Below are positions 1 to 64,000 of a stretch of DNA of 64,000 nucleotides, piece after piece; positions within the stretch are counted from its first letter, which is position 1; each line of letters starts with the position of its first letter. The notes under the pieces are model-generated. The model was not told where the DNA came from, searched no databases, and was given only the letters and a program-made list of their open reading frames with translations. The position numbers were made by a program, and so were the translations under genes. The stretch comes from Promethearchaeota archaeon (GTDB lineage Archaea; Asgardarchaeota; Lokiarchaeia; Sigyniarchaeales; SOKP01): contig RDOA01000004.1 in assembly GCA_011364925.1 (NCBI GenBank), positions 45,011-109,010 on the forward strand, in the 5' to 3' direction.

Positions 1-33
1 TTCTTTAAAAATTATAAAAAGTTGGTACATATC

Positions 34-198
34 ATGATTAGTGATTTAAATGCAAATCTCGAGAGGAGTATTTTGTCGTGCCCTTTTTCACACAAGTGTT
101 CTCTTCCCAAGATAGAAAATTTATGCAATTTTCCTGATTATAAAATCTGTCCAGATTATTGTTCTAATTTAAAAAGAATAAAAGTTTCTATGCAATAG
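34..198 (+). CDS. small Cys-rich hypothetical protein (54 aa), not in ORF track
   Basis: Manual translation from ATG34 to TAG198: MISDLNANLERSILSCPFSHKCSLPKIENLCNFPDYKICPDYCSNLKRIKVSMQ; five Cys; TATA-like TTATAAA just upstream. Confidence 0.5.
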   Translation: MISDLNANLERSILSCPFSHKCSLPKIENLCNFPDYKICPDYCSNLKRIKVSMQ

Positions 199-267
199 TT
201 TACCTTTGAATCCCTTTATAGGTTCTATTTCAAACTCCTATTAATATGCATTATTTTTAACCAATTT

Positions 268-1455
268 TCATACATATTCAATTGTTGCTGGAGGTTTAGG
301 GGTAATATCAAAATATATATCTTTAGTCTCAGAGTACTCTAACAGTTTATATTTCAATTCCTCAATTAAGTCTATGGGAAGCTTCGTGACACTTGCTGTC
401 CTCGCATCTATGCTATTGATTGAACGAATAATTACGTCATAAATACCTTCATGGCTTTCATGGAGTTCGTAGAGAATTCTAGCGTAACCCTTTATTTGGG
501 AAGCGAAGCGAACTAATTTTTCAAATTCCCATTCACCTTTAATTGATAATGGAACTTCATAAGTTCTTTGACCATTAATAATCCCCGTTACTTTTCTTAA
601 AAGTACGTCCGTAGTTATTGCCGCAAATGCTTGAAAAGGTTCTTGTTCTCCTTTATCATTAATAATCATGGATTTTCCAAACTTTCCAATATAATAATCG
701 TTGATAACAGATTCTACAACATCGTGGACTTTTTTCTCGAATTTTAAATTTTCAAGTGTAACAGGACCGATAATCCTTGCCGATAGAGCGGGTCCTGGAA
801 AAGCCTTTCTATAAACTAACTCGTTCGGCATATTAAAGAACTCAAGTATCTTTCTCACCTCAGGTTTGGTCAGACTTGCTACTGGTTGAATTGTAGCTTC
901 TACATCGTATTCAATCTCTAAATTATGTTGACTTTTTACAAAACCTTGAATATTTCTATCTTTCAACAAAAGTTCTTCTTGCAAGGACATTGTTTCTTTC
1001 AAATCTGATATTTTTACTCCAAAACTCTCCTCAATATCTGGCAAAATAGTGCCATCCGCTAACAATTGGCAATTTTCTTCTCGAATAACTCTACTTATAG
1101 TGTCGGAATAAGCCTTTTTAAATAATTTCCTTTTACTTTCCGCATCTCCTTCCCCTAAAATCTTAAGGAGAAATTCATCTCTTATATCAACGATTAGCAC
1201 ATCAGGAAAAAGCTCTTTTAAATGTTCCCTTTCTTCTCTACCCCTAATTATTCGCATAAGTCCATGATCAATGAAAACCGGAATTGTCTCGATTTTCGCT
1301 TCTTTGAGTAGGAGATAAGTAGTAGAACTATCGATACCACCCGAAAGTGCACAAAATACTTTTTTGTTCTCAGCATGTTTTTGTAGAAATTGAACTGCTC
1401 TCTTTACAAATTGCTCCGGCTCTCTTGGTGGATCTATTAATCGATGATTTAACAT
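268..1455 (-). CDS. guaAB: GMP synthase, ATP-pyrophosphatase (B) subunit
   Basis: PP-loop ALSGGIDS, KSQHN, FPGP, C-terminal DITPKPPATIEY; no glutaminase domain (split archaeal type). Confidence 0.88.
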   Translation of the reverse strand: MLNHRLIDPPREPEQFVKRAVQFLQKHAENKKVFCALSGGIDSSTTYLLLKEAKIETIPVFIDHGLMRIIRGREEREHLKELFPDVLIVDIRDEFLLKILGEGDAESKRKLFKKAYSDTISRVIREENCQLLADGTILPDIEESFGVKISDLKETMSLQEELLLKDRNIQGFVKSQHNLEIEYDVEATIQPVASLTKPEVRKILEFFNMPNELVYRKAFPGPALSARIIGPVTLENLKFEKKVHDVVESVINDYYIGKFGKSMIINDKGEQEPFQAFAAITTDVLLRKVTGIINGQRTYEVPLSIKGEWEFEKLVRFASQIKGYARILYELHESHEGIYDVIIRSINSIDARTASVTKLPIDLIEELKYKLLEYSETKDIYFDITPKPPATIEYV

Positions 1456-1579
1456 AAAATATTCTAAGCTTGTTAATAAAAAAAGGGTATTTATTAATTG
1501 GTTATGATTAGCTTAATTTTTTAGGTTAGTTCTAAATTACTATCTCTAATTGTCAGGTTTCTTAATTATTTATTAAAAG

Positions 1580-2050
1580 TTATAGAGAAAATACCGATTT
1601 TTTGTTTTTTTCGTGATACTTTTGATGATATTCTTCCGCTCTATAGAACTCCTTAAAGGGAACTATTTCAGTTACAATTGGTTTGGAATACTTTCCAGAT
1701 TTATCAAGCGTATCTTTTAATTTGACAGCAGATAACCGCTGACTCTCGTCCTTATAAAACACAGCAGACCTATACTGGGTTCCAATATCCCATCCTTGGC
1801 GATTAAGTGTAGTAGGATTGTGGATATCCCAAAAGGTTTCTAATAATTCCTCATAAGAGACAATTGAGGGATCAAAGGTCACCTTTACCACTTCAGCGTG
1901 CCCAGTAGTGTTAGTACAAACATCTTTATAAGTAGGATTTTTTGTAGTCCCTCCAGTGTAGCCTACCTCTGTTGAAAGTACCCCTTTAACCTTTCCTAAT
2001 TTGTACTCAACTCCCCAAAAACAGCCCGCACCAAAAATAGCTTCTTCCAT
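1580..2050 (-). CDS. msrA: peptide-methionine (S)-S-oxide reductase
   Basis: GCFWG, GYTGG, GHAE, QYRS, AEEYHQ motifs; likely start ATG2050 (MEEAIF). Confidence 0.95.
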   Translation of the reverse strand: MEEAIFGAGCFWGVEYKLGKVKGVLSTEVGYTGGTTKNPTYKDVCTNTTGHAEVVKVTFDPSIVSYEELLETFWDIHNPTTLNRQGWDIGTQYRSAVFYKDESQRLSAVKLKDTLDKSGKYSKPIVTEIVPFKEFYRAEEYHQKYHEKNKKSVFSL

Positions 2051-2192
2051 AGTTAATACTATCAAAATAGAGACGCTTAAAAAAAATATTGATAATTGTT
2101 CATAAAAGAATTGAAATAATACCAATTAATTATAATAAAAAAGGGGGAATATCTTTAATTGACAAAGATGAGAGTTATTTAAAAAGAATTAA

Positions 2193-3833
2193 TCATTTTT
2201 TAAGTGCTTCTAAATCCTTCAGTTCTCTGTGTAACACTTTCCCAACTATCGTTTTTGGGATCTCATCAATAAATTCCACAAATCGGGGATACTTATCAAA
2301 AGCCATGTTTTCTTTGGCCCAACTGACGATATCTTGTTCAGTAATTCCTTTATCTTTATACTCTTCCTTTAGTACTACATACGCCTTTATGTTTTCCTTA
2401 CTTTCGTCATCGATTATTCCTATGACACCACATTCCTGAATCGCTTCATGGTAATACAAGAGATCTTCAACTTCAGTAGGGTATACAGAATGTCCTTTAT
2501 ATTTGATTAAGTTTTTTAACCGATCCTTAATAACGAAAAAGCCATCTTCATCCATAAAAGCTAAATCCCCGGTCCAAAGCCATCCATCCTTTATAGTATT
2601 TTTTGTCTCTTCTTCGCGTTTATAATATCCTTTCATCATTTGGGGACCTCTTGTTACTAGTTCTCCAACTTCTCCAATTCCTAGAGTTTTACCATTAGAA
2701 TCGCAAATTTTTACATCTGTATTAGGGAAAGGCATTCCAATCGTTCCTGGTTTAAATTTACCTTCAAAAGGGTTTGCCGTAACAGCAGGCGACATCTCAG
2801 TCAACCCGTAAGCCTCACGGAGTTTTGACCCTGTTAGATTTTCAAACGTTTTTCTTACATCATCAGGTAATGGTCCAGCCGAGCTTAAACAATACTTAAT
2901 ACTTGACATGTCATGGTTTTCTATGCCTTCATAATTATTTAGATTATTATAAATCGCAGCTACTCCGGGAAAAACAGTCACTTTTGTGGCTTCAATTACC
3001 TCGATGATTTCATGAGCTTCCCGTGGGTTGAAAACGCACGCTAAATTCCATCCATTACGGATGCACATGTTCATCATAAATCCCATATATATGTGGTAAA
3101 AAGGTAAAGCTGCTAATAGTACTTCTTTGCCTAATTCCTTCTCAACAAACCATGATTCGGCTTGAAAAATGTTAGCAGCAATGCTTCCATGAGTTAGCAT
3201 CGCCCCTTTAGGAAATCCAGTTGTTCCTCCCGTATATTGCAATTGTGCCAAGTCTTCCTTGTTAATCTCAACTTTAGGGGGATTTGGTGGTGTTTCTCGT
3301 ACTAAATCCTCGATCATTGGGTCACCTCCCGTAGGAAATTCAGGAGGAGCCATAGGATCATTTGATAAATATGGCGATAAATTGCTATAGAACTTGTGCA
3401 TTACACCAGTTTCAGCAATTATGGGATCTACTAATCCTGAAAATCCCTCCCAACCAATATAAGCCTTTGCGTCACTATCATTCAGTTGTCTTTTTATTTC
3501 AAGCTTTTTGAACAATGGTGATATGGGTGTAACTACTCCTCCAATTTTTAAAATACCATAATAGTAAGCGATAAACGCTGGATTATTAGTAAATTGGATT
3601 GCTACGCAATCACCTTTCTTTAATCCAATATCAGTTAATTTTTTTGCTACACGATAAACAATGTCAAGTAATTTAGAATATGTTAATTCAAATCCCATAA
3701 AATAAGTTACGACATTATTAGGATATTCTTTCGCAGAATCTTCGAGAAAATCTACTAAATTCTTATCTGGAATCTCGACTTCTTTTGGAACTCCTTCTGG
3801 CCAATATTTGTAGTATATTTTTTGATCTGACAT
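2193..3833 (-). CDS. fadD: long-chain-fatty-acid--CoA ligase (ANL/AMP-binding family)
   Basis: YTGGTTGFPKG, YGLTE, TGD, PKTIVGK motifs. Confidence 0.88.
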   Translation of the reverse strand: MSDQKIYYKYWPEGVPKEVEIPDKNLVDFLEDSAKEYPNNVVTYFMGFELTYSKLLDIVYRVAKKLTDIGLKKGDCVAIQFTNNPAFIAYYYGILKIGGVVTPISPLFKKLEIKRQLNDSDAKAYIGWEGFSGLVDPIIAETGVMHKFYSNLSPYLSNDPMAPPEFPTGGDPMIEDLVRETPPNPPKVEINKEDLAQLQYTGGTTGFPKGAMLTHGSIAANIFQAESWFVEKELGKEVLLAALPFYHIYMGFMMNMCIRNGWNLACVFNPREAHEIIEVIEATKVTVFPGVAAIYNNLNNYEGIENHDMSSIKYCLSSAGPLPDDVRKTFENLTGSKLREAYGLTEMSPAVTANPFEGKFKPGTIGMPFPNTDVKICDSNGKTLGIGEVGELVTRGPQMMKGYYKREEETKNTIKDGWLWTGDLAFMDEDGFFVIKDRLKNLIKYKGHSVYPTEVEDLLYYHEAIQECGVIGIIDDESKENIKAYVVLKEEYKDKGITEQDIVSWAKENMAFDKYPRFVEFIDEIPKTIVGKVLHRELKDLEALKK

Positions 3834-4077
3834 AATTTTACTTTTATTCTAAATGTTATTTATTATTTTTCTTCTAAACGATTGCTTTATGAGTTTCGAA
3901 GGATAATTGGTCTACATATTAGAAGACTTTTTTATAAAGAAGCTAAAATTATATTTAATATAAAAAAAAATTAATGTTAAAAATAGGACATTACATATAA
4001 TATCAAATATTTGATCTTTATCTAGAAATTTAACGAAGAGAAAATATAAAAAAATTTTATTAAAATAGGTTTTAATA

Positions 4078-4608
4078 ATGACAGATCGAGAAGGAGCGTT
4101 CAAATTATGCATTTTTGGAGATGGAGGAGTAGGAAAAACAACTCTTGTTAATAGATATCTCACAAAGGTTTTTGATGAAGACATTAAAATGACCGTTGGG
4201 GCAGATTTTTATGTTAAGGAGTTAGAAATTGATGGAAAGAAAGTTGTAATTAGGATATGGGATTTTGGAGGAGAACAACGGTTTAAAGTCTTGTTGCCTA
4301 GCTTTGCTAAAGGTGCTGACGGGGGAATTTTCATGTTTGATATAACTCGATATACAAGTTTAAAAAACATTGATGAATGGCTTTCGATTTTTGAGAAGAA
4401 TGTCAGAGAAGAAATACCTATTATTATGGTAGGAGGCAAATTAGATTTACAAGATAAACGATCTGTTGAAACTGAGGATGCTGTTGAATTATCTAAGGAG
4501 TATAAGTTACAAGGCTATTTTGAGTGTTCTTCTAAAACTGGTTATAGAGTAGAAGATGTATTTGAATCTGTTACTCGAAAAATGATGGAATCTACGGGTT
4601 TATTATAG
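4078..4608 (+). CDS. Rab-like small GTPase (Ras superfamily)
   Basis: GDGGVGKT, TVGADF, WDFGGE, FMFDIT, GKLD, ECSSK; no C-terminal prenylation cysteines. Confidence 0.92.
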   Translation: MTDREGAFKLCIFGDGGVGKTTLVNRYLTKVFDEDIKMTVGADFYVKELEIDGKKVVIRIWDFGGEQRFKVLLPSFAKGADGGIFMFDITRYTSLKNIDEWLSIFEKNVREEIPIIMVGGKLDLQDKRSVETEDAVELSKEYKLQGYFECSSKTGYRVEDVFESVTRKMMESTGLL

Positions 4609-4613
4609 TTCTC

Positions 4614-5150
4614 TCACTCAGAGGTTCTTCTAATAACTTTAACTAGTCCTTTCTTTCTCAATTTATCTAACATATCTTCGATCATATCAACGGGTTCCTG
4701 CATAATCTCAGCACATTGTTCAACTGAATTCATTCCATCGCACACTTTTAATAGTTTATATTCATCCATCGAAATCATTCCTAGTTGGACACTCATTGGT
4801 TGAACTTCCTTAATTACAATAGGTATTCTCACTTCTCCTCCTGGTTTGATGCTTGGTCCTCCAACCTCACTCATGCTTGGAGAATCCCCAAAAAACGATC
4901 TAACTCCGGTAATGTCGTAATTATCATCTATGTAAATATAGATTGTATGCTCTTGACCGGAGATATCATCGACATCCTCAGGATCTGGATATGGATTAAT
5001 ATGTTTGTGTTCTTTTGTATAAATCCCCATTTTCAATCCAGCTTTAATTTCGTCTTTATCTACCCTAATATTAACCATTTCGGTACATATATCGCACCAA
5101 GCCCATGCCTCTATTAGGCTAAAATATTTCTTCACTTTATTCTCTGGCAT
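4614..5150 (-). CDS. hypothetical protein: CxxC/His putative Zn-binding N-domain plus C-terminal winged helix
   Basis: CDIC...H...H in N-half; CDGMNSVEQCAE...LDKLRKKGLV wHTH-like C-terminus. Confidence 0.6.
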   Translation of the reverse strand: MPENKVKKYFSLIEAWAWCDICTEMVNIRVDKDEIKAGLKMGIYTKEHKHINPYPDPEDVDDISGQEHTIYIYIDDNYDITGVRSFFGDSPSMSEVGGPSIKPGGEVRIPIVIKEVQPMSVQLGMISMDEYKLLKVCDGMNSVEQCAEIMQEPVDMIEDMLDKLRKKGLVKVIRRTSE

Positions 5151-5346
5151 CGTGTTTTACCAAATAGTAGCATTTGTATAAAATAAAATGAGCTTTATAA
5201 TTATTATGTTGTGAAGTAATTTAAATATTGATTACAAATAATTTCTCCTTTATATAGCTAAAAATTAGTATCTAAAATCGAAAATAATTAAAGTCATAAG
5301 ACATTCTATTATCCATTACAGATAACTAAGACTAATATTGATAACA

Positions 5347-5523
5347 ATGTCAAGTTATAAAAAAAATATGTGTTTCTCTTGTGGACGACCTATTGCTCCA
5401 TATGAAGCAGCAGTTCACTTTCCCTGTCCTCAATGTGGAGATGTAACCATTTGGAGATGTGAACGTTGTAGAACTATGGGAAACACTTATAAATGTCTTC
5501 GCTGTGAATTTGAAGGGCCTTAA
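5347..5523 (+). CDS. small Zn-ribbon protein (DUF1610/HVO_2753-like)
   Basis: Four CxxC pairs, FPCPQCG, terminal FEGP; conserved position upstream of aEF-1beta. Confidence 0.88.
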   Translation: MSSYKKNMCFSCGRPIAPYEAAVHFPCPQCGDVTIWRCERCRTMGNTYKCLRCEFEGP

Positions 5524-5540
5524 ATAACACACTAAAGAGT

Positions 5541-5816
5541 ATGAATAAGATGGGAGAATTTGTGGCACTTATTGATGTAGTTCCAGAAGATATTGATGTG
5601 AATTTTGAAGAATTTGTGTCAAAATTAAAAAACGTACTACCAGAAGAAGCTGTTATAGAGCACTATGATATTAAACCTGTAGCGTTTGGTTTGAAAAAAG
5701 CAAGAGTTCGGGTTAGATATCCAGAAGAATGGGGAGGCACTGATAGAGTAGAGAAATTATTTGGACAGGTAGAAGGCATTCAAGGAATTGAAGGAATAGC
5801 GTTCAGTAAAGCGTAA
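5541..5816 (+). CDS. ef1b: translation elongation factor aEF-1beta
   Basis: PVAFGLK motif, about 90 aa, adjacent to Zn-ribbon gene as in many archaea. Confidence 0.9.
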   Translation: MNKMGEFVALIDVVPEDIDVNFEEFVSKLKNVLPEEAVIEHYDIKPVAFGLKKARVRVRYPEEWGGTDRVEKLFGQVEGIQGIEGIAFSKA

Positions 5817-5869
5817 TCAAATTCTTCACTTGCATTTTAATTTAGTTTTATACAAAGAATAATTTTATT

Positions 5870-7714
5870 TTACACAGTTCTTTTGAATATTTTATCTAAT
5901 TCTTTAAAAGAAAAGAATTTAAGAGTAGGTCTTCCATGCGCGCAATGAAATGAATCCTTACAGTGTGCTAGATCAATTAGCAATTTCCTAATCGACTCAA
6001 GAGACAAGTCGTCTCCGCCTCGAATACTTTTATGACACGATAGATAATTTATAATTTCTTCCAATTTTTCTGAAAAGCTTTTATCTTTCCCGATCTCCGT
6101 TATATCGCTAATTATTTCTTTAATTAGTTCTAAATTAGGAGTTTTACCCATTAATATAGGAACTGCTCTTAAAACGAAGGTGTTGCCTCTAAAATGCTCA
6201 AAATCAAAACCTAATCTAATAATTTCATTCATATTACTTTGTAAGAAAAATTTTTCACTAGGACTTACTTCAATCGTAAGGGGAGTGATTAATATTTGTT
6301 TCGACTTTTTTGAGTTTTCATAATAATCGTAAAAATACTCCTTGTTCACTCGTTCTGAAGCTGCGTGTTGATCTAATATGTAAAAACCACTCTCACCGTT
6401 TTCATTTATCCCTTCTAATAGAATGTAAGTCTTATTACTTAATTGACCGGTTTTTGATATTAATCGCATCTTAGGAAAATTTTTCAGATCTATATAATTA
6501 CCTCTTAGAAGTGTGTCTGCAGAGGATAGATCAGCATCATTATCAACAACATCTCCGTCTGTAAGGTTTAATTGTATCGATTTATCCAATTCATCGCTAT
6601 ACGCTTCATTTAATTCTTTCACTATTTTTTTAGGATCTTGGAAAATTGTTTTTTGATTGTCAGAATCTACACTACGCGTAAAATTACTGATTTCAGAATA
6701 AATATTAGTATCTTCTTTTTCTATAAATTTTTGTTCAACAAACTTGCGAACGATATTATACACTTTATTGAAGATATACTCTTCATCTTCAAATCGGATA
6801 TAAAGTTTTTTTGGATGAACATTAAAATCAATAATAACGGGATCTAATTCTAAGTTTAAAATAAAGAACGGATGTTTTCCTATCATCAAAGTTCCCTTAT
6901 AGGTTTCCTGAACTGCTCTGAATATGAGGTCACTAATCACATAACGCTTATTCAATATTAAGCTTGAGTATGATCTATTATCTTTTGAAATTTCACTGTG
7001 GCCTAGTAATCCGTGGATACTGATTTTATCTTCACTATAATTTATAGGCTCCATTAAATTCGCTACTTTTTTACCGTAAATGTGAAAAACTGTTGTTCTC
7101 AAATCATTCGAAGCTGGACAATTAAGAATAGTTAAATCATTATGTGTATAAATAAAATGTAAATGTGGGTAAGCCAGGGCGTAACGTTGTATGATGTCAG
7201 TGATGTGTCCCAGCTCAGTAGTGTCTTTCTTTAAAAACTTTAATCTAGCTGGAACATTGTGGAACAAGTTTTTAACTTTAATATCTGTTCCTATTTGACA
7301 AAAAACATTCTTTTTCTCTTTTATTACTCCATACTCCAGAATCAACTTCACTCCTTGATCATTTTCTTTTGTTCGTGAAGTTATTTCAACTTGACTAACT
7401 ATAGCAATACTCGCTAAAGCTTCCCCTCGAAAGCCTAAAGTCGTCAATCTTTCTAAATCTTCAATTCTATTAATCTTACTACTAGTATGTCGTTCGAACG
7501 CTATATCAATCTCATCTGGAGGTATACCTATACCGTCATCAATGATCTGTATTAACCCTTTTCCAGCCCTTTTCACAATTACTCTTATCTCTTTCGCTTC
7601 AGCGTCGATACTATTCTCTAGCAACTCTTTTACGACATTTGACGGTCTCTCAACAACTTCTCCAGCCGCTATCTTTTCAGCATCAAATATTTTCTTAATT
7701 TTGTTCCGTTTCAT
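5870..7714 (-). CDS. mutL: DNA mismatch repair endonuclease MutL
   Basis: IAAGEVVERP, GFRGEAL, DQHAASERVNKE endonuclease motif, SCH, CAHGRP. Confidence 0.96.
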   Translation of the reverse strand: MKRNKIKKIFDAEKIAAGEVVERPSNVVKELLENSIDAEAKEIRVIVKRAGKGLIQIIDDGIGIPPDEIDIAFERHTSSKINRIEDLERLTTLGFRGEALASIAIVSQVEITSRTKENDQGVKLILEYGVIKEKKNVFCQIGTDIKVKNLFHNVPARLKFLKKDTTELGHITDIIQRYALAYPHLHFIYTHNDLTILNCPASNDLRTTVFHIYGKKVANLMEPINYSEDKISIHGLLGHSEISKDNRSYSSLILNKRYVISDLIFRAVQETYKGTLMIGKHPFFILNLELDPVIIDFNVHPKKLYIRFEDEEYIFNKVYNIVRKFVEQKFIEKEDTNIYSEISNFTRSVDSDNQKTIFQDPKKIVKELNEAYSDELDKSIQLNLTDGDVVDNDADLSSADTLLRGNYIDLKNFPKMRLISKTGQLSNKTYILLEGINENGESGFYILDQHAASERVNKEYFYDYYENSKKSKQILITPLTIEVSPSEKFFLQSNMNEIIRLGFDFEHFRGNTFVLRAVPILMGKTPNLELIKEIISDITEIGKDKSFSEKLEEIINYLSCHKSIRGGDDLSLESIRKLLIDLAHCKDSFHCAHGRPTLKFFSFKELDKIFKRTV

Positions 7715-7913
7715 TCTCTTATTAATCTATTTTTAATGATTGAATTAAAAGTCTTAATATGTACAATAAAATTATCAAATATAAAATAAAACTCTATTAA
7801 GATTTAAATAATTACCGTCCAATAAAAAGAGTAAGAGCTACAACAAAATTCTTTTAAACCTCGATAAATACTAAAAATTAATCACTTCAAATAATTAATA
7901 ACTTGGCTACATT

Positions 7914-8834
7914 ATGGAGAAAGAAGTACACCACACTGTACACACCAATATGGTCTATTTTTTAATTGCGAATTTTGTCATTCTTTTTCTTTCCAGAGTG
8001 TTAGTTAATTTCTTCGATTTACCACCGTTTTTGGAAGGTTCACGGGATATTGATTTTAGAATTCTCCTTTTAGGTTTAAAAAATGGATTAACTGATTTTT
8101 ATAATCCTGTTGTCGTGCCACAAGGAGTACCCGATTGGCCCCCCTATTACCTTTACTTTTGGTATTTCATTTTTTTTCCTATGGGCTTAGTACCCTTCGA
8201 AATTGGAATACAAATATGGGATATTTTAAGGCTAATATTATCTTGTTATATTGTTCTCAAAGGATACAAGATCATTAAAAATAGAACAAATCTGCTGTGG
8301 TTTTATTTTACTATATGGGTGGGATTCATTATTGATAGCTGGTATAACAATTGTAATTTCTTAATAATATTCTTCTTAATAATGTCCTACAACTATTTAG
8401 AAAAGAGTAATATGTGGTTATCGGGGATATTTTTTGCTCTTTCGACAATTAAAATAAATTCGGTTTTGTTTATCCCAACTTTATTACTCATTAGGAAAAT
8501 TAAATTCAAGGATTTAGTTTATTACATTGTTCCTTTCGTTGTCTTATGCTTACCGTATATGATTTTTCCGGATTACCTCCTCCAAATGCTAAATAATTGG
8601 TCCAACAGTACTCCTGGTATTCAAGGACTTACGCCACTTGATCCAATAATATGGAAAATGGTCCAACCATCTCACTTGATGTTTTTGGGATTTATGCTTA
8701 TATTGTGTTTTGAGTATCTTGAGCGATTTGAGAAGGGACATAAAATTAGAACTATAATTGTTTCGATCTTAATATTGTTTTATATATATATCAGTATTAC
8801 AGTTTGGATTTTACCACTTATATTCATTTATTGA
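7914..8834 (+). CDS. polytopic membrane protein, GT-C fold glycosyltransferase-like (GT87/DUF2029)
   Basis: Multiple TM helices; RDIDF, PPYY-x-Y loop, GIFFALSTIK resembling the GT87 G..LA...K motif. Confidence 0.55.
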   Translation: MEKEVHHTVHTNMVYFLIANFVILFLSRVLVNFFDLPPFLEGSRDIDFRILLLGLKNGLTDFYNPVVVPQGVPDWPPYYLYFWYFIFFPMGLVPFEIGIQIWDILRLILSCYIVLKGYKIIKNRTNLLWFYFTIWVGFIIDSWYNNCNFLIIFFLIMSYNYLEKSNMWLSGIFFALSTIKINSVLFIPTLLLIRKIKFKDLVYYIVPFVVLCLPYMIFPDYLLQMLNNWSNSTPGIQGLTPLDPIIWKMVQPSHLMFLGFMLILCFEYLERFEKGHKIRTIIVSILILFYIYISITVWILPLIFIY

Positions 8835-11745
8835 TGTCTGCGAATTTTTCTTTTAAAGCTATAAGCTTTTGCATTGCCTCAATTGGAGTTAGAGAGTTTA
8901 TATCAATTTCAGCAATAATATTCGCTAAATCTAAAATATGTTCATCATTTACGCTTTCTTTTATTATTTTTGGTTTAAAAAAAGTAGTTTGCACATATTT
9001 TTTCTCCCTTTCGCTATTGGGACGCAATTTTCTGCTGTGGACAACTTGAGTGCTTGTAGCTTTTTCAACTTCAATAGTTTTTTCAGCTAATAATTTTTGA
9101 ATCTTATCTATTTCATCCTCAATCTGATTTAACTTTTTTTCTTTCGAATCTATATTTGAATTTAAACGATCTAGTGCAGATTCTTTTTCTTGGAGAATCT
9201 TATCGTAGTATTTATCTCGAACCATTTCATTTCCATTTTCTTTAACTGTAGCTTTAAAAGGATCCTTTTCTTCAATTTGGTCTAAGATTTCAAACGCTCT
9301 GATTATAACATCATCCGGAATGCCCGCTAATCGTGCTACATGAATTCCATAAGACTTATCTGTGCTTCCAGGTTTTAATTTGCGAATGAAATTGATGCTA
9401 CCATCGTCATTTTCAATAATATCGAGGTGATAATTTTTAATTCGGGGTAAACTAATTTCAGTTAATTGGTGATAGTGAGTACTAAAAAGAGTTTTTGCTT
9501 TCAATTTATGGAGTTTCTCCAGAGTTGCAAACGCAATACTCTGACCATCACTCGTACTCGTCCCTCGTCCTAATTCGTCTATAATTATAAGACTTCTTTC
9601 AGTAGCAAAATTCAAAATTTTAGCAGTCTCAGTCATTTCAATCATAAAAGTACTTAATTTTCTTGCTAAATCGTCAGAAGCACCGATTCTAGTGAAAATC
9701 TTATCAATTATTCCTAAATTCGCTGATTTAGCGGGCACAAAACACCCCATCTGAGCGATAATGCAAGTTAAAGCAATTTGTCGAATGTAAGTACTCTTCC
9801 CTGCCATGTTTGGCCCCGTAATGATTAGAATTTGTTCTTTGTTAGGATCTAAATAACAATCATTAGGGATGAATGGATCAGATATATTGATTTGCTCAAT
9901 GACAGGATGACGCCCTTCCTTGATTATAACTATATCTTCATTATTCATTTTAGGTCTGCAATAATTATACTTTTCTGCTATTTCCGCAAAACAGGCTAAT
10001 ACGTCGATATAAGCGATATTTCTGGCAGTTTCTAAAATATTTAAAGTTTTTTCAACAACTTTTTCTCTAATTGTGCAAAATATTTCATATTCCAATTCAT
10101 TTACTTTATCTTCTGCGTGAACAATTTTTTCTTCAAGTTTTTTTAGTTCGCTGGTTGTATATCTCTTTGCATTTTTCAATGTCTGGCGTTCTATGTATTC
10201 ATTTGGTATATTTGGGATTTCTTTTAATGTTCTTAGAGTAATTTGGATGTAGTAGCCAAGGATATTATTGTGTCCAACTTTTAAACCAGAATTTAGGTTC
10301 CATCTCTTCTTCTGGGATTTCTCATAGTCAAGAATATAGTTCTTACCATTCTGTAGGATGTCTCTTAAATCATCGATCTCCTCATTGAAACTTGATTTAA
10401 TTAATCCTCCCTCTCTAACTGTGATTGGAGGATTTTCTTTGATTGAGACCTCAATTAATTCTTGTACTTCTCTAAAATCCTCGATTTTGTGGTTGAATGT
10501 TGAAATTTCTGGAATTTTTGCGTTTATTAATATTTCCTTAATTTTAGGGATTATTTCTAAGGCATGCTTTATGTTAATTAAATCCCTCGCATTAGTATTC
10601 CGGGAATAATTGATTCGGTTTACATATCTTTCAAGGTCTCCTATGACTTTTAATTCTTCCCTTAATTCTGATCGCAAGAAAACATCATCTTTAAACTTCT
10701 GAACTATATTGATCCTCTGATTTATTTCATCTAGATCTGTTAATGGCTGGAGAATTATTTTCTTTAATAAACGGGCACCCATAGGAGTATGTGTTTGGTT
10801 GAAAATAGAGTAGAGAGAAGTGTCTTTGCCTTTTTCCCAGAGAGAACTGACTAACTCTAAATTCCTCTGTGTGATATAATCAAGATGTAATACATTTTCC
10901 TCGCGAATAAGGCTTATCTTAAACAGGTTCGGAATCACATCTCTTTGTGTTTCTTTCAAAAAAGCTAATAACCCTCCTGATGCCCGTATCGCTAGATCAT
11001 GATTTTCTAAGTCCAAACTATCCAAGTTGGAAATTTTAAAGTGTCTTTTGATCAAATTAGTTGTTTCATCGTATTCAAATGCTAAATCTTCGTAAGTTTT
11101 AATTAGAGCGTCATTCAAATCAGTTAATAACATGAAGAGATTGTCGTCTTTTTTTAAATCAGTAGGAACGATCACTTCAACCGGATTATATTGCGAAAAA
11201 ACGCTCAATAATTTCTCTAAAGCGTCTTGGTCAACTTTTAAAAATTCAGCAGTAACAAACTCTCCGGTAGAGAGATCAACAAAGGCAATCCCAAAACCTT
11301 TCCTTTCCTTCACGATCGAGCAGATATAGTTATTTTCGTTAGACTTTAACATATCTAATTCAGTAATCGTTCCAGGAGAGAGTATTTGAACGACTCCTCG
11401 CTTTACTATTCTTCCTTTTACCGTAGAAGGATCCTCTAATTGATCAACAACTACAACAGTTTGTCCTAAATTTACTAAATTCTTTAAGTAATTCCCAGCA
11501 TGGTGAGGAATTCCCGCAAGAGGATACGCGTCATTTCCTACTTTTCGTTTTGTTAATGTAATTCCTAAGAGTTTAGAAACTCTTACAGCGTCGTCATAAA
11601 AGAACTCGTAAAAATCTCCCATTCTATAAGCTATTAAATGGTTTGGGTACTTTTCTTTATAAGTCTCCTTCACACTGAACCAGTGTTTCATCATAGGAGT
11701 TAAATCTTTGAAGTTCTTGATCTCATTAGATTCTTCGTAAGACAT
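8824..11745 (-). CDS. mutS: DNA mismatch repair protein MutS (MutS1)
   Basis: TPMM, GDFYEFF, GPNMAGKST, DELGRGTS, SYGIHVA, LTPIEAM. Confidence 0.96.
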   Translation of the reverse strand: MSYEESNEIKNFKDLTPMMKHWFSVKETYKEKYPNHLIAYRMGDFYEFFYDDAVRVSKLLGITLTKRKVGNDAYPLAGIPHHAGNYLKNLVNLGQTVVVVDQLEDPSTVKGRIVKRGVVQILSPGTITELDMLKSNENNYICSIVKERKGFGIAFVDLSTGEFVTAEFLKVDQDALEKLLSVFSQYNPVEVIVPTDLKKDDNLFMLLTDLNDALIKTYEDLAFEYDETTNLIKRHFKISNLDSLDLENHDLAIRASGGLLAFLKETQRDVIPNLFKISLIREENVLHLDYITQRNLELVSSLWEKGKDTSLYSIFNQTHTPMGARLLKKIILQPLTDLDEINQRINIVQKFKDDVFLRSELREELKVIGDLERYVNRINYSRNTNARDLINIKHALEIIPKIKEILINAKIPEISTFNHKIEDFREVQELIEVSIKENPPITVREGGLIKSSFNEEIDDLRDILQNGKNYILDYEKSQKKRWNLNSGLKVGHNNILGYYIQITLRTLKEIPNIPNEYIERQTLKNAKRYTTSELKKLEEKIVHAEDKVNELEYEIFCTIREKVVEKTLNILETARNIAYIDVLACFAEIAEKYNYCRPKMNNEDIVIIKEGRHPVIEQINISDPFIPNDCYLDPNKEQILIITGPNMAGKSTYIRQIALTCIIAQMGCFVPAKSANLGIIDKIFTRIGASDDLARKLSTFMIEMTETAKILNFATERSLIIIDELGRGTSTSDGQSIAFATLEKLHKLKAKTLFSTHYHQLTEISLPRIKNYHLDIIENDDGSINFIRKLKPGSTDKSYGIHVARLAGIPDDVIIRAFEILDQIEEKDPFKATVKENGNEMVRDKYYDKILQEKESALDRLNSNIDSKEKKLNQIEDEIDKIQKLLAEKTIEVEKATSTQVVHSRKLRPNSEREKKYVQTTFFKPKIIKESVNDEHILDLANIIAEIDINSLTPIEAMQKLIALKEKFADINK

Positions 11746-12037
11746 TATATATACGAAATCAATTTTCAGAATTAAATATTACAAGACTATAAGTTTTTAA
11801 AAGAAATTTATAGTATTTATTAGAAAATTAATAATATGTGGTTTCACTAAATCCACGGTGTTATGTCCAATGTCTGAATCCATGGCTTTGGGAAATCAAA
11901 AAATTCAGGATAATATTTGTAGATTTCAGTAAAAATTAATTTGAATATAAACAATATGTCAATTTTAAAGTAGGATGCAAACTATATTCCAACCAATTCA
12001 CTAAACCTTTTTATTTCTTATACCATGTTTAAATCCT

Positions 12038-12823
12038 ATGAGCAATCAAGAATTAATCTTGTATGAAGTTGACAATCGCATAGCGACAATTACTATTAAT
12101 CGTCCAGATAAAGCACACGCTTTTAACATTGAGATGCTTCAAATGATGCATAGCCGGTTATTAGAGGCAGATGAAGATGAATCAGTGAAATGTATTTTAA
12201 TCAAGAGCACCGAAGAACGTTTCTTCTCAGCAGGATACGACCTAAAAGAAATCCAAGGTGCTCCTGAAAAAATGTCGCAAATTAAAGAGTGGGGTAGAAA
12301 AGTAAATGAAACAATGCTACTCTTAAAGAAACCGATTATAACGCAAGTTAAAGGAATAGCTGTGGGTTTTGGAGTATTGATGATATTAGCTTCCGATCTT
12401 AGAATTTTTGCTGAAAGGCCAAAGGAGGAACTATATCTAAGGCTACCAGAGATTGCTATTTCAGCATTTCCTCAAACAGGAGCAACTCTTTTACCTCTAT
12501 TAGGTTTTGGACTTACATACGCTAAAAATATGTTGTTTACTGCTGATAAAGCGGGTTTAGAGGATCTCAAAAATATTAATTTTCCAACTCGCGTTTTTCC
12601 TCTCGAGACTATTGATTTGGAAACAAGAAAGTTCCTTAAAATCTTGACTAAACATCAAACGGAATTTCTATTCTTTATAAAATCCATGCTAACAATTATG
12701 AACAAAGCTTATATTAAATCTTGCTTCGATTTAGAAGATGAGTGTGGTAAATTAGCGTTTGCGAAAAAATCAATGAAAGAATTAGACGATTTTATAAAAG
12801 CTTTGCACAAAAAATTTCCATAA
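12038..12823 (+). CDS. enoyl-CoA hydratase/isomerase family protein
   Basis: INRPDK, FSAGYDL, GIAVGFG, LPE motifs. Confidence 0.88.
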   Translation: MSNQELILYEVDNRIATITINRPDKAHAFNIEMLQMMHSRLLEADEDESVKCILIKSTEERFFSAGYDLKEIQGAPEKMSQIKEWGRKVNETMLLLKKPIITQVKGIAVGFGVLMILASDLRIFAERPKEELYLRLPEIAISAFPQTGATLLPLLGFGLTYAKNMLFTADKAGLEDLKNINFPTRVFPLETIDLETRKFLKILTKHQTEFLFFIKSMLTIMNKAYIKSCFDLEDECGKLAFAKKSMKELDDFIKALHKKFP

Positions 12824-12852
12824 ATAACTCGATGAATTTTTTTATAACTGGT

Positions 12853-13695
12853 TTATTCCTTCTGATGTTTTTCTAGCCATATAAACATATCTTGAAACAC
12901 CTGCGCTCTACTCTTTTCAATCCATAATTCGTGAAGTAAACCATCATATTCCTTGTATGTTTTATCTTTAGCTTTCACATTTTCAAAAAATTCTTTAGTC
13001 GCTTCTTTATCGACGATTTTATCGTTTTGGGCTTGTATAATCAATGTTGGACAGAGTAAGTTTGCTGCATGTTCCATAGTCCATTTCATTGAACTTTCCA
13101 TTTCCGCCGCGGAACTAAAAGTTATTACTTCAGTTTTGTTTTTATCAGAAATGAGCTTTCGTAGAATCTTAACATCGCTAGTTAAAAGGTTTTGTTTTAT
13201 TTTCATATCAATAGTTTTATTAGGAGAGATTTTAGAAATAGATTTTTTACCCAATTTTTTACTTAAAGAGAAGTTTTTAGAATATCTCAATAAGGGGGAT
13301 GATGCAATAACTCCAGGTATGCTCGGATGATTAATCGCGAAAATTAAGGAAATCAGACCCCCAAAAGCTTGTCCCATTATAAAAATCTTTTTGTTATTGG
13401 CGTTTTCTTTTATCAGATCCATAAATAATACTATATCTTTCTGGATATGGTCCATGCTATCAATGTGTCCAGGAGTATCGCCTGCATTTCTCCAATGACC
13501 TCTAATATCAAATGCGTAAATAGCGTACCCATTTTCCGTGAAATACTCGGCTGGTACTTCCATTCTATCGGAATGGGAACCCCAACTATGTAGAGCTAAT
13601 ATGTAAGCGCTTACTTTGTTAGATTCGGGTAACCAATATTGATAAAACAGCCTTTTAGTTTCTCTTCCTTCAAAATAGCCTTTTTTGTTAATCAT
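12853..13695 (-). CDS. lysophospholipase/monoglyceride lipase-like alpha/beta-hydrolase fold protein (nucleophile Ser replaced by Ala)
   Basis: D-x-RGH, GQAFGG at the nucleophile elbow, QND and LHEL acid/His positions. Confidence 0.82.
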   Translation of the reverse strand: MINKKGYFEGRETKRLFYQYWLPESNKVSAYILALHSWGSHSDRMEVPAEYFTENGYAIYAFDIRGHWRNAGDTPGHIDSMDHIQKDIVLFMDLIKENANNKKIFIMGQAFGGLISLIFAINHPSIPGVIASSPLLRYSKNFSLSKKLGKKSISKISPNKTIDMKIKQNLLTSDVKILRKLISDKNKTEVITFSSAAEMESSMKWTMEHAANLLCPTLIIQAQNDKIVDKEATKEFFENVKAKDKTYKEYDGLLHELWIEKSRAQVFQDMFIWLEKHQKE

Positions 13696-13878
13696 AAGAT
13701 TTAGCTCATCGAATAATTTTCAAATGGATACACATATTGATGAAATATACTCTTTATACTTTTCAATATATGAAAGTTGTTTGATGGCATTTACCTTAAA
13801 TTAGCAAAAATTTTTAATTTTTTAGAGAACTCTTTAAGAGTAAGTTTCATCCCAAAAAATTAAATTGATTTTAATCAG

Positions 13879-14475
13879 GTGTATAATATGAGTGAGTTGG
13901 ACTTAATAAAAATAATTTTGCTTGGTAGAGGTGGTATGGGAATCGTAACTGCTTGTGAAATAATAGCTGAAGCCGCATACTTAAGTGGTAATTTTATTGA
14001 TGTTCAAGCATATCCTTCCTTTGGAGCAGAAAGAAGAGGAGCCCCAGTCCAAGCATATGTAAAATTATCTAGAACTGAAAAAGTATACGATCGTTCTCAA
14101 ATTGAAAATCCTCATATCCTAATCGTTTTTGATGACAGTGTATTAACCGAAGAGATTGCTAACTCGTTAGAAAGAAATGGAATATTTATCGTAAATTCTG
14201 ATAAAAATCCTGAACATTTTGTTGCAAAATATAATCTTGATGAAAGTGTTAAAGTTATCGTGGCAGATATTAATAACTTAGCTCTTGAGAAAAATCTCAC
14301 TATAGACGGAAATCCTGTAATTAACACGCCAATATTAGGCCTCCTCTCAAAAGCTTTACCCGATTTACATTTGGAAAATTTAAAAGATGTATTATTAAAC
14401 AAAATGGGAGAACAATTAGGAAACCTTAACTATGAATTGATTGAGAAAGGTTATAGTATAGCAAAACTATTGTAA
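13879..14475 (+). CDS. porG: 2-oxoacid (pyruvate):ferredoxin oxidoreductase gamma subunit
   Basis: GRGGMG, FGAERRGAPV, NTPILG. Confidence 0.9.
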   Translation: MYNMSELDLIKIILLGRGGMGIVTACEIIAEAAYLSGNFIDVQAYPSFGAERRGAPVQAYVKLSRTEKVYDRSQIENPHILIVFDDSVLTEEIANSLERNGIFIVNSDKNPEHFVAKYNLDESVKVIVADINNLALEKNLTIDGNPVINTPILGLLSKALPDLHLENLKDVLLNKMGEQLGNLNYELIEKGYSIAKLL

Positions 14476-14498
14476 ATTTGAGTTTACCTTAATGTTGG

Positions 14499-16739
14499 TT
14501 ACGTAATTGGCAACTTGACTACAAATGTACTTCCTTTATTCCTACCGGCAGACTCAGCTCTGATTTCTCCATTGTGTGAATCAACTATCTCTTTCGAAAT
14601 ATAGAGGCCTAATCCCGATCCCTGAATGTCGATGTATTCATAACCTTCGCCATATCGCTCTAATTTACCAAATCTTGTGAATAACATATCCATTTCCTCT
14701 TTAGATATACCGATACCTGTATCACTTATTGACAATTCTGCAGAATCCTCATTCTTTTTTAACTTTACAAGTATCTCTCCATTTGGTGGTGTATTTTTAA
14801 TTGCGTTTGTAAGTAGATTTACGATTACTTGCTCAATCCGAACTTTATCCACTTTAATTTGAAAAGAGTCTGGAATTGCGAGCTTTAATTTAATATTTCT
14901 TTCTCTTATTAAATATATCAGTTCATGTGAAATCTCTCGTATTATAGCACTCAAATCATTTTGTTCTTTCATTAAGTGAAATTTGTCGTATTCGATTCGA
15001 GAGATATCGATTAGATTATCAACTAAATGTTTCAATCTTTTACCTCCTTTTTTAATTAGTTCTACGATCTCTAATTCATCTTTGCTCAATTTTCCCCCAT
15101 GTATTGTTAACAGAAGTTCGCTCCCTCCAGTCACGGAAACTAGAGGGGTTTTTAACTCATGAGATACTCTTGAAATTAAGTTTTTCCGGAGTTTATCTAG
15201 CTCTTTTAATTTCTTAACTTCTTCATTAATTAAGAATTCCGCTTCTTTTTTAACCGTGATATCTGTAAATAGCGCTTGGACAAACGTTTCATCATTAATT
15301 TTTAATAAAGCTGCTTGCAGATTCGTCCAAAAGATAGTCCCATCCTTCTTCTGAAGCTTTACATCAATTCTATGCATTTCCTCCCCCTTTATGAATCTTT
15401 TAAAGAGGTCAAGAATTTTATTTAATTGATCTGGATGTATAACTGAAAGATCCATAAATTTACGACCAAGAGCTTCTTCAAGAGAGAAACCAAACATATG
15501 TTCCGCTTTAGGGTTCAGATCTATTACTTCTCCTTGAGTATTGATTAATACGACAGAAAATGGAGTATTATCATAAAGATTGCGGTACTTTTTCTCTGAC
15601 TCTCTTAACTTCTTTTCTAAATTATATTTCTCTGTAATATCGATGAATGTACCTTCAATTCCATAAGGAATTCCTTGTTTGTCTAACATTAAATGAGAGT
15701 TCAACTGCACTGTTATCTTTTTACCTCGTTTTGTTAAGGAAGGGCAAATGTAATTTTTAGCATGACCATCTCTTAATATCTGTTCAATGTATTGTTCTCG
15801 ATCATCAGGAAATTGCCAAAATTCAGTAACCTTCTTACCAATGAGACTTTCTGAATCTTCATACTCTAAAATTTTATTATGAGCGGGATTATGATTTAAC
15901 ATAATACCTTCGAGTGTCACTTGATAAAATCCAACATCTAGATTATTAATCATATCGCGATATTTAAGTTCGGAATCTTTCAATTGCTCTTCTGCTTTCT
16001 TTCTTTCAGTTATGTCTTCAGTACGCACAATTATTAAATCTGGATGAACGTAACCGTAGTTAACAAGGAAGTATTTATCTTCATCAGAGAATTGAAATCT
16101 ATATTTCATTTCTCGTTTAAGATGCTTTTTTTCCGTTTGACATTGATGTAAATCATTTAAAATATCTAAACGATCTTTGTACATCTCTGATGCCTTGTTT
16201 CCAACAAAGTTAATAACATTTCCTTTAGATATATCTATTGCTGCGTTGTTAAAATCAATTAAAACAAAATCGCCATCTACTTTTTTCCAAATATAAGCAG
16301 GTATGGATCCCTCTTTAAATAGTGCTTTGAACATAGCAGTTGATGCGCTCAACTTTTTTTCCGATTTCTTCCGTTCTGTTATATTTTTTGCTATTCCTAA
16401 TATAGCATATATCTCACCGTTTTTCTTTAGTGGTATCCCATATGTTTCCAAGTAAAGATAATCGCCCGTTTTCGTTTTAACTTTATATTCGCTTTGAGCC
16501 GATTGTTTTCCTGTTTTTCTTATTTCTTTAGTAATTTTATACGCTTTGACTAAATTATCTCTATCTAAAAGATCTATAAAAGTAAGATTAGGGATTTCTT
16601 CTCTATCAAAACCTAAAGCAATTAATGTTAAATCACTAGCATCAAGGAAATTTCCATTCAGATCGTTCACATAAATCAAGTCTAACGAGTGTTCAAATAG
16701 CTCTTTGTACTTTTCTCTAACCTCTTCTCTATTATACAT
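14499..16739 (-). CDS. multi-PAS sensor histidine kinase (cytoplasmic)
   Basis: About four PAS/PAC repeats ending (D/N)ITE; H-box SHELKTPL; NLLTNAIK, DTGIG, GSGLGL; likely ATG16739 after a GGTGA SD. Confidence 0.93.
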   Translation of the reverse strand: MYNREEVREKYKELFEHSLDLIYVNDLNGNFLDASDLTLIALGFDREEIPNLTFIDLLDRDNLVKAYKITKEIRKTGKQSAQSEYKVKTKTGDYLYLETYGIPLKKNGEIYAILGIAKNITERKKSEKKLSASTAMFKALFKEGSIPAYIWKKVDGDFVLIDFNNAAIDISKGNVINFVGNKASEMYKDRLDILNDLHQCQTEKKHLKREMKYRFQFSDEDKYFLVNYGYVHPDLIIVRTEDITERKKAEEQLKDSELKYRDMINNLDVGFYQVTLEGIMLNHNPAHNKILEYEDSESLIGKKVTEFWQFPDDREQYIEQILRDGHAKNYICPSLTKRGKKITVQLNSHLMLDKQGIPYGIEGTFIDITEKYNLEKKLRESEKKYRNLYDNTPFSVVLINTQGEVIDLNPKAEHMFGFSLEEALGRKFMDLSVIHPDQLNKILDLFKRFIKGEEMHRIDVKLQKKDGTIFWTNLQAALLKINDETFVQALFTDITVKKEAEFLINEEVKKLKELDKLRKNLISRVSHELKTPLVSVTGGSELLLTIHGGKLSKDELEIVELIKKGGKRLKHLVDNLIDISRIEYDKFHLMKEQNDLSAIIREISHELIYLIRERNIKLKLAIPDSFQIKVDKVRIEQVIVNLLTNAIKNTPPNGEILVKLKKNEDSAELSISDTGIGISKEEMDMLFTRFGKLERYGEGYEYIDIQGSGLGLYISKEIVDSHNGEIRAESAGRNKGSTFVVKLPIT

Positions 16740-17018
16740 TTTTTTTTTCACCTAAGGATATGACCTTTATCTATAGCAGAAGGTGACCTATTGAGATAAT
16801 GAAAGGGGTGAATATAAATTTCTTTCGATTTCAAAACATCAGAATTCACAACTTTCTTTTTGGATTCTCATATATTAAGCTTTATGTCAGTTAAGAAAGA
16901 ATAACGATATTTTATATAATTTTTGGTGCATTTCCCTATTTAAATTAATAGGAAGAATTTTATTTTAATAGGTATTAGTTTTTATATTGATCATTATTCC
17001 TTAATTTGTGAAATATCT

Positions 17019-17318
17019 ATGGTAGATGCAAAAAAAGACTTTCAAAAAATCCTAGGTTCTGTTCAAAAACCCGTTAAAGGTGAAGCTGGAAAAACAGGCA
17101 CTTGGAGTTCTAAAAAACCTATAATAGATCTAGAGAAATGCATTCCTGTAAAATCTGGGAAGCCAAGTTGCTTTAATTGTTGGTTGTATTGTCCAGAAGC
17201 AGTAGTAACAAGGACTATTCCTCCAAAAATAGATTTAGAATATTGTAAAGGATGTGGGATATGTCAGATGGAATGTCCTGTAAAAGCAATTTCTATGGAA
17301 GAGGTGAAAATTGAATGA
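17019..17318 (+). CDS. porD: 2-oxoacid:ferredoxin oxidoreductase delta subunit (2x[4Fe-4S])
   Basis: KTGTW, CWLYCPE, YCKGCGICQMECP. Confidence 0.9.
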   Translation: MVDAKKDFQKILGSVQKPVKGEAGKTGTWSSKKPIIDLEKCIPVKSGKPSCFNCWLYCPEAVVTRTIPPKIDLEYCKGCGICQMECPVKAISMEEVKIE

Positions 17319-18613
17319 CAATATCCGAGAAAAGCGAGAAAATTAGAGATTTAAAAACAAAAATCTTAACTGGAAACCACGCCGCAGCACATGCGTTAAG
17401 ACAAGCTAAAGTTGGAGTTATAGCTGCTTATCCAATAACTCCACAAAGCCCTGTTGTAGAAAAAATTGCAGAATTCATATCTAAGGGAAAATTAAACGCC
17501 CGATTTGTAAAAGTAGAGTCAGAACATTCTGCTCTTGCTGTATGTTGTGCGGCTTCTGCAACTGGGTCTAGAGTTGGGACTGCAACTTCGTCACATGGAT
17601 TGATGCTAATGTATGAAATGCTACCTTGGGCATCTGGAAATAGATTACCAATTATTATTAACTTAGCAACTCGAGCTACTGGTGCACCATGGTCCGTTTG
17701 GACAGATCATCAGGATTTTATAACAATTCGTGATGTGGGTTGGATTCAGATGTTTTGTATGGATAACCAAGAGATTTACGATACAAATTTACAAGCCTTT
17801 AAAATAGCAGAAGATCCACGGGTTTTTCTTCCAGCGATCGTTGCTTATGACGGCTATATTTTATCTCATACAATGATGCCAGTATCAATAGAGAAACAAG
17901 ATGAAGTTGACAATTTTCTACCTCCATTAGAACATCATTACAACCTTTCTGACATTTCAGTTGTAAAGGGGATAGATCCAGTTACTACACCTTATTTAAG
18001 AGATAGAAGTTCTGAAGGTATAGCTCCAGGGTACTTTGAGTATCGCTATGCAATGCAAAAAGCTCTTGAAAATTCAATTGAAATTATTATGAAAGTACAT
18101 GATGAATTTTCAGAAAAATTTGGGCGTTCCTATGGAAATGGTATTTATAAAACATATTTAACTGAAGATGCTGAGGTTATTATATTCGCAATGGGATCAG
18201 TCGCGTCACAAGCAAGGAATGTTATCGGTCAGCTTCGGAAAGAAGGAATGAAAGTCGGATTAGTAAGTTTAAAACTATTTAGACCTTTCCCTGCTTCACA
18301 GTTGCGAGCTTTATTAAAGGGTGTAAAACTAGTAGTTGTGTTTGATCGAGATATCGGATATGGTTATGAGGGCGTTCTATCGTACGAATTGAAGGCAGCT
18401 TTGTACGGTTTAAAAGAATCGCCTTTTATTAAAGGATTTATTGTGGGATTGGGTGGTAGAGATATAACCGATCAACATATAAAGAAAGGAATAACCAAAG
18501 CACTCAAAGAATCAGAAAAAGGTATTATTTCTCACGAAACTGATTTCATAGGTACACAATTGGAGTTGTTAAGTGAATATGATGAAAAAGAATATTTTAA
18601 AGGAGGCTTATGA
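17315..18613 (+). CDS. porA: 2-oxoacid:ferredoxin oxidoreductase alpha subunit
   Basis: AYPITPQ, VESEHSA, FRPFP, GLGGRD; ATGA overlap with porD. Confidence 0.93.
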   Translation: MTISEKSEKIRDLKTKILTGNHAAAHALRQAKVGVIAAYPITPQSPVVEKIAEFISKGKLNARFVKVESEHSALAVCCAASATGSRVGTATSSHGLMLMYEMLPWASGNRLPIIINLATRATGAPWSVWTDHQDFITIRDVGWIQMFCMDNQEIYDTNLQAFKIAEDPRVFLPAIVAYDGYILSHTMMPVSIEKQDEVDNFLPPLEHHYNLSDISVVKGIDPVTTPYLRDRSSEGIAPGYFEYRYAMQKALENSIEIIMKVHDEFSEKFGRSYGNGIYKTYLTEDAEVIIFAMGSVASQARNVIGQLRKEGMKVGLVSLKLFRPFPASQLRALLKGVKLVVVFDRDIGYGYEGVLSYELKAALYGLKESPFIKGFIVGLGGRDITDQHIKKGITKALKESEKGIISHETDFIGTQLELLSEYDEKEYFKGGL

Positions 18614-19515
18614 AAATGGTTAAAACGATGGATCTTCCCGAAGAAGAATATATTCTTCCTGGAACCAGAGCTTGTGCAGGATGTTCTATGGCGCTAATTT
18701 ACAGGATAGCCTTAAAAGCATTAGGTCCAAACACGATAATTACTGTTCCAGCATCGTGTTTAACTGTACTCCATGGAATGCAAGGATTTTGTACAACCAA
18801 AGTTTCGGTACTTCACACCCCTTTTGCCACTACAGGCGCATCAGCATCGGGTATCGTAGCGTCTCTTGAAGACAAGGGATTAGCAGATGAAATTAATGTC
18901 GTAGCGTTTGCAGGTGATGGAGGTACGGTTGATATTGGAATCCAAAGCTTAAGTGGAGCGGTTGAACGAGGTACAAATTTTATTTTTGCATGCTACGATA
19001 ATGAAGCTTATATGAATACAGGAGTTCAGAGGAGTGGAAGTACCCCGCCAGGAGCTTTTAGCACCACTACGCCAAATGGGAAAACGGGGTATAAGAAAAA
19101 TATGGCTAAAATTCTAGAAGCTCATGGTATACCATATGTAGCAACAGCAATATCCTCTTACCCTCTTGATTTATATCAGAAATTTAGAAACGCGGTAGAA
19201 ATTAAGGGTCCAAAGTACATCCACATTCTCGCTCCATGTCCTCCTGGTTGGGGGTATAATCCAAAAGACTCAATTGAAATCGGGAGACTAGCGGTTCAAA
19301 CTGGTTTTTGGCCTTTATACGAAGTTATCGAAGGAAAATTTATCTTATCAAAAGATAGTCAAAAATTTATAGATCCTGCTAAGCGAAAACCTATTACTGA
19401 TTATTTAAAAGCTCAAAAAAGGTTTAAGAGTATATCTGATAAAGAAATTAAGCAATATCAGAATTATATAGAAGCACAATGGAATGAAATTGAAAAAAGA
19501 ATTAAAAATGAATAG
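18610..19515 (+). CDS. porB: 2-oxoacid:ferredoxin oxidoreductase beta subunit
   Basis: ACAGC, GDGG, DNEAYMNTGVQRS, PCPPGW; ATGA overlap with porA. Confidence 0.93.
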   Translation: MKMVKTMDLPEEEYILPGTRACAGCSMALIYRIALKALGPNTIITVPASCLTVLHGMQGFCTTKVSVLHTPFATTGASASGIVASLEDKGLADEINVVAFAGDGGTVDIGIQSLSGAVERGTNFIFACYDNEAYMNTGVQRSGSTPPGAFSTTTPNGKTGYKKNMAKILEAHGIPYVATAISSYPLDLYQKFRNAVEIKGPKYIHILAPCPPGWGYNPKDSIEIGRLAVQTGFWPLYEVIEGKFILSKDSQKFIDPAKRKPITDYLKAQKRFKSISDKEIKQYQNYIEAQWNEIEKRIKNE

Positions 19516-19634
19516 CGTAAATAACTATTAATTCCTTCTTAAAATTCTTTAGGTACATTTATCTACTTCTAACAAATTAGTTAAGAGATAGAAAAGAATA
19601 TAAACTAATTAAAGTTAAAAATACTTGATTCTAT

Positions 19635-20420
19635 ATGCTAAAGACATATATTTTCGACGATGCTAATAAGAAATGGATTGAAGAGGATAAAAGCCTATTG
19701 TACCACGATCTCTGTGCAATTTTAGATGAAGAACATAACATTATTTATGTATGGAATGGACCAAAAAGTTCTCAAGAAAGGTTAAAAAGGGGATATGAAC
19801 AATTAGAAAAGTTAATGTCCACTTACCCTACAATCAATTTTCAATTATCTATATTAAAAAAAAAAATCCCAAAGCACATTCAGGATAAAATTGACTTAAT
19901 GTTAGGGGAAATTAACCAAAAGGAAGATAAAGAGTTTTATAAATTTAGCCGTTTTTCGACTTTAAGATTGTATTTAATTTTATTATTGATCTCAACAATT
20001 TTACCTTTTTTTTTGCTTTTAAACTTAACATCATCACTATCATGGTATAAAATTGGGATGAATTTTGAGATTGGAGCAGATGAGTATAATATATGGTTAA
20101 CAATATCCTCTATATTAACAATCATTATTCTAATCTCTTTCAGTATTATGATAATTATAGGTATAATTGAAATAGAGTACCAAGTTATAGTTTTATCCTC
20201 ATTAGGCACACTTGTTTGCATCGGTTTATCTATTTATTTTCAGCAGGGAATATTTTTGTTTCTGTTTCAAACGGGATATTCCTCTTCAATTTATTACATT
20301 AGCCAAAAAGATATCATTGAGTTTTTAATTATAGTTTCTTTAGGAATATTTGTTTTTGAAATTCCAAATATTTTAAAACTTATTTCATTCTTAAGAATTT
20401 ATAGGAATTTCGTTTTTTAA
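19635..20420 (+). CDS. gelsolin-like domain fused to four predicted transmembrane helices
   Basis: SLLYHDLCAILDEEHNIIYVWNGPKSSQERLKRG resembles the gelsolin repeat core; four long hydrophobic segments in the C-terminal half. Confidence 0.62.
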   Translation: MLKTYIFDDANKKWIEEDKSLLYHDLCAILDEEHNIIYVWNGPKSSQERLKRGYEQLEKLMSTYPTINFQLSILKKKIPKHIQDKIDLMLGEINQKEDKEFYKFSRFSTLRLYLILLLISTILPFFLLLNLTSSLSWYKIGMNFEIGADEYNIWLTISSILTIIILISFSIMIIIGIIEIEYQVIVLSSLGTLVCIGLSIYFQQGIFLFLFQTGYSSSIYYISQKDIIEFLIIVSLGIFVFEIPNILKLISFLRIYRNFVF

Positions 20421-20472
20421 AATAAAATTCAAGACTATATTAAACACAGAGAATATATTTTAAGATATCAAC

Positions 20473-21354
20473 ATGGCAGAAGCAGCAGAAATTCTTCCAG
20501 AGCTGGAAAAAGAAGATTTGAGAATTTTAATGGCAATTGAAATAGGAATGAAAAGATCCGAATATGTAACAGTAAATAATATCAAATTCTACTCTAGATA
20601 TCCAATGGAAGAAACTTTATTTCGCCTTAAAAGGGTTCATAAGTGGAATTTAACAGTTCGAGACTCTTCTAAAAACGAAATTGCCTATACACTTAATTCA
20701 ATTGGATATGATGTGCTAGGACTTCATACATTGGTCGAAAAAAATGTAATAAGTCAATTAGGACCATTAATTGGTAAAGGAAAAGAATCAGATGTTTACG
20801 GATGCATGGATGAAAATAATAATATATACGCTTTGAAAATCTATAGGATAGGTAGGACCAGTTTTAAAAATATTAGAAAGCTTAGAAGTTTTCAAGGAGA
20901 AAGGAAACACATTTCTTGGTTATACGTTAATAGGCTAGCCGCTAAAAAAGAATTTAAAGCTTTAGGTAAAATATACAAACTTAAATTAAATACCCCCAAA
21001 CCCATTGGTTTTAATAGACATTTGATTGTAATGTCTTATTTGAGAGGAAAAGAATTAGCTTATATCCAACATTTAAGAAATCCAAGTAAAATTTTTAATA
21101 GGATCATTAAACAGATGAAAATTATTTATCAGAAAGCGAACATGATTCATGGTGATCTTGGAGAATTTAATATTATCTTAGATCATAAAGAAAAGATATT
21201 AATTATTGATTGGCTTCAATGGATTCCTTCAGATCATCCAAATGCTAACTCAATTTTGGAAAGAGATGTCGAGAATGTATGCAATTTCTTTAAAAAAAAA
21301 TACAATGTGGAAAGTAACCCTACCAAAATTATTCAATCATTTTATAAAAAATAA
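20473..21354 (+). CDS. rio2: RIO2-type serine/threonine kinase
   Basis: N-terminal wHTH (LMAIEIGM), GKGKESDVY, GRTSF, HGDLGEFN, IIDW. Confidence 0.93.
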   Translation: MAEAAEILPELEKEDLRILMAIEIGMKRSEYVTVNNIKFYSRYPMEETLFRLKRVHKWNLTVRDSSKNEIAYTLNSIGYDVLGLHTLVEKNVISQLGPLIGKGKESDVYGCMDENNNIYALKIYRIGRTSFKNIRKLRSFQGERKHISWLYVNRLAAKKEFKALGKIYKLKLNTPKPIGFNRHLIVMSYLRGKELAYIQHLRNPSKIFNRIIKQMKIIYQKANMIHGDLGEFNIILDHKEKILIIDWLQWIPSDHPNANSILERDVENVCNFFKKKYNVESNPTKIIQSFYKK

Positions 21355-21362
21355 TTAAAAAA

Positions 21363-21962
21363 TTAGTCTTTTTTTAAGTTTCCTTCTATGAACACATCCT
21401 CTAAATCTTCTAAAATAATGGTTTTAAGATTGATTGTATGGGAATCAAGAAAATCAGTCATTTCTTCTAATTCTAATTGTTTTTTAAGAATTGATAATTT
21501 CATAATTGTGCTCTTTTTACCTACTCTAAACAGCTCTTTTAATCCTTTATTTAACACTTGTAAATTCTGTAATGATGTGAAAGACAAAATAAGATTGAAT
21601 ACTCCCTCTCGAAATGGTAGATTTTCAATGTCTCCTAAAATTAGGCTAATTTTACCAAAGTAATTCCTCTTTTTTAATTTTTTAACAAACTCCTGAAGCA
21701 TTTTCCATGAGATATCTAAACCTATATACTGTACATCTTTGTGAAAATTTTCATCGTGTAAATTAGAAATAAATTCAAGTAGAAGGCCTGTACCGCACCC
21801 TGCATCTAGTATAGTGATATGCTTAAAATGAATATTTGATAGTTGAAAATTAAACTTCTCATTTTGGATCCTCCTATATCTCTCATCGTAAAAGCTAGAG
21901 GTTGAATTATATTTCTCAATAATTATTTTTTTCTTGTCTGAATCTTCATTTAAAGGTTTCAA
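21363..21962 (-). CDS. class I SAM-dependent methyltransferase
   Basis: ILDAGCGTG, GLDIS, GDIENLPF. Confidence 0.85.
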   Translation of the reverse strand: MKPLNEDSDKKKIIIEKYNSTSSFYDERYRRIQNEKFNFQLSNIHFKHITILDAGCGTGLLLEFISNLHDENFHKDVQYIGLDISWKMLQEFVKKLKKRNYFGKISLILGDIENLPFREGVFNLILSFTSLQNLQVLNKGLKELFRVGKKSTIMKLSILKKQLELEEMTDFLDSHTINLKTIILEDLEDVFIEGNLKKD

Positions 21963-22056
21963 TATTCTTAGTAAGGTTTTAATTCGAAAAATGTTTTTCT
22001 TTAAATTATCTTTTCAATAATTATAATATTAATGTTTTTTTGATAAAGGTTATAAT

Positions 22057-22311
22057 ATGTCCAATCAAAACAATAGAAATAAAAACCCATTACATATTTT
22101 GCAAGCCGCACAAAACAGTGAAATATTGCTTAGATTAAAGGATGGAACGGAATATAGAGGATTATTAAAAGAGATTGACGCTTATATGAATATGATTTTG
22201 GAAAATGCCACAGAAATAATGGATGGTAGTCCTGTAGCAAAATATAATGAAATCTTCATTCGTGGTAATAATTTACTATTTATAAAGCCAGATGCTTCTC
22301 AAATTACCTAA
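22057..22311 (+). CDS. Sm-like (LSm) RNA-binding protein
   Basis: Sm1 (LKDG..YRG.L...DAYMN..L) and Sm2 (IFIRGNN) motifs. Confidence 0.95.
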   Translation: MSNQNNRNKNPLHILQAAQNSEILLRLKDGTEYRGLLKEIDAYMNMILENATEIMDGSPVAKYNEIFIRGNNLLFIKPDASQIT

Positions 22312-22342
22312 ATGAGAACTGTTATTGAAAGCAAGTAACTCA

Positions 22343-22768
22343 ATGAGTTTAAATCTCATTCCAATTGTTGGTTATGGCACTTTCATAACTAAAAACCTCT
22401 GGATTGATAAAGCTAATATTGAAGTTTGCCTTGTTAAAAATTTTACAAGGATTTACCCTAAAGGATCATGGTTTCCATACGCTTTGAGATCAAATGGTTC
22501 TTTCAAAGCACTAAAATTCGATGTTAACAAACAAGAACTAAGAACCTTGGATTTAATTGAGGGAGTTAATGAAGGACTATTTGAAAGAGTATCTACCGAA
22601 ATATTTCTCAAAAATAATGTAAAATCATCTGCTTTTATTTATATACCCACTCCTAATACAATCAGATCAGAAAACTTAAGTTTGGAATTAGATACAACAG
22701 ATCGATGGTTGAAAGAAATTCAAAAGAGTCCTAAAGCCTTAAAAAGATTTCCTGAATTAATTACATAG
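22343..22768 (+). CDS. gamma-glutamylcyclotransferase (AIG2/YtfP-like) family protein
   Basis: GYGT near N-terminus, LDLIEG...FER, AFIY; likely ATG22343. Confidence 0.75.
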   Translation: MSLNLIPIVGYGTFITKNLWIDKANIEVCLVKNFTRIYPKGSWFPYALRSNGSFKALKFDVNKQELRTLDLIEGVNEGLFERVSTEIFLKNNVKSSAFIYIPTPNTIRSENLSLELDTTDRWLKEIQKSPKALKRFPELIT

Positions 22769-23656
22769 TTAGTCAACTATTTTTGCTTCGACCAAGTCTT
22801 TTTTTATTATAGCGTATGATGCTGGATTCGTCGCCCTATAATTATCGGAAGAAAATATTGATAGTAATCTCTTGTTGAAAAACCATCTGTAACCTTCTGG
22901 AAATACTTCATGCGATCTGATTAAATAATTTAAATTATAATCTTTCATAAAGTCATCAAAAACATCTTCACCAAAGAATTTTATTCCAGGTCCTCGAAAA
23001 CTTTCAGAAAAGCCTTTTAATCCTGATTTAGGGTCATTCCACATAATTTGCATAAGAATCTTCGCTATAGATTTGAAAGTTAGAGCAATATCTTTTGGTT
23101 TCAAACCCTTTAATTTTCTCATAAATTCGATGTCCTCTGGAATACCACCATGTAAGCATAGAATAGAATTATTCACCAGAGCACAGAAAGGAAGTGCTAG
23201 ATATAAAGATAAAATTTCATCAAATTTCATTTGACCATAAAATTTTGACATAAATACAGAATAAAAACCATAATATTGGTTCATTTCTAATGTCTCGTGA
23301 TTACCCTTTAATATATAGTATTTATCAGGATATCGAATTTTTAACGCTAGTACCATTATTAAGCATTCTAATTGATAGGGACCTCTATCGACAATATCAC
23401 CTAAAAATATTACAAATCTGGGATTGGTTTGCTCAATAATCTCAACTAATTTTTGTAAACACCTCAAGTTTCCGTGAATATCTCCAATAACATATACCTC
23501 TCTCTCAATTTCCTTAACATTTAATTCCAATAGCAGTGGTTCTTCTTTCAATATATTCACAGCCTGATGGATAATTTGTAAAATACTGTGATATTCTAAT
23601 TTAGATATTTCATCTGGGTTAGCAATAAGGTCTTTTAAAAACGCTTTATCTATCAA
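22769..23656 (-). CDS. PPP-family Ser/Thr protein phosphatase (PP1/PP2A-like)
   Basis: GDIHG, GDIVDRG, GNHE, HGG, WNDP, RSHE, IFSSDNY. Confidence 0.93.
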   Translation of the reverse strand: MIDKAFLKDLIANPDEISKLEYHSILQIIHQAVNILKEEPLLLELNVKEIEREVYVIGDIHGNLRCLQKLVEIIEQTNPRFVIFLGDIVDRGPYQLECLIMVLALKIRYPDKYYILKGNHETLEMNQYYGFYSVFMSKFYGQMKFDEILSLYLALPFCALVNNSILCLHGGIPEDIEFMRKLKGLKPKDIALTFKSIAKILMQIMWNDPKSGLKGFSESFRGPGIKFFGEDVFDDFMKDYNLNYLIRSHEVFPEGYRWFFNKRLLSIFSSDNYRATNPASYAIIKKDLVEAKIVD

Positions 23657-23823
23657 TTTTTAATCTTCTTTATATATGAAATTTGTTTTTCATCTGTACT
23701 AGTGATACTTTAATTTTTAAATTAGTATGTTATATTTAAATAGAAATAAGATTTGATTGAAAAAAAAGCGTAAAGTTCTCTAATTTAATTCGATTTTGAA
23801 TCCTAAAAATAATTTAAATAACG

Positions 23824-25869
23824 TTGAGTTATGTCATGATTTCAGCTTTGGAAAACCTAATTATCGCATTTGAAAATCAGAAACTTACAGAGAAAAACTG
23901 TAATAAAGATCGGGGCGTAATATATACACCTCAACCGATTGCTGATTTTATGGTTTTGAATGCTTTTCATATTTTTTTTGATGATTTCCCTCAAATTCAA
24001 AAAATCTTTCAAAATGATTACGACGAGACAAAAATGAAACAAATTTTTACAAGTAATAAAAGTTGTAAAGATCAATTTGAAATTAAAATTAGAAATATTA
24101 AAATATTAGATCCTGCTTGTGGTACGGGAAGATATTTAATTGCTATCGCTAATCTTCTTTTTAAAATTTATAAACTACTAAAGTCAGAGTTCTCGGATCG
24201 TGCAATTAAAAAAGAAGTAATTCAGAATCACCTCTACGGAATTGAAATCGATGAGGCAGCACTAATAGTATCAAAAATTCGTTTAATATCTTGGATTTAT
24301 TCTGAAGATGATACTCCCCATTTAGATGAAATTATTGATTTAAATTCAAATTTAAGCGAAATTAATCGCATTATTGATAAATTCAGTGTGAAATTTAATC
24401 TATTTAATGTTGATTATCTTATAGATTTTAATTCTGATGATATTGATATTATTATAGGAAATCCTCCCTATGTTGAAAATAAAAAGATTTTAGATTTAGA
24501 ATTCAAAAACAGAATAAAAAAAAAATTCGAGACTGCTTATGGTTTATATGATCTTAGTATTATTTTCATTGAAAAATCGATCGGATTATTAAAAAATGAA
24601 ACTGGTTGCTTATCCTTTCTAACAACTAATAAATTCTTATCGGCGGATTATGGTCTAAAAATCAGACAGATGCTAATGAGAGAAACAGAACTTAAAGAAA
24701 TTATAAATATCTCATCATTATCTGTTTTTCATAAAACTGCCGCTTATCCTATAATAATTACTGCCAAAAAGAGAACGGGAACTAATAATACAGTTATCAT
24801 AAAGAAGTTTAATCTTATTGAGGATTTTAATCGGTCTAAAAACGAGAAAGTTATGGAGTTTGCCCAAGAATCAATTAAAAATCTTCCTTCTTCTGTAATA
24901 CCCATATCCCATAATGTAAAATTGGTAAACCAATTGTATTCAACTTTCAGACCATTGAATCAAGTAATAAGGGACTTAAAAATTCTATATCGTCCTTTTG
25001 GATTTATTAATTGGGCAGAAAATGTTAAAAATATTAGTAAAAGTAAAACATCTGATAAAGATTTATTGCTAATTGGAACTGGAAATGTTCGGAAGTATCA
25101 TATTAATTTTAAGAAAAAAATTAAAATTGCAAAAACAAATCACGAAATAACTTATTTTAAATTTCATAATGAATATAAACAAGTTTGGACCAACCTTTCC
25201 AGTGAAAAATTAATTATTAGGGAAATAGCTAAAGATTTAACTTGTGTATATGATCCTGGAGTTTACGCTAATTTAACCGGATTATACTTTATACATGTAC
25301 CTTCGTTTGAAACTAAGGATTACTTTAATCTATTGACAATACTAAATTCAGATCTAATTAACTTAGTTTTTAAGACTCTATATGGAACTCTCCATATGTC
25401 TGGAGGCTACTTAAGGTTTAACGGAAGTTTCATAAAAAGTCTTCCTCTCCCAGAGAAAATTCCTCTCGCACTCTCATACATTGGCAAGATACTCCAATTT
25501 CTTTATCACCTAAAGTATGAAATGCAACAAAAAGCTGGTTATCATTCACCAAAAGGATTTGAAATGAAAGACATCCTATATCCCCTCAAATTTTACGAGA
25601 AATTATCCAACTCTTTGATAAACCAACTCTATTTATGTTTAAAGCCGTGTGATGAATTTTTTTCAATTCTAAACTGTTTATCTCCAATCCCTAATATAGA
25701 ATTTAAGTTCGTGAATCCAAGTTATAAACTACCGAATTATGAAACTTATACAAAAGAAGAAATAAAAGAACACTTAAACGAAATCAATAAAAGTTTTAAT
25801 CTTTTAAGAAATGAACAGAAACTGATTAATGGTATGAATAAATACTTAAAGTATCTGGTAAAAAATTAA
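23824..25869 (+). CDS. N6-adenine DNA methyltransferase (gamma class, Eco57I/TaqI-like)
   Basis: YTP, DPACGTG (motif I) before GNPPY (motif IV), TaqI-C-like TRD (ILNS...GGYLRF). Confidence 0.88.
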   Translation: MSYVMISALENLIIAFENQKLTEKNCNKDRGVIYTPQPIADFMVLNAFHIFFDDFPQIQKIFQNDYDETKMKQIFTSNKSCKDQFEIKIRNIKILDPACGTGRYLIAIANLLFKIYKLLKSEFSDRAIKKEVIQNHLYGIEIDEAALIVSKIRLISWIYSEDDTPHLDEIIDLNSNLSEINRIIDKFSVKFNLFNVDYLIDFNSDDIDIIIGNPPYVENKKILDLEFKNRIKKKFETAYGLYDLSIIFIEKSIGLLKNETGCLSFLTTNKFLSADYGLKIRQMLMRETELKEIINISSLSVFHKTAAYPIIITAKKRTGTNNTVIIKKFNLIEDFNRSKNEKVMEFAQESIKNLPSSVIPISHNVKLVNQLYSTFRPLNQVIRDLKILYRPFGFINWAENVKNISKSKTSDKDLLLIGTGNVRKYHINFKKKIKIAKTNHEITYFKFHNEYKQVWTNLSSEKLIIREIAKDLTCVYDPGVYANLTGLYFIHVPSFETKDYFNLLTILNSDLINLVFKTLYGTLHMSGGYLRFNGSFIKSLPLPEKIPLALSYIGKILQFLYHLKYEMQQKAGYHSPKGFEMKDILYPLKFYEKLSNSLINQLYLCLKPCDEFFSILNCLSPIPNIEFKFVNPSYKLPNYETYTKEEIKEHLNEINKSFNLLRNEQKLINGMNKYLKYLVKN

Positions 25870-25955
25870 ATTCTGAAAAATATATAATAATAAAAGCTAA
25901 ATTTTAGATTATGTTATATTATTTTTAAAAATTAAATAATATTAATGTGAATTCA

Positions 25956-26273
25956 ATGGCTAAAAAAAAGAATGTACCAGATGAAACTGAAGTGGAAGAC
26001 GTTCCAGATGGAAAAATGGATGAAGATGGAGACGAGATACTGGATTTATACGATGAAAGAGATAATCTTGAGGAAGATCTTGATTACGATCTGAGCGAAA
26101 TTGAGGATGAAATGTTAGCAGACGAGACTGAAGACGAAGAATTCGGAATGGAAGTTGATGATGTTGTTAAAATGTTGAGAAGTGTCAAGTGTGATCCATG
26201 TCCTGGTTTAAAGAGCAAACCAGGCTGTCAAATTGCTCACGATTATGGTTGTCCAAAACCAAATAAGCCATAA
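25956..26273 (+). CDS. highly acidic small protein with C-terminal 4-Cys motif
   Basis: D/E-rich core; CDPC...C...C tail; likely ATG25956; T-rich tract after stop. Confidence 0.75.
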   Translation: MAKKKNVPDETEVEDVPDGKMDEDGDEILDLYDERDNLEEDLDYDLSEIEDEMLADETEDEEFGMEVDDVVKMLRSVKCDPCPGLKSKPGCQIAHDYGCPKPNKP

Positions 26274-26355
26274 ATTACAAAATTTATTTTCTTTCATTTT
26301 TTTTAAAATATTTTTAGTTTTCTTTTCCATAAAGGATAATATCTAGGGATATTCG

Positions 26356-27357
26356 ATGCTAACAAAAACTTATAAACGCGTTATCCTAGTTATTTTTGAT
26401 GTTTTATTTAGCGCATATATTTGGAATGTAAATGCCTCGTGGGGAAATACATTTGAAACTTGTTTAATTTTATCAACTACGACATTTTTAATTATATACA
26501 CGCCATTTGAGATATATTGGAGTTTTAGAGACATATATTTCGACAGATGGGCTGTAATAAAATTAAACTCGATAGAAACTATTAAAATAAAGATAGATGT
26601 TGGTGAAAACAAAAGAGGAAAGAATAGAAAACTGGTAGGCCTTTTAATTACTTCAAACAATAAGGAGTTCGTTGATTCTAAAAACACTTTAGTTGTTATC
26701 TGCCATGGATTTTCAGATTCAAAAGAAACTCTTCAATATTATTACATTCCACTTGCGCTTCAAGGATATACAATTTTAACATATGACGCTCGAGGAATGG
26801 GTGAATCGAAAAAAGTTGGAAGGAGAAGTCAATTTCTTAAAAGAATTGAAGATTTTAAAATTATTATTGCATGGATTAAGCAACAAGATCAGTTCAAAAA
26901 TTTTAAAGTAAATGCTGTTGGCTTCAGTATTGGGGCTATCACAGTTCTATGTGGAGGTTTTTCAAACGATTTTATAAAAAAGATCATAGCTATTTCTGCC
27001 ATGTCACACTACAAACAAAATATACCAAAATACAATCCAATCATTATGTTTAGTTACTTACTAAAGGGGGTAAAATTATTTCCAAATAAAGTAGAAAATG
27101 ATAAATTATCCCCTTATTTGGTGATTAAAAACTCTAAATATTCGCTTTCGGAAGAAATTTGGAAAAAACTCTCTGAAAGAGTTTTTCTTATTCATGCTAG
27201 AAACGATAAAGTTATAAAGATTAAAAATTTTGAAGAAAATGTGAATATTCTGAACTTACCAGAACAGAATACTCTCGTGTTGAATGGTGGTGGGCATACT
27301 CAAAAAAAAAATGAACTTTTAATAGTCGCAAGCTCTTTAAAGTTTTTAAATTCGTAA
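26356..27357 (+). CDS. membrane-anchored alpha/beta hydrolase
   Basis: Two N-terminal hydrophobic helices; HGF, YDARG.GES, GFSIG, NDK, GGH triad. Confidence 0.85.
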   Translation: MLTKTYKRVILVIFDVLFSAYIWNVNASWGNTFETCLILSTTTFLIIYTPFEIYWSFRDIYFDRWAVIKLNSIETIKIKIDVGENKRGKNRKLVGLLITSNNKEFVDSKNTLVVICHGFSDSKETLQYYYIPLALQGYTILTYDARGMGESKKVGRRSQFLKRIEDFKIIIAWIKQQDQFKNFKVNAVGFSIGAITVLCGGFSNDFIKKIIAISAMSHYKQNIPKYNPIIMFSYLLKGVKLFPNKVENDKLSPYLVIKNSKYSLSEEIWKKLSERVFLIHARNDKVIKIKNFEENVNILNLPEQNTLVLNGGGHTQKKNELLIVASSLKFLNS

Positions 27358-27438
27358 TTACTTACTTTCAAAATGTTTTAAGGTTGAGTTTAAATAATTT
27401 AGTCTTAAATTATTCTAAATAGTTTCAGGTGAGGATTT

Positions 27439-27624
27439 ATTATAAAATGCCCAATATGTAAAGCTGAAATTAAACTTCAAAATCTTGAGAGTCATTATAA
27501 AATTACTTTGGGTGATATAGTCAATGGTAAGTTTTTGGGTAAAAACACACTATATTACCATAAAAACTGTTTATGTAATAAAACACACTATGATAAACAA
27601 ATAATATCCCCAATTTCAGAATAG
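27439..27624 (+). CDS. small putative Zn-binding protein (CxxC...HxxC), non-canonical ATT/ATA start, not in ORF track
   Basis: IIKCPICKAEIKLQ...YYHKNCLC...ISE*; strong SD GGTGAGG at 27428-27434; in-frame TGA at 27430 excludes an upstream start. Confidence 0.55.
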   Translation: MIKCPICKAEIKLQNLESHYKITLGDIVNGKFLGKNTLYYHKNCLCNKTHYDKQIISPISE

Positions 27625-27655
27625 TTAGAAGGATTGATCTATATTATCTGGTTTT

Positions 27656-29104
27656 CTAACCAAAAAAATCGTCCCAATCAGAAAATTCTACGATTTTATT
27701 ATAATTTTCTATTATACTCTTGAATATTACACATCCTATGCAAAAAACATTAACAAAATCCTTTAGTTTTAGACCCAATAACTTGCTATTTTTTTCTGAA
27801 AAACCAACACCTCTGTGAACTTCGATTTTACCATCAAATCCTGATAGATTTACTACAAATTCCTGCTTCTCTAAACCTTTAATAAAACTCCCTCTAGCAA
27901 TTCTTGCTAAACCTCCAATCGGGATTATTTTGTTTTCAGATTGAACTAAATATATCCGTAGATCAAACGTGTGCTTCTCACCTTCCCAATCGATAAGGGA
28001 AAAATCAGCTTTCTCTTGGATTGTGTAAGGAAAGGGTACCCGGTTTCTTGAAAATTTATTATAAAATTCTTCCGTGCTTAAATCCAAGATTTTCTTAATT
28101 CCTTTAACATTTTCACTCTTGAGAATTTGAATTACCCCTGCACCACCAGATCCACCACTTGGTTTTATTATATAGGATTTGTCATATTTCTTTATCAATT
28201 TACTTGCTTTTGAGATTAATTCTTCCTCAGTAAATGCTTTTGTGAATCGTAGATATTTTAAATTATACCTTTTAAGTGTGTTCTTCCTTAAAAAACTAGC
28301 AATATATGTGAGAGATTTATCATCAGTAATTCTGAAAATCGGATTAACAATTATGGTATTAATTTGCCGAAAATCTTTGCAAACTAACTCGTCAAATCTT
28401 TTATTGTGGAATCTCCGCGCTATACCGTCCCCTATCAGGACATTTACAGGCTCATTAAGAAACTTGATCCACGAATTAGAAAAAGATAATGCTTGTCTTA
28501 GCTGACCATAATCTGCTATAATAAATACGACTTTTGCCTTATGATCCTTGTCATAATTATCGAAATTAAAAATTTTTAGTGAAAATCCATCAGATTTAAT
28601 TCTTTTCCTTAAATATTCAACCATTATTACTTTTTCATGAATTAAACCATCATTTATTGGAACTCCTACTAACACCAAGATCTTCCTATGTTCTCTGCTA
28701 TTCTTATTAATTGCCTGAGATATAGCTTCGTAATACCCATCATATAGTAATGATTGCTGCTTTTTAGTAAGTATTGATAGCCCTCTATTCGATCCTCCGT
28801 TCGTTTCAAGAAGATAAAACTTCTTTTTCTTAGGATCTCTATTCACCATAAAATCAATACTTCCTGCATAAAAAGAATATTCGTTATTTACTACATTGTC
28901 ATTACGCTTTGATAATCTTTTAAGAGCCTTTTTTCTTGCGCAATCGATAAATTCATCTTCTTGGGAGGCTCGAAGTTCGGAAAAAGAGATTAAGTCTAAC
29001 CCTAATGATCTACCTAATGGAACTAATTCTAAATCAGACTCAGATATCTCTTTTGACATTAATTTTAAGAATTTAGTTAATAAATTCTCTACCAAGGAAA
29101 CCAC
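27656..29104 (-). CDS. circularly permuted ATP-grasp (carboxylate-amine ligase) protein
   Basis: IDFMV...LLETN near N-terminus; IIKPSGGSGGAG, IQEK, FDLRIY, GGLARIA, VVNLS in C-half. Confidence 0.72.
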   Translation of the reverse strand: MVSLVENLLTKFLKLMSKEISESDLELVPLGRSLGLDLISFSELRASQEDEFIDCARKKALKRLSKRNDNVVNNEYSFYAGSIDFMVNRDPKKKKFYLLETNGGSNRGLSILTKKQQSLLYDGYYEAISQAINKNSREHRKILVLVGVPINDGLIHEKVIMVEYLRKRIKSDGFSLKIFNFDNYDKDHKAKVVFIIADYGQLRQALSFSNSWIKFLNEPVNVLIGDGIARRFHNKRFDELVCKDFRQINTIIVNPIFRITDDKSLTYIASFLRKNTLKRYNLKYLRFTKAFTEEELISKASKLIKKYDKSYIIKPSGGSGGAGVIQILKSENVKGIKKILDLSTEEFYNKFSRNRVPFPYTIQEKADFSLIDWEGEKHTFDLRIYLVQSENKIIPIGGLARIARGSFIKGLEKQEFVVNLSGFDGKIEVHRGVGFSEKNSKLLGLKLKDFVNVFCIGCVIFKSIIENYNKIVEFSDWDDFFG

Positions 29105-29167
29105 TAAATTGCGGATTTATTAAATAAATCCTCGATTTTCTAATTATTATAATTATCTATTAAATAA

Positions 29168-30373
29168 TTATAAATAAAGATATCCTTGGTGATTACCTTT
29201 AATGCTTAGTCTTAAGCTTCCAAGTAAAATTTTCTTGATTTGTTTTTGTTCTTTAAAATTTAAGTCAGAAAATAAAAGAATGTAGTTCTTTTCTGTGTTT
29301 ATTACGAATAAAAGGCCAATTTTTATAAGTTTAGAATCATTTGTTAATAAAGCAACAATGACATAATGATAAGGGAGGTTTACCAGATTGTTAATATTTA
29401 TCTCTTCTTCTATTATTTTATCATCATCAGCATCATATTCTGCTTTTATAAACTTAATATCATCTAAAGGTATCGATATTTTTCGAAAATTTTCTAATAC
29501 TTTAGCAAATTGGCTCTGACGCAAAAATCTTCGTTCATCTTTATCTTTTTCGTAGAAATACTTATTTTCGTCCTTCAAATATAGTATTTTCCTCTTTTTT
29601 GATTTAGACGCATGTTTTTCAATTTTCTCTAATTCTTCGACTTCATCATCATGAAATATAATTAAGATATCAGGATCAACAGTTTCAATAAAAAAATTCT
29701 TATATACAATCCCTGCCTCAGTTTTTATCCATCCATCACTATCGATAAGAACAACATCCGTGTCTCTATGGTTTGAACGATAATTTTCAATCAATCCTTT
29801 ACAGGAGTGTGCTACAATAAATTTAAAATTAGCTTTAGGGAAAGTACTACCTATAAATACTGTCTCTTCAGTTTCGACATCAGCGCTAGTAATAATTTTA
29901 TCTTTTATTTCTCCAATATTTAATGTTGTTGGAAGGTATAACAATTGTTGTCCTAGATCCGAATCCAAAAATGATGCTTTTAGGCCTTCTTTAAGGATAT
30001 TGTTGGCTAAATACTTTATAAGAGTTGTTTTACCATTACTTAATCCTAATACCATGAGTTTTAGGGGCTTTTTATCTTCGTTTTTTCGAATTACACTAAT
30101 AACAGTGTCCTTAATCTTTTCCCATTCTTTATTTATGGTGTTTTCTTCGATAATTTTAAGGTTGTTTTTATTGTTTGTTAATATTTCTAGCTTTGATGGT
30201 TCTAAAGCATACAGAGGATAGTTATTAGCGCTTGGCACTATTATTACATTTTCATTCTCGAGTTTTTCTGGGATGAATACTTTACCAAAAACCTCTATTT
30301 TTCCCTCTAAAAGTTTAACCCTTGAAGGACCCTTTACTAAGAGAGTGTATTCTTTTTGAACTTCTTGTATCAT
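29168..30373 (-). CDS. Clp1/Grc3-like polynucleotide 5'-hydroxyl kinase
   Basis: N-terminal LLVKGP...GKIEVFG, GKTT, DSDLGQ, DSDGW, ERRFLR lid. Confidence 0.82.
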   Translation of the reverse strand: MIQEVQKEYTLLVKGPSRVKLLEGKIEVFGKVFIPEKLENENVIIVPSANNYPLYALEPSKLEILTNNKNNLKIIEENTINKEWEKIKDTVISVIRKNEDKKPLKLMVLGLSNGKTTLIKYLANNILKEGLKASFLDSDLGQQLLYLPTTLNIGEIKDKIITSADVETEETVFIGSTFPKANFKFIVAHSCKGLIENYRSNHRDTDVVLIDSDGWIKTEAGIVYKNFFIETVDPDILIIFHDDEVEELEKIEKHASKSKKRKILYLKDENKYFYEKDKDERRFLRQSQFAKVLENFRKISIPLDDIKFIKAEYDADDDKIIEEEININNLVNLPYHYVIVALLTNDSKLIKIGLLFVINTEKNYILLFSDLNFKEQKQIKKILLGSLRLSIKGNHQGYLYL

Positions 30374-30493
30374 GTATTTCTCAAATCATCCTTTATAAAA
30401 AATAATAACTATTTCTTAACGTACATTTATACTTATTAACTAATAGAAATATACTTTTTCTTTCTGATTTTGAAATTTTTGGTTGTGAATAAT

Positions 30494-31021
30494 TTACTGT
30501 TTAAATTCTTTATAACACGGGATACACATAAGTTGACCTTGATAGTTCATCATGCGGCTCTCCATCGTAAGTTCACCACAAATACTACACGGTACTGATT
30601 CTTCGATTTGCGCCATTCCGGGAGGATCGTATTCTATTTCTCTTATATCAAAAGCACTTTCAGGTTCCATATTGAGAAGTTTTTGAATTTTCTCATCCCT
30701 TGAGAGTTTTTTATCATTTAGTAACGACTTTTTTAGTGACAACCGTATTCCTTTTTGATTTTTTCTACTATAGAAGTTATAATTATTTTTTCCATAATCT
30801 TTATGGATTAAATTACCTTTACCATAAGTTGTACCGAGTAAAGCTTGAAGCGCATCAACGCTACAATTATCTGTTTCGACAACTGCTACTAGTTCTTCGT
30901 CTGGGGAGTGCTCATAACCATGTTCTAACGCATATTTGGCAGCTAAAGCACCAATAGCTACACCTGGGCAAATATGTCCATGAAACATGGTAGCCTTTTT
31001 CATTAACTCTCTTATTTCCAA
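30494..31021 (-). CDS. FmdE family protein with C-terminal Zn finger
   Basis: FHGHICPG, ETDNCSVDA, GTTYGKGNL, CSICGE...CIPC. Confidence 0.9.
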   Translation of the reverse strand: MEIRELMKKATMFHGHICPGVAIGALAAKYALEHGYEHSPDEELVAVVETDNCSVDALQALLGTTYGKGNLIHKDYGKNNYNFYSRKNQKGIRLSLKKSLLNDKKLSRDEKIQKLLNMEPESAFDIREIEYDPPGMAQIEESVPCSICGELTMESRMMNYQGQLMCIPCYKEFKQ

Positions 31022-31105
31022 TTTAAATCAGCATTATGTTTTAGATTTAATAAAAATATCAAATATATTAATTTTTTTAATGACTTAAATATAATTATTA
31101 TAGGT

Positions 31106-31597
31106 ATGAAATTTCTTACAGATGCAATGTTAGGGAAACTTACGCGATTCTTAAGAATTTTTGGTTATGATACGATATATGCAAGTGATCTAGTAGATTT
31201 TTATAATACAAACCCAGTTCCGGATGAAAAATTAAAGGAATATGCTATGCAAAGCAATAGAATAATATTAACTAAAGATTTACCCTTCTATAATAGAAGT
31301 AAAGAAAATACGATATTACTAGAAGGAAAAGGAGTATATAACTATTTATTCCAGCTTCAGCAAAAATTAAATTTAATCTATGAATTTAACGTTGAAAACG
31401 CAAGGTGTTCTGTTTGCAATGCATCGTTAAAGAAGGTTATTGACAAAGAAACAATAAAAAAGTCAGTTAAACACGGTACTTTTAAAACTTATAATGAATT
31501 TTTTCAATGTATTAATCCCAATTGTCAACAAATATTCTGGAATGGACCACATATAGCGGATATAATTAATAATTTAAAACGTAGGAAGGATTACTGA
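31106..31597 (+). CDS. Mut7-C RNase domain (PIN-like) protein
   Basis: FLTDAMLGKLTRFLR.FGYD, ILTKD, RCSVCN, C..C.QIFW.GPH. Confidence 0.9.
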   Translation: MKFLTDAMLGKLTRFLRIFGYDTIYASDLVDFYNTNPVPDEKLKEYAMQSNRIILTKDLPFYNRSKENTILLEGKGVYNYLFQLQQKLNLIYEFNVENARCSVCNASLKKVIDKETIKKSVKHGTFKTYNEFFQCINPNCQQIFWNGPHIADIINNLKRRKDY

Positions 31598-31830
31598 TTA
31601 TTGGTGTTTTTAAAAAATTTCATTTTAATTTCTTCAAATTTTGACTTTACCTTTTCCGCTTCATCTTTTGCTCCACCTTTTTCAAACATTCCATGTGCTT
31701 GAGACAGTAATTCGAGGCATTTCTTATATTCTTTATTCTTGAAATGGTTTTCTGAAAGTTCAACTAAGTAATGACCCTTTTTAACATAAAATTCAATAAA
31801 CTGAGCGGAGGTATCAATTTTTCTACTCAT
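31591..31830 (-). CDS. small helical TPR-like hypothetical protein
   Basis: 79-aa ATG ORF with helix-pair pattern (HFKNKEYKKCLELLSQA). Confidence 0.6.
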   Translation of the reverse strand: MSRKIDTSAQFIEFYVKKGHYLVELSENHFKNKEYKKCLELLSQAHGMFEKGGAKDEAEKVKSKFEEIKMKFFKNTNNQ

Positions 31831-31892
31831 AATTAATATGATGATTTTTTTGTATATTTATCTAATAAAGGTAGAGTAAATAAAAATTTGTA

Positions 31893-33317
31893 TTATTCTA
31901 ATTTTCGATAGTCATCCATATTAACAACTTTTCCTTGCAATCGTGATTCATTGGCTGCAAAAGCCATGAGATGGCTTTCTAGACTATCATGAGCGTTCGT
32001 TAAAGGCTGAGATTCATTTTGAAGAAGCGTTCCTAAAAACGCATCAACTAAAGCAAAATCACCTCCACCATGCCCAGAATTGTTAATTGTTAATTTTTGG
32101 GAAAAAATTTTGTGTTTCTTTCCAGAAAAATGATCAAATAATGTAATCTCTTGTCCAGAATCAGAAAATTTTCCTACAAGAGTTGCTTTAGTACCATCAA
32201 TTCTTAATGTTCTACCTTCACGTTCACTAAATCCGTGCATAATTAAACTAGCAGTTACATTATTCTCAAATTCTATATTAACAACTTGATGATCGACAAC
32301 ATTGTTGTCACATTTATAGACACATCGACCATAAGGACTTGTCTTGAGAATCCGCATTTTTGTTTCGTCAGAATAATCTTCACTAATCTCTTCAGGAATT
32401 CCAGAATATATTGGCTCTACAGGCCATTCTCTCCAATATCTCAATCGTTGTAATATCTTAACTAGCTTACTTAAGGCAGTTAACAATCTCACATGTTTTT
32501 TCCTTAAATTAGCCAAAATTTTAAATCCTAATTGATTGCTTTTTTCTAAAATCTGGATTATTGGGACGATATCAATATAAATTCTTGGGGCATAATACAA
32601 GCAAGTTTTTTCTATCGGACATCCTTCTACACAGAAGTTTGGAGAACCATTAGGTGCATTGGATGGTATAAAATGTTTTAAACCTCCGAAGGAACTTATC
32701 TTTCTTGATTTAGCTCCTATTATCCAAAAGAGTAAATCCAAATCATGACAACATTTTTGAAGTATCATAGGAGATGATAACTCCACATTCCTCCAGTTTC
32801 CCCGAACAAAGCTGTGTGCTATATGATACCAACTTATATTTTCTCGATGTGAAATATTTATGATATCCCCTAAATCTCCTTTTAGAATAGTGTCTTTGAT
32901 TGTTGAAAAAAAGTTTGTATATCTTAAAACATGACTGATTCCTAATATCTTATTAGTCTCTTTAACTTTTTGGATTATTTTAATACACCCTTCAAGAGTG
33001 TGTGCCATAGGTTTTTCCAATAAAACATTATATCCTTTATCAAGAGCATCTAAAGTAGGTTCAACATGCATCTGATCTTGAGTGCAAATGAAAGCAACAT
33101 CAGCAAGTTTATGTTCAGCTAGAATCTCTTCCCAACTATTAAATGTTCGGTTTTTAGGAATATTGTGAAGGTGTGCAAATTTCTCTTTTCTAAATTTAAT
33201 AGGCTCTGCAACAGCAACAAATTTTAATTTCTCCGGATATTTGATGGCGTAGTTCCCATAGACATCCATCCCTCGATTTCCTGCCCCTATTAAAATTGCG
33301 GTTATTGCTTTACCCAT
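31893..33317 (-). CDS. Gfo/Idh/MocA family oxidoreductase
   Basis: GAGNRG, LEKPM, KCCHDLD, GHGGGD. Confidence 0.9.
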   Translation of the reverse strand: MGKAITAILIGAGNRGMDVYGNYAIKYPEKLKFVAVAEPIKFRKEKFAHLHNIPKNRTFNSWEEILAEHKLADVAFICTQDQMHVEPTLDALDKGYNVLLEKPMAHTLEGCIKIIQKVKETNKILGISHVLRYTNFFSTIKDTILKGDLGDIINISHRENISWYHIAHSFVRGNWRNVELSSPMILQKCCHDLDLLFWIIGAKSRKISSFGGLKHFIPSNAPNGSPNFCVEGCPIEKTCLYYAPRIYIDIVPIIQILEKSNQLGFKILANLRKKHVRLLTALSKLVKILQRLRYWREWPVEPIYSGIPEEISEDYSDETKMRILKTSPYGRCVYKCDNNVVDHQVVNIEFENNVTASLIMHGFSEREGRTLRIDGTKATLVGKFSDSGQEITLFDHFSGKKHKIFSQKLTINNSGHGGGDFALVDAFLGTLLQNESQPLTNAHDSLESHLMAFAANESRLQGKVVNMDDYRKLE

Positions 33318-33332
33318 TTTTAATCCAATCCT

Positions 33333-34442
33333 TCAACTTCCTAAAACACTTGGAATTTTTCCCTCAATTAACAAGTAATCTAAAACAACTATAGCTGCAA
33401 TAGATTCAACAATTACAATGGCTCGAGGAACAATACAAGGATCGTTTCGACCCTCTATTTTTATCTCTTCTTCTGCCATTGTCTCAATATTGACGGTTTT
33501 CTGGATTAATCCTATAGAAGGTGTTGGTTTTACTGCTACTGTGAAAACTATGGGCATCCCAGTTGATATTCCTCCTATAATTCCACCAGAATCGTTTTTA
33601 GAGGTTTTAATTTTACCATTTTTGATTATCCATGGATCATTATGCTCTGAACCTTTCATTCTTGAAGCACGAAATCCTGCTCCAAACTCAATTCCTTTTA
33701 TTGCGGGAATAGAAAAAATCCCCTTGCTAATATTAGATTCAAGACCATTAAAAATGGGTCCACCAATTCCAGGAGGAACATTATAAATAAAACACCTTAT
33801 AGTACCCCCTATTGAATCATCCTTTTTCATTACCAAGTCAATCTCTTTTTCCATTTGCTTTGAAGCATCTGGATCCAAATTTCTTACTGGAGATTTTTCT
33901 CTTAATTGAAAAAGTTGTTCGAAATTCTCTAATGCATAGTTTTTAGTGTCTTCAGCGTCTCCAATACTTCGGGTATAAGCTAATATTGAAATGTTGAATC
34001 TACTTAAAACTTGTTTAGCAATGGCTCCTGCCATTACAAATCCAGCAGTAATTCTTCCAGAAAACCGTCCAGAACCACGATAATCAGCGAAATCACCAAA
34101 TTTTTGTTGCATGACATAATCAATATGGGATGGTCTCAATAGATTCTTATATTTCTCATAATTTGATGAATCTACATCCTGATTCTTAATAATTAGGCAA
34201 ATAGGAGCACCCGTCGTTTTGTTATTAAAAATTCCCGATAATACTTCAACCTTATCTTGTTCTTTACGGGTTGTAGTGAACTTAGACTGTCCCGGTTTTC
34301 GTTTATCTAATTCCTTTTGAATATAGTCTATATCAAATTTTAATCCCGCGGGGGTTCCATCAATAACAACTCCAATAACTTTGCCATGACTTTCCCCAAA
34401 CGAAGTGATCTTAAATTTAGTACCAAATGTATTATCTCCCAT
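33333..34442 (-). CDS. aroC: chorismate synthase
   Basis: FGESHG, RPSHID, SGRITA, GGISTG, VKPTPSI, RNDPC; likely ATG34442. Confidence 0.95.
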   Translation of the reverse strand: MGDNTFGTKFKITSFGESHGKVIGVVIDGTPAGLKFDIDYIQKELDKRKPGQSKFTTTRKEQDKVEVLSGIFNNKTTGAPICLIIKNQDVDSSNYEKYKNLLRPSHIDYVMQQKFGDFADYRGSGRFSGRITAGFVMAGAIAKQVLSRFNISILAYTRSIGDAEDTKNYALENFEQLFQLREKSPVRNLDPDASKQMEKEIDLVMKKDDSIGGTIRCFIYNVPPGIGGPIFNGLESNISKGIFSIPAIKGIEFGAGFRASRMKGSEHNDPWIIKNGKIKTSKNDSGGIIGGISTGMPIVFTVAVKPTPSIGLIQKTVNIETMAEEEIKIEGRNDPCIVPRAIVIVESIAAIVVLDYLLIEGKIPSVLGS

Positions 34443-34659
34443 TTTTTTATATTCCTCTCTTGAAATTTTAAGCTCTAATCGATCAATAGTTTTAATTACT
34501 ATATTATGAGTGGTTTTCACTTATTATCTTTTATGAATCTCGAATTTGTCGGGATATACCTCTAGGATTGTAATTGCATTGAAATAAAATAAAAATTAAA
34601 TCGAAGTCTTCTATTATTATATTTTAAGGATTTAATTATTTATTATTGATACCAACTCA

Positions 34660-35985
34660 ATGAAACTTAAAATTCTTCCAATAACTAGTCTTCAGGGGGA
34701 GATTATTGCTCCACCTTCCAAAAGTTATTCTCATCGTGCTTTTATAGCAGCTAGTCTTGCTAAAGGTGTGTCTATAATTAAAAATCCTTTAACTTCAGGA
34801 GATGTCGGGGTTACTATCGAAATCTTAAAATTATTAGGTCATAAAATTTCAAAAGTTTCAGAAAATTCTTATATGGTCAAGGGGAACTTCGAAGCAATAA
34901 AGAATGTTAAAAATATTCTCGATTGTAAAAATTCTGGAACATCAATTAGGATCTTTTGTGCTTTAGCAATTTTGATTGATGGTGGACTAAATTTCTCGGG
35001 AGAATTTTTAAAAAGGGAACGTCCAATTATTCCACTACTCATAGCATTGGAAAATCTGGGTGGTACCTATGAATTATCCAAAGATAAGTTATCCGTTAAA
35101 CGCAAAGGAAAAAATTGTGATACAATTGAACTTCCAGGAAACATTAGTTCACAATTTTTAACAGCATTACTAATGACATGCCCCTTATTAACATGTAAAA
35201 AAACCCATTCCCTCGCGATAAATATAACATCTCCTATAATCTCGTATCCTTACATTAAAATAACTTTAGATGTGTTAAAATCATTCGGAATTAACATTCA
35301 AGAATTCATTAACGATAAAAAAGTTGGCAAATATATTATCTCGTGCGAACAGAATTACAGAGCTCAAACATACGAAATACCTGGTGATTTTTCCTCTGCT
35401 TCTTTTATTATTGCTGCTGCTGTATTGACTCAAGAGGATTCGAATATTACTATCTCCAACCTTAATTTTGAGAAACCTCAAGGAGACGTAAAGCTTATTG
35501 AAATACTACAAAAGATGGGAGCGAAAATTGAGATTTTTAAAGAAAACAACAAGGTTACTGTATTTGGAAACTTAAACAAGCATCCTTTAAAGGGTATTCC
35601 CATTGACATAGAAGACACACCAGACCTATTCCCAATTTTATCTATTATTGGATCATTTGCTAACGGTGAAACAGAACTATATAACGCCTCCAGCATTCGG
35701 GGGAAGGAAAGCGATAGATTATCTCTTGTTGCTCAAGGGTTGAAAAGTATGGGTGTTAAAGTAAAAGAAGAAGAAGATAGGCTTACAGTATACCACTGTG
35801 CTCAGTTGAAAGGAATTGAGATAATTCATGAAGATGATCATAGAATTGCTATGGCATTTTCAATAGCAGCATTATTTGCTAATAGCCCATCATATATCTC
35901 CAACATTGAAGTTGTTAAGGATTCTTATCCAAATTTTATAGAAGATATACAAACTTTAGGCGCAATAGTTGAAAAATTAGATTAA
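34660..35985 (+). CDS. aroA: 3-phosphoshikimate 1-carboxyvinyltransferase (EPSP synthase)
   Basis: PPSKSYSHR, NSGTSIR, SSQF, GDFSSA, KESDR, DHRIAMA. Confidence 0.95.
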   Translation: MKLKILPITSLQGEIIAPPSKSYSHRAFIAASLAKGVSIIKNPLTSGDVGVTIEILKLLGHKISKVSENSYMVKGNFEAIKNVKNILDCKNSGTSIRIFCALAILIDGGLNFSGEFLKRERPIIPLLIALENLGGTYELSKDKLSVKRKGKNCDTIELPGNISSQFLTALLMTCPLLTCKKTHSLAINITSPIISYPYIKITLDVLKSFGINIQEFINDKKVGKYIISCEQNYRAQTYEIPGDFSSASFIIAAAVLTQEDSNITISNLNFEKPQGDVKLIEILQKMGAKIEIFKENNKVTVFGNLNKHPLKGIPIDIEDTPDLFPILSIIGSFANGETELYNASSIRGKESDRLSLVAQGLKSMGVKVKEEEDRLTVYHCAQLKGIEIIHEDDHRIAMAFSIAALFANSPSYISNIEVVKDSYPNFIEDIQTLGAIVEKLD

Positions 35986-36002
35986 CATATAATTTGATAA
36001 AC

Positions 36003-36419
36003 TTAACGGAATGATTTCTGTCTTCTTGCTCGAGCTTTTTTTCCACCAAAATGTTTAGGTTCCGTACGTCTCGAATCCCCTGAGAGCAATGATTCATCAT
36101 ATTCCCTAAAGGATTTCTCTATAGCTTTTGTTCCGATAAACTTATTAAGAGATTTAGCAATTGCAATCCGTACAGCGTCAGTTTGGCCCATTATTCCACC
36201 ACCCTTCACATGAATATTTATGTCACACTTCTCAATTTTAGGGTGATCGATTACCTCTAATACTTCTTGGATTCGCATTCTTTCAATATCTGGTTCGTAC
36301 TTTTCTAACGGAACATTATTGATTTTGATTTGTCCTTTAGCTGGATATTTCAAAACAGCTCGAGCAATTGCTGTTTTTCTTTTCCCTGCAGATTGAATTA
36401 TTTTTACTTTTTCTGACAA
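36003..36419 (-). CDS. rps9: 30S ribosomal protein uS9
   Basis: GKRKTAIARA, VKGGG, ARARRQKSFR. Confidence 0.96.
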   Translation of the reverse strand: MSEKVKIIQSAGKRKTAIARAVLKYPAKGQIKINNVPLEKYEPDIERMRIQEVLEVIDHPKIEKCDINIHVKGGGIMGQTDAVRIAIAKSLNKFIGTKAIEKSFREYDESLLSGDSRRTEPKHFGGKKARARRQKSFR

Positions 36420-36424
36420 TAGTA

Positions 36425-36895
36425 TTAAGCCTCAACTTCTAATTTATTCCAACCAATTCTCGAACAAAGATTTTCTAGTGTAATAAACTTATTATAATAA
36501 GAGAGTCGTTTCTTATCTGAGTACAGTATCTCTGTAGGAGTTAACGTTTGATATTGCTTTTGAAAACGCTCTGGAATTGCTCCAATGTAAACATGAACGC
36601 GTTTTAAAGCTTCTTTGCCTCTTATCTTCTTTGTTGGGAGCATTTTTTTAATAATGTTTCTCATAAAAGTATCAGGTCTTCTAGGCCAGAAAGGTCCTCG
36701 TCTTGGATTTGTTGCTGTACTAATGTTTAATTTGTTTAGATATTTCTCGTGAATATCACGCTTAGAACCACTAATAATAGCGTCCTTAGCATTAATTATT
36801 ACTATTTTTTGACCTAATAATGCTCTTTTCGCGACTTGACTACAGAATCTTCCTAATATTTTATCCTTTGCGTCCAATAAAAGGTATTCTTGCAT
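36425..36895 (-). CDS. rpl13: 50S ribosomal protein uL13
   Basis: DA...ILGR, NPRRGPFWPRRP, MLP. Confidence 0.95.
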   Translation of the reverse strand: MQEYLLLDAKDKILGRFCSQVAKRALLGQKIVIINAKDAIISGSKRDIHEKYLNKLNISTATNPRRGPFWPRRPDTFMRNIIKKMLPTKKIRGKEALKRVHVYIGAIPERFQKQYQTLTPTEILYSDKKRLSYYNKFITLENLCSRIGWNKLEVEA

Positions 36896-36915
36896 TTAAT
36901 CTCCTCTCATTCTTG

Positions 36916-37272
36916 TTAATAAAAAACTTTTACATTTTTCCCTTCGGGATTTTGCTCAAATAGTTCCTCAATTGACATTAACTTGCTTCCTGAAGATTCT
37001 ATTTTTTTCTGAGCCGCTTTCGAACAATCTAAACAAGCAATAGTTAATTTGTGATCGATTAGACCATCACCTAAAACCTTACCGGGGACAACTATTACAT
37101 CGTTTTGTTTGGTTCGTTTGTTAATTCTATACAGGTTCGCTTCCACTCTATCCCTCCTAGCACCAGAAAGCTTTTTTGAAACCTTTCTCCATATTCTTCT
37201 TTTGGTCTTCCACAATTCCCGAATCAATTTCCGATTGTAATAATTACTTGGTCCCGTAATTCGATGGCTCAT
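36916..37272 (-). CDS. rpl18e: 50S ribosomal protein eL18
   Basis: VVPGKVLG.G, NPEG.NV; position before uL13. Confidence 0.95.
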   Translation of the reverse strand: MSHRITGPSNYYNRKLIRELWKTKRRIWRKVSKKLSGARRDRVEANLYRINKRTKQNDVIVVPGKVLGDGLIDHKLTIACLDCSKAAQKKIESSGSKLMSIEELFEQNPEGKNVKVFY

Positions 37273-37437
37273 TTTGTGTTCAACGGTTTAAATACTAGAA
37301 AATTAAACTTTAGAATTGCCCAAAACTTAAATATTTTTTCGATTTGTTTTGGATTCATATTCTCTAATCTTTTGAGAGAATCTTGAGAGAATTTGCTATT
37401 TTTAAGAATTTGCCTATCTTCACGGGACAATAAGCTT

Positions 37438-38733
37438 TTAACCTAATATTGTAGTGTAAAGCATCGTATACCCTAATATGATAATAAAATGAAAAGTAGC
37501 AAATATAGAACCATTTTTTAGCAAGCGGTTGTAGTTTAAATTTGATACATTGTATTTTTTTGCTAAAGTTAGGGTGAGAAGATCACACGCAGAACCTTGT
37601 GGTAAAAAATTTCCTGCCATATTAACTCCACTTATGAAAGCAATGATTATTGGGTTAGGGAAAAAACCTTTTCCTATAAATGCTGAAAAAATTGGGAGAA
37701 GAATAATGGTAACAGGGGTTCCTGCAAGGAATGCAGATAAAAGTGAAGAAATTCCTAATGTTATTAAGACAGCTAAATAGATATTATCATTTAATAAATT
37801 AAACAAACTTGATGAAATTAATTCTGAAAACCCAAAAAATGATAATGAGTTCGAAAGAATAAATAAAATTGCGAATAAGATAATGATTTTCCATACGATT
37901 TCATTCTTTAAATCTGAAAAACTAGTGTCCCTATAATGGATTAAAAGTAAAACAGCCGCAGACATGATCGCAACAACAGCAGGTTTTAAACCTATTATCA
38001 TTAATATGAAGGTTGTAAGTAAGACAATAACTGTCATTGTAAAGTAGTATTTACTTCTAATTACGATTTTAGGGTCAAGCATAGATAGTAATATCTTCTT
38101 GTTTCCTTCAGTTGGTTTTTCCTCTTTTTTAAGAATAAACCGATCCATTAAAAAAATGGTAGATATTAGAGTAATTAAAAATAAAATGCCCATATTAGCA
38201 AAATACTCTCCAAAACCCCATCCAAATTCTTTTCCAATTATTAAATTCTTTAAACTTGATATCGGAGTAAGAATTGCACCGATATTTATGGTAATAGTCA
38301 TTCCCATCATATAAGTACCAGCAGGAATCTTCAACGCTTTGCAAGCTCTGTAGATCAAAGGAACCAATATCAACGAGAGGGTCAAATCCTCGATGAAAGC
38401 AACAATAATTGCTGTAAACACGCAAATAAGATAAAAAAGTAATCGGTTATTACCTTTCGTAATATGGATTAATTTGATGGCAATATATTCTAGTACCTTA
38501 TTATTAGTTGCAAAATATACGACAATTTGCATAGCAAAAATGAAAATTAAAGTGTCAAAGTTGATGAAGTCGAGAATGTCTATCTGACTAACATTCCAAA
38601 TAGTAGTCATTGAAATTACTGCTATTGTTCCTATGATTAAGGCAATGGGTAAGTAATCAAATTTATTTTGAGAGAAGAACGCCATTAAAATTGCAAATAA
38701 AACTAAAATTAAAATGATAGCTTGAAGGTTCAT
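37438..38733 (-). CDS. ArsB/NhaD/SLC13-family ion transporter
   Basis: About 11 TM helices; NIGAILTPISS..N and NMAGNFLPQGSA repeats. Confidence 0.8.
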   Translation of the reverse strand: MNLQAIILILVLFAILMAFFSQNKFDYLPIALIIGTIAVISMTTIWNVSQIDILDFINFDTLIFIFAMQIVVYFATNNKVLEYIAIKLIHITKGNNRLLFYLICVFTAIIVAFIEDLTLSLILVPLIYRACKALKIPAGTYMMGMTITINIGAILTPISSLKNLIIGKEFGWGFGEYFANMGILFLITLISTIFLMDRFILKKEEKPTEGNKKILLSMLDPKIVIRSKYYFTMTVIVLLTTFILMIIGLKPAVVAIMSAAVLLLIHYRDTSFSDLKNEIVWKIIILFAILFILSNSLSFFGFSELISSSLFNLLNDNIYLAVLITLGISSLLSAFLAGTPVTIILLPIFSAFIGKGFFPNPIIIAFISGVNMAGNFLPQGSACDLLTLTLAKKYNVSNLNYNRLLKNGSIFATFHFIIILGYTMLYTTILG

Positions 38734-38862
38734 TCAATTAAGAGAAATGGTTATTATTTTAAAAAATATCATATTACATTGAAAATTGAATTCTCCTTTA
38801 AAGTTTGATGTTTAAAAATAAGTTTTTTTTAGATAGCCTTTAATCAATTTAAATGTAAAAGA

Positions 38863-39714
38863 TTAAGATTCTATCTCAAGATCTTCCAAGTTTGTAATAA
38901 ATTCATCAATTTTCTCGTTAAAGATTTTGAAAAGTTGACCAAGTAAGGCTTTAAATTCTAAAACTCCATCGCTTTCTATTGAAAAAATGTATACATCTTC
39001 TTTGGGACTAACTGTTATTTTTCCCTCGGAATTATTTTTACAAGACATACATAAAGTGCAATATCTCCAGTAATCATCTTTAAGTTTAAGAGTATTATTA
39101 TTGGACATTGTAAATAATTTCTCAGGGCACATTTTGACTATTAAACTGTTCAATTCTGGATTTTTTAACGAAGATTCATCAAATTCAACAAGAGGATAAT
39201 GTCTATAGGCCACATTTGAAACCGCTTGCCACTTTGCATGCTCTTTCGCTAATCCTAAGATCGCATAAGCTTCGATAATTACTTTATCATTTTTATCAAT
39301 CTTGACAATCGGGATATTAGGATCAACAGGATTGATCTTTGGATCATTTGATTTTAGATCGCGTGAATAAATCATTAAGGGTGCATTAGTAGCGTTAGAT
39401 ACTTCGCAGGTTAGAGATACTTGACATAACGGACAACCAAATCCCCCACATTCACATTCTTGCGGTAGTTTATACACATCTAAATCTGTTTTAAGAGGAA
39501 TTAAACCTAATCTGTGAGAAATTATTTCATCATATAAGGGTGAATCGTTTTTCAAAATTATAACTTCATCAATCGCCATTACCGGTACTTCTGTAAGCAT
39601 GATTCGTCTTAGTGCGTTAATCATTTCAAGAGAAATACCCTCAATTACTAATACTAATTTATGTTCCGTTTGTTCAAGTACTTCGAGTTTTTGAGGGATC
39701 ACAGTCCTTAACAC
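38863..39714 (-). CDS. rpoD: DNA-directed RNA polymerase subunit Rpo3 (D)
   Basis: NALRR...EVP.MAID, N.S.LYDE..SHRLGLIP, HAKW, IESDG. Confidence 0.96.
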   Translation of the reverse strand: MLRTVIPQKLEVLEQTEHKLVLVIEGISLEMINALRRIMLTEVPVMAIDEVIILKNDSPLYDEIISHRLGLIPLKTDLDVYKLPQECECGGFGCPLCQVSLTCEVSNATNAPLMIYSRDLKSNDPKINPVDPNIPIVKIDKNDKVIIEAYAILGLAKEHAKWQAVSNVAYRHYPLVEFDESSLKNPELNSLIVKMCPEKLFTMSNNNTLKLKDDYWRYCTLCMSCKNNSEGKITVSPKEDVYIFSIESDGVLEFKALLGQLFKIFNEKIDEFITNLEDLEIES

Positions 39715-39808
39715 CTTTTAAAAATATAGATATTGCAGTATTTACATGTAGAAATATGTAATTTAAGATAAATTTTACTATTAAAATTAAAAAATATGTG
39801 AAAAATGT

Positions 39809-41137
39809 TTAGTAAAATTTAATATACTCATAAGCCTTGTTTGGAGACTGAAAACAATAATGAATTTCTTGATATTCCTTTTTAAATTCAGTCACTTCAT
39901 GTTTAACCTTCTTTGGATCCCTTTTATTGATTAACAAATCAGCGAAAAACCCTGCTATATCCACCATTTCACTTTTTCCCATCCCAAGACGGGTTATTTC
40001 AGAAGTTCCCAACCTTAACCCTCCTGGGTTTTTATAGTGCCTTCCTTGAGCAATATCCCAAGGTAAGAGGTTTCTATTAATTATAATATTTGCTTCTTCT
40101 AATAACCTCTCAATATCTCCACCTAAGCCAATAGTTTTTTCGAAATTTGTAATATCTACAACAATTTGGTGAGATTCAGTAAAACCTTTATGTTCCATAA
40201 GTACATTTATACCTCTTTCGTGTAAAGCCTGACCTAACGCTTTAGCGTTGTTAATTACATCTTTATGATATTCTTTACCGAACTCAAGCATTTCTGCTAA
40301 TGCAATAGTCAAACCTGCTACATTATGCAAATGATGGTTGGACAATAGCGCTGGAAACATACAAGGTTTTAAAAGTTCTATGAGATCTTCTCTATCTGAT
40401 ACGAGTGCTCCGTGTTGTGGACCCGGAAGTGTTTTATGAGTACTCATTGTCATTGCGTCTGCTCCTTCTCTAAGTGGATCTTGAAAGTACCCAGATCCTA
40501 TTAATCCTGCAACATGAGCTGCATCATAACCGACATTAGCTCCTATTTCTTTTGCTACTTCGCTTAACTCTCTAATAGGATGAGGAAAAAGAAAAACAGA
40601 ACCACCAAAAAGGACCATTTCTGGTTCAAAATCTCTCATTATTTTTGCTGTTGCGTCAGGATCTATATTCATTTCATCGTTATCAAATGCCATATACTCT
40701 ATATTCAATCCCCTTACGGTACCAGCAGTACCGTATATAGCCATTCCGCTCTTCGTAAATTTTGGAGCATGAGAAATGTGCCCACCTTTTGGAATTGGCA
40801 TTATTAACATTTTACCATTGTTTTCTGAAGTAAAAGCGTTATACATTGCTAAATTTGCTACGACTCCAGAAACAGGCCTTACATCAGCATGCACGCATTT
40901 GAAATACTCTTTTGCAAGTTCCATACAGATTTCTTCAATAATATCGATATACTTGCAACCTGCATAAACGCGCTCTCCAACCCAACCCTCCGCGTATCTA
41001 TGAGAGAAGTCGCAATTACACGCTTCATCAACTGCAGGGCTTGTAATATTTTCTGAAGCGATCAATGGGATTGAGTTGCTGAATAATTCATTATGTTCAA
41101 TTAAGATATTTCTGATTTCTTCTAATTTCTTATTCAA
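39809..41137 (-). CDS. glyA: serine hydroxymethyltransferase
   Basis: LIASEN, YAEG, GGHISH, DAAH, STHKTLPGP, GLRLGT. Confidence 0.96.
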   Translation of the reverse strand: MNKKLEEIRNILIEHNELFSNSIPLIASENITSPAVDEACNCDFSHRYAEGWVGERVYAGCKYIDIIEEICMELAKEYFKCVHADVRPVSGVVANLAMYNAFTSENNGKMLIMPIPKGGHISHAPKFTKSGMAIYGTAGTVRGLNIEYMAFDNDEMNIDPDATAKIMRDFEPEMVLFGGSVFLFPHPIRELSEVAKEIGANVGYDAAHVAGLIGSGYFQDPLREGADAMTMSTHKTLPGPQHGALVSDREDLIELLKPCMFPALLSNHHLHNVAGLTIALAEMLEFGKEYHKDVINNAKALGQALHERGINVLMEHKGFTESHQIVVDITNFEKTIGLGGDIERLLEEANIIINRNLLPWDIAQGRHYKNPGGLRLGTSEITRLGMGKSEMVDIAGFFADLLINKRDPKKVKHEVTEFKKEYQEIHYCFQSPNKAYEYIKFY

Positions 41138-41337
41138 TTTGAACCAAATCCAATTCTATTTTTAATTCTAAATTTAAAAATAATAAAATTCCAATCATTT
41201 TAAACCTTTTGACACGTTTGAAAGTCTTTAGAGCGAAATCCACTCAAATTCTAAGAATTATAGATTAATATTTGTATGTTAGAGTTGTTTAAACATATCA
41301 AAAATACTCAGTGAACCGTGTTCATTCTTGCAAAATC

Positions 41338-42267
41338 CTACTCTTTAGAACTTTCAAGGATTAACCGAGCTTCATAAAGATTCAATTTTTTCCCAGATTT
41401 CTGCTTTTCTAAAGCAGCAGCTAGTTTTTCCTGTTTTATCTTCTCTAATTCTTCATTCTTAATTGTTCTTTGATGTTTTAGCGCTCTAGGTTTTTTGGGC
41501 GTGTAAACGGGACGTTTTCCCTTTGATTCTTTTTTAATCTTACTCATAACGCGTAAAAATTTTTCGTGGTATTTATCTGCTGCTTTTTTGTTTTCAATTA
41601 ATTCTTCTTCTAAGGTTTTCTTTTTTTCTCTTAATCCATTAACAATCTGGTAGATTTCTTGCATTTTAGCATGGTAATCTTGAGATTTGTTTGACCATTT
41701 ATTTAATTGTTCGTAAATCTTATTCAAATTCAACTTAACAATCTGGATCTTTCGTTCTAACTTAAAAAAATCACTGTTCTGTTGTTCAGCTAAGAATTCT
41801 TGCTTTATATGTGCTAATTCTCTGATTTTATCAACCATCGCATTTTCTTCGAGAATGTCTAAATTCTCGATTTCTATTCTTCGCTCTAAATTTTCAATTT
41901 TTTTATCAATTTGTTTAATCGACACGAATTTGCCAGATTCTTTTCCTTTTTGACTTTCTTTTAAAAGATCTTTCTTTTCCTCGTTGAATTTATCAAGTGT
42001 ATTTTTATATTCGATCTTCTTATTTTTTAAATTCTTTACCTTGCTATTCCAATAATCTCGCTTTTTCTTATAATCTTCCTTTATTATTGTTAGATTTCTT
42101 TCTATTTGAACATCAATTTCTTGTAACTCATTAATGTATTCTTTAGTTTTTTTATTTAAATCATCCCGTTTCTGCCTAAATTCTTCGATTTGATTTTGAA
42201 GTTCCTTAAAAGAGTTTTTTGAATTTTGGGATGTATTTGTGTTTGCCCTACTCATAGATAAATTCAT
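41338..42267 (-). CDS. conserved archaeal coiled-coil protein (COG1340-like)
   Basis: Continuous heptads; IENLE...LD..EEN..V..I; C-terminal K.GKKL...E. Confidence 0.7.
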   Translation of the reverse strand: MNLSMSRANTNTSQNSKNSFKELQNQIEEFRQKRDDLNKKTKEYINELQEIDVQIERNLTIIKEDYKKKRDYWNSKVKNLKNKKIEYKNTLDKFNEEKKDLLKESQKGKESGKFVSIKQIDKKIENLERRIEIENLDILEENAMVDKIRELAHIKQEFLAEQQNSDFFKLERKIQIVKLNLNKIYEQLNKWSNKSQDYHAKMQEIYQIVNGLREKKKTLEEELIENKKAADKYHEKFLRVMSKIKKESKGKRPVYTPKKPRALKHQRTIKNEELEKIKQEKLAAALEKQKSGKKLNLYEARLILESSKE

Positions 42268-42468
42268 TAACGAGTATTTATAAAAAAGGTTGCATAAACA
42301 ATGATTGAGTATTTCAATTTATCATTGATTTAATATTTTTGGTAAAATCTTGATTATTTTTTTCTAAAGATAAAGAAAATTTACAGATTTGTATAAATCA
42401 TCACCCAACAACTTAAGAACAATTCATTCATTAATAGAAGAATTCAGAGTGTAAAGGTAGAAATAATT

Positions 42469-43347
42469 ATGGGAGAAGATGTTATAAAAAAAGATGATTT
42501 GATCTATTTAATCCTCGATAGTCGAAGAAAGTGGCTGGTAACTGTAGAAGAAGGGGGTGAATTTCAAACTCATAAGGGTATCATAAAATTTGACGATATA
42601 ATTGGGAAGCCATTCGGTTCTGTTGTCTTTTCCCAACCACATGAGACTCAAGGCTACAAATTCCATGTTCTTAAACCGTTACCCTCTGATTATGTAATTT
42701 ACATGAGCCGTAAGACTCAAATCATTTATCCTGAAGATGCGGGATTAATCCTTATTTATTCTGGAATTGGACCTGGTAGTAAAGTTATTGAAGCAGGATG
42801 TGGTTCTGGAGCGTTAACATGTATTTTAGGGAATTATGTTCGCCCTAATGGGTACATCTTTTCTTACGACATTAGAAAAAAAAGCCTTAAAAAAGCATTA
42901 AGTAATATTCTCAAGGCTAAACTGCAAGATTTTGTTTCCATTCAATATGGAGATATTCTAACCGAGGACTTTGGACATGAGAATATTGATTCAATAGTTT
43001 TAGATATGCCTCAACCTTGGCGAGCAATTGAAAAAATTAAGAAATATCTTAAACTTAGTGGAACATTAGTATCATTCTCACCCACAATAGAGCAAGTTAA
43101 AAAAACAAGTTCCGCTTTACAAAAAAACGGTTTTTTCGAAATAAACACATACGAGTTAATTAAGCGGAAGTATCAAGTTAAGGAGAACGCAACCCATCCT
43201 GAAGTGCGAATGATTGGGCATACTGGATATATTACATTTGGTAGAAAAATTAATGATGTTAAAAATCCTTATCGCGAAAAAAAACCAAGAAAAGAAGAGT
43301 TTATCAATTTAACTGGAATGCCTTTACGAAGTGATGAGGAATCGTGA
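42469..43347 (+). CDS. trmI: tRNA (adenine57/58-N1)-methyltransferase
   Basis: THKG, RKTQIIYPED, EAGCGSG, LDMPQPW, FSP.IEQV, HTGY. Confidence 0.93.
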   Translation: MGEDVIKKDDLIYLILDSRRKWLVTVEEGGEFQTHKGIIKFDDIIGKPFGSVVFSQPHETQGYKFHVLKPLPSDYVIYMSRKTQIIYPEDAGLILIYSGIGPGSKVIEAGCGSGALTCILGNYVRPNGYIFSYDIRKKSLKKALSNILKAKLQDFVSIQYGDILTEDFGHENIDSIVLDMPQPWRAIEKIKKYLKLSGTLVSFSPTIEQVKKTSSALQKNGFFEINTYELIKRKYQVKENATHPEVRMIGHTGYITFGRKINDVKNPYREKKPRKEEFINLTGMPLRSDEES

Positions 43348-43679
43348 TTGAATATCAAGATTTTAAGAAAATTGATCTAAGAGTTGGTCTAATCAAAATA
43401 TGCGAAATACTCCCAAAATCAAGGCATTTATATCGATTACTCGTAGATTGCGGAGAAAATCAATTAAGACAAATTATTACCGGCATTTCTGACTTTTATA
43501 CACCAGAAGAACTAGTAAATAAAAAAATAGTTGTGTTGGTTAATCTTACTCCAAGAAAAATAATGGGATTAGAAAGTCAAGGAATGCTTCTAGCGGCAGA
43601 TTTCAAGGGAGAACCCTTTTTGCTTAAAATAGACGAGAGAAAAGGTAAAAATGTGCCCGTTGGGAGCGTAATAAAATGA
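43344..43679 (+). CDS. tRNA-binding OB-fold protein (Trbp111/MetRS C-terminal-like)
   Basis: DF.KIDLRVG, RQIITGI, NL.PRKIMG.ESQGMLLA. Confidence 0.9.
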   Translation: MIEYQDFKKIDLRVGLIKICEILPKSRHLYRLLVDCGENQLRQIITGISDFYTPEELVNKKIVVLVNLTPRKIMGLESQGMLLAADFKGEPFLLKIDERKGKNVPVGSVIK

Positions 43680-44099
43680 TTAAAACCCTTTTAATTTAAC
43701 GCCAGTTTGGAATTCTTTCTTTTTCTTGTATCTTTCCGTTTTAAAATAATGTTTCTTCTTTCCGGGTAAAATATTGATATATTTTCTTAACACATCTTCT
43801 ACAAACGCTTTTGTAGCCTTGTTTGGAATTCTTGCTGGATTAGATAAAACTGCGAGAATTTCCTTATCTTTAGAGTCTGGACTGAGACCAATATTTTTTA
43901 TAGGGATATGAAATGAATGAATAAAATATCCCTCTCTTTTTTCTTCGTGAGCAATGACTCTCAAGATATTTACTTCTTCTTTTTTTATTTTAAAATCAAT
44001 AACTTTTTTACCAGGGCGTACGATTATTGTAATATAAAGTGGAATCTTATTTTTTGGGTCGTGAATTTTTTTTAAAAATTCATCCAGTTTGTTAACCAT
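43680..44099 (-). CDS. basic hypothetical protein
   Basis: Fills the gap between neighbours; likely ATG44099 (MVNKLDEF); no recognised motif. Confidence 0.6.
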   Translation of the reverse strand: MVNKLDEFLKKIHDPKNKIPLYITIIVRPGKKVIDFKIKKEEVNILRVIAHEEKREGYFIHSFHIPIKNIGLSPDSKDKEILAVLSNPARIPNKATKAFVEDVLRKYINILPGKKKHYFKTERYKKKKEFQTGVKLKGF

Positions 44100-44198
44100 T
44101 TTAAAGTATGAAGCTAATAAGTTCTGTAATATAAATAGTTTTAAAGTAGAATAATTAATTAAATTTATTATTAGAATTAACTTAATCACGAAAAAATC

Positions 44199-44621
44199 AT
44201 GACCGTAGTATTAGAAACATTTGATCTAAAAACTAAAGCGTATTGTGATATAATAAATATCACTTCCCAAGTTCAAGAAGCAATTAGAAAAAGCGGATTA
44301 ATGAATGGCATCGTAAATGTTCATGTTGCAGGCTCAACAGGTGCCATATCAACTGTCGAATACGAACCCGGATTAGTCCAACACGATATTGAAGAGTTAT
44401 TAGAAAAAATTACCCCATATAAAAAGGATTATGCGCATCACAAAACATGGCACGATTATAATGGAGCTGGCCATCTAAGAAGTTTTCTCCTCAAAACATC
44501 CCAAACATTCCCATTTCATAAAGGAAAGTTAATCTTAGGCACGTGGCAACAGATTATATTTGTGGAAAACGATGAAAAACCAAGGCATAGAAAAATTTTT
44601 ATGACAATCATAGCAGAGTAG
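44199..44621 (+). CDS. yjbQ: YjbQ/UPF0047 family protein
   Basis: GSTG....EYEPGL..D, NG.GHLRS, LGTWQQI. Confidence 0.9.
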   Translation: MTVVLETFDLKTKAYCDIINITSQVQEAIRKSGLMNGIVNVHVAGSTGAISTVEYEPGLVQHDIEELLEKITPYKKDYAHHKTWHDYNGAGHLRSFLLKTSQTFPFHKGKLILGTWQQIIFVENDEKPRHRKIFMTIIAE

Positions 44622-44646
44622 TTCTTTAAAATAAAATGAAAAAGAT

Positions 44647-44868
44647 TTATAATCTTTTTGCTACATTGTTAAATTCATCTACGAGCATATTATATACTTC
44701 ACGACGGCGTATATCTTCGAATCTATCTATCATTTTCACAATTGTTTCATGACGTTCTTGTATCATGCTTTTGAAGATTGGAATTTTTCGGACTAAATGC
44801 TCGAATTTATTCTTCTGAATTATTTGGTAGTTTAAAAATTCCAAAAAGTTGTTTTCTTCTTCGATCAA
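44647..44868 (-). CDS. small hypothetical protein
   Basis: 73 aa, TTG start preceded by AGAGGA SD; no recognised motif. Confidence 0.5.
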   Translation of the reverse strand: MIEEENNFLEFLNYQIIQKNKFEHLVRKIPIFKSMIQERHETIVKMIDRFEDIRRREVYNMLVDEFNNVAKRL

Positions 44869-44966
44869 TTACATCCTCTTTTTTAAATTGGTATTTTTAC
44901 CATATTAAAATTAATTTCAATAAAAAATCGTAGTGTCATGTATGTATTTTTCATGTAATATTGGAG

Positions 44967-44989
44967 ATTTGCGATATAAGGACGCAAAT
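44967..44989. promoter_or_regulatory. inverted repeat, candidate transcription-factor site
   Basis: ATTTGCG-N9-CGCAAAT perfect 7-bp arms in a divergent intergenic region. Confidence 0.35.
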
Positions 44990-45103
44990 TAGAAAAAGGC
45001 AATAAGGTTATAAAGAATAATTTTCACTTATATCTAAAAAATTTCACTAGAATCAACGATTAAAAAAGCTTGTAATATATTTGCTAAGAATTGGTGTGAA
45101 ATC

Positions 45104-46039
45104 ATGGAACAGTTTATAAAGGTCATTATATCGGGATTAGATAATGCTGGTAAAACTTCTATACTAACAGCACTAAATAAGAAATACGATTTTCATAAAG
45201 ATATAATCTCTCTTACTCCAACTATTCGAGTTGAATACCAGGCAACAGAATTTCTAAAAAATCGAATAGTATTTTGGGATATGGGTGGCCAAGAGAAATA
45301 TAGAGATATGTATCAAGAGAAACAAGAATTATATTTTTCAGATACAGATTTACTCATTTATATCATAGATATTCAAGACACGCAAAGAATTGAGACGTCT
45401 TTAATGTATTTAGATGCAATTTTGCATTACTTTGAGAAAAACAAAATGGATGTGCCGCTTATAATAAGCTTTCATAAATTCGACCCCGAACTTAGCGCAA
45501 ACGAAGGTTTAATTAATGAAATCGAATCTTTAAGAGAACATCTATTAAAAAAATACTACTCCTTTAAAATTCTCTTCCAACAAACATCTATTTACGATGT
45601 AATTTCAATTATACAGTTGATATCTTATGGATTATCCGTATTTGACGAAAAGTTTTTCGATCTTTCTGAGTTATTAGAAAAATATCTTGTCCAATTCGAA
45701 AGTGAGTCATTAATTCTATTTGATAAAAACGGCATAATTTTAAGCGAATATTACAACAAAATTATTGAACCCGAAGTATATATTGAACTTATAGAATCTA
45801 TTAAAGAACATCTGTTTTTACTAAAAAGGATGCAAGAAGAATCATACGAAACTAATTACGCATTGTCATCAATCGGAGAAGAGTTAATATCTTATCTACA
45901 TAAAATTGAACTAGAAAGTGAGTCATTATTTATTTCAGTTGTTATTCAAGAAACATTAAAGGAACCCTTTTTAGAAAAATTTTCAGACTTCATGTCTGAA
46001 TTAAAAGAAATCTTGAAACCTTTACTAACGCGTTCCTAG
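45104..46039 (+). CDS. Rag/Arf-like small GTPase with C-terminal roadblock/longin-like domain
   Basis: GLDNAGKTS, PT, WDMGGQ, HKFD, TSIYD; C-domain SLILFDKNGIILSE. Confidence 0.85.
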   Translation: MEQFIKVIISGLDNAGKTSILTALNKKYDFHKDIISLTPTIRVEYQATEFLKNRIVFWDMGGQEKYRDMYQEKQELYFSDTDLLIYIIDIQDTQRIETSLMYLDAILHYFEKNKMDVPLIISFHKFDPELSANEGLINEIESLREHLLKKYYSFKILFQQTSIYDVISIIQLISYGLSVFDEKFFDLSELLEKYLVQFESESLILFDKNGIILSEYYNKIIEPEVYIELIESIKEHLFLLKRMQEESYETNYALSSIGEELISYLHKIELESESLFISVVIQETLKEPFLEKFSDFMSELKEILKPLLTRS

Positions 46040-46046
46040 TCAGCTT

Positions 46047-47144
46047 TTATTCTATTTTTAAAAGCTCCCTTGCCTTGTCTATTAATTTTTCTTTCTTCTT
46101 CTGATGAGATTCAATAAATTTCAATACTTTTTCAATACATTGGGATTTATGTTCACCGCACAGTAGCTCTCCTTTAACACAACGTTCAAATTCATCAGCT
46201 AAAACATCATCGTCTTCTTCAAAGTGATACATTAGCATCTTGTAAATCATACATTTACCTGGCTCTCCCCCTAACTTTTGTTGTTCTTTCTTATTTTTAC
46301 GCCCTCCCGTCAAAGCACCCTTCACTTTTTTTTCAATTGAGTCTAATGACTCATTAAATGTGAAGGAACTATTAGGATTTCTCTTTGCCATCTTATCCGA
46401 TCCATCTATGCCAGCTAAAAGATAATGATATGTTGCTCCTGGTAAGAAGAATGTTTTATAATATCTTCGTGTAAGATCTCGGGTAAGCCTTATATGTGGA
46501 TCCTGATCAATACCTACTGGCACCACTGTTGGTTGTGGGCTTTCCATAATTTGAGGAAGAAGTATATCCCCTACCTGAATAAGAGATGCGATATAGAGTC
46601 CAAATGTTTTCTCACCATAGATAGCGTTTAACATGTTCTGAGTTACCAATCTACTTACTTTAAAGCATACTTCTTGAACTAGCGGTTCTTTAGATTGTCT
46701 CCAAATATATGCTTTATCAGGTGATGGATCTAATCCAAATGCTAAAATATCAGCAACATTATCAATAGCGTGTGATTCCGCTTTTTCGTAAGGTATCCCA
46801 TTATCTTCCCAAGACTCAATATCAGCAATACCATAATAGACAGTTCCTCCCATCTTCTGAAATTCAACTATTTCTAAAGCAGTAGTTGAAGTTCCTAAAT
46901 GATACGGACCAGACGGTTTGATACCGCTCATTACCGCCCATGGCTTATTTTCCTCAATTGCCTTGAATATAGTTCCTAAATCGCGATGACCAAAAATTAT
47001 TTTTCTTCTGAAAAATCTATTTTCTCGTAGTTTTTGTCTTAATACTTCGTTAACTTCCTCAATTCCAAACTCTTTAATGATTCTTTCATAATCGTCCTCA
47101 TCTAAAGGGCTCGAAGCTCCCCAAGGATCCAACATTTTTTTCAC
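46047..47144 (-). CDS. trpS: tryptophan--tRNA ligase (archaeal type)
   Basis: LDPWG, GIKPSG..HLG, PVGIDQDPH.RLTRD, KMAK, A.TGGR, GELLCGE.K. Confidence 0.92.
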   Translation of the reverse strand: MKKMLDPWGASSPLDEDDYERIIKEFGIEEVNEVLRQKLRENRFFRRKIIFGHRDLGTIFKAIEENKPWAVMSGIKPSGPYHLGTSTTALEIVEFQKMGGTVYYGIADIESWEDNGIPYEKAESHAIDNVADILAFGLDPSPDKAYIWRQSKEPLVQEVCFKVSRLVTQNMLNAIYGEKTFGLYIASLIQVGDILLPQIMESPQPTVVPVGIDQDPHIRLTRDLTRRYYKTFFLPGATYHYLLAGIDGSDKMAKRNPNSSFTFNESLDSIEKKVKGALTGGRKNKKEQQKLGGEPGKCMIYKMLMYHFEEDDDVLADEFERCVKGELLCGEHKSQCIEKVLKFIESHQKKKEKLIDKARELLKIE

Positions 47145-47355
47145 ACATTACTTCTTAATAAATAAAAATATATTAGTGAATATAATAAAAATAGAAATCA
47201 ATAAAAATTTTCATACAATTTTAGTCTATTTAAGGTATTAAATAATATTTTAAACTTGTTTTCCCTTTTTTAACTTCAACTCATTCTAGAAATTTGGCAT
47301 TATTTAAGAGTCTATAAGACCAAAATTAAATAATTTAGATTTTTCTGTTTTTATT

Positions 47356-47766
47356 ATGATGACAGAAAATGAACATACAACTGAGGAAGAATGGAAAGAA
47401 AAATTAACAGAGGAGCAGTATAAAGTCCTACGATTAAAAGGAACTGAACGACCGTTTACAGGAAAATATTGGGATAACAAAGAAAAAGGAGTCTATTATT
47501 GTGCGGGATGTGGAACACCACTTTTTAATTCAAAATCTAAATTCAAGTCAGGTTCAGGTTGGCCTAGTTTTACAAACCCAATTGATGAGTCCAATGTTCA
47601 TGAAGAACAAGACACTAGTCTTAATATGAGAAGAACGGAAGTTTTATGCAGTAAATGCGGAGGACACTTAGGACATGTATTTGATGACGGTCCTAAACCA
47701 ACTGGAATGAGATACTGTATTAATTCGATTTCTTTAGATTTTAAGCCAAAAAATAAAGAAGATTAG
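47356..47766 (+). CDS. msrB: peptide-methionine (R)-S-oxide reductase
   Basis: [35 protein letters not shown]. Confidence 0.96.
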
Positions 47767-47787
47767 AATCGAATAGCTCTATAATTT

Positions 47788-48279
47788 TTATGAAAGAACA
47801 GTTGAAGTATTTTTATATTCTTTTAATACCATATTGGAATTAGTTTTAGTCACATACTCTTTATCATTTAGTTCTCGAATAAAATTATGAACATCTTGCG
47901 CTTCTTTAAATCTACAGATCAGAGCTGCTGATTGCTCTCCTGTTGTATGAAAGACAGAACAAACTTCTGGTTTTTTTGTGATTTCTTCAAGAATTTCTTG
48001 AGTATGTTTTCCATCAATATTAATTCTTATTAAAAATGTTAATTTATAACCTAATATTTCGTTATTAAGCTTGAGCGTATAACCTTCAATAACATTATGT
48101 TCTTCTAATTTTGATATTCGGTTGTGAATTGTACCAATTGAGATTTTTAGTTCTTCTTTAATCTCTCGATATGACGTTTTTGCGTCAGCTTGCAAAGTTT
48201 TTATGATCGCTTCGTCGATTTCATCTAGAGTTATTTTTACTTTTTCCTCTCCATTAACGATTATTTTTTCCTCTTTCAT
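47788..48279 (-). CDS. Lrp/AsnC family transcriptional regulator
   Basis: LDEID..I...LQ.DA, HTH, C-terminal RAM domain (VFHTTG). Confidence 0.92.
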   Translation of the reverse strand: MKEEKIIVNGEEKVKITLDEIDEAIIKTLQADAKTSYREIKEELKISIGTIHNRISKLEEHNVIEGYTLKLNNEILGYKLTFLIRINIDGKHTQEILEEITKKPEVCSVFHTTGEQSAALICRFKEAQDVHNFIRELNDKEYVTKTNSNMVLKEYKNTSTVLS

Positions 48280-48297
48280 TTTTAATAAGCGATTTTT

Positions 48298-48337
48298 TTT
48301 GAAATTTTCAAATTTTTTGAAATTTTGTTGAAATTTT
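48298..48337. promoter_or_regulatory. array of candidate Lrp-binding boxes
   Basis: 15-bp palindrome TTTGAAA-T-TTTCAAA (48298-48312) and three copies of TTGAAATTTT directly upstream of the lrp gene. Confidence 0.45.
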
Positions 48338-48497
48338 GTTCATTCAATAATGAGAAAAATTATTGAACTAAATATAAAATTTGTGCTCTACATGTTTTTT
48401 AATTTTTAAATGATCTCCAAATCATAAAATTCATATAATTGGGGACATTAGAAAGTGATATAAGTTAAAAATTTAAATTACACGAAATGGTAAAATC

Positions 48498-50087
48498 ATG
48501 TCCGTACCCATAATAATTCTCAAAGAAGGAACAGAAGAAACGAAAGAAAAAGAAGCTCGGATGCAAAACATTAATGCTATTATGGCCATTACTGAAACTG
48601 TAAAATCCACTCTTGGACCAAAAGGCATGAATAAAATGCTTGTAGATTCTGTAGGAGATGTAACAATAACGAACGATGGTGCCGAAATTCTCAAGCAGTT
48701 AGATATCGATAATGTCGCTGCAAATATGATGGTAAATATTGCTAAATCTATTGATGAAGACATTGGAGATGGCACAACGACAGCTGTAATTTTTTCGGCT
48801 GCATTATTGAGCAACGCTCTTGAACTTATAGAGCAAGACATCCATCCAAAACCTATTACTCACGGTTATAAATTAGCAGCAGATAAAGCTTTAAAATTAG
48901 TAAATGAATTAGCTACAAAAATTACCCGAGATGATGATAAAGTTCTTCTAAATGTTGCTAAAACTGCCATGAACGCTAAAGATATCGTCGGAGTGAAAGA
49001 TTATTTCGCTGATTTAACTTTAAAAGCGATAAAACATATAAGAGGAGAAGACGGTACCACTTTTTCTAAGGTAAATAATGTTAAAATCGTCAAAGCTCCT
49101 GGTAAATCCCTTAGAGATTCTGAATTGATAAATGGAGTCTATATTGAAAAAGAGAAAGTTAATTCTGCTATGCCTGATACCGTGAAAAATGCGAATATTG
49201 CAGTTATTAGAAGAAAACTGGATGTTGTCAAAACAGAATTTGACGCTCAAATAAGGATTTCAAATCCAGCAGATATTCAAAAATTTCTCGATCAGGAAGA
49301 AAAAATTCTAATTGATTACTTGAAAATTTTCAAAGATCTCGGTGTAAATATGATTGTTAACAATAAGGACGTATCTGATAAATTTGGAGCTTACTTAGCA
49401 AAAGAAGGAATTGCAGCCATCAAAAATCTCGGAGATTCTGACATGAAAGCTGTAGCTAAAGCAGTTGGTGCCAAAGTAATAGACGATCTACATTCATTAA
49501 CCAAAGAAGATCTAGGGTTCGCAGATCATATAAAATTTGAAAAGATTGGTAGCGATGAGTATACTTTATTTACAGGGTGTAAAAATCCAAAATCAGTTTC
49601 AATTCTGCTTAAAGGTGGTTTAGAGAAAATTTTAAATTCTGCTGAGATCACCCTACACGATGTATTATCAGTAGTAGCAAAAGTCATGGATACCGAAGCT
49701 ATAGTTGCAGGTGGCGGAGCAATTTATATTGAACTTGCGAAAAGGCTAAGAGAGTACGCTAACCAAATCAGCGGTAAGGAACAACTTGCAGTAAACGCAT
49801 TTGCAATTGCCCTCGAAGAAATTCCAAAAACCTTAATTAAAAACGCTGGTTTAGACGAAATTGAGAATATGACTGAATTACGTGCTTCCCATAAAACTGA
49901 AGGCGATAAATGGAAAGGAATTGATACTATAACTAATGAAATTGGAGATAACTTTGAGAAGGGAATAATTGAACCCGCGGCTTTAATTAATCACGTAGTA
50001 AAAGCTGGAAGCGAATTAGCGAATTTAATTCTAAGAGTAGATAGAATTATTAGTGCTAAGGGTAGTAAACCTCCTGGATTAGGTTAA
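48498..50087 (+). CDS. ths: thermosome (group II chaperonin) subunit
   Basis: STLGPKGM.KM, TNDG, GDGTTT, AGGGA, IIEP. Confidence 0.95.
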   Translation: MSVPIIILKEGTEETKEKEARMQNINAIMAITETVKSTLGPKGMNKMLVDSVGDVTITNDGAEILKQLDIDNVAANMMVNIAKSIDEDIGDGTTTAVIFSAALLSNALELIEQDIHPKPITHGYKLAADKALKLVNELATKITRDDDKVLLNVAKTAMNAKDIVGVKDYFADLTLKAIKHIRGEDGTTFSKVNNVKIVKAPGKSLRDSELINGVYIEKEKVNSAMPDTVKNANIAVIRRKLDVVKTEFDAQIRISNPADIQKFLDQEEKILIDYLKIFKDLGVNMIVNNKDVSDKFGAYLAKEGIAAIKNLGDSDMKAVAKAVGAKVIDDLHSLTKEDLGFADHIKFEKIGSDEYTLFTGCKNPKSVSILLKGGLEKILNSAEITLHDVLSVVAKVMDTEAIVAGGGAIYIELAKRLREYANQISGKEQLAVNAFAIALEEIPKTLIKNAGLDEIENMTELRASHKTEGDKWKGIDTITNEIGDNFEKGIIEPAALINHVVKAGSELANLILRVDRIISAKGSKPPGLG

Positions 50088-50098
50088 ATCAGTATTAA

Positions 50099-50128
50099 TT
50101 TCTATTTTTTCTCTATTTTTTTATTTTA
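50099..50128 (+). terminator. T-rich archaeal-type terminator
   Basis: TTTCTATTTTTTCTCTATTTTTTTTATTTT directly after the thermosome stop. Confidence 0.45.
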
Positions 50129-50220
50129 AAAAAGTTATAATTCTAAATACAATTCAATATTTCTCTAAAGCTTTTTAAAATCACTTTCACTCTTAAAGAC
50201 ATAAATTAAAAATTATTGAA

Positions 50221-52113
50221 ATGAATTATAAAGAAGCCTTTTCGGAATATATCGGAAATGGGTTAATTTCTCAAAAGGATACTGATAAACTATTTGCTTT
50301 ACGAAATGAGCATGTCTTAGAGATCGTGAAAAAGTTTGTAGATTTGTGTAAACCTCGCAAAGTTACTGTAATATCAGATTCTAAGGAGGATATTGAGTAT
50401 GTGAGGCAACATTCAATTCTTAATCGAGAAGAATCTAAACTTCAAATAGCAGGACACACAATACATTACGATGGATATTACGATCAAGCAAGAGACAAGA
50501 ACAACACTAAAGTTTTAGTTCCGAAAGGTGAATATAAAAGTCCATGGATTAACACTATGGACAGAGAAGAAGGACTTAAAGATGTTTTCGACATTATGGA
50601 TGGGTGTATGGAGGGAAAGGAATGTCTAATAAGATTTTTTTGCTTAGGACCTATAAATTCAAAGTTCACGATAGGAGCACTACAACTTACAGACTCGTTT
50701 TATGTGGCTCATTCTGAAGATCTTCTATATCGAACTGGTTACGAAGAATTCAAGGAGTTAAATGGTTCTCCAGATTTTTTCTATTTTATCCATTCGGCTG
50801 GTGCACTTACAGGAACTCCTCCTGTAACTAAAAATGTAGATAAGCGTCGGATTTACATTGATTTGCAAAAAAAAAGAGTCTTGACCGTGAACAATCAGTA
50901 TGCCGGAAATTCTCTTGGATTAAAGAAATTAGCCTTACGCTTAGCAATACATAAAGCAAATAACGAAGATTGGCTTACAGAACATTATTTTATTTTAGGA
51001 GTTCGTCCGAAAGGAAAAAATCGAGTAACTTATTTTACTGGCGCGTTTCCAAGTGCTTGTGGGAAAACATCGACTGCGATGCTTCCAGGACAACTTATTG
51101 TAGGTGACGATATTGCTTTTTTGCGTTCATGGGAGGATGGTTTTGCTCACGCTGTTAATATAGAGAAAGGAATTTTTGGAATTATTAAAGATGTAAATGC
51201 GAAAGACGATCCTGTGATCTATGAAGCACTCACTACCCCAAGGGAATTAATTTTTTCTAATGTCCTTGTAAAAGACGGAAAACCTTATTGGATCGGAATG
51301 GGTATAGATCATCCTAAAAATGGTTTTAATCATTATGGCAATTGGGTTGAAGGGATGAAGGATGAGGATGGAAATGTAATATCTCACGCTCATCCTAACG
51401 CTCGTTATACAATTAACCTTAGTGATCTGTCTAATTGCGATCCAAAACTAGAAGATCCTAATGGAGTGCCCATCCATGGAATATTTTATGGTGGTAGAGA
51501 CTCAGATACGATGCCTCCCATAATACAAAGCTTAAATTGGGAGCATGGAATATTTCTCGGAGCCACAATCGAATCTGAAACAACTTCAGCAACTCTTGGT
51601 ACTGTAGGAGTTAGGACAGCTAGCCCTATGGCAAATCTCGACTTCTTAGTCGTTCCATTAGGTAAATATTTAAAAAATCACCAAAAATTTGGAAATCGGC
51701 TAAAATATTGTCCCCTTGTATTTGCAACAAATTACTTTCTTAAAGGAAAAGATGGAAAATATTTAAACGGTATTTTAGATAAAAAGATTTGGGTAATATG
51801 GGCAGAAGGAAGAACTAAGGGCGATTTTGATGCTATTAAAACGCCAATTGGCTATATTCCCAAATACGATGATTTGAAACAGCTTTTCAAATTAGAATTA
51901 GGCAAAGATTATCTACAAGAAGATTATATTGAACAGTTCACTATTAGAATGGATTTTCTGCTTGATAAATTAAACCGTGTTGAAGAGATGTATAAAACTG
52001 AAATGGAGATTCCAAAATTCTTCTGGGAAATTTTACAGGATCAAAGATCCAAACTCATTGATTTAAAAAAACAATCTGGGAAGGAAAAAATCTCGCCCAT
52101 GGAGTTAAATTAA
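50221..52113 (+). CDS. pckG: phosphoenolpyruvate carboxykinase (GTP)
   Basis: DQAR, YAGN.LGLKK, GAFPSACGKT, GDDI, HPNARY, GGR, TPIG. Confidence 0.95.
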   Translation: MNYKEAFSEYIGNGLISQKDTDKLFALRNEHVLEIVKKFVDLCKPRKVTVISDSKEDIEYVRQHSILNREESKLQIAGHTIHYDGYYDQARDKNNTKVLVPKGEYKSPWINTMDREEGLKDVFDIMDGCMEGKECLIRFFCLGPINSKFTIGALQLTDSFYVAHSEDLLYRTGYEEFKELNGSPDFFYFIHSAGALTGTPPVTKNVDKRRIYIDLQKKRVLTVNNQYAGNSLGLKKLALRLAIHKANNEDWLTEHYFILGVRPKGKNRVTYFTGAFPSACGKTSTAMLPGQLIVGDDIAFLRSWEDGFAHAVNIEKGIFGIIKDVNAKDDPVIYEALTTPRELIFSNVLVKDGKPYWIGMGIDHPKNGFNHYGNWVEGMKDEDGNVISHAHPNARYTINLSDLSNCDPKLEDPNGVPIHGIFYGGRDSDTMPPIIQSLNWEHGIFLGATIESETTSATLGTVGVRTASPMANLDFLVVPLGKYLKNHQKFGNRLKYCPLVFATNYFLKGKDGKYLNGILDKKIWVIWAEGRTKGDFDAIKTPIGYIPKYDDLKQLFKLELGKDYLQEDYIEQFTIRMDFLLDKLNRVEEMYKTEMEIPKFFWEILQDQRSKLIDLKKQSGKEKISPMELN

Positions 52114-52149
52114 CTTTGATGAAAAAATCTGGTAAATATATTTGTTAAA

Positions 52150-52428
52150 TCAATTCCTAATTCGTTTTAATTCGATCTTAACCACATTATATCGATCAGG
52201 ACATTCTAATTCAACTATATCGGGATCCTGAGACCAAGGGAATGTGCCACCAAATTGTAAGGTCAAAATTGTGGGGAATATGTCATGGTAAAAAAAGCCG
52301 CACAAACCTCCCGTATTATGGCCGCTCAGTTCGAATACATCTCCAACTTTATGTTTTGCATTACATCTACCTTTAACACTTTTAATGGTGCCAATTAACT
52401 TATAACTTTTTCTGTCGTTTTGACTCAT
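52150..52428 (-). CDS. TIGR04076-family small protein
   Basis: VKGRC...HKVGD, LC...YH...P....L..G..FPW, CPD; likely ATG52428. Confidence 0.8.
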   Translation of the reverse strand: MSQNDRKSYKLIGTIKSVKGRCNAKHKVGDVFELSGHNTGGLCGFFYHDIFPTILTLQFGGTFPWSQDPDIVELECPDRYNVVKIELKRIRN

Positions 52429-52443
52429 AAGTATACACATCAA

Positions 52444-53514
52444 TTAATTTGTAATTTCTTTTCTTAATTCCTTTAGTATATTTTCTACTTTTTTATCCTT
52501 TATCCAATATCTAATTTTAGAACTTTTTAATAACGACTGAACCTTTTCGTTTAATTCGTTCAGTTTTTGTTTTTCCTCTGGAGATAATTGTGGGATGTCT
52601 TCTTTTTTAGACTTAATAATCTTTTCAATATGTTCTTCAATAGAAGGAATCTCTATTTGCTCCTTCCCTTCAATAAGAGCCTTTCTTAATATCTCTTTAA
52701 TATTTCGTACCCAACCTTTTATCCAGGGATAAGCTCCAGATTTTATTGGATCTTGGATTTGGATATTCTTCCTCTTTACAACAATTAAATCGTCGGGGCA
52801 AGAATTTTCACACGCTCCACAATAGAAACATTCTTTTTCATTACAAGCAATTTTTCCGTATTTTATTACTTCTTCAGCACTTTCAGGTATGTAAAAAGAT
52901 TCTACAGGACATATATTTACACATGCTTTACATCCTTGAGGATCACATTTATAAAGCATATTTTTTTTTATAATGACCTCTCCTTCTATAGGTGTGGCAA
53001 TAGAAAAACAATCAGCGGGGCACTCCTTTGAGATTCTATAATATTCTTGAATATGATTCCTTTTTCTTACATTCAAGCAAATTTGGCAAATTTCGTTATT
53101 TTTATCCTCAACACATTTATCAAAATCAATTTCGTAGAATTTTTCTATAGTAGGGAACTCATCCATGTCGATTTGTCCTTCAGGTTCGATATTTTCGTGA
53201 AACGCGTCAGTAGGGCATACAACAGCACATAGCATACAATAACAGCATTTATCATGATCAATAAAAAGCTTTGGATTTGAATCGTCTAATAAATTTTGTG
53301 CAATTTCTGGAATTGGTCCAAGCTCTATCGCGTCAACTGGACAAACAAGTTTGCACAAACTACACCCGATACATTTTTTAACATCGTACGTTAATTTCTT
53401 CTTAACATCCTTATATTGCCAGTTTAAAACTAACTTATCTAAAGCGATATCTAAGGATTTCTCAATTATTTCATTATCTTGTTCTAATTTTTTTTTTTCC
53501 GTAGATTCCGTAAT
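52444..53514 (-). CDS. polyferredoxin (FwdF-like 4Fe-4S protein); probable ATT start
   Basis: Frame is open upstream of TTG53358 and completes CIGCSLCKLVCP; several further CxxCxxCxxxCP motifs; ATT53514 follows a GGAGA SD. Confidence 0.8.
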   Translation of the reverse strand: MTESTEKKKLEQDNEIIEKSLDIALDKLVLNWQYKDVKKKLTYDVKKCIGCSLCKLVCPVDAIELGPIPEIAQNLLDDSNPKLFIDHDKCCYCMLCAVVCPTDAFHENIEPEGQIDMDEFPTIEKFYEIDFDKCVEDKNNEICQICLNVRKRNHIQEYYRISKECPADCFSIATPIEGEVIIKKNMLYKCDPQGCKACVNICPVESFYIPESAEEVIKYGKIACNEKECFYCGACENSCPDDLIVVKRKNIQIQDPIKSGAYPWIKGWVRNIKEILRKALIEGKEQIEIPSIEEHIEKIIKSKKEDIPQLSPEEKQKLNELNEKVQSLLKSSKIRYWIKDKKVENILKELRKEITN

Positions 53515-53609
53515 TTTGCTTCTCCCAAAAACTATAATATAAGTTTACTAATTAAATTAAATTGTTCTGATTAAATAATGTTAACTCTTTAATAATTCAT
53601 TTAAAAAAA

Positions 53610-54140
53610 TTAAGAAAAGTAGGTTTGACTCTCTTTGTCGAATCCGGGAACATAATCAATATGCAAACCCCCTGGTCGTACATCAGGAGGAATATAAGTA
53701 ATTTTTAAGTTAGGGATAAAAGCACCAATACCTTTTTCTGCTAGCACTATTACAGGATGGTCGGCTTCTTTAAATTTTTCTCTAATAACTTTTAATGTTG
53801 CTAATCGACAATTCTCCTCAATGAGTAAATTAACTTTCTTCCCATCTGGATAATAAAAACGTAATGAATGGATGTACTCATGGAGAAGAATATGATAAGT
53901 ATAAGCCCAAACAATTTCATAAGGTTGAGAAGATAAAATGATTTTTAAGGGAGATTTATTCATGATAATATCTGTTCCTGGGTGAATATGCATTCCTCCT
54001 ATAAATCCGCCACCAAACATTCCCATTTCAGCAAGACCTAAACTTAAACCTGCGCGATGACGACCCAAAGTTTTTTCTACATCTATTTTAACAGTTTTAA
54101 ATATATCAGGCATTAATTTTGTCAATTGGGTAAGATCCAT
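53610..54140 (-). CDS. conserved archaeal HExxH zincin-like protein
   Basis: YHILLHEYIH; GAGGTG SD before ATG54140; last gene of the hsp20-cdc48 operon. Confidence 0.7.
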   Translation of the reverse strand: MDLTQLTKLMPDIFKTVKIDVEKTLGRHRAGLSLGLAEMGMFGGGFIGGMHIHPGTDIIMNKSPLKIILSSQPYEIVWAYTYHILLHEYIHSLRFYYPDGKKVNLLIEENCRLATLKVIREKFKEADHPVIVLAEKGIGAFIPNLKITYIPPDVRPGGLHIDYVPGFDKESQTYFS

Positions 54141-54154
54141 TTTCCACCTCAATT

Positions 54155-54934
54155 TTAAATATCAAAAAACCAGTCATCTTCATCTTGTTTAAAGAAATCC
54201 ATAAGGTTTGAAAGGTCATTAAGTAAGTGTTTAATAGATACTCTATGTTGATCCCTTCTGATGACATCCATTCTTGAGAAAAATAAATCATCTAAGAGAT
54301 TGTCAATACTAATTCGTTTATTATATTTTATGGGATTATAGAATATTGTGTAAAAAATCTCTTTTTCTAGATTTGGCAGCTCCTTTCTAAGATTTTTTTC
54401 ATATTGTTTTGACATTAGATTTTTTAATTCCACTATCAAACACTCTTTTTTGCGTAATAATTCTTTTCTCTTCACTTCCAATTGATTAATACTTTTTTCT
54501 ACATCTGTTATGTTTTCTCCTAAAAACCGTATTTTATTATCGGGTTTTTTAATTTTATCATAATCTACTTTATAACCTGCCTTTGAAAGTAAACGTACGT
54601 CACTTTTATCGATATCTGATATTCTATAATCTACATTATAGTAATCCGGGGTAATATCTATTCTCAATGATAAATTACTTTTAATTCGATATTTTTTATC
54701 GCGAGGGTCTGATCCAATACTCTCGATAATTCCATCATCTTCAAGACTCTTAAGTTGGGTATGAATTGCTTGTCTTGAAATTCTAGCACCAAATGACGCA
54801 GCTAAATCTGAAGCTCCTAGAGGTACTTTTGCTAGTTTAGATAGGATAATTCTTCTTGTTGGATTTCCAATTATTTCTAATATATTATCCAAGTTTAATG
54901 ATTTTTCATTATATTCATTTTCGTTAACTTCCAT
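54155..54934 (-). CDS. ArsR-family HTH regulator with coiled coil (Phr/HSR1-like heat-shock regulator)
   Basis: IGNPTRR.IL..L, ISRQAI..QL..LE..G, KKY.I; coiled-coil C-half; context with cdc48 and hsp20. Confidence 0.8.
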   Translation of the reverse strand: MEVNENEYNEKSLNLDNILEIIGNPTRRIILSKLAKVPLGASDLAASFGARISRQAIHTQLKSLEDDGIIESIGSDPRDKKYRIKSNLSLRIDITPDYYNVDYRISDIDKSDVRLLSKAGYKVDYDKIKKPDNKIRFLGENITDVEKSINQLEVKRKELLRKKECLIVELKNLMSKQYEKNLRKELPNLEKEIFYTIFYNPIKYNKRISIDNLLDDLFFSRMDVIRRDQHRVSIKHLLNDLSNLMDFFKQDEDDWFFDI

Positions 54935-54951
54935 ACTTTTTCACTTCCTTC

Positions 54952-57267
54952 TTATCTATACATGTCTTCGGATCCTACTGCGGACTGATCGTGGATCCTC
55001 TTGGCTCTATCTGCACCTTTAAGAACTTTTTCGATTGCTTCATTAAATTCTTCTTGCTTTATCTTTACTTTACTTACGAGATCGTTTTCAACTTTTTTGA
55101 TTTTTTCTTCAAGTTCCTTGAGTTCTTTACTTGAAGCTTTTTCTAACTGCAGTTTTTCCAACTCTGCTTGATAATTAAGTAGTGTTTTCTTTTTATCATC
55201 AACAATAGGGATGTTTTTACGGATCGTTATAAGTGTAGCTTCTTCACAAATAGCTTGAATATCAGCTCCAGTATAACCCTCCAATTCTACAGCTAGCTTT
55301 TCAAAATCTACATCTGTTGCCAATGGTTTGTGTTTAAGATGAATCTTAAAAATATCCTTTCGTGTCTCAAAATCGGGCATCGGAATTTCAATATGCCGTC
55401 CAAACCTTCCTGATCGGAGTAAAGCGGGATCAAGCATATCTGGTCTATTTGTAGCTGCGAGCAATATAACTTTTTCTAAATCTTCTAATCCGTCCATTTC
55501 AGTTAATAATTGTGATATTACTTGGTCTGTTACCTCCGAACTTGCAGATCTTCCCCTCATCCCTGCGATCGCATCGATTTCGTCAAAAAATATGATACAC
55601 GGAGCTGCAGCTCTTGCTTTCCTAAATGTCTCCCTAACAGCTTTTTCACTTTCACCAACCCATTTGGATAAAAATTCTGGTCCTTTTACAGAAATGAAAT
55701 TTACTTCGCTTTCATGAGCTAATGCTCTTGCCAACAGTGTTTTTCCGGTTCCAGGAGGTCCATACAATAAGATCCCACTTGGTGGGTGTGAAGCTAAATG
55801 ATTATATAATTCGGGATATTTTAATGGCCACTCAATGATTTCCCTTAATTGCATCTTAGCATCTTCTAATCCTCCTACATCATCCCAAGTTTCTCTCGGT
55901 TGAGATATGACTACTTCTCTCAACGCAGAAGGTTCAATACTATTTAGAGCTGTAGTAAAGTTCTCCATTTTAATCTTAATTGAGTCTAATATTTCAAAGG
56001 GAACTGGTTTATCCAAATCTATTTTTGGGATTATTTCTCTAATAGCTAACATTGCAGCTTCTTTTGCTAGGGCTTCAATGTCAGCGCCAACGAAACCATG
56101 AGTCCTTTCTGCAAGTGCTCTTAAATCCACATCCTCTAATAAGGGCATACCTCGCGTGTGGATTTGAAGTATTTCATACCTTCCGTCCGTATCTGGAACT
56201 CCAATTTCGATTTCTTTATCAAATCTACCTGGCCTACGAAGAGCAATATCAATGTCATTAACTCTATTTGTTGCTCCGATTACAATAATTTCACCCCTCC
56301 CTTCCAATCCGTCGAGTAGAGATAAGAGCTGAGCTACAACCCTTCTTTCAACTTCCCCAGTGACTTCTCCTCTTTTTGGAGCTATAGAATCTAATTCATC
56401 GATAAATATTATTGAAGGTGCATTCCTCTTTGCATCCTCAAAAATGTCTCTCAAATTTTGTTCGCTTTGCCCGTAAAATTTACTCATAATTTCAGGGCCG
56501 CTAATTGTTTTGAAATTAGCTTCAGTTTCAAAGGCTACGGCTCTTGCCAGTAAAGTTTTTCCTGTTCCAGGAGGTCCGTGTAGTAATACACCCTTCGGAG
56601 GTTCTATACCTATTCTTAGAAACAGTTCAGGATGTCTCATAGGCAATTCAATCATTTCACGGATTCTTTGAATTTCGTCTGCTAAACCTCCTATATCCTC
56701 GTAACTAACTCTAGCTTTTTCTCTCTCTATAAGCTCTTTGTGTGTTTTTTCGCTTATTCTAATCTCTGTTTCCAAAGCTATTCTCACTGCATCCGTTTTC
56801 GGTTCAAAATCAATGACGATCATATCGTATTTTCTATTGTAAGCATAAAAACTTAAAATATCATCTTTAGTAATAACTCTATTTTCTAAAAGTTTATTCA
56901 ATTGGTTTGAACTAATAACAATTGATTCAGACAAACTTGCTAGCACAACTTTTTCAGCTACATCAGCTTTAATTTTGCGTATTTCAACATAATCATCAAC
57001 TGTAGCATCTATATTCTTCCTTAAAAAAGGATCAAGTCTTACAATTCCAGTTCCTTTATCATCTGTTTTACCTGGATACAACAATGCTGCAGTTTTTAAT
57101 TTTGAAATAGGGTGAAATATTTCAATAGCATCACCAGTTTTCAATTTTAGCTGTTTTATTACATCTGGATCTATTCTTACTCTACCCATCCCCGAATCCT
57201 CCTTTAATGCATCCTTTACCCTTAATTTATTATCTCGTCCTTCAAAACCACTCGAAATTCCGCTCAT
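54952..57267 (-). CDS. cdc48: Cdc48/VAT/p97 AAA+ ATPase
   Basis: N-domain, two AAA modules (GPPGTGKT x2, DELD/DEID, RPGRF/RSGRF), C-terminal HbYX (MYR). Confidence 0.96.
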
Positions 57268-57281
57268 GATTGATACATCCT

Positions 57282-57911
57282 CTATGATTTCTTTTTTCTC
57301 ATTATTATCGACACGATGCCATTATTCACTTCTAAAATGTGATTTTCCATTGTCGATTCAAACGGTAATTGAATCACTTTTTCGGTATTAACAAAATTGA
57401 TTTCTATTGATATCTTAAGTTTTCGACCATCCTCGCTTAAACTTAGAAGGATGTGTCCTTTTTCTACTCCGGGAGCTTCTACAAGAATATCCGCGTAATC
57501 ATCGTAAACATTTATTTCATGATAAGGAACTTTTGACTTTGTCATAGATTTGTTTCCCTCAATTTTTGGTTGTAATGATAATTTTCCTACATTAATGGGT
57601 TGTTTTCTTTTTGACGGGTTTAACCGCTTTAATTGGGAAAAGTTGGAAATATTTAACCTTTTAAAATAATCCTGAAGCTTTTTTTCATCAACCTCGCCCT
57701 CAATTCTGATCTCAGGTTTGTCCATTCCCGTCTCAAAATGATATGTAACTTTAAATCCTTTCATATTTTTATCTTTTGGACTCACATTTGGATCATAATT
57801 TGGTTCGGGTAGAAATAAAAAATCCACATCAAAAATATCTGAGTCTATATTAAGATATTTTTTAATACGCTCAATAAAATCATTATAATCGTCATCATAA
57901 TCGTCAGACAA
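57282..57911 (-). CDS. hsp20: archaeal small heat-shock protein (Hsp20/alpha-crystallin)
   Basis: GF.V......KP.I..G N-part, [16 protein letters not shown]; likely TTG57911 after a GGTGA SD. Confidence 0.82.
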
Positions 57912-57933
57912 CAATATCACCTTTTCAAGAAAT

Positions 57934-57952
57934 TGTCAATCTTTAATTGACA
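57934..57952. promoter_or_regulatory. palindromic operator upstream of the hsp20-cdc48 operon
   Basis: TGTCAAT-N5-ATTGACA perfect inverted repeat about 20-40 bp upstream of the hsp20 start, overlapping a TATA-like TTTATG on the minus strand. Confidence 0.55.
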
Positions 57953-58032
57953 TAAAGCACTTTACCCTAAAAAATGTATCGTTTTTTAAAAATAAGCCTT
58001 TAACTAGGAGAAAATTTTAAAAGAAAATCTAA

Positions 58033-58626
58033 TTATTCAAAGAGCGAAATCAATTGTGAATTGTATACTTTTTTCAATACAATCTCTAGCAATTCTTCAA
58101 AGGATTCTACGATTCCCTCATCGTGAATAGCAACTGTTTTTTTAGTCTTTAGGTTGTTGTACTTAAAATAGTTGATGTTCTCGAGAAATTCAGAAGTTTT
58201 AAACTTATCTTCCAGATCTTGTTTATTAAAGGCTAGAATTTTTGGAATTTTTTCAAAGTCTTCTTGAAAATAATTACATAATTCGTTCCACGAGGTTAAA
58301 TTTCGATAATAGGCTGAAGTTTGCGAATCAGCAACGAAAATGATTCCATCTATTGCTCGTAGAGTAACAGGTCTAGTTATAATGTAAAAGTCTTGACCAG
58401 TTGTAGAATAAAGGTGGAGTTTAAGGAGCCATTGAGAATTTTCAAAGGTTATCGTACCATAGTCAAAAAATAAGGTTCTTCGTATGCTATTATCTATACT
58501 TAATACCTCATCTTCTTTTCCAAAGTGTTTAAACAAGGATTTTAAGGTAGTGGTTTTACCCGAAAGAGCAGGACCAAAATAACAAATTTTTAATTGAATT
58601 GTCTGGCTTAAGTGATCTATTATCAT
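58033..58626 (-). CDS. MglA-like small GTPase
   Basis: KICYFGPALSGKTT, RTLFFDY, TTGQ (MglA-type G3 lacking Asp), DGIIFVADS, NKQD. Confidence 0.85.
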   Translation of the reverse strand: MIIDHLSQTIQLKICYFGPALSGKTTTLKSLFKHFGKEDEVLSIDNSIRRTLFFDYGTITFENSQWLLKLHLYSTTGQDFYIITRPVTLRAIDGIIFVADSQTSAYYRNLTSWNELCNYFQEDFEKIPKILAFNKQDLEDKFKTSEFLENINYFKYNNLKTKKTVAIHDEGIVESFEELLEIVLKKVYNSQLISLFE

Positions 58627-58709
58627 CTTTGAGATTGCTATATTGGGTTTTATCTTATATTCTAAGATGAAGTATATTAATCTCGAGTATTTTTCGCTAA
58701 TTTTTAAAA

Positions 58710-59450
58710 CTAAAAATTACGAGATTCGATTAATCTCTCGATAATTAGCGGGAGTTCACTCATATTTTCCACATAAAAGGGAAATTGAGGTTTGTGTTGG
58801 CCAGTTATACAAGCTTGGATGACATCAGCTCCTACCTCTTGTGCATTTTCAAGGAATCTAGGCTGATCTTCAATAATTATTGAGTTAGACGGGTTCACAC
58901 CTGAATGTTTGAAAATTGCTTCATAATAATCTATCCCAGATTTCCAAGTGTTAACCAAGTCTGGACCATAAAACTCTTTAAAATAATGGATAACACCCAT
59001 TCCTTCTAAATACATCTTCATTTCAGTAGAGACAGCTCCTGCTGCTGTGTAAAGGATAAACCCTCTTGCGGATAATTCTTTGATTGAATCGATAATTCCT
59101 GGTATAGCAGATCTGATTTTTGGAATTACGTAATCTCTTGCTGAATTAAATACTTCTTCAATGTTTATATTTCTGGGGAGTCTCTTTCCCGCTTCTTTAA
59201 ACATCCCTAGTACCATATTTCTTTTAAAATCGTTATAAAAACTCTGGTAATCATCAAAATATTCCTTTCCGTCTTGCCAGAAAATATCAAATAAAGTAGA
59301 AATAAGTTTGTAGTTTGCTTCTCCCCAAATATCTGGTTCACCACCAAATCTCTTTGAGTAATAATCTCCTACAAATTTTTCCCATTGTTGTCCGCGAATC
59401 TTGTTATCGTTTAAAACACCACCATCATCAAAGAATATCGTAATCCCCAT
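58710..59450 (-). CDS. HAD-superfamily hydrolase
   Basis: FFDDGGVL motif I, K motif III, IIEDQ motif IV. Confidence 0.8.
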   Translation of the reverse strand: MGITIFFDDGGVLNDNKIRGQQWEKFVGDYYSKRFGGEPDIWGEANYKLISTLFDIFWQDGKEYFDDYQSFYNDFKRNMVLGMFKEAGKRLPRNINIEEVFNSARDYVIPKIRSAIPGIIDSIKELSARGFILYTAAGAVSTEMKMYLEGMGVIHYFKEFYGPDLVNTWKSGIDYYEAIFKHSGVNPSNSIIIEDQPRFLENAQEVGADVIQACITGQHKPQFPFYVENMSELPLIIERLIESRNF

Positions 59451-59462
59451 TTATTATTCACT

Positions 59463-60515
59463 TTACCTTGCATTTTTCACATCCTTTATAACTTCATAAG
59501 TTCTTCTTAAAAGTTCATAAGCAACTTGCGGGGGGTTCCAGCCTTTAAGACCACAATCAGGTCCCACGAATTTGACGCGATCTCCATAATGTTCGAGAGC
59601 AAATAGTAGATTTTTCTTAATGAACTCCTTTGAATCTATTAAGGACATAACTCCTTCAAAAGTCTTAAATTTATCAAGTGAGATTCCAGCATCTAATTTA
59701 TCGGCGATAATTCTATTAATATTCGTTTTAGTGATACCAACTCGAATGAATTTATCAAATTCTTCTAAATCCTTTTTAGGGATGACATTGGAATGGTCAG
59801 AGGCATATTCACACGTGAGTACATCTATACTTTCTGCTTTTATAGGAATTGAGTATTTTTGTAAAGTATGAAGGTGAATTTGGATAATACTCTCTACATT
59901 CTCTACAGTTTTATTGAAAGTTTTTATTATTGCATCTTCTTCGATATTAAACATATCGACATATCCGAATGAAGGTTCATCAATAGACACAACATTGCTT
60001 TGAAGATATTTTGTGTTTTTTATCGATTGTTTCAGAATTGTATTAAGCGATTTAGCAAAATTTAAAGCTATATCAGGGTATACAGTAAAACCATGCTTTT
60101 TTATATATAATTCTATAGGTCCTGTAACACATACTTTTATTTTCAGTGTATTTCCAGTTCTCTCATAAAAATCTTTTGCAAAACGTTCTAAAATAAAAAG
60201 TTCTGGAATGATAGCCTTATTAGGATTTATCAGAGATGGCTCAGTTTCGTGATCATTAATTGGTTTTAAAAATTGCGTATACATATCCATATGTTGGGGA
60301 TAATTTATTATCTCTACGCCCGCATTTAATTTTAACTGGAAAGATTGGAGGAATGGATGGATAAAAAAATTATAAATCCCCCTATTATCAAAAATGTCGG
60401 CATTATTAACGATTCCATTGTAAGCTGCCCAATAAAACTGAGAGAATTTGTCAAACTCAACATAGTCTGGTAATGGAAAACTTCCTACATCGTCAAATAG
60501 GGGAAATTCTTTCAT
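59463..60515 (-). CDS. single-domain MetE-like (core methionine synthase/UROD-fold) protein
   Basis: DDVGSFP, VTGP, IDEPS, IHLH, GPDCGL. Confidence 0.72.
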   Translation of the reverse strand: MKEFPLFDDVGSFPLPDYVEFDKFSQFYWAAYNGIVNNADIFDNRGIYNFFIHPFLQSFQLKLNAGVEIINYPQHMDMYTQFLKPINDHETEPSLINPNKAIIPELFILERFAKDFYERTGNTLKIKVCVTGPIELYIKKHGFTVYPDIALNFAKSLNTILKQSIKNTKYLQSNVVSIDEPSFGYVDMFNIEEDAIIKTFNKTVENVESIIQIHLHTLQKYSIPIKAESIDVLTCEYASDHSNVIPKKDLEEFDKFIRVGITKTNINRIIADKLDAGISLDKFKTFEGVMSLIDSKEFIKKNLLFALEHYGDRVKFVGPDCGLKGWNPPQVAYELLRRTYEVIKDVKNAR

Positions 60516-60582
60516 AAAATGTCATTCAGCCTAATACACTAATTTCGTTAATCATAAATAATCCTCTATAACAAATATATGT

Positions 60583-61641
60583 ATGGAACAAGAGTTAATT
60601 AATAAACAAATCAAAAAAAAGAAAAAACAACAAATTGCGAACTTAGCGTTAGCAGCAAAAAGTGCTAAGGAAAATAACGGGAAACCATTTATATTTCACT
60701 TTCTAACCACTTTAAGGTGCAATTGCGATTGTGAAACCTGTCTTTGGAAAGATAATACAAAAAAGGACGAACTATCTTTTAAAGAAATTAAGCAGATTTA
60801 TTTAGAAGCTAAAAAAGCAGGATTTCTCGTTACTATTCTTTGGGGTGGAGAGCCTCTTATTAGAAAAGATGTGACAGATATTATTAAATTCGTTAAGAAG
60901 GAACTAAAATTTACAATTGTAGGGATTGTGACAAATGGGTGGTTCCTTCCTGAGAAAATCGAAGAATTTGGAGAAGATATTGACTTTATTTTAATTTCAT
61001 TAGATTCTCCTAAGGCTGAAGAACATGATCAAATTAGAAAGTTACCTGGACTGTATAATAGGATAATGAATTCTATTACTACAATTAAATCTAAATATCC
61101 ATTAATTTCTCTTCAATTTAGTTTTTCTATTAGTAAGTATAACATAGACCGCGTTGAAGAAATGATAATACTATCGGATAAACTAGGAGTTCCTGTAGCT
61201 TTTAATGTAATAAATACGGTTCGTCATTATTCATATGAAGAAATCGATGAGAAAGGTACTCTTTCAGCGAAGGATAGCGAGATTAGTAATGCTTTTGAGA
61301 GGATTCTAAGTGCTAAAAAGAAAGGTTCGAAAATTTTGAATTCAGAAATGTATCTGAACCATTTTATCGGTGGGAAAAAGCAATACAAATGCCATGCTAA
61401 AAAGGTCTTTATGTTTGTGAACTATAACGGAGATGTTGAAAATTGCCTTCAGCTTGATAAACCTATTGCCAATTTGAAACAAATTTCAGTCAGTGAAGTG
61501 CTACAACTCCCAGAATTCAAAAAGTTTATTGAAGAAAGCGAAAAGTGTTATAGTTGTAATTCTCCGACAATGATCGACACAAGTTTTCTATGGGAGGATA
61601 TAAGCTTATTAACACGATCAGGAGGGATTTCATTTGGTTAA
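60583..61641 (+). CDS. radical SAM protein with C-terminal twitch/SPASM-like domain
   Basis: CNCDCETC, GGEPL, TNG, ISLD, HD.IR, C.A....V...G.V..C, CYSC. Confidence 0.9.
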   Translation: MEQELINKQIKKKKKQQIANLALAAKSAKENNGKPFIFHFLTTLRCNCDCETCLWKDNTKKDELSFKEIKQIYLEAKKAGFLVTILWGGEPLIRKDVTDIIKFVKKELKFTIVGIVTNGWFLPEKIEEFGEDIDFILISLDSPKAEEHDQIRKLPGLYNRIMNSITTIKSKYPLISLQFSFSISKYNIDRVEEMIILSDKLGVPVAFNVINTVRHYSYEEIDEKGTLSAKDSEISNAFERILSAKKKGSKILNSEMYLNHFIGGKKQYKCHAKKVFMFVNYNGDVENCLQLDKPIANLKQISVSEVLQLPEFKKFIEESEKCYSCNSPTMIDTSFLWEDISLLTRSGGISFG

Positions 61642-61648
61642 AAAGTTA

Positions 61649-63538
61649 TTATCTCATCAGATAATATTTTTTAGCAAGATTATCTATTAATTTTTCATCT
61701 ACATCAAAAAGTTTAAGAAAACAGATATCAATTATCCTTTTCGGGTTACTTTCATTTTGTATTCTGGAATAAATATCAGGATTTAATTCTTTTAACTTAT
61801 TTAATTTGATTATGTTTACAGAAACTATATTTTGAGTCAAATTTAGAGTAATATCTCGTATTAAATTAATCAATTCTAACTCGTATGGAGATCGAAATAG
61901 CGATGTGTTAGGGATTGGTATTTCCTCCTCTAATTTAGTCTTACTCCTTTTTATTGTAATATTTTTTGCTTTAAATAAAAAATTCACAATTTTAGAATTT
62001 AGATAAGCGAGAAGAAATAAGTAGTCAAAATTGTTTTTCCCTTCGTTTAACCATAAAAAATATGTATCAGAAGTAGCATAATACGAATCGTTCGTATATC
62101 CAAACACATTTGAGTTGGAAATGTAACTAAAAAAAATTTTAGCTCCTCTCTCATAGTAAGGTTCGAGGTTAACTAATTTTCTTTTATGTTTAATGTTATA
62201 ATGAGTAATCAGGCTTCCTCTTCGTGGAAAATAAATGTCATTGATATTTTCTTTTGCATTTTTAAGTATCTTTACAAGCTCTTTTTTATATTGGTTTAAA
62301 TATGCTGTTAAATTAGGGTATTTCTGGTTTAAATATTTATTTCGTTCCATTGCCTTTTCAGTGCGTAACTCATTTTTACTTAAAAAGATTAGGTACCCTA
62401 TAAAGTCACTCTTGTCAAAAGAGAAAGGCTTTATCGCTCTACTCTTATATATCTTTTTTAACCTTTTCTTTTCCTCATTATTTAATTTTACGAAAGTATT
62501 ATTAATTTTGATATACATCTCTGTTTCGACAATTTTGATGTTCTCATTCTCCTTTAATATGAAAATTTCGTCCTTTATCAGAATTAATCCATTTCGAATG
62601 ATAAAAAAATCATTTAAATAGCTTACTTTCCCATTAAATCTACAATATTTTTCAATTGTATCAACATAATGTTTAACTTCTAAAGGATACAGTAAAATCC
62701 ATCCATCATTTTTAGGCAAATCTTTATTTGATATAGCAGAATTGTACTTCAATAAATGTGTTGACTTCTGGTTATTTAGAATATCCATAAAAGTTTGTTC
62801 TAAGAAATTTCCCTCGCAATGTTTATTACTAAGATTAAACTGAATTACTTCGATTTTTTTATCGAAATTTTTGTTCTTTTCATTTTCATATTTCTTTTGC
62901 AGGATAAAAATGCAGTTATGCTGACCTTTAGCATCTTGGAAAATAGTAATTTTTGATAGATCAATGTATTGTAACATAAAGCAATCGTTCACTATGTGAG
63001 GTTTTAGATATTTTATCCCTGTTTTTTTTGATTTAGTTAACCAATAGTTAGTTGTGATAAAAGATAATAATCCTCCTGGTCGTAATTTCTCTATTCCTAA
63101 ATGAATGAAAAAATAGAACAAGTCCATATTCCCAGCAAAATATTTTTTGCATATTGGATACATTGCTACCAACTCTTGAAAAATTGGCGCGTTATAATTT
63201 TGACCTAAGTAAGGTGGGTTTCCTATAACAATATCGAATTTTTCATTAGTGTTAGATCCTAAGAAGTTCCCAAATACTAACTTTACTTTCGGGTATTTCT
63301 CTAAAAGTGGAGTTTTCAGAGATTGATCTACTTCATATCCAGTTATATTTGTAAACCCTTCCCTTAATAAATACTTGAGAAAAATACCTTTTCCTACACA
63401 AGGTTCGAGAACCTTAATTTCTTCAATGTCTAATTCATTATGTATCGACAAATACCTATTCTTAATGTTTCTAACCATAAAATCTGCGACATAATGGGGA
63501 GTAAAAATTTGACTCAACTGATTTCTATTTAGATCCAT
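61649..63538 (-). CDS. N6-adenine DNA methyltransferase (gamma class, Eco57I-like)
   Basis: QIFTP, LEPCVGKG.F, GNPPY, DLF..F, TaqI-C-like LAYLNS. Confidence 0.87.
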   Translation of the reverse strand: MDLNRNQLSQIFTPHYVADFMVRNIKNRYLSIHNELDIEEIKVLEPCVGKGIFLKYLLREGFTNITGYEVDQSLKTPLLEKYPKVKLVFGNFLGSNTNEKFDIVIGNPPYLGQNYNAPIFQELVAMYPICKKYFAGNMDLFYFFIHLGIEKLRPGGLLSFITTNYWLTKSKKTGIKYLKPHIVNDCFMLQYIDLSKITIFQDAKGQHNCIFILQKKYENEKNKNFDKKIEVIQFNLSNKHCEGNFLEQTFMDILNNQKSTHLLKYNSAISNKDLPKNDGWILLYPLEVKHYVDTIEKYCRFNGKVSYLNDFFIIRNGLILIKDEIFILKENENIKIVETEMYIKINNTFVKLNNEEKKRLKKIYKSRAIKPFSFDKSDFIGYLIFLSKNELRTEKAMERNKYLNQKYPNLTAYLNQYKKELVKILKNAKENINDIYFPRRGSLITHYNIKHKRKLVNLEPYYERGAKIFFSYISNSNVFGYTNDSYYATSDTYFLWLNEGKNNFDYLFLLAYLNSKIVNFLFKAKNITIKRSKTKLEEEIPIPNTSLFRSPYELELINLIRDITLNLTQNIVSVNIIKLNKLKELNPDIYSRIQNESNPKRIIDICFLKLFDVDEKLIDNLAKKYYLMR

Positions 63539-63631
63539 TGTTTACTAGATTGTTGAAAGAAGCTAAATATTTGAAGTTTTTAGTTAGTACTTCTTTTAGG
63601 TAATAAAAAACGATAAACAAAAAATTCTTTT

Positions 63632-64000
63632 TTAATCCTCGTGATGATGATGGTGACTGTGAGACTTAATATTTACTGGTTGCATCTTACCAATTGCCCA
63701 ACCCGTAACTTCGTTAAGAGAAGGATGAATTACCATTGATTTATAAAGAGGCATGAAAGATCCAGCCTCAGGACAAGCCCTTCCTAATTTATTGGACCCT
63801 GTTCTTCCAGGAAATTCAGGAGAATCGCATGTATATCCAGCATTCATTAAATAAACAAAAGGCTGTACAAGCACCGCCGCATGAGGTCCGACAACATGTG
63901 CGCCTAATAATTTATAAGATTTATCGATTATTAATTTAACGAAACCATTATCATCATCATCATTATTGTAACCCATTGCAAATCCTTTTGCTACATTAGA
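63632..64000 (-). CDS. C-terminal part of a pyridine nucleotide-disulfide oxidoreductase (dihydrolipoamide dehydrogenase/mycothione reductase-like); 5' part outside the window
   Basis: Frame open to window edge (SNVAKGFAMG), FVKLI, LGAHVVGP.A, IHPSLNE. Confidence 0.85.
   Translation of the reverse strand, partial: SNVAKGFAMGYNNDDDDNGFVKLIIDKSYKLLGAHVVGPHAAVLVQPFVYLMNAGYTCDSPEFPGRTGSNKLGRACPEAGSFMPLYKSMVIHPSLNEVTGWAIGKMQPVNIKSHSHHHHHED

Follow-up and report, generated by a model that had tools for sequence, protein, structure and literature searches.

Eukaryotic gelsolins consist of three to six soluble repeats, bear calcium sites and carry an isoleucine at W+15, counted from the core tryptophan, in G1 and G4, the repeats that bind actin. 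To our knowledge, the characterised actin regulators of Asgard archaea are all soluble. The closest of these to the protein described here is Thorarchaeota ProGel (7C2F; Akil et al. 2020, PMC7444086), which consists of one gelsolin domain of ~90 aa, is devoid of calcium sites and binds actin weakly, one helical turn off the position taken by gelsolin G1 (PMC7444086). Asgard 2DGel and 1DGelX/B35_GelX-type gelsolins (PMC7444086; bioRxiv 10.1101/2025.11.30.690169) belong to the same domain family, occur in the same genomes as the protein described here and are soluble, and in cultured Lokiarchaeia actin-filled protrusions rearrange and the cells crawl (bioRxiv 10.1101/2025.11.30.690169). Here we describe a gelsolin-domain protein with an undescribed membrane architecture, encoded in a 64,000-nucleotide stretch of Promethearchaeota DNA (the window), which we named GelTM for its gelsolin-fold head and four-helix membrane module. 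Its head shares the fold and core motifs of eukaryotic gelsolin/villin repeats (PF00626), and whereas ProGel is a soluble protein of ~92 aa, GelTM also possesses a second long helix, a bundle of four membrane helices and a C-terminal helix. No published description of the gelsolin plus four-TM architecture or of its locus tags was found in the literature, in keeping with an earlier note on this DNA, whose author did not recognise the architecture as described. GelTM is a concrete candidate for an actin-membrane link, or a lipid-to-cytoskeleton interface, in Asgard archaea; if its head does not bind actin, the gelsolin fold would have been put to other use before eukaryotes, as in Sec23.

The open reading frame of GelTM begins with ATG and encodes 261 aa plus a stop (Table 1). 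It is a real gene, and as M1 and L2 are nearly invariant among the orthologues the start codon is right. A word-indexed search returned 142 homologues at E<=1e-3, nearly all of 259-263 aa and 40-95% identical, about 140 of them near-full-length orthologues; all are annotated 'hypothetical' and come from Lokiarchaeial or Promethearchaeotal metagenome bins. The host genome comprises 3.9 Mb in 112 contigs and is 100% complete by marker genes, and G+C across the window is 27-34%. GelTM is flanked by the genes for a 2-oxoacid:ferredoxin oxidoreductase beta subunit (POR; 18610-19515, +) and for a Rio2-type kinase (20473-21354, +). The 119-nt upstream spacer is AT-rich and contains AATATAAA about 34 nt before the ATG, a weak candidate, in this AT-rich context, for a TATA-like box, and the 3' end of the gene carries a T-run followed by an AT-rich 52-nt spacer before Rio2; together, box, T-run and spacers weakly hint at a separate GelTM transcript. 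The gene is part of a syntenic block (POR delta/alpha/beta, GelTM, Rio2, methyltransferase, LSm, metallophosphatase; 41-48% protein identity) that is rearranged in the second family of the order. The neighbours were rejected as a functional clue, as the block looks like housekeeping synteny.

Table 1. Position of GelTM and its parts in the window (aa, residues of GelTM)
Feature	Window positions	Strand	Basis
Whole GelTM gene	19635..20420	+	ORF; 142 homologues; AlphaFold2 mean pLDDT 86.9
Possible archaeal TATA-like box AATATAAA	19597..19604	+	Read directly off sequence
Predicted cytoplasmic gelsolin-fold domain, aa 1-95	19635..19919	+	Foldseek, VIA, head profile
W40-x-G42 'PKSS' motif and long helix, aa 40-63	19752..19823	+	Counts in 140 orthologues
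Flexible basic linker/juxtamembrane stretch, aa 96-106	19920..19952	+	Low pLDDT; K+R > D+E
Membrane helix 1, aa 107-136	19953..20042	+	Hydropathy; AlphaFold2 helix pLDDT 93-95
Outer loop A with beta-hairpin, aa 137-147	20043..20075	+	Strands 138-140, 143-147
Membrane helix 2, aa 148-179	20076..20171	+	Hydropathy, AlphaFold2, alignment
Membrane helix 3, aa 182-202	20178..20240	+	AlphaFold2, alignment
Outer loop B, aa 203-223	20241..20303	+	'QQGIFLFLFQ' motif; strand 219-223
Membrane helix 4 into predicted cytoplasmic amphipathic basic C-terminal helix, aa 224-260	20304..20414	+	AlphaFold2

An AlphaFold2 model of GelTM, built from a 32-sequence alignment, has a mean pLDDT of 86.9 over the whole protein and 82-91 in the head, where it places strands at residues 2-8, 13-16, 26-31, 36-41 and 70-73, a long helix at 47-63 and a second helix at 80-98. 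The D...W.G core motif of the gelsolin superfamily is present within residues 20-53, as D25, D31 and W40-x-G42 followed by 'PKSS' and the long helix; all 32 aligned sequences share D31, W40 and G42, and D25 and G42 are invariant superfamily-wide. In cofilins, the 'DWG' motif of gelsolins is replaced by WP (PMC7444086). With ProGel, GelTM has in common the W.G motif, a glycine at W+13 and Y-P at W+24/25, and with domain 1 of Thor 2DGel3 the 'W.GPKS' start of the helix. Pfam Gelsolin (PF00626) was the best Pfam match, at 15.6 bits for the whole protein and 17.8 bits (E 0.003) for aa 1-100, each, with the single sequence as query, below the 21-bit cut-off. Among PDB sequences, phmmer found villin with an E-value of 2.6e-6, aligning four of its six repeats to the 'IIYVWNG' core. 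A profile of 14 head sequences drawn from three families of the order matched villin (1.2e-17), gelsolin (1.3e-11), ProGel (2.3e-8, 37 bits), Loki 2DGel (3.8e-6) and also CapG in the PDB, and between phmmer and this profile every villin repeat was aligned with the core. These scores place the gelsolin match of the head sequence far beyond chance. A Foldseek search of the PDB gave Thor ProGel as the best match (7c2f_B, E 5e-5, TM 0.70 on target), the others being gelsolin, adseverin, CapG or villin domains, with gelsolin-family domains throughout at E<0.02. The VIA all-against-all structural scan likewise aligned ProGel 7c2f_D to 85 of 88 residues (Z 10.2, rmsd 2.6 A) and returned adseverin at Z 9.6. 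ProGel is both the best structural and the best single-domain sequence match. As modelled, residues 1-95 form one gelsolin domain of the kind seen in single-domain ProGel, and the gelsolin-like N-terminal domain claimed in the earlier note is borne out by head profile, Foldseek and VIA alike. Among the gelsolin-family chains returned by the PDB searches, none had membrane helices.

The remainder of the protein contains four hydrophobic segments (about 111-133, 154-178, 183-201 and 226-243 by hydropathy), each within one of the four AlphaFold2 helices of the membrane module, whose pLDDT is mostly above 90. Head and module are joined by a linker that includes the sole low-confidence stretch of the model (pLDDT <50 at aa 95-100) and a conserved 'KFSRF' motif with a nearly invariant F104; R111, just inside helix 1, is nearly invariant as well. 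Among the 140 close orthologues, the linker (aa 96-110) averages 3.4 K+R versus 2.2 D+E and the C-tail (aa 244-261) 3.3 K+R and 0.3 D+E, while outer loops A and B average 0.9 K+R each. Because GelTM has no signal peptide, a 105-residue stretch with the folded head precedes helix 1 and the charges follow the positive-inside rule, head and C-terminus are predicted to lie in the cytoplasm. The basic linker, the four hydrophobic segments and the cytoplasmic head without a signal peptide, all read from the sequence in the earlier note, thus agree with charge counts, hydropathy, AlphaFold2 and the positive-inside rule. On the predicted outer face, strand 219-223 of loop B pairs with the hairpin of loop A in the model, forming a small sheet. 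Invariant in the close clade are W137 in loop A, W154 near the start of helix 2, E179 at its end, F207, F209 and F211 in loop B, and N245 and Y256, with a 'FEIPN' motif where helix 4 exits the membrane; E179 is unconserved across the wider superfamily, and Y201 in helix 3 is nearly invariant over all of it.

A search for a known membrane family to which the bundle might belong, four-pass families such as MARVEL, tetraspanin and claudin/PMP22 included, returned nothing specific in Pfam, NCBIfam, Foldseek-PDB, VIA or the ESM Atlas. At E<=10, Pfam gave Gelsolin and a weak DUF6005 match only (E 0.02-0.16), the latter taken as noise, and NCBIfam gave no match; the ESM Atlas returned only a cluster of Promethearchaeota hypothetical proteins. 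Among 48,161 chains scanned by VIA, the bundle resembled generic or designed four-helix bundles only, with best Z-scores of 12-15, values that the tool itself warns are common for helical bundles, and no channel or transporter family was among these structural matches. Within the close clade, mean pairwise identity is 0.62 in loop B (aa 202-225), 0.58 in the C-tail and 0.52 in the head. Superfamily-wide the order is reversed (head 0.30, module 0.19), and only D25, G42, Y201 and a loose Y-x3-G-x-L-F-x-F pattern are kept. As the outer loop is the most conserved region in the close clade, the bundle is probably a functional part of the protein and more than a plain anchor. The term 'membrane anchor' used in the earlier note undersells the module.

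We surveyed the distribution of GelTM by a six-frame search of 400 genomes of the phylum. Within the window's own family, 111 of 134 genomes encode full-length GelTM; so do 13 of the 14 genomes surveyed from a second family in this order and three of four from a third family, where the reading frames are 239-252 aa long and cover profile positions 2-253. The rest of the phylum contributed only short, soluble ProGel-like genes matching through the head alone. The lone exception is an 8-kb contig in another family, which looks like mis-binning or misassembly. The GelTM superfamily is thus confined to one Asgard order, within which the survey of Asgard genomes suggested in the earlier note finds the gelsolin plus four-TM architecture conserved. 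In a profile search of 1.84 billion cluster representatives, all matches of 235-400 aa, among 105 in total, span head and bundle. The membrane module was also sought on its own or joined to another head, and the TM-only matches were short fragments, probably from short contigs. One genus of the window's own family is without GelTM in all four of its genomes (89-100% complete), each of which keeps 2DGel, so that GelTM is dispensable. A quick maximum-likelihood tree placed the window's protein with those of the second family in a clade A (SH-aLRT 95), to which the third family is sister, and paralogues from some genomes of the window's own family in a clade B. The window's genome has no clade-B copy: a search with the clade-B profile found no second membrane gelsolin there, its matches being GelTM and a soluble 121-aa gelsolin only, and a 279-aa frame on contig 90, considered as a second membrane gelsolin, did not match the family profile. 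The actin system of this genome comprises five actin-family genes, among them a Lokiactin gene on contig 16 (85284-86396), and eight gelsolin-domain genes besides GelTM.

With residues of the long helix numbered from the invariant W40 (W+0) and counted in 140 orthologues, two stripes could be distinguished. A hydrophobic stripe, presumably buried, is formed by W+10 (L/F), +13 (G/A), +14 (Y), +17, +20, +21 and +24. The adjacent stripe is polar, with basic residues predominating, and consists of W+4 (K in 131 of 140), W+7 (K in 64, Q in 62), W+8 (E/K/D), W+9 (K in 75, R in 60), W+11 (K in 77, R in 36), W+12 (K in 102, R in 15), W+15 (variable, polar) and W+18 (K/E); in the window's protein, the polar and basic residues of this face are K44, Q47, R49, K51 and R52. 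In gelsolin G1, we take the key actin contact Ile103 to correspond to W+15 and the type-2 calcium ligand Glu97 to W+9, a register supported by the HMMER alignment of villin repeat 1, and the side bearing W+7 and W+11 was assigned as actin-facing by helical periodicity and homology to G1. The hydrophobic ridge that enters the actin cleft, located in the N-terminal half of the long helix, is absent from GelTM, which has conserved Lys/Arg/Gln instead. In five single-domain soluble gelsolins of the same genome, W+7 is V/I, W+11 is F and W+12 is I. The 2DGel of this genome has V at W+7 in both domains and D-E at W+8/+9 in domain 1, and domain 1 of Thor 2DGel3, taken from the actin complex 7C2H, has V, F, L and A at +7, +11, +12 and +15, respectively. 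A 200-aa soluble gelsolin-domain frame on contig 47 has E at W+7 and W+11 and so no ridge. In three ProGel orthologues that belong to another family, W+7 is V/L, W+8 is F and W+11 is L, positions at which GelTM has K/Q, E/K and K/R, and the hydrophobic cluster of ProGel fits its one-turn shift from G1 (PMC7444086). The type-2 calcium site of GelTM is incomplete, with the aspartate D25 invariant but the glutamate at W+9 replaced by Lys/Arg; ProGel likewise has no calcium sites, and 2DGel domain 1 keeps both the Asp-Glu calcium ligands and the hydrophobic ridge. The basic patch of the GelTM helix characterises the close clade; at the same positions, more distant clade-A members have mixed charges. 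From these counts, we infer that the helix surface of GelTM is still constrained, for charge.

The helix surface bears directly on whether GelTM is a membrane-tethered actin binder of the canonical kind, its head inserted into the actin cleft that separates subdomains 1 and 3 like gelsolin G1, 2DGel D1 and ProGel, so that it would cap, nucleate or tether filaments or monomers at the membrane. Such a role might be expected from the closest structure, ProGel, having been solved with actin, from the elements common to GelTM, ProGel and 2DGel D1 (the D..W.G core, the helix cap 'GPKS' and a Y-P that follows the helix), from a head predicted by its charges to face the cytoplasm, and from the Lokiactin-type actins of the genome. 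The basic patch in place of the ridge argues against cleft binding, however: W+7, +8, +11 and +12 are K/Q, E/K, K/R and K/R in the 140 orthologues, whereas six of the eight soluble proteins with a gelsolin domain in this genome, like the ProGel orthologues, are hydrophobic at W+7 and W+11; W+15 is variable and polar, and the eukaryotic repeats that match best by sequence are domains 3 and 6 of gelsolin/villin, which are not cleft-sited. We consider canonical binding improbable, and the suggestion in the earlier note that the protein could 'tether or cap actin' is not supported as written, so that its overall reading of a gelsolin head, a membrane and actin is supported in part. Electrostatic binding to acidic actin filaments or to anionic lipids may be compatible with the basic patch. 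The reading we tentatively prefer, though we would put it at a little under even chances, is that GelTM is a membrane-resident docking module whose basic head binds, in a non-canonical manner, actin filaments, an actin-associated partner or anionic lipids. As modelled, GelTM is an integral membrane protein in which a flexible basic linker of ~10 residues ties the head to an up-down-up-down bundle; in the preferred reading, the gelsolin fold would be kept flat against the inner face of the membrane. There, the conserved Lys/Arg patch would bind electrostatically, probably to Lokiactin filaments through their acidic surface, to a partner associated with actin or to the head groups of anionic (inositol-type) lipids, and the bundle may couple something outside the cell, or within the bilayer, to the head inside. 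This proposal is weakened by the uninformative gene neighbourhood and the dispensability of the gene, which one genus is without, and by the variation among gelsolin binding modes, ProGel sitting one turn off G1 (PMC7444086). A bolder version, which we regard as rather unlikely, would make GelTM the first archaeal protein to couple the actin cytoskeleton across the membrane, with the conserved outer loop connected to the gelsolin head through a rigid bundle; by a non-canonical, charge-based contact it would attach Lokiactin filaments to the membrane or to the surface of the cell, for instance in the protrusions of Lokiarchaeia, with a WH2-like tail added in cultured relatives.

Two further explanations would dispense with actin as the ligand of the head. 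In one, the head reads or organises anionic inositol-type phospholipids of the inner leaflet, or the protein partners a lipid synthase. All three clade-B loci examined have, on the same strand and immediately downstream of the GelTM relative, a CDP-alcohol phosphatidyltransferase gene separated from it by 11-33 nt; such a gene is found within 0.5-4 kb in three of three loci of the third family, and in L. ossiferum one adjoins a 92-aa gene encoding only a gelsolin domain. In NCBIfam, the transferase scores best against the model for archaetidylinositol phosphate synthase (126 bits, under the cut-off of 180; E 1.5e-36). A basic patch tethered ~10 residues from the bilayer would suit a lipid ligand, eukaryotic gelsolin is regulated by PIP2, and PIP lipids reverse the effect that Odin profilin has on actin. 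No lipid gene adjoins GelTM in the window's own clade, however, the nearest CDP-alcohol transferase on the window's contig being about 41 kb from GelTM and outside the window. The basic patch is specific to the close clade, and the adjacency, seen in a paralogous clade, is indirect evidence. Judged by its sequence match, the neighbour gene appears to tie the superfamily, and not the window's gene, to inositol-lipid synthesis, and a lipid role of this kind seems unlikely for GelTM. In the other, the bundle is the working part, as a receptor for a ligand outside the cell, as a channel or transporter formed by oligomers, or as an attachment to the S-layer or cell surface, and the gelsolin fold is reused, in a role unrelated to actin, as a cytoplasmic regulatory or oligomerisation domain, much as the gelsolin-like domain of Sec23 shows the fold serving other ends. 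That conservation within the close clade is higher in loop B and the C-tail than in the head would fit this explanation, as would E179, Q204, Q212, E242 and N245, which are invariant there or nearly so and lie in or beside the membrane. Yet the head is the better conserved part superfamily-wide, where most of these clade-specific polar residues are not kept, and the structural matches of the bundle name no channel or transporter family; we therefore view a bundle-centred function as doubtful.

The proposal of a docking module is directly testable, since clade-A orthologues of GelTM exist in the cultured Candidatus Lokiarchaeum ossiferum B35 (UYP46179.1 / NEF87_002464, 283 aa) and Promethearchaeum syntrophicum MK-D1 (QEE14692.1 / DSAG12_00505, 286 aa); a third, from Ca. 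Harpocratesius repetitus (MCF2139422.1, 268 aa), was likewise retrieved by exact look-up. The AlphaFold2 model of UYP46179.1 (pLDDT 86.8) shows the same architecture as the window's protein. About 17 clade-A representatives of the second family, including those of all three named organisms, have an extra cytoplasmic tail, before which GelTM of the window's clade ends. The tail carries the motif R-[LK]-x-S-[KR]-P-[TS]-I-L-R-D-K followed by V-[EK]-[LM]-[KQ]-E-[IV], for example 'KPTILRDK' and then 'VELKEI'. Its core, T-I-L-R-D, resembles, in a short and post hoc comparison, the WH2-like 'TLLKDV' of the window genome's 2DGel, which lies between the two domains of that protein and is conserved in 29 of 30 2DGel orthologues, LKDV having been named as the Asgard WH2 motif (bioRxiv 10.1101/2025.11.30.690169). 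The model of the L. ossiferum orthologue shows the tail as a short helix (258-265) and, after it, a disordered stretch with a pLDDT of about 50. This predicted arrangement corresponds to the usual layout of WH2 motifs, in which a short amphipathic helix precedes an extended L-[KR]-x-[VIT]-type motif in disordered sequence. The WH2-like tail is a lead only; in the cultured relatives, it could make up for the direct contact with actin that is missing in the head. UYP46179.1 is absent from the five gelsolin-homology proteins of the L. ossiferum motility preprint, in whose Co-IP membrane proteins are under-represented (bioRxiv 10.1101/2025.11.30.690169). By interpolation of Prokka identifiers, it may correspond to GNAMCCOK_02485 or 02486, of which 02486 appears in the proteome table.

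The GelTM gene, which encodes a gelsolin-fold head joined to a four-helix membrane module, sits in a gene block whose order is the delta, alpha and beta subunits of a 2-oxoacid:ferredoxin oxidoreductase, GelTM, Rio2 kinase, a class I methyltransferase on the minus strand, LSm, a GGACT-like gene and a metallophosphatase on the minus strand. This block is conserved in other genomes whose GelTM proteins are 41-48% identical to that of the window, with the GGACT-like gene found in only some of them; in these other genomes the block is preceded by a PAS histidine kinase and followed by an MmeI-type methylase.

Coordinates of the gene block, GelTM relatives and other gelsolin-related frames
Feature	Location	Strand	Remark
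Conserved gene block	window 17019-23656		
Clade-A orthologue, L. ossiferum	L035 5514-6365	-	CP104013.1, about 2.92 Mb
Clade-A orthologue, MK-D1	L037 5424-6284	-	
Clade-A orthologue, Ca. Harpocratesius	L036 5297-6142	-	
Clade-B gene with CDP-alcohol phosphatidyltransferase	L043 4580-6011; L044 5039-6496; L045 3824-5313		
Third-family neighbourhood (E2 enzyme, large gelsolin-domain proteins)	L039 6119-6619 and 6861-8129; L041 243-2642		
Soluble single gelsolin domain (121 aa); adjoining 345-aa protein	L050 1354-1719; 1758-2795	+; -	G000 (window's genome) contig 91
Stand-alone or C-terminal copies of the 2DGel end	G000 contig 38, 62886-63065 and 17503-17952	both -	also in many relatives
378-aa frame	L042 1826-2962	-	G058 contig 98 (8 kb), another family of the phylum

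Unlike the window's protein, the clade-A orthologues of those Lokiarchaeia that are cultured or named have a C-terminal extension, cytoplasmic and disordered, in which the motif 'KP[TS]ILRDK' is conserved, with 'V[EK][LM][KQ]E[IV]' after it. Judged by sequence, this motif resembles the WH2-like 'TLLKDV' between the two domains of 2DGel, the soluble two-domain Asgard gelsolin. The C-terminal ~60 residues of the 2DGel of the window's genome (aa 279-338) recur as separate small frames of 62-75 aa; in most genomes of the order, several further proteins also finish in this stretch, which looks like a mobile C-terminal module. The window's genome also encodes a soluble single gelsolin domain, and the protein adjoining it appears, on reading by eye, to consist of a longin-like region at the N-terminus fused with a small Rab/Arf-like GTPase.

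Directly downstream of the paralogous clade-B gelsolin and four-TM gene, on the same strand, lies a CDP-alcohol phosphatidyltransferase, for which the top match, archaetidylinositol phosphate synthase, falls under the curated cut-off. Such a gene is also found near loci of the third family, sister to clade A, and near an L. ossiferum gelsolin-only gene (L039-L041, L046). In some clade-B members (cluster representatives P0199, P0229 and P0206) the last membrane helix is followed by a long C-terminal stretch of tandem repeats rich in Lys, Pro and Thr, in which a 10-residue unit occurs about ten times. Close to the third-family homologue are a ubiquitin-conjugating enzyme of the E2 type (Pfam UQ_con, E 7e-15) and large proteins with gelsolin domains, 422 and 799 aa long.

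The 378-aa frame in another family of the phylum (G058) combines a close-clade-type head, truncated at its N-terminus, with three repeats of membrane-module pieces, and may reflect mis-binning, misassembly or duplication.
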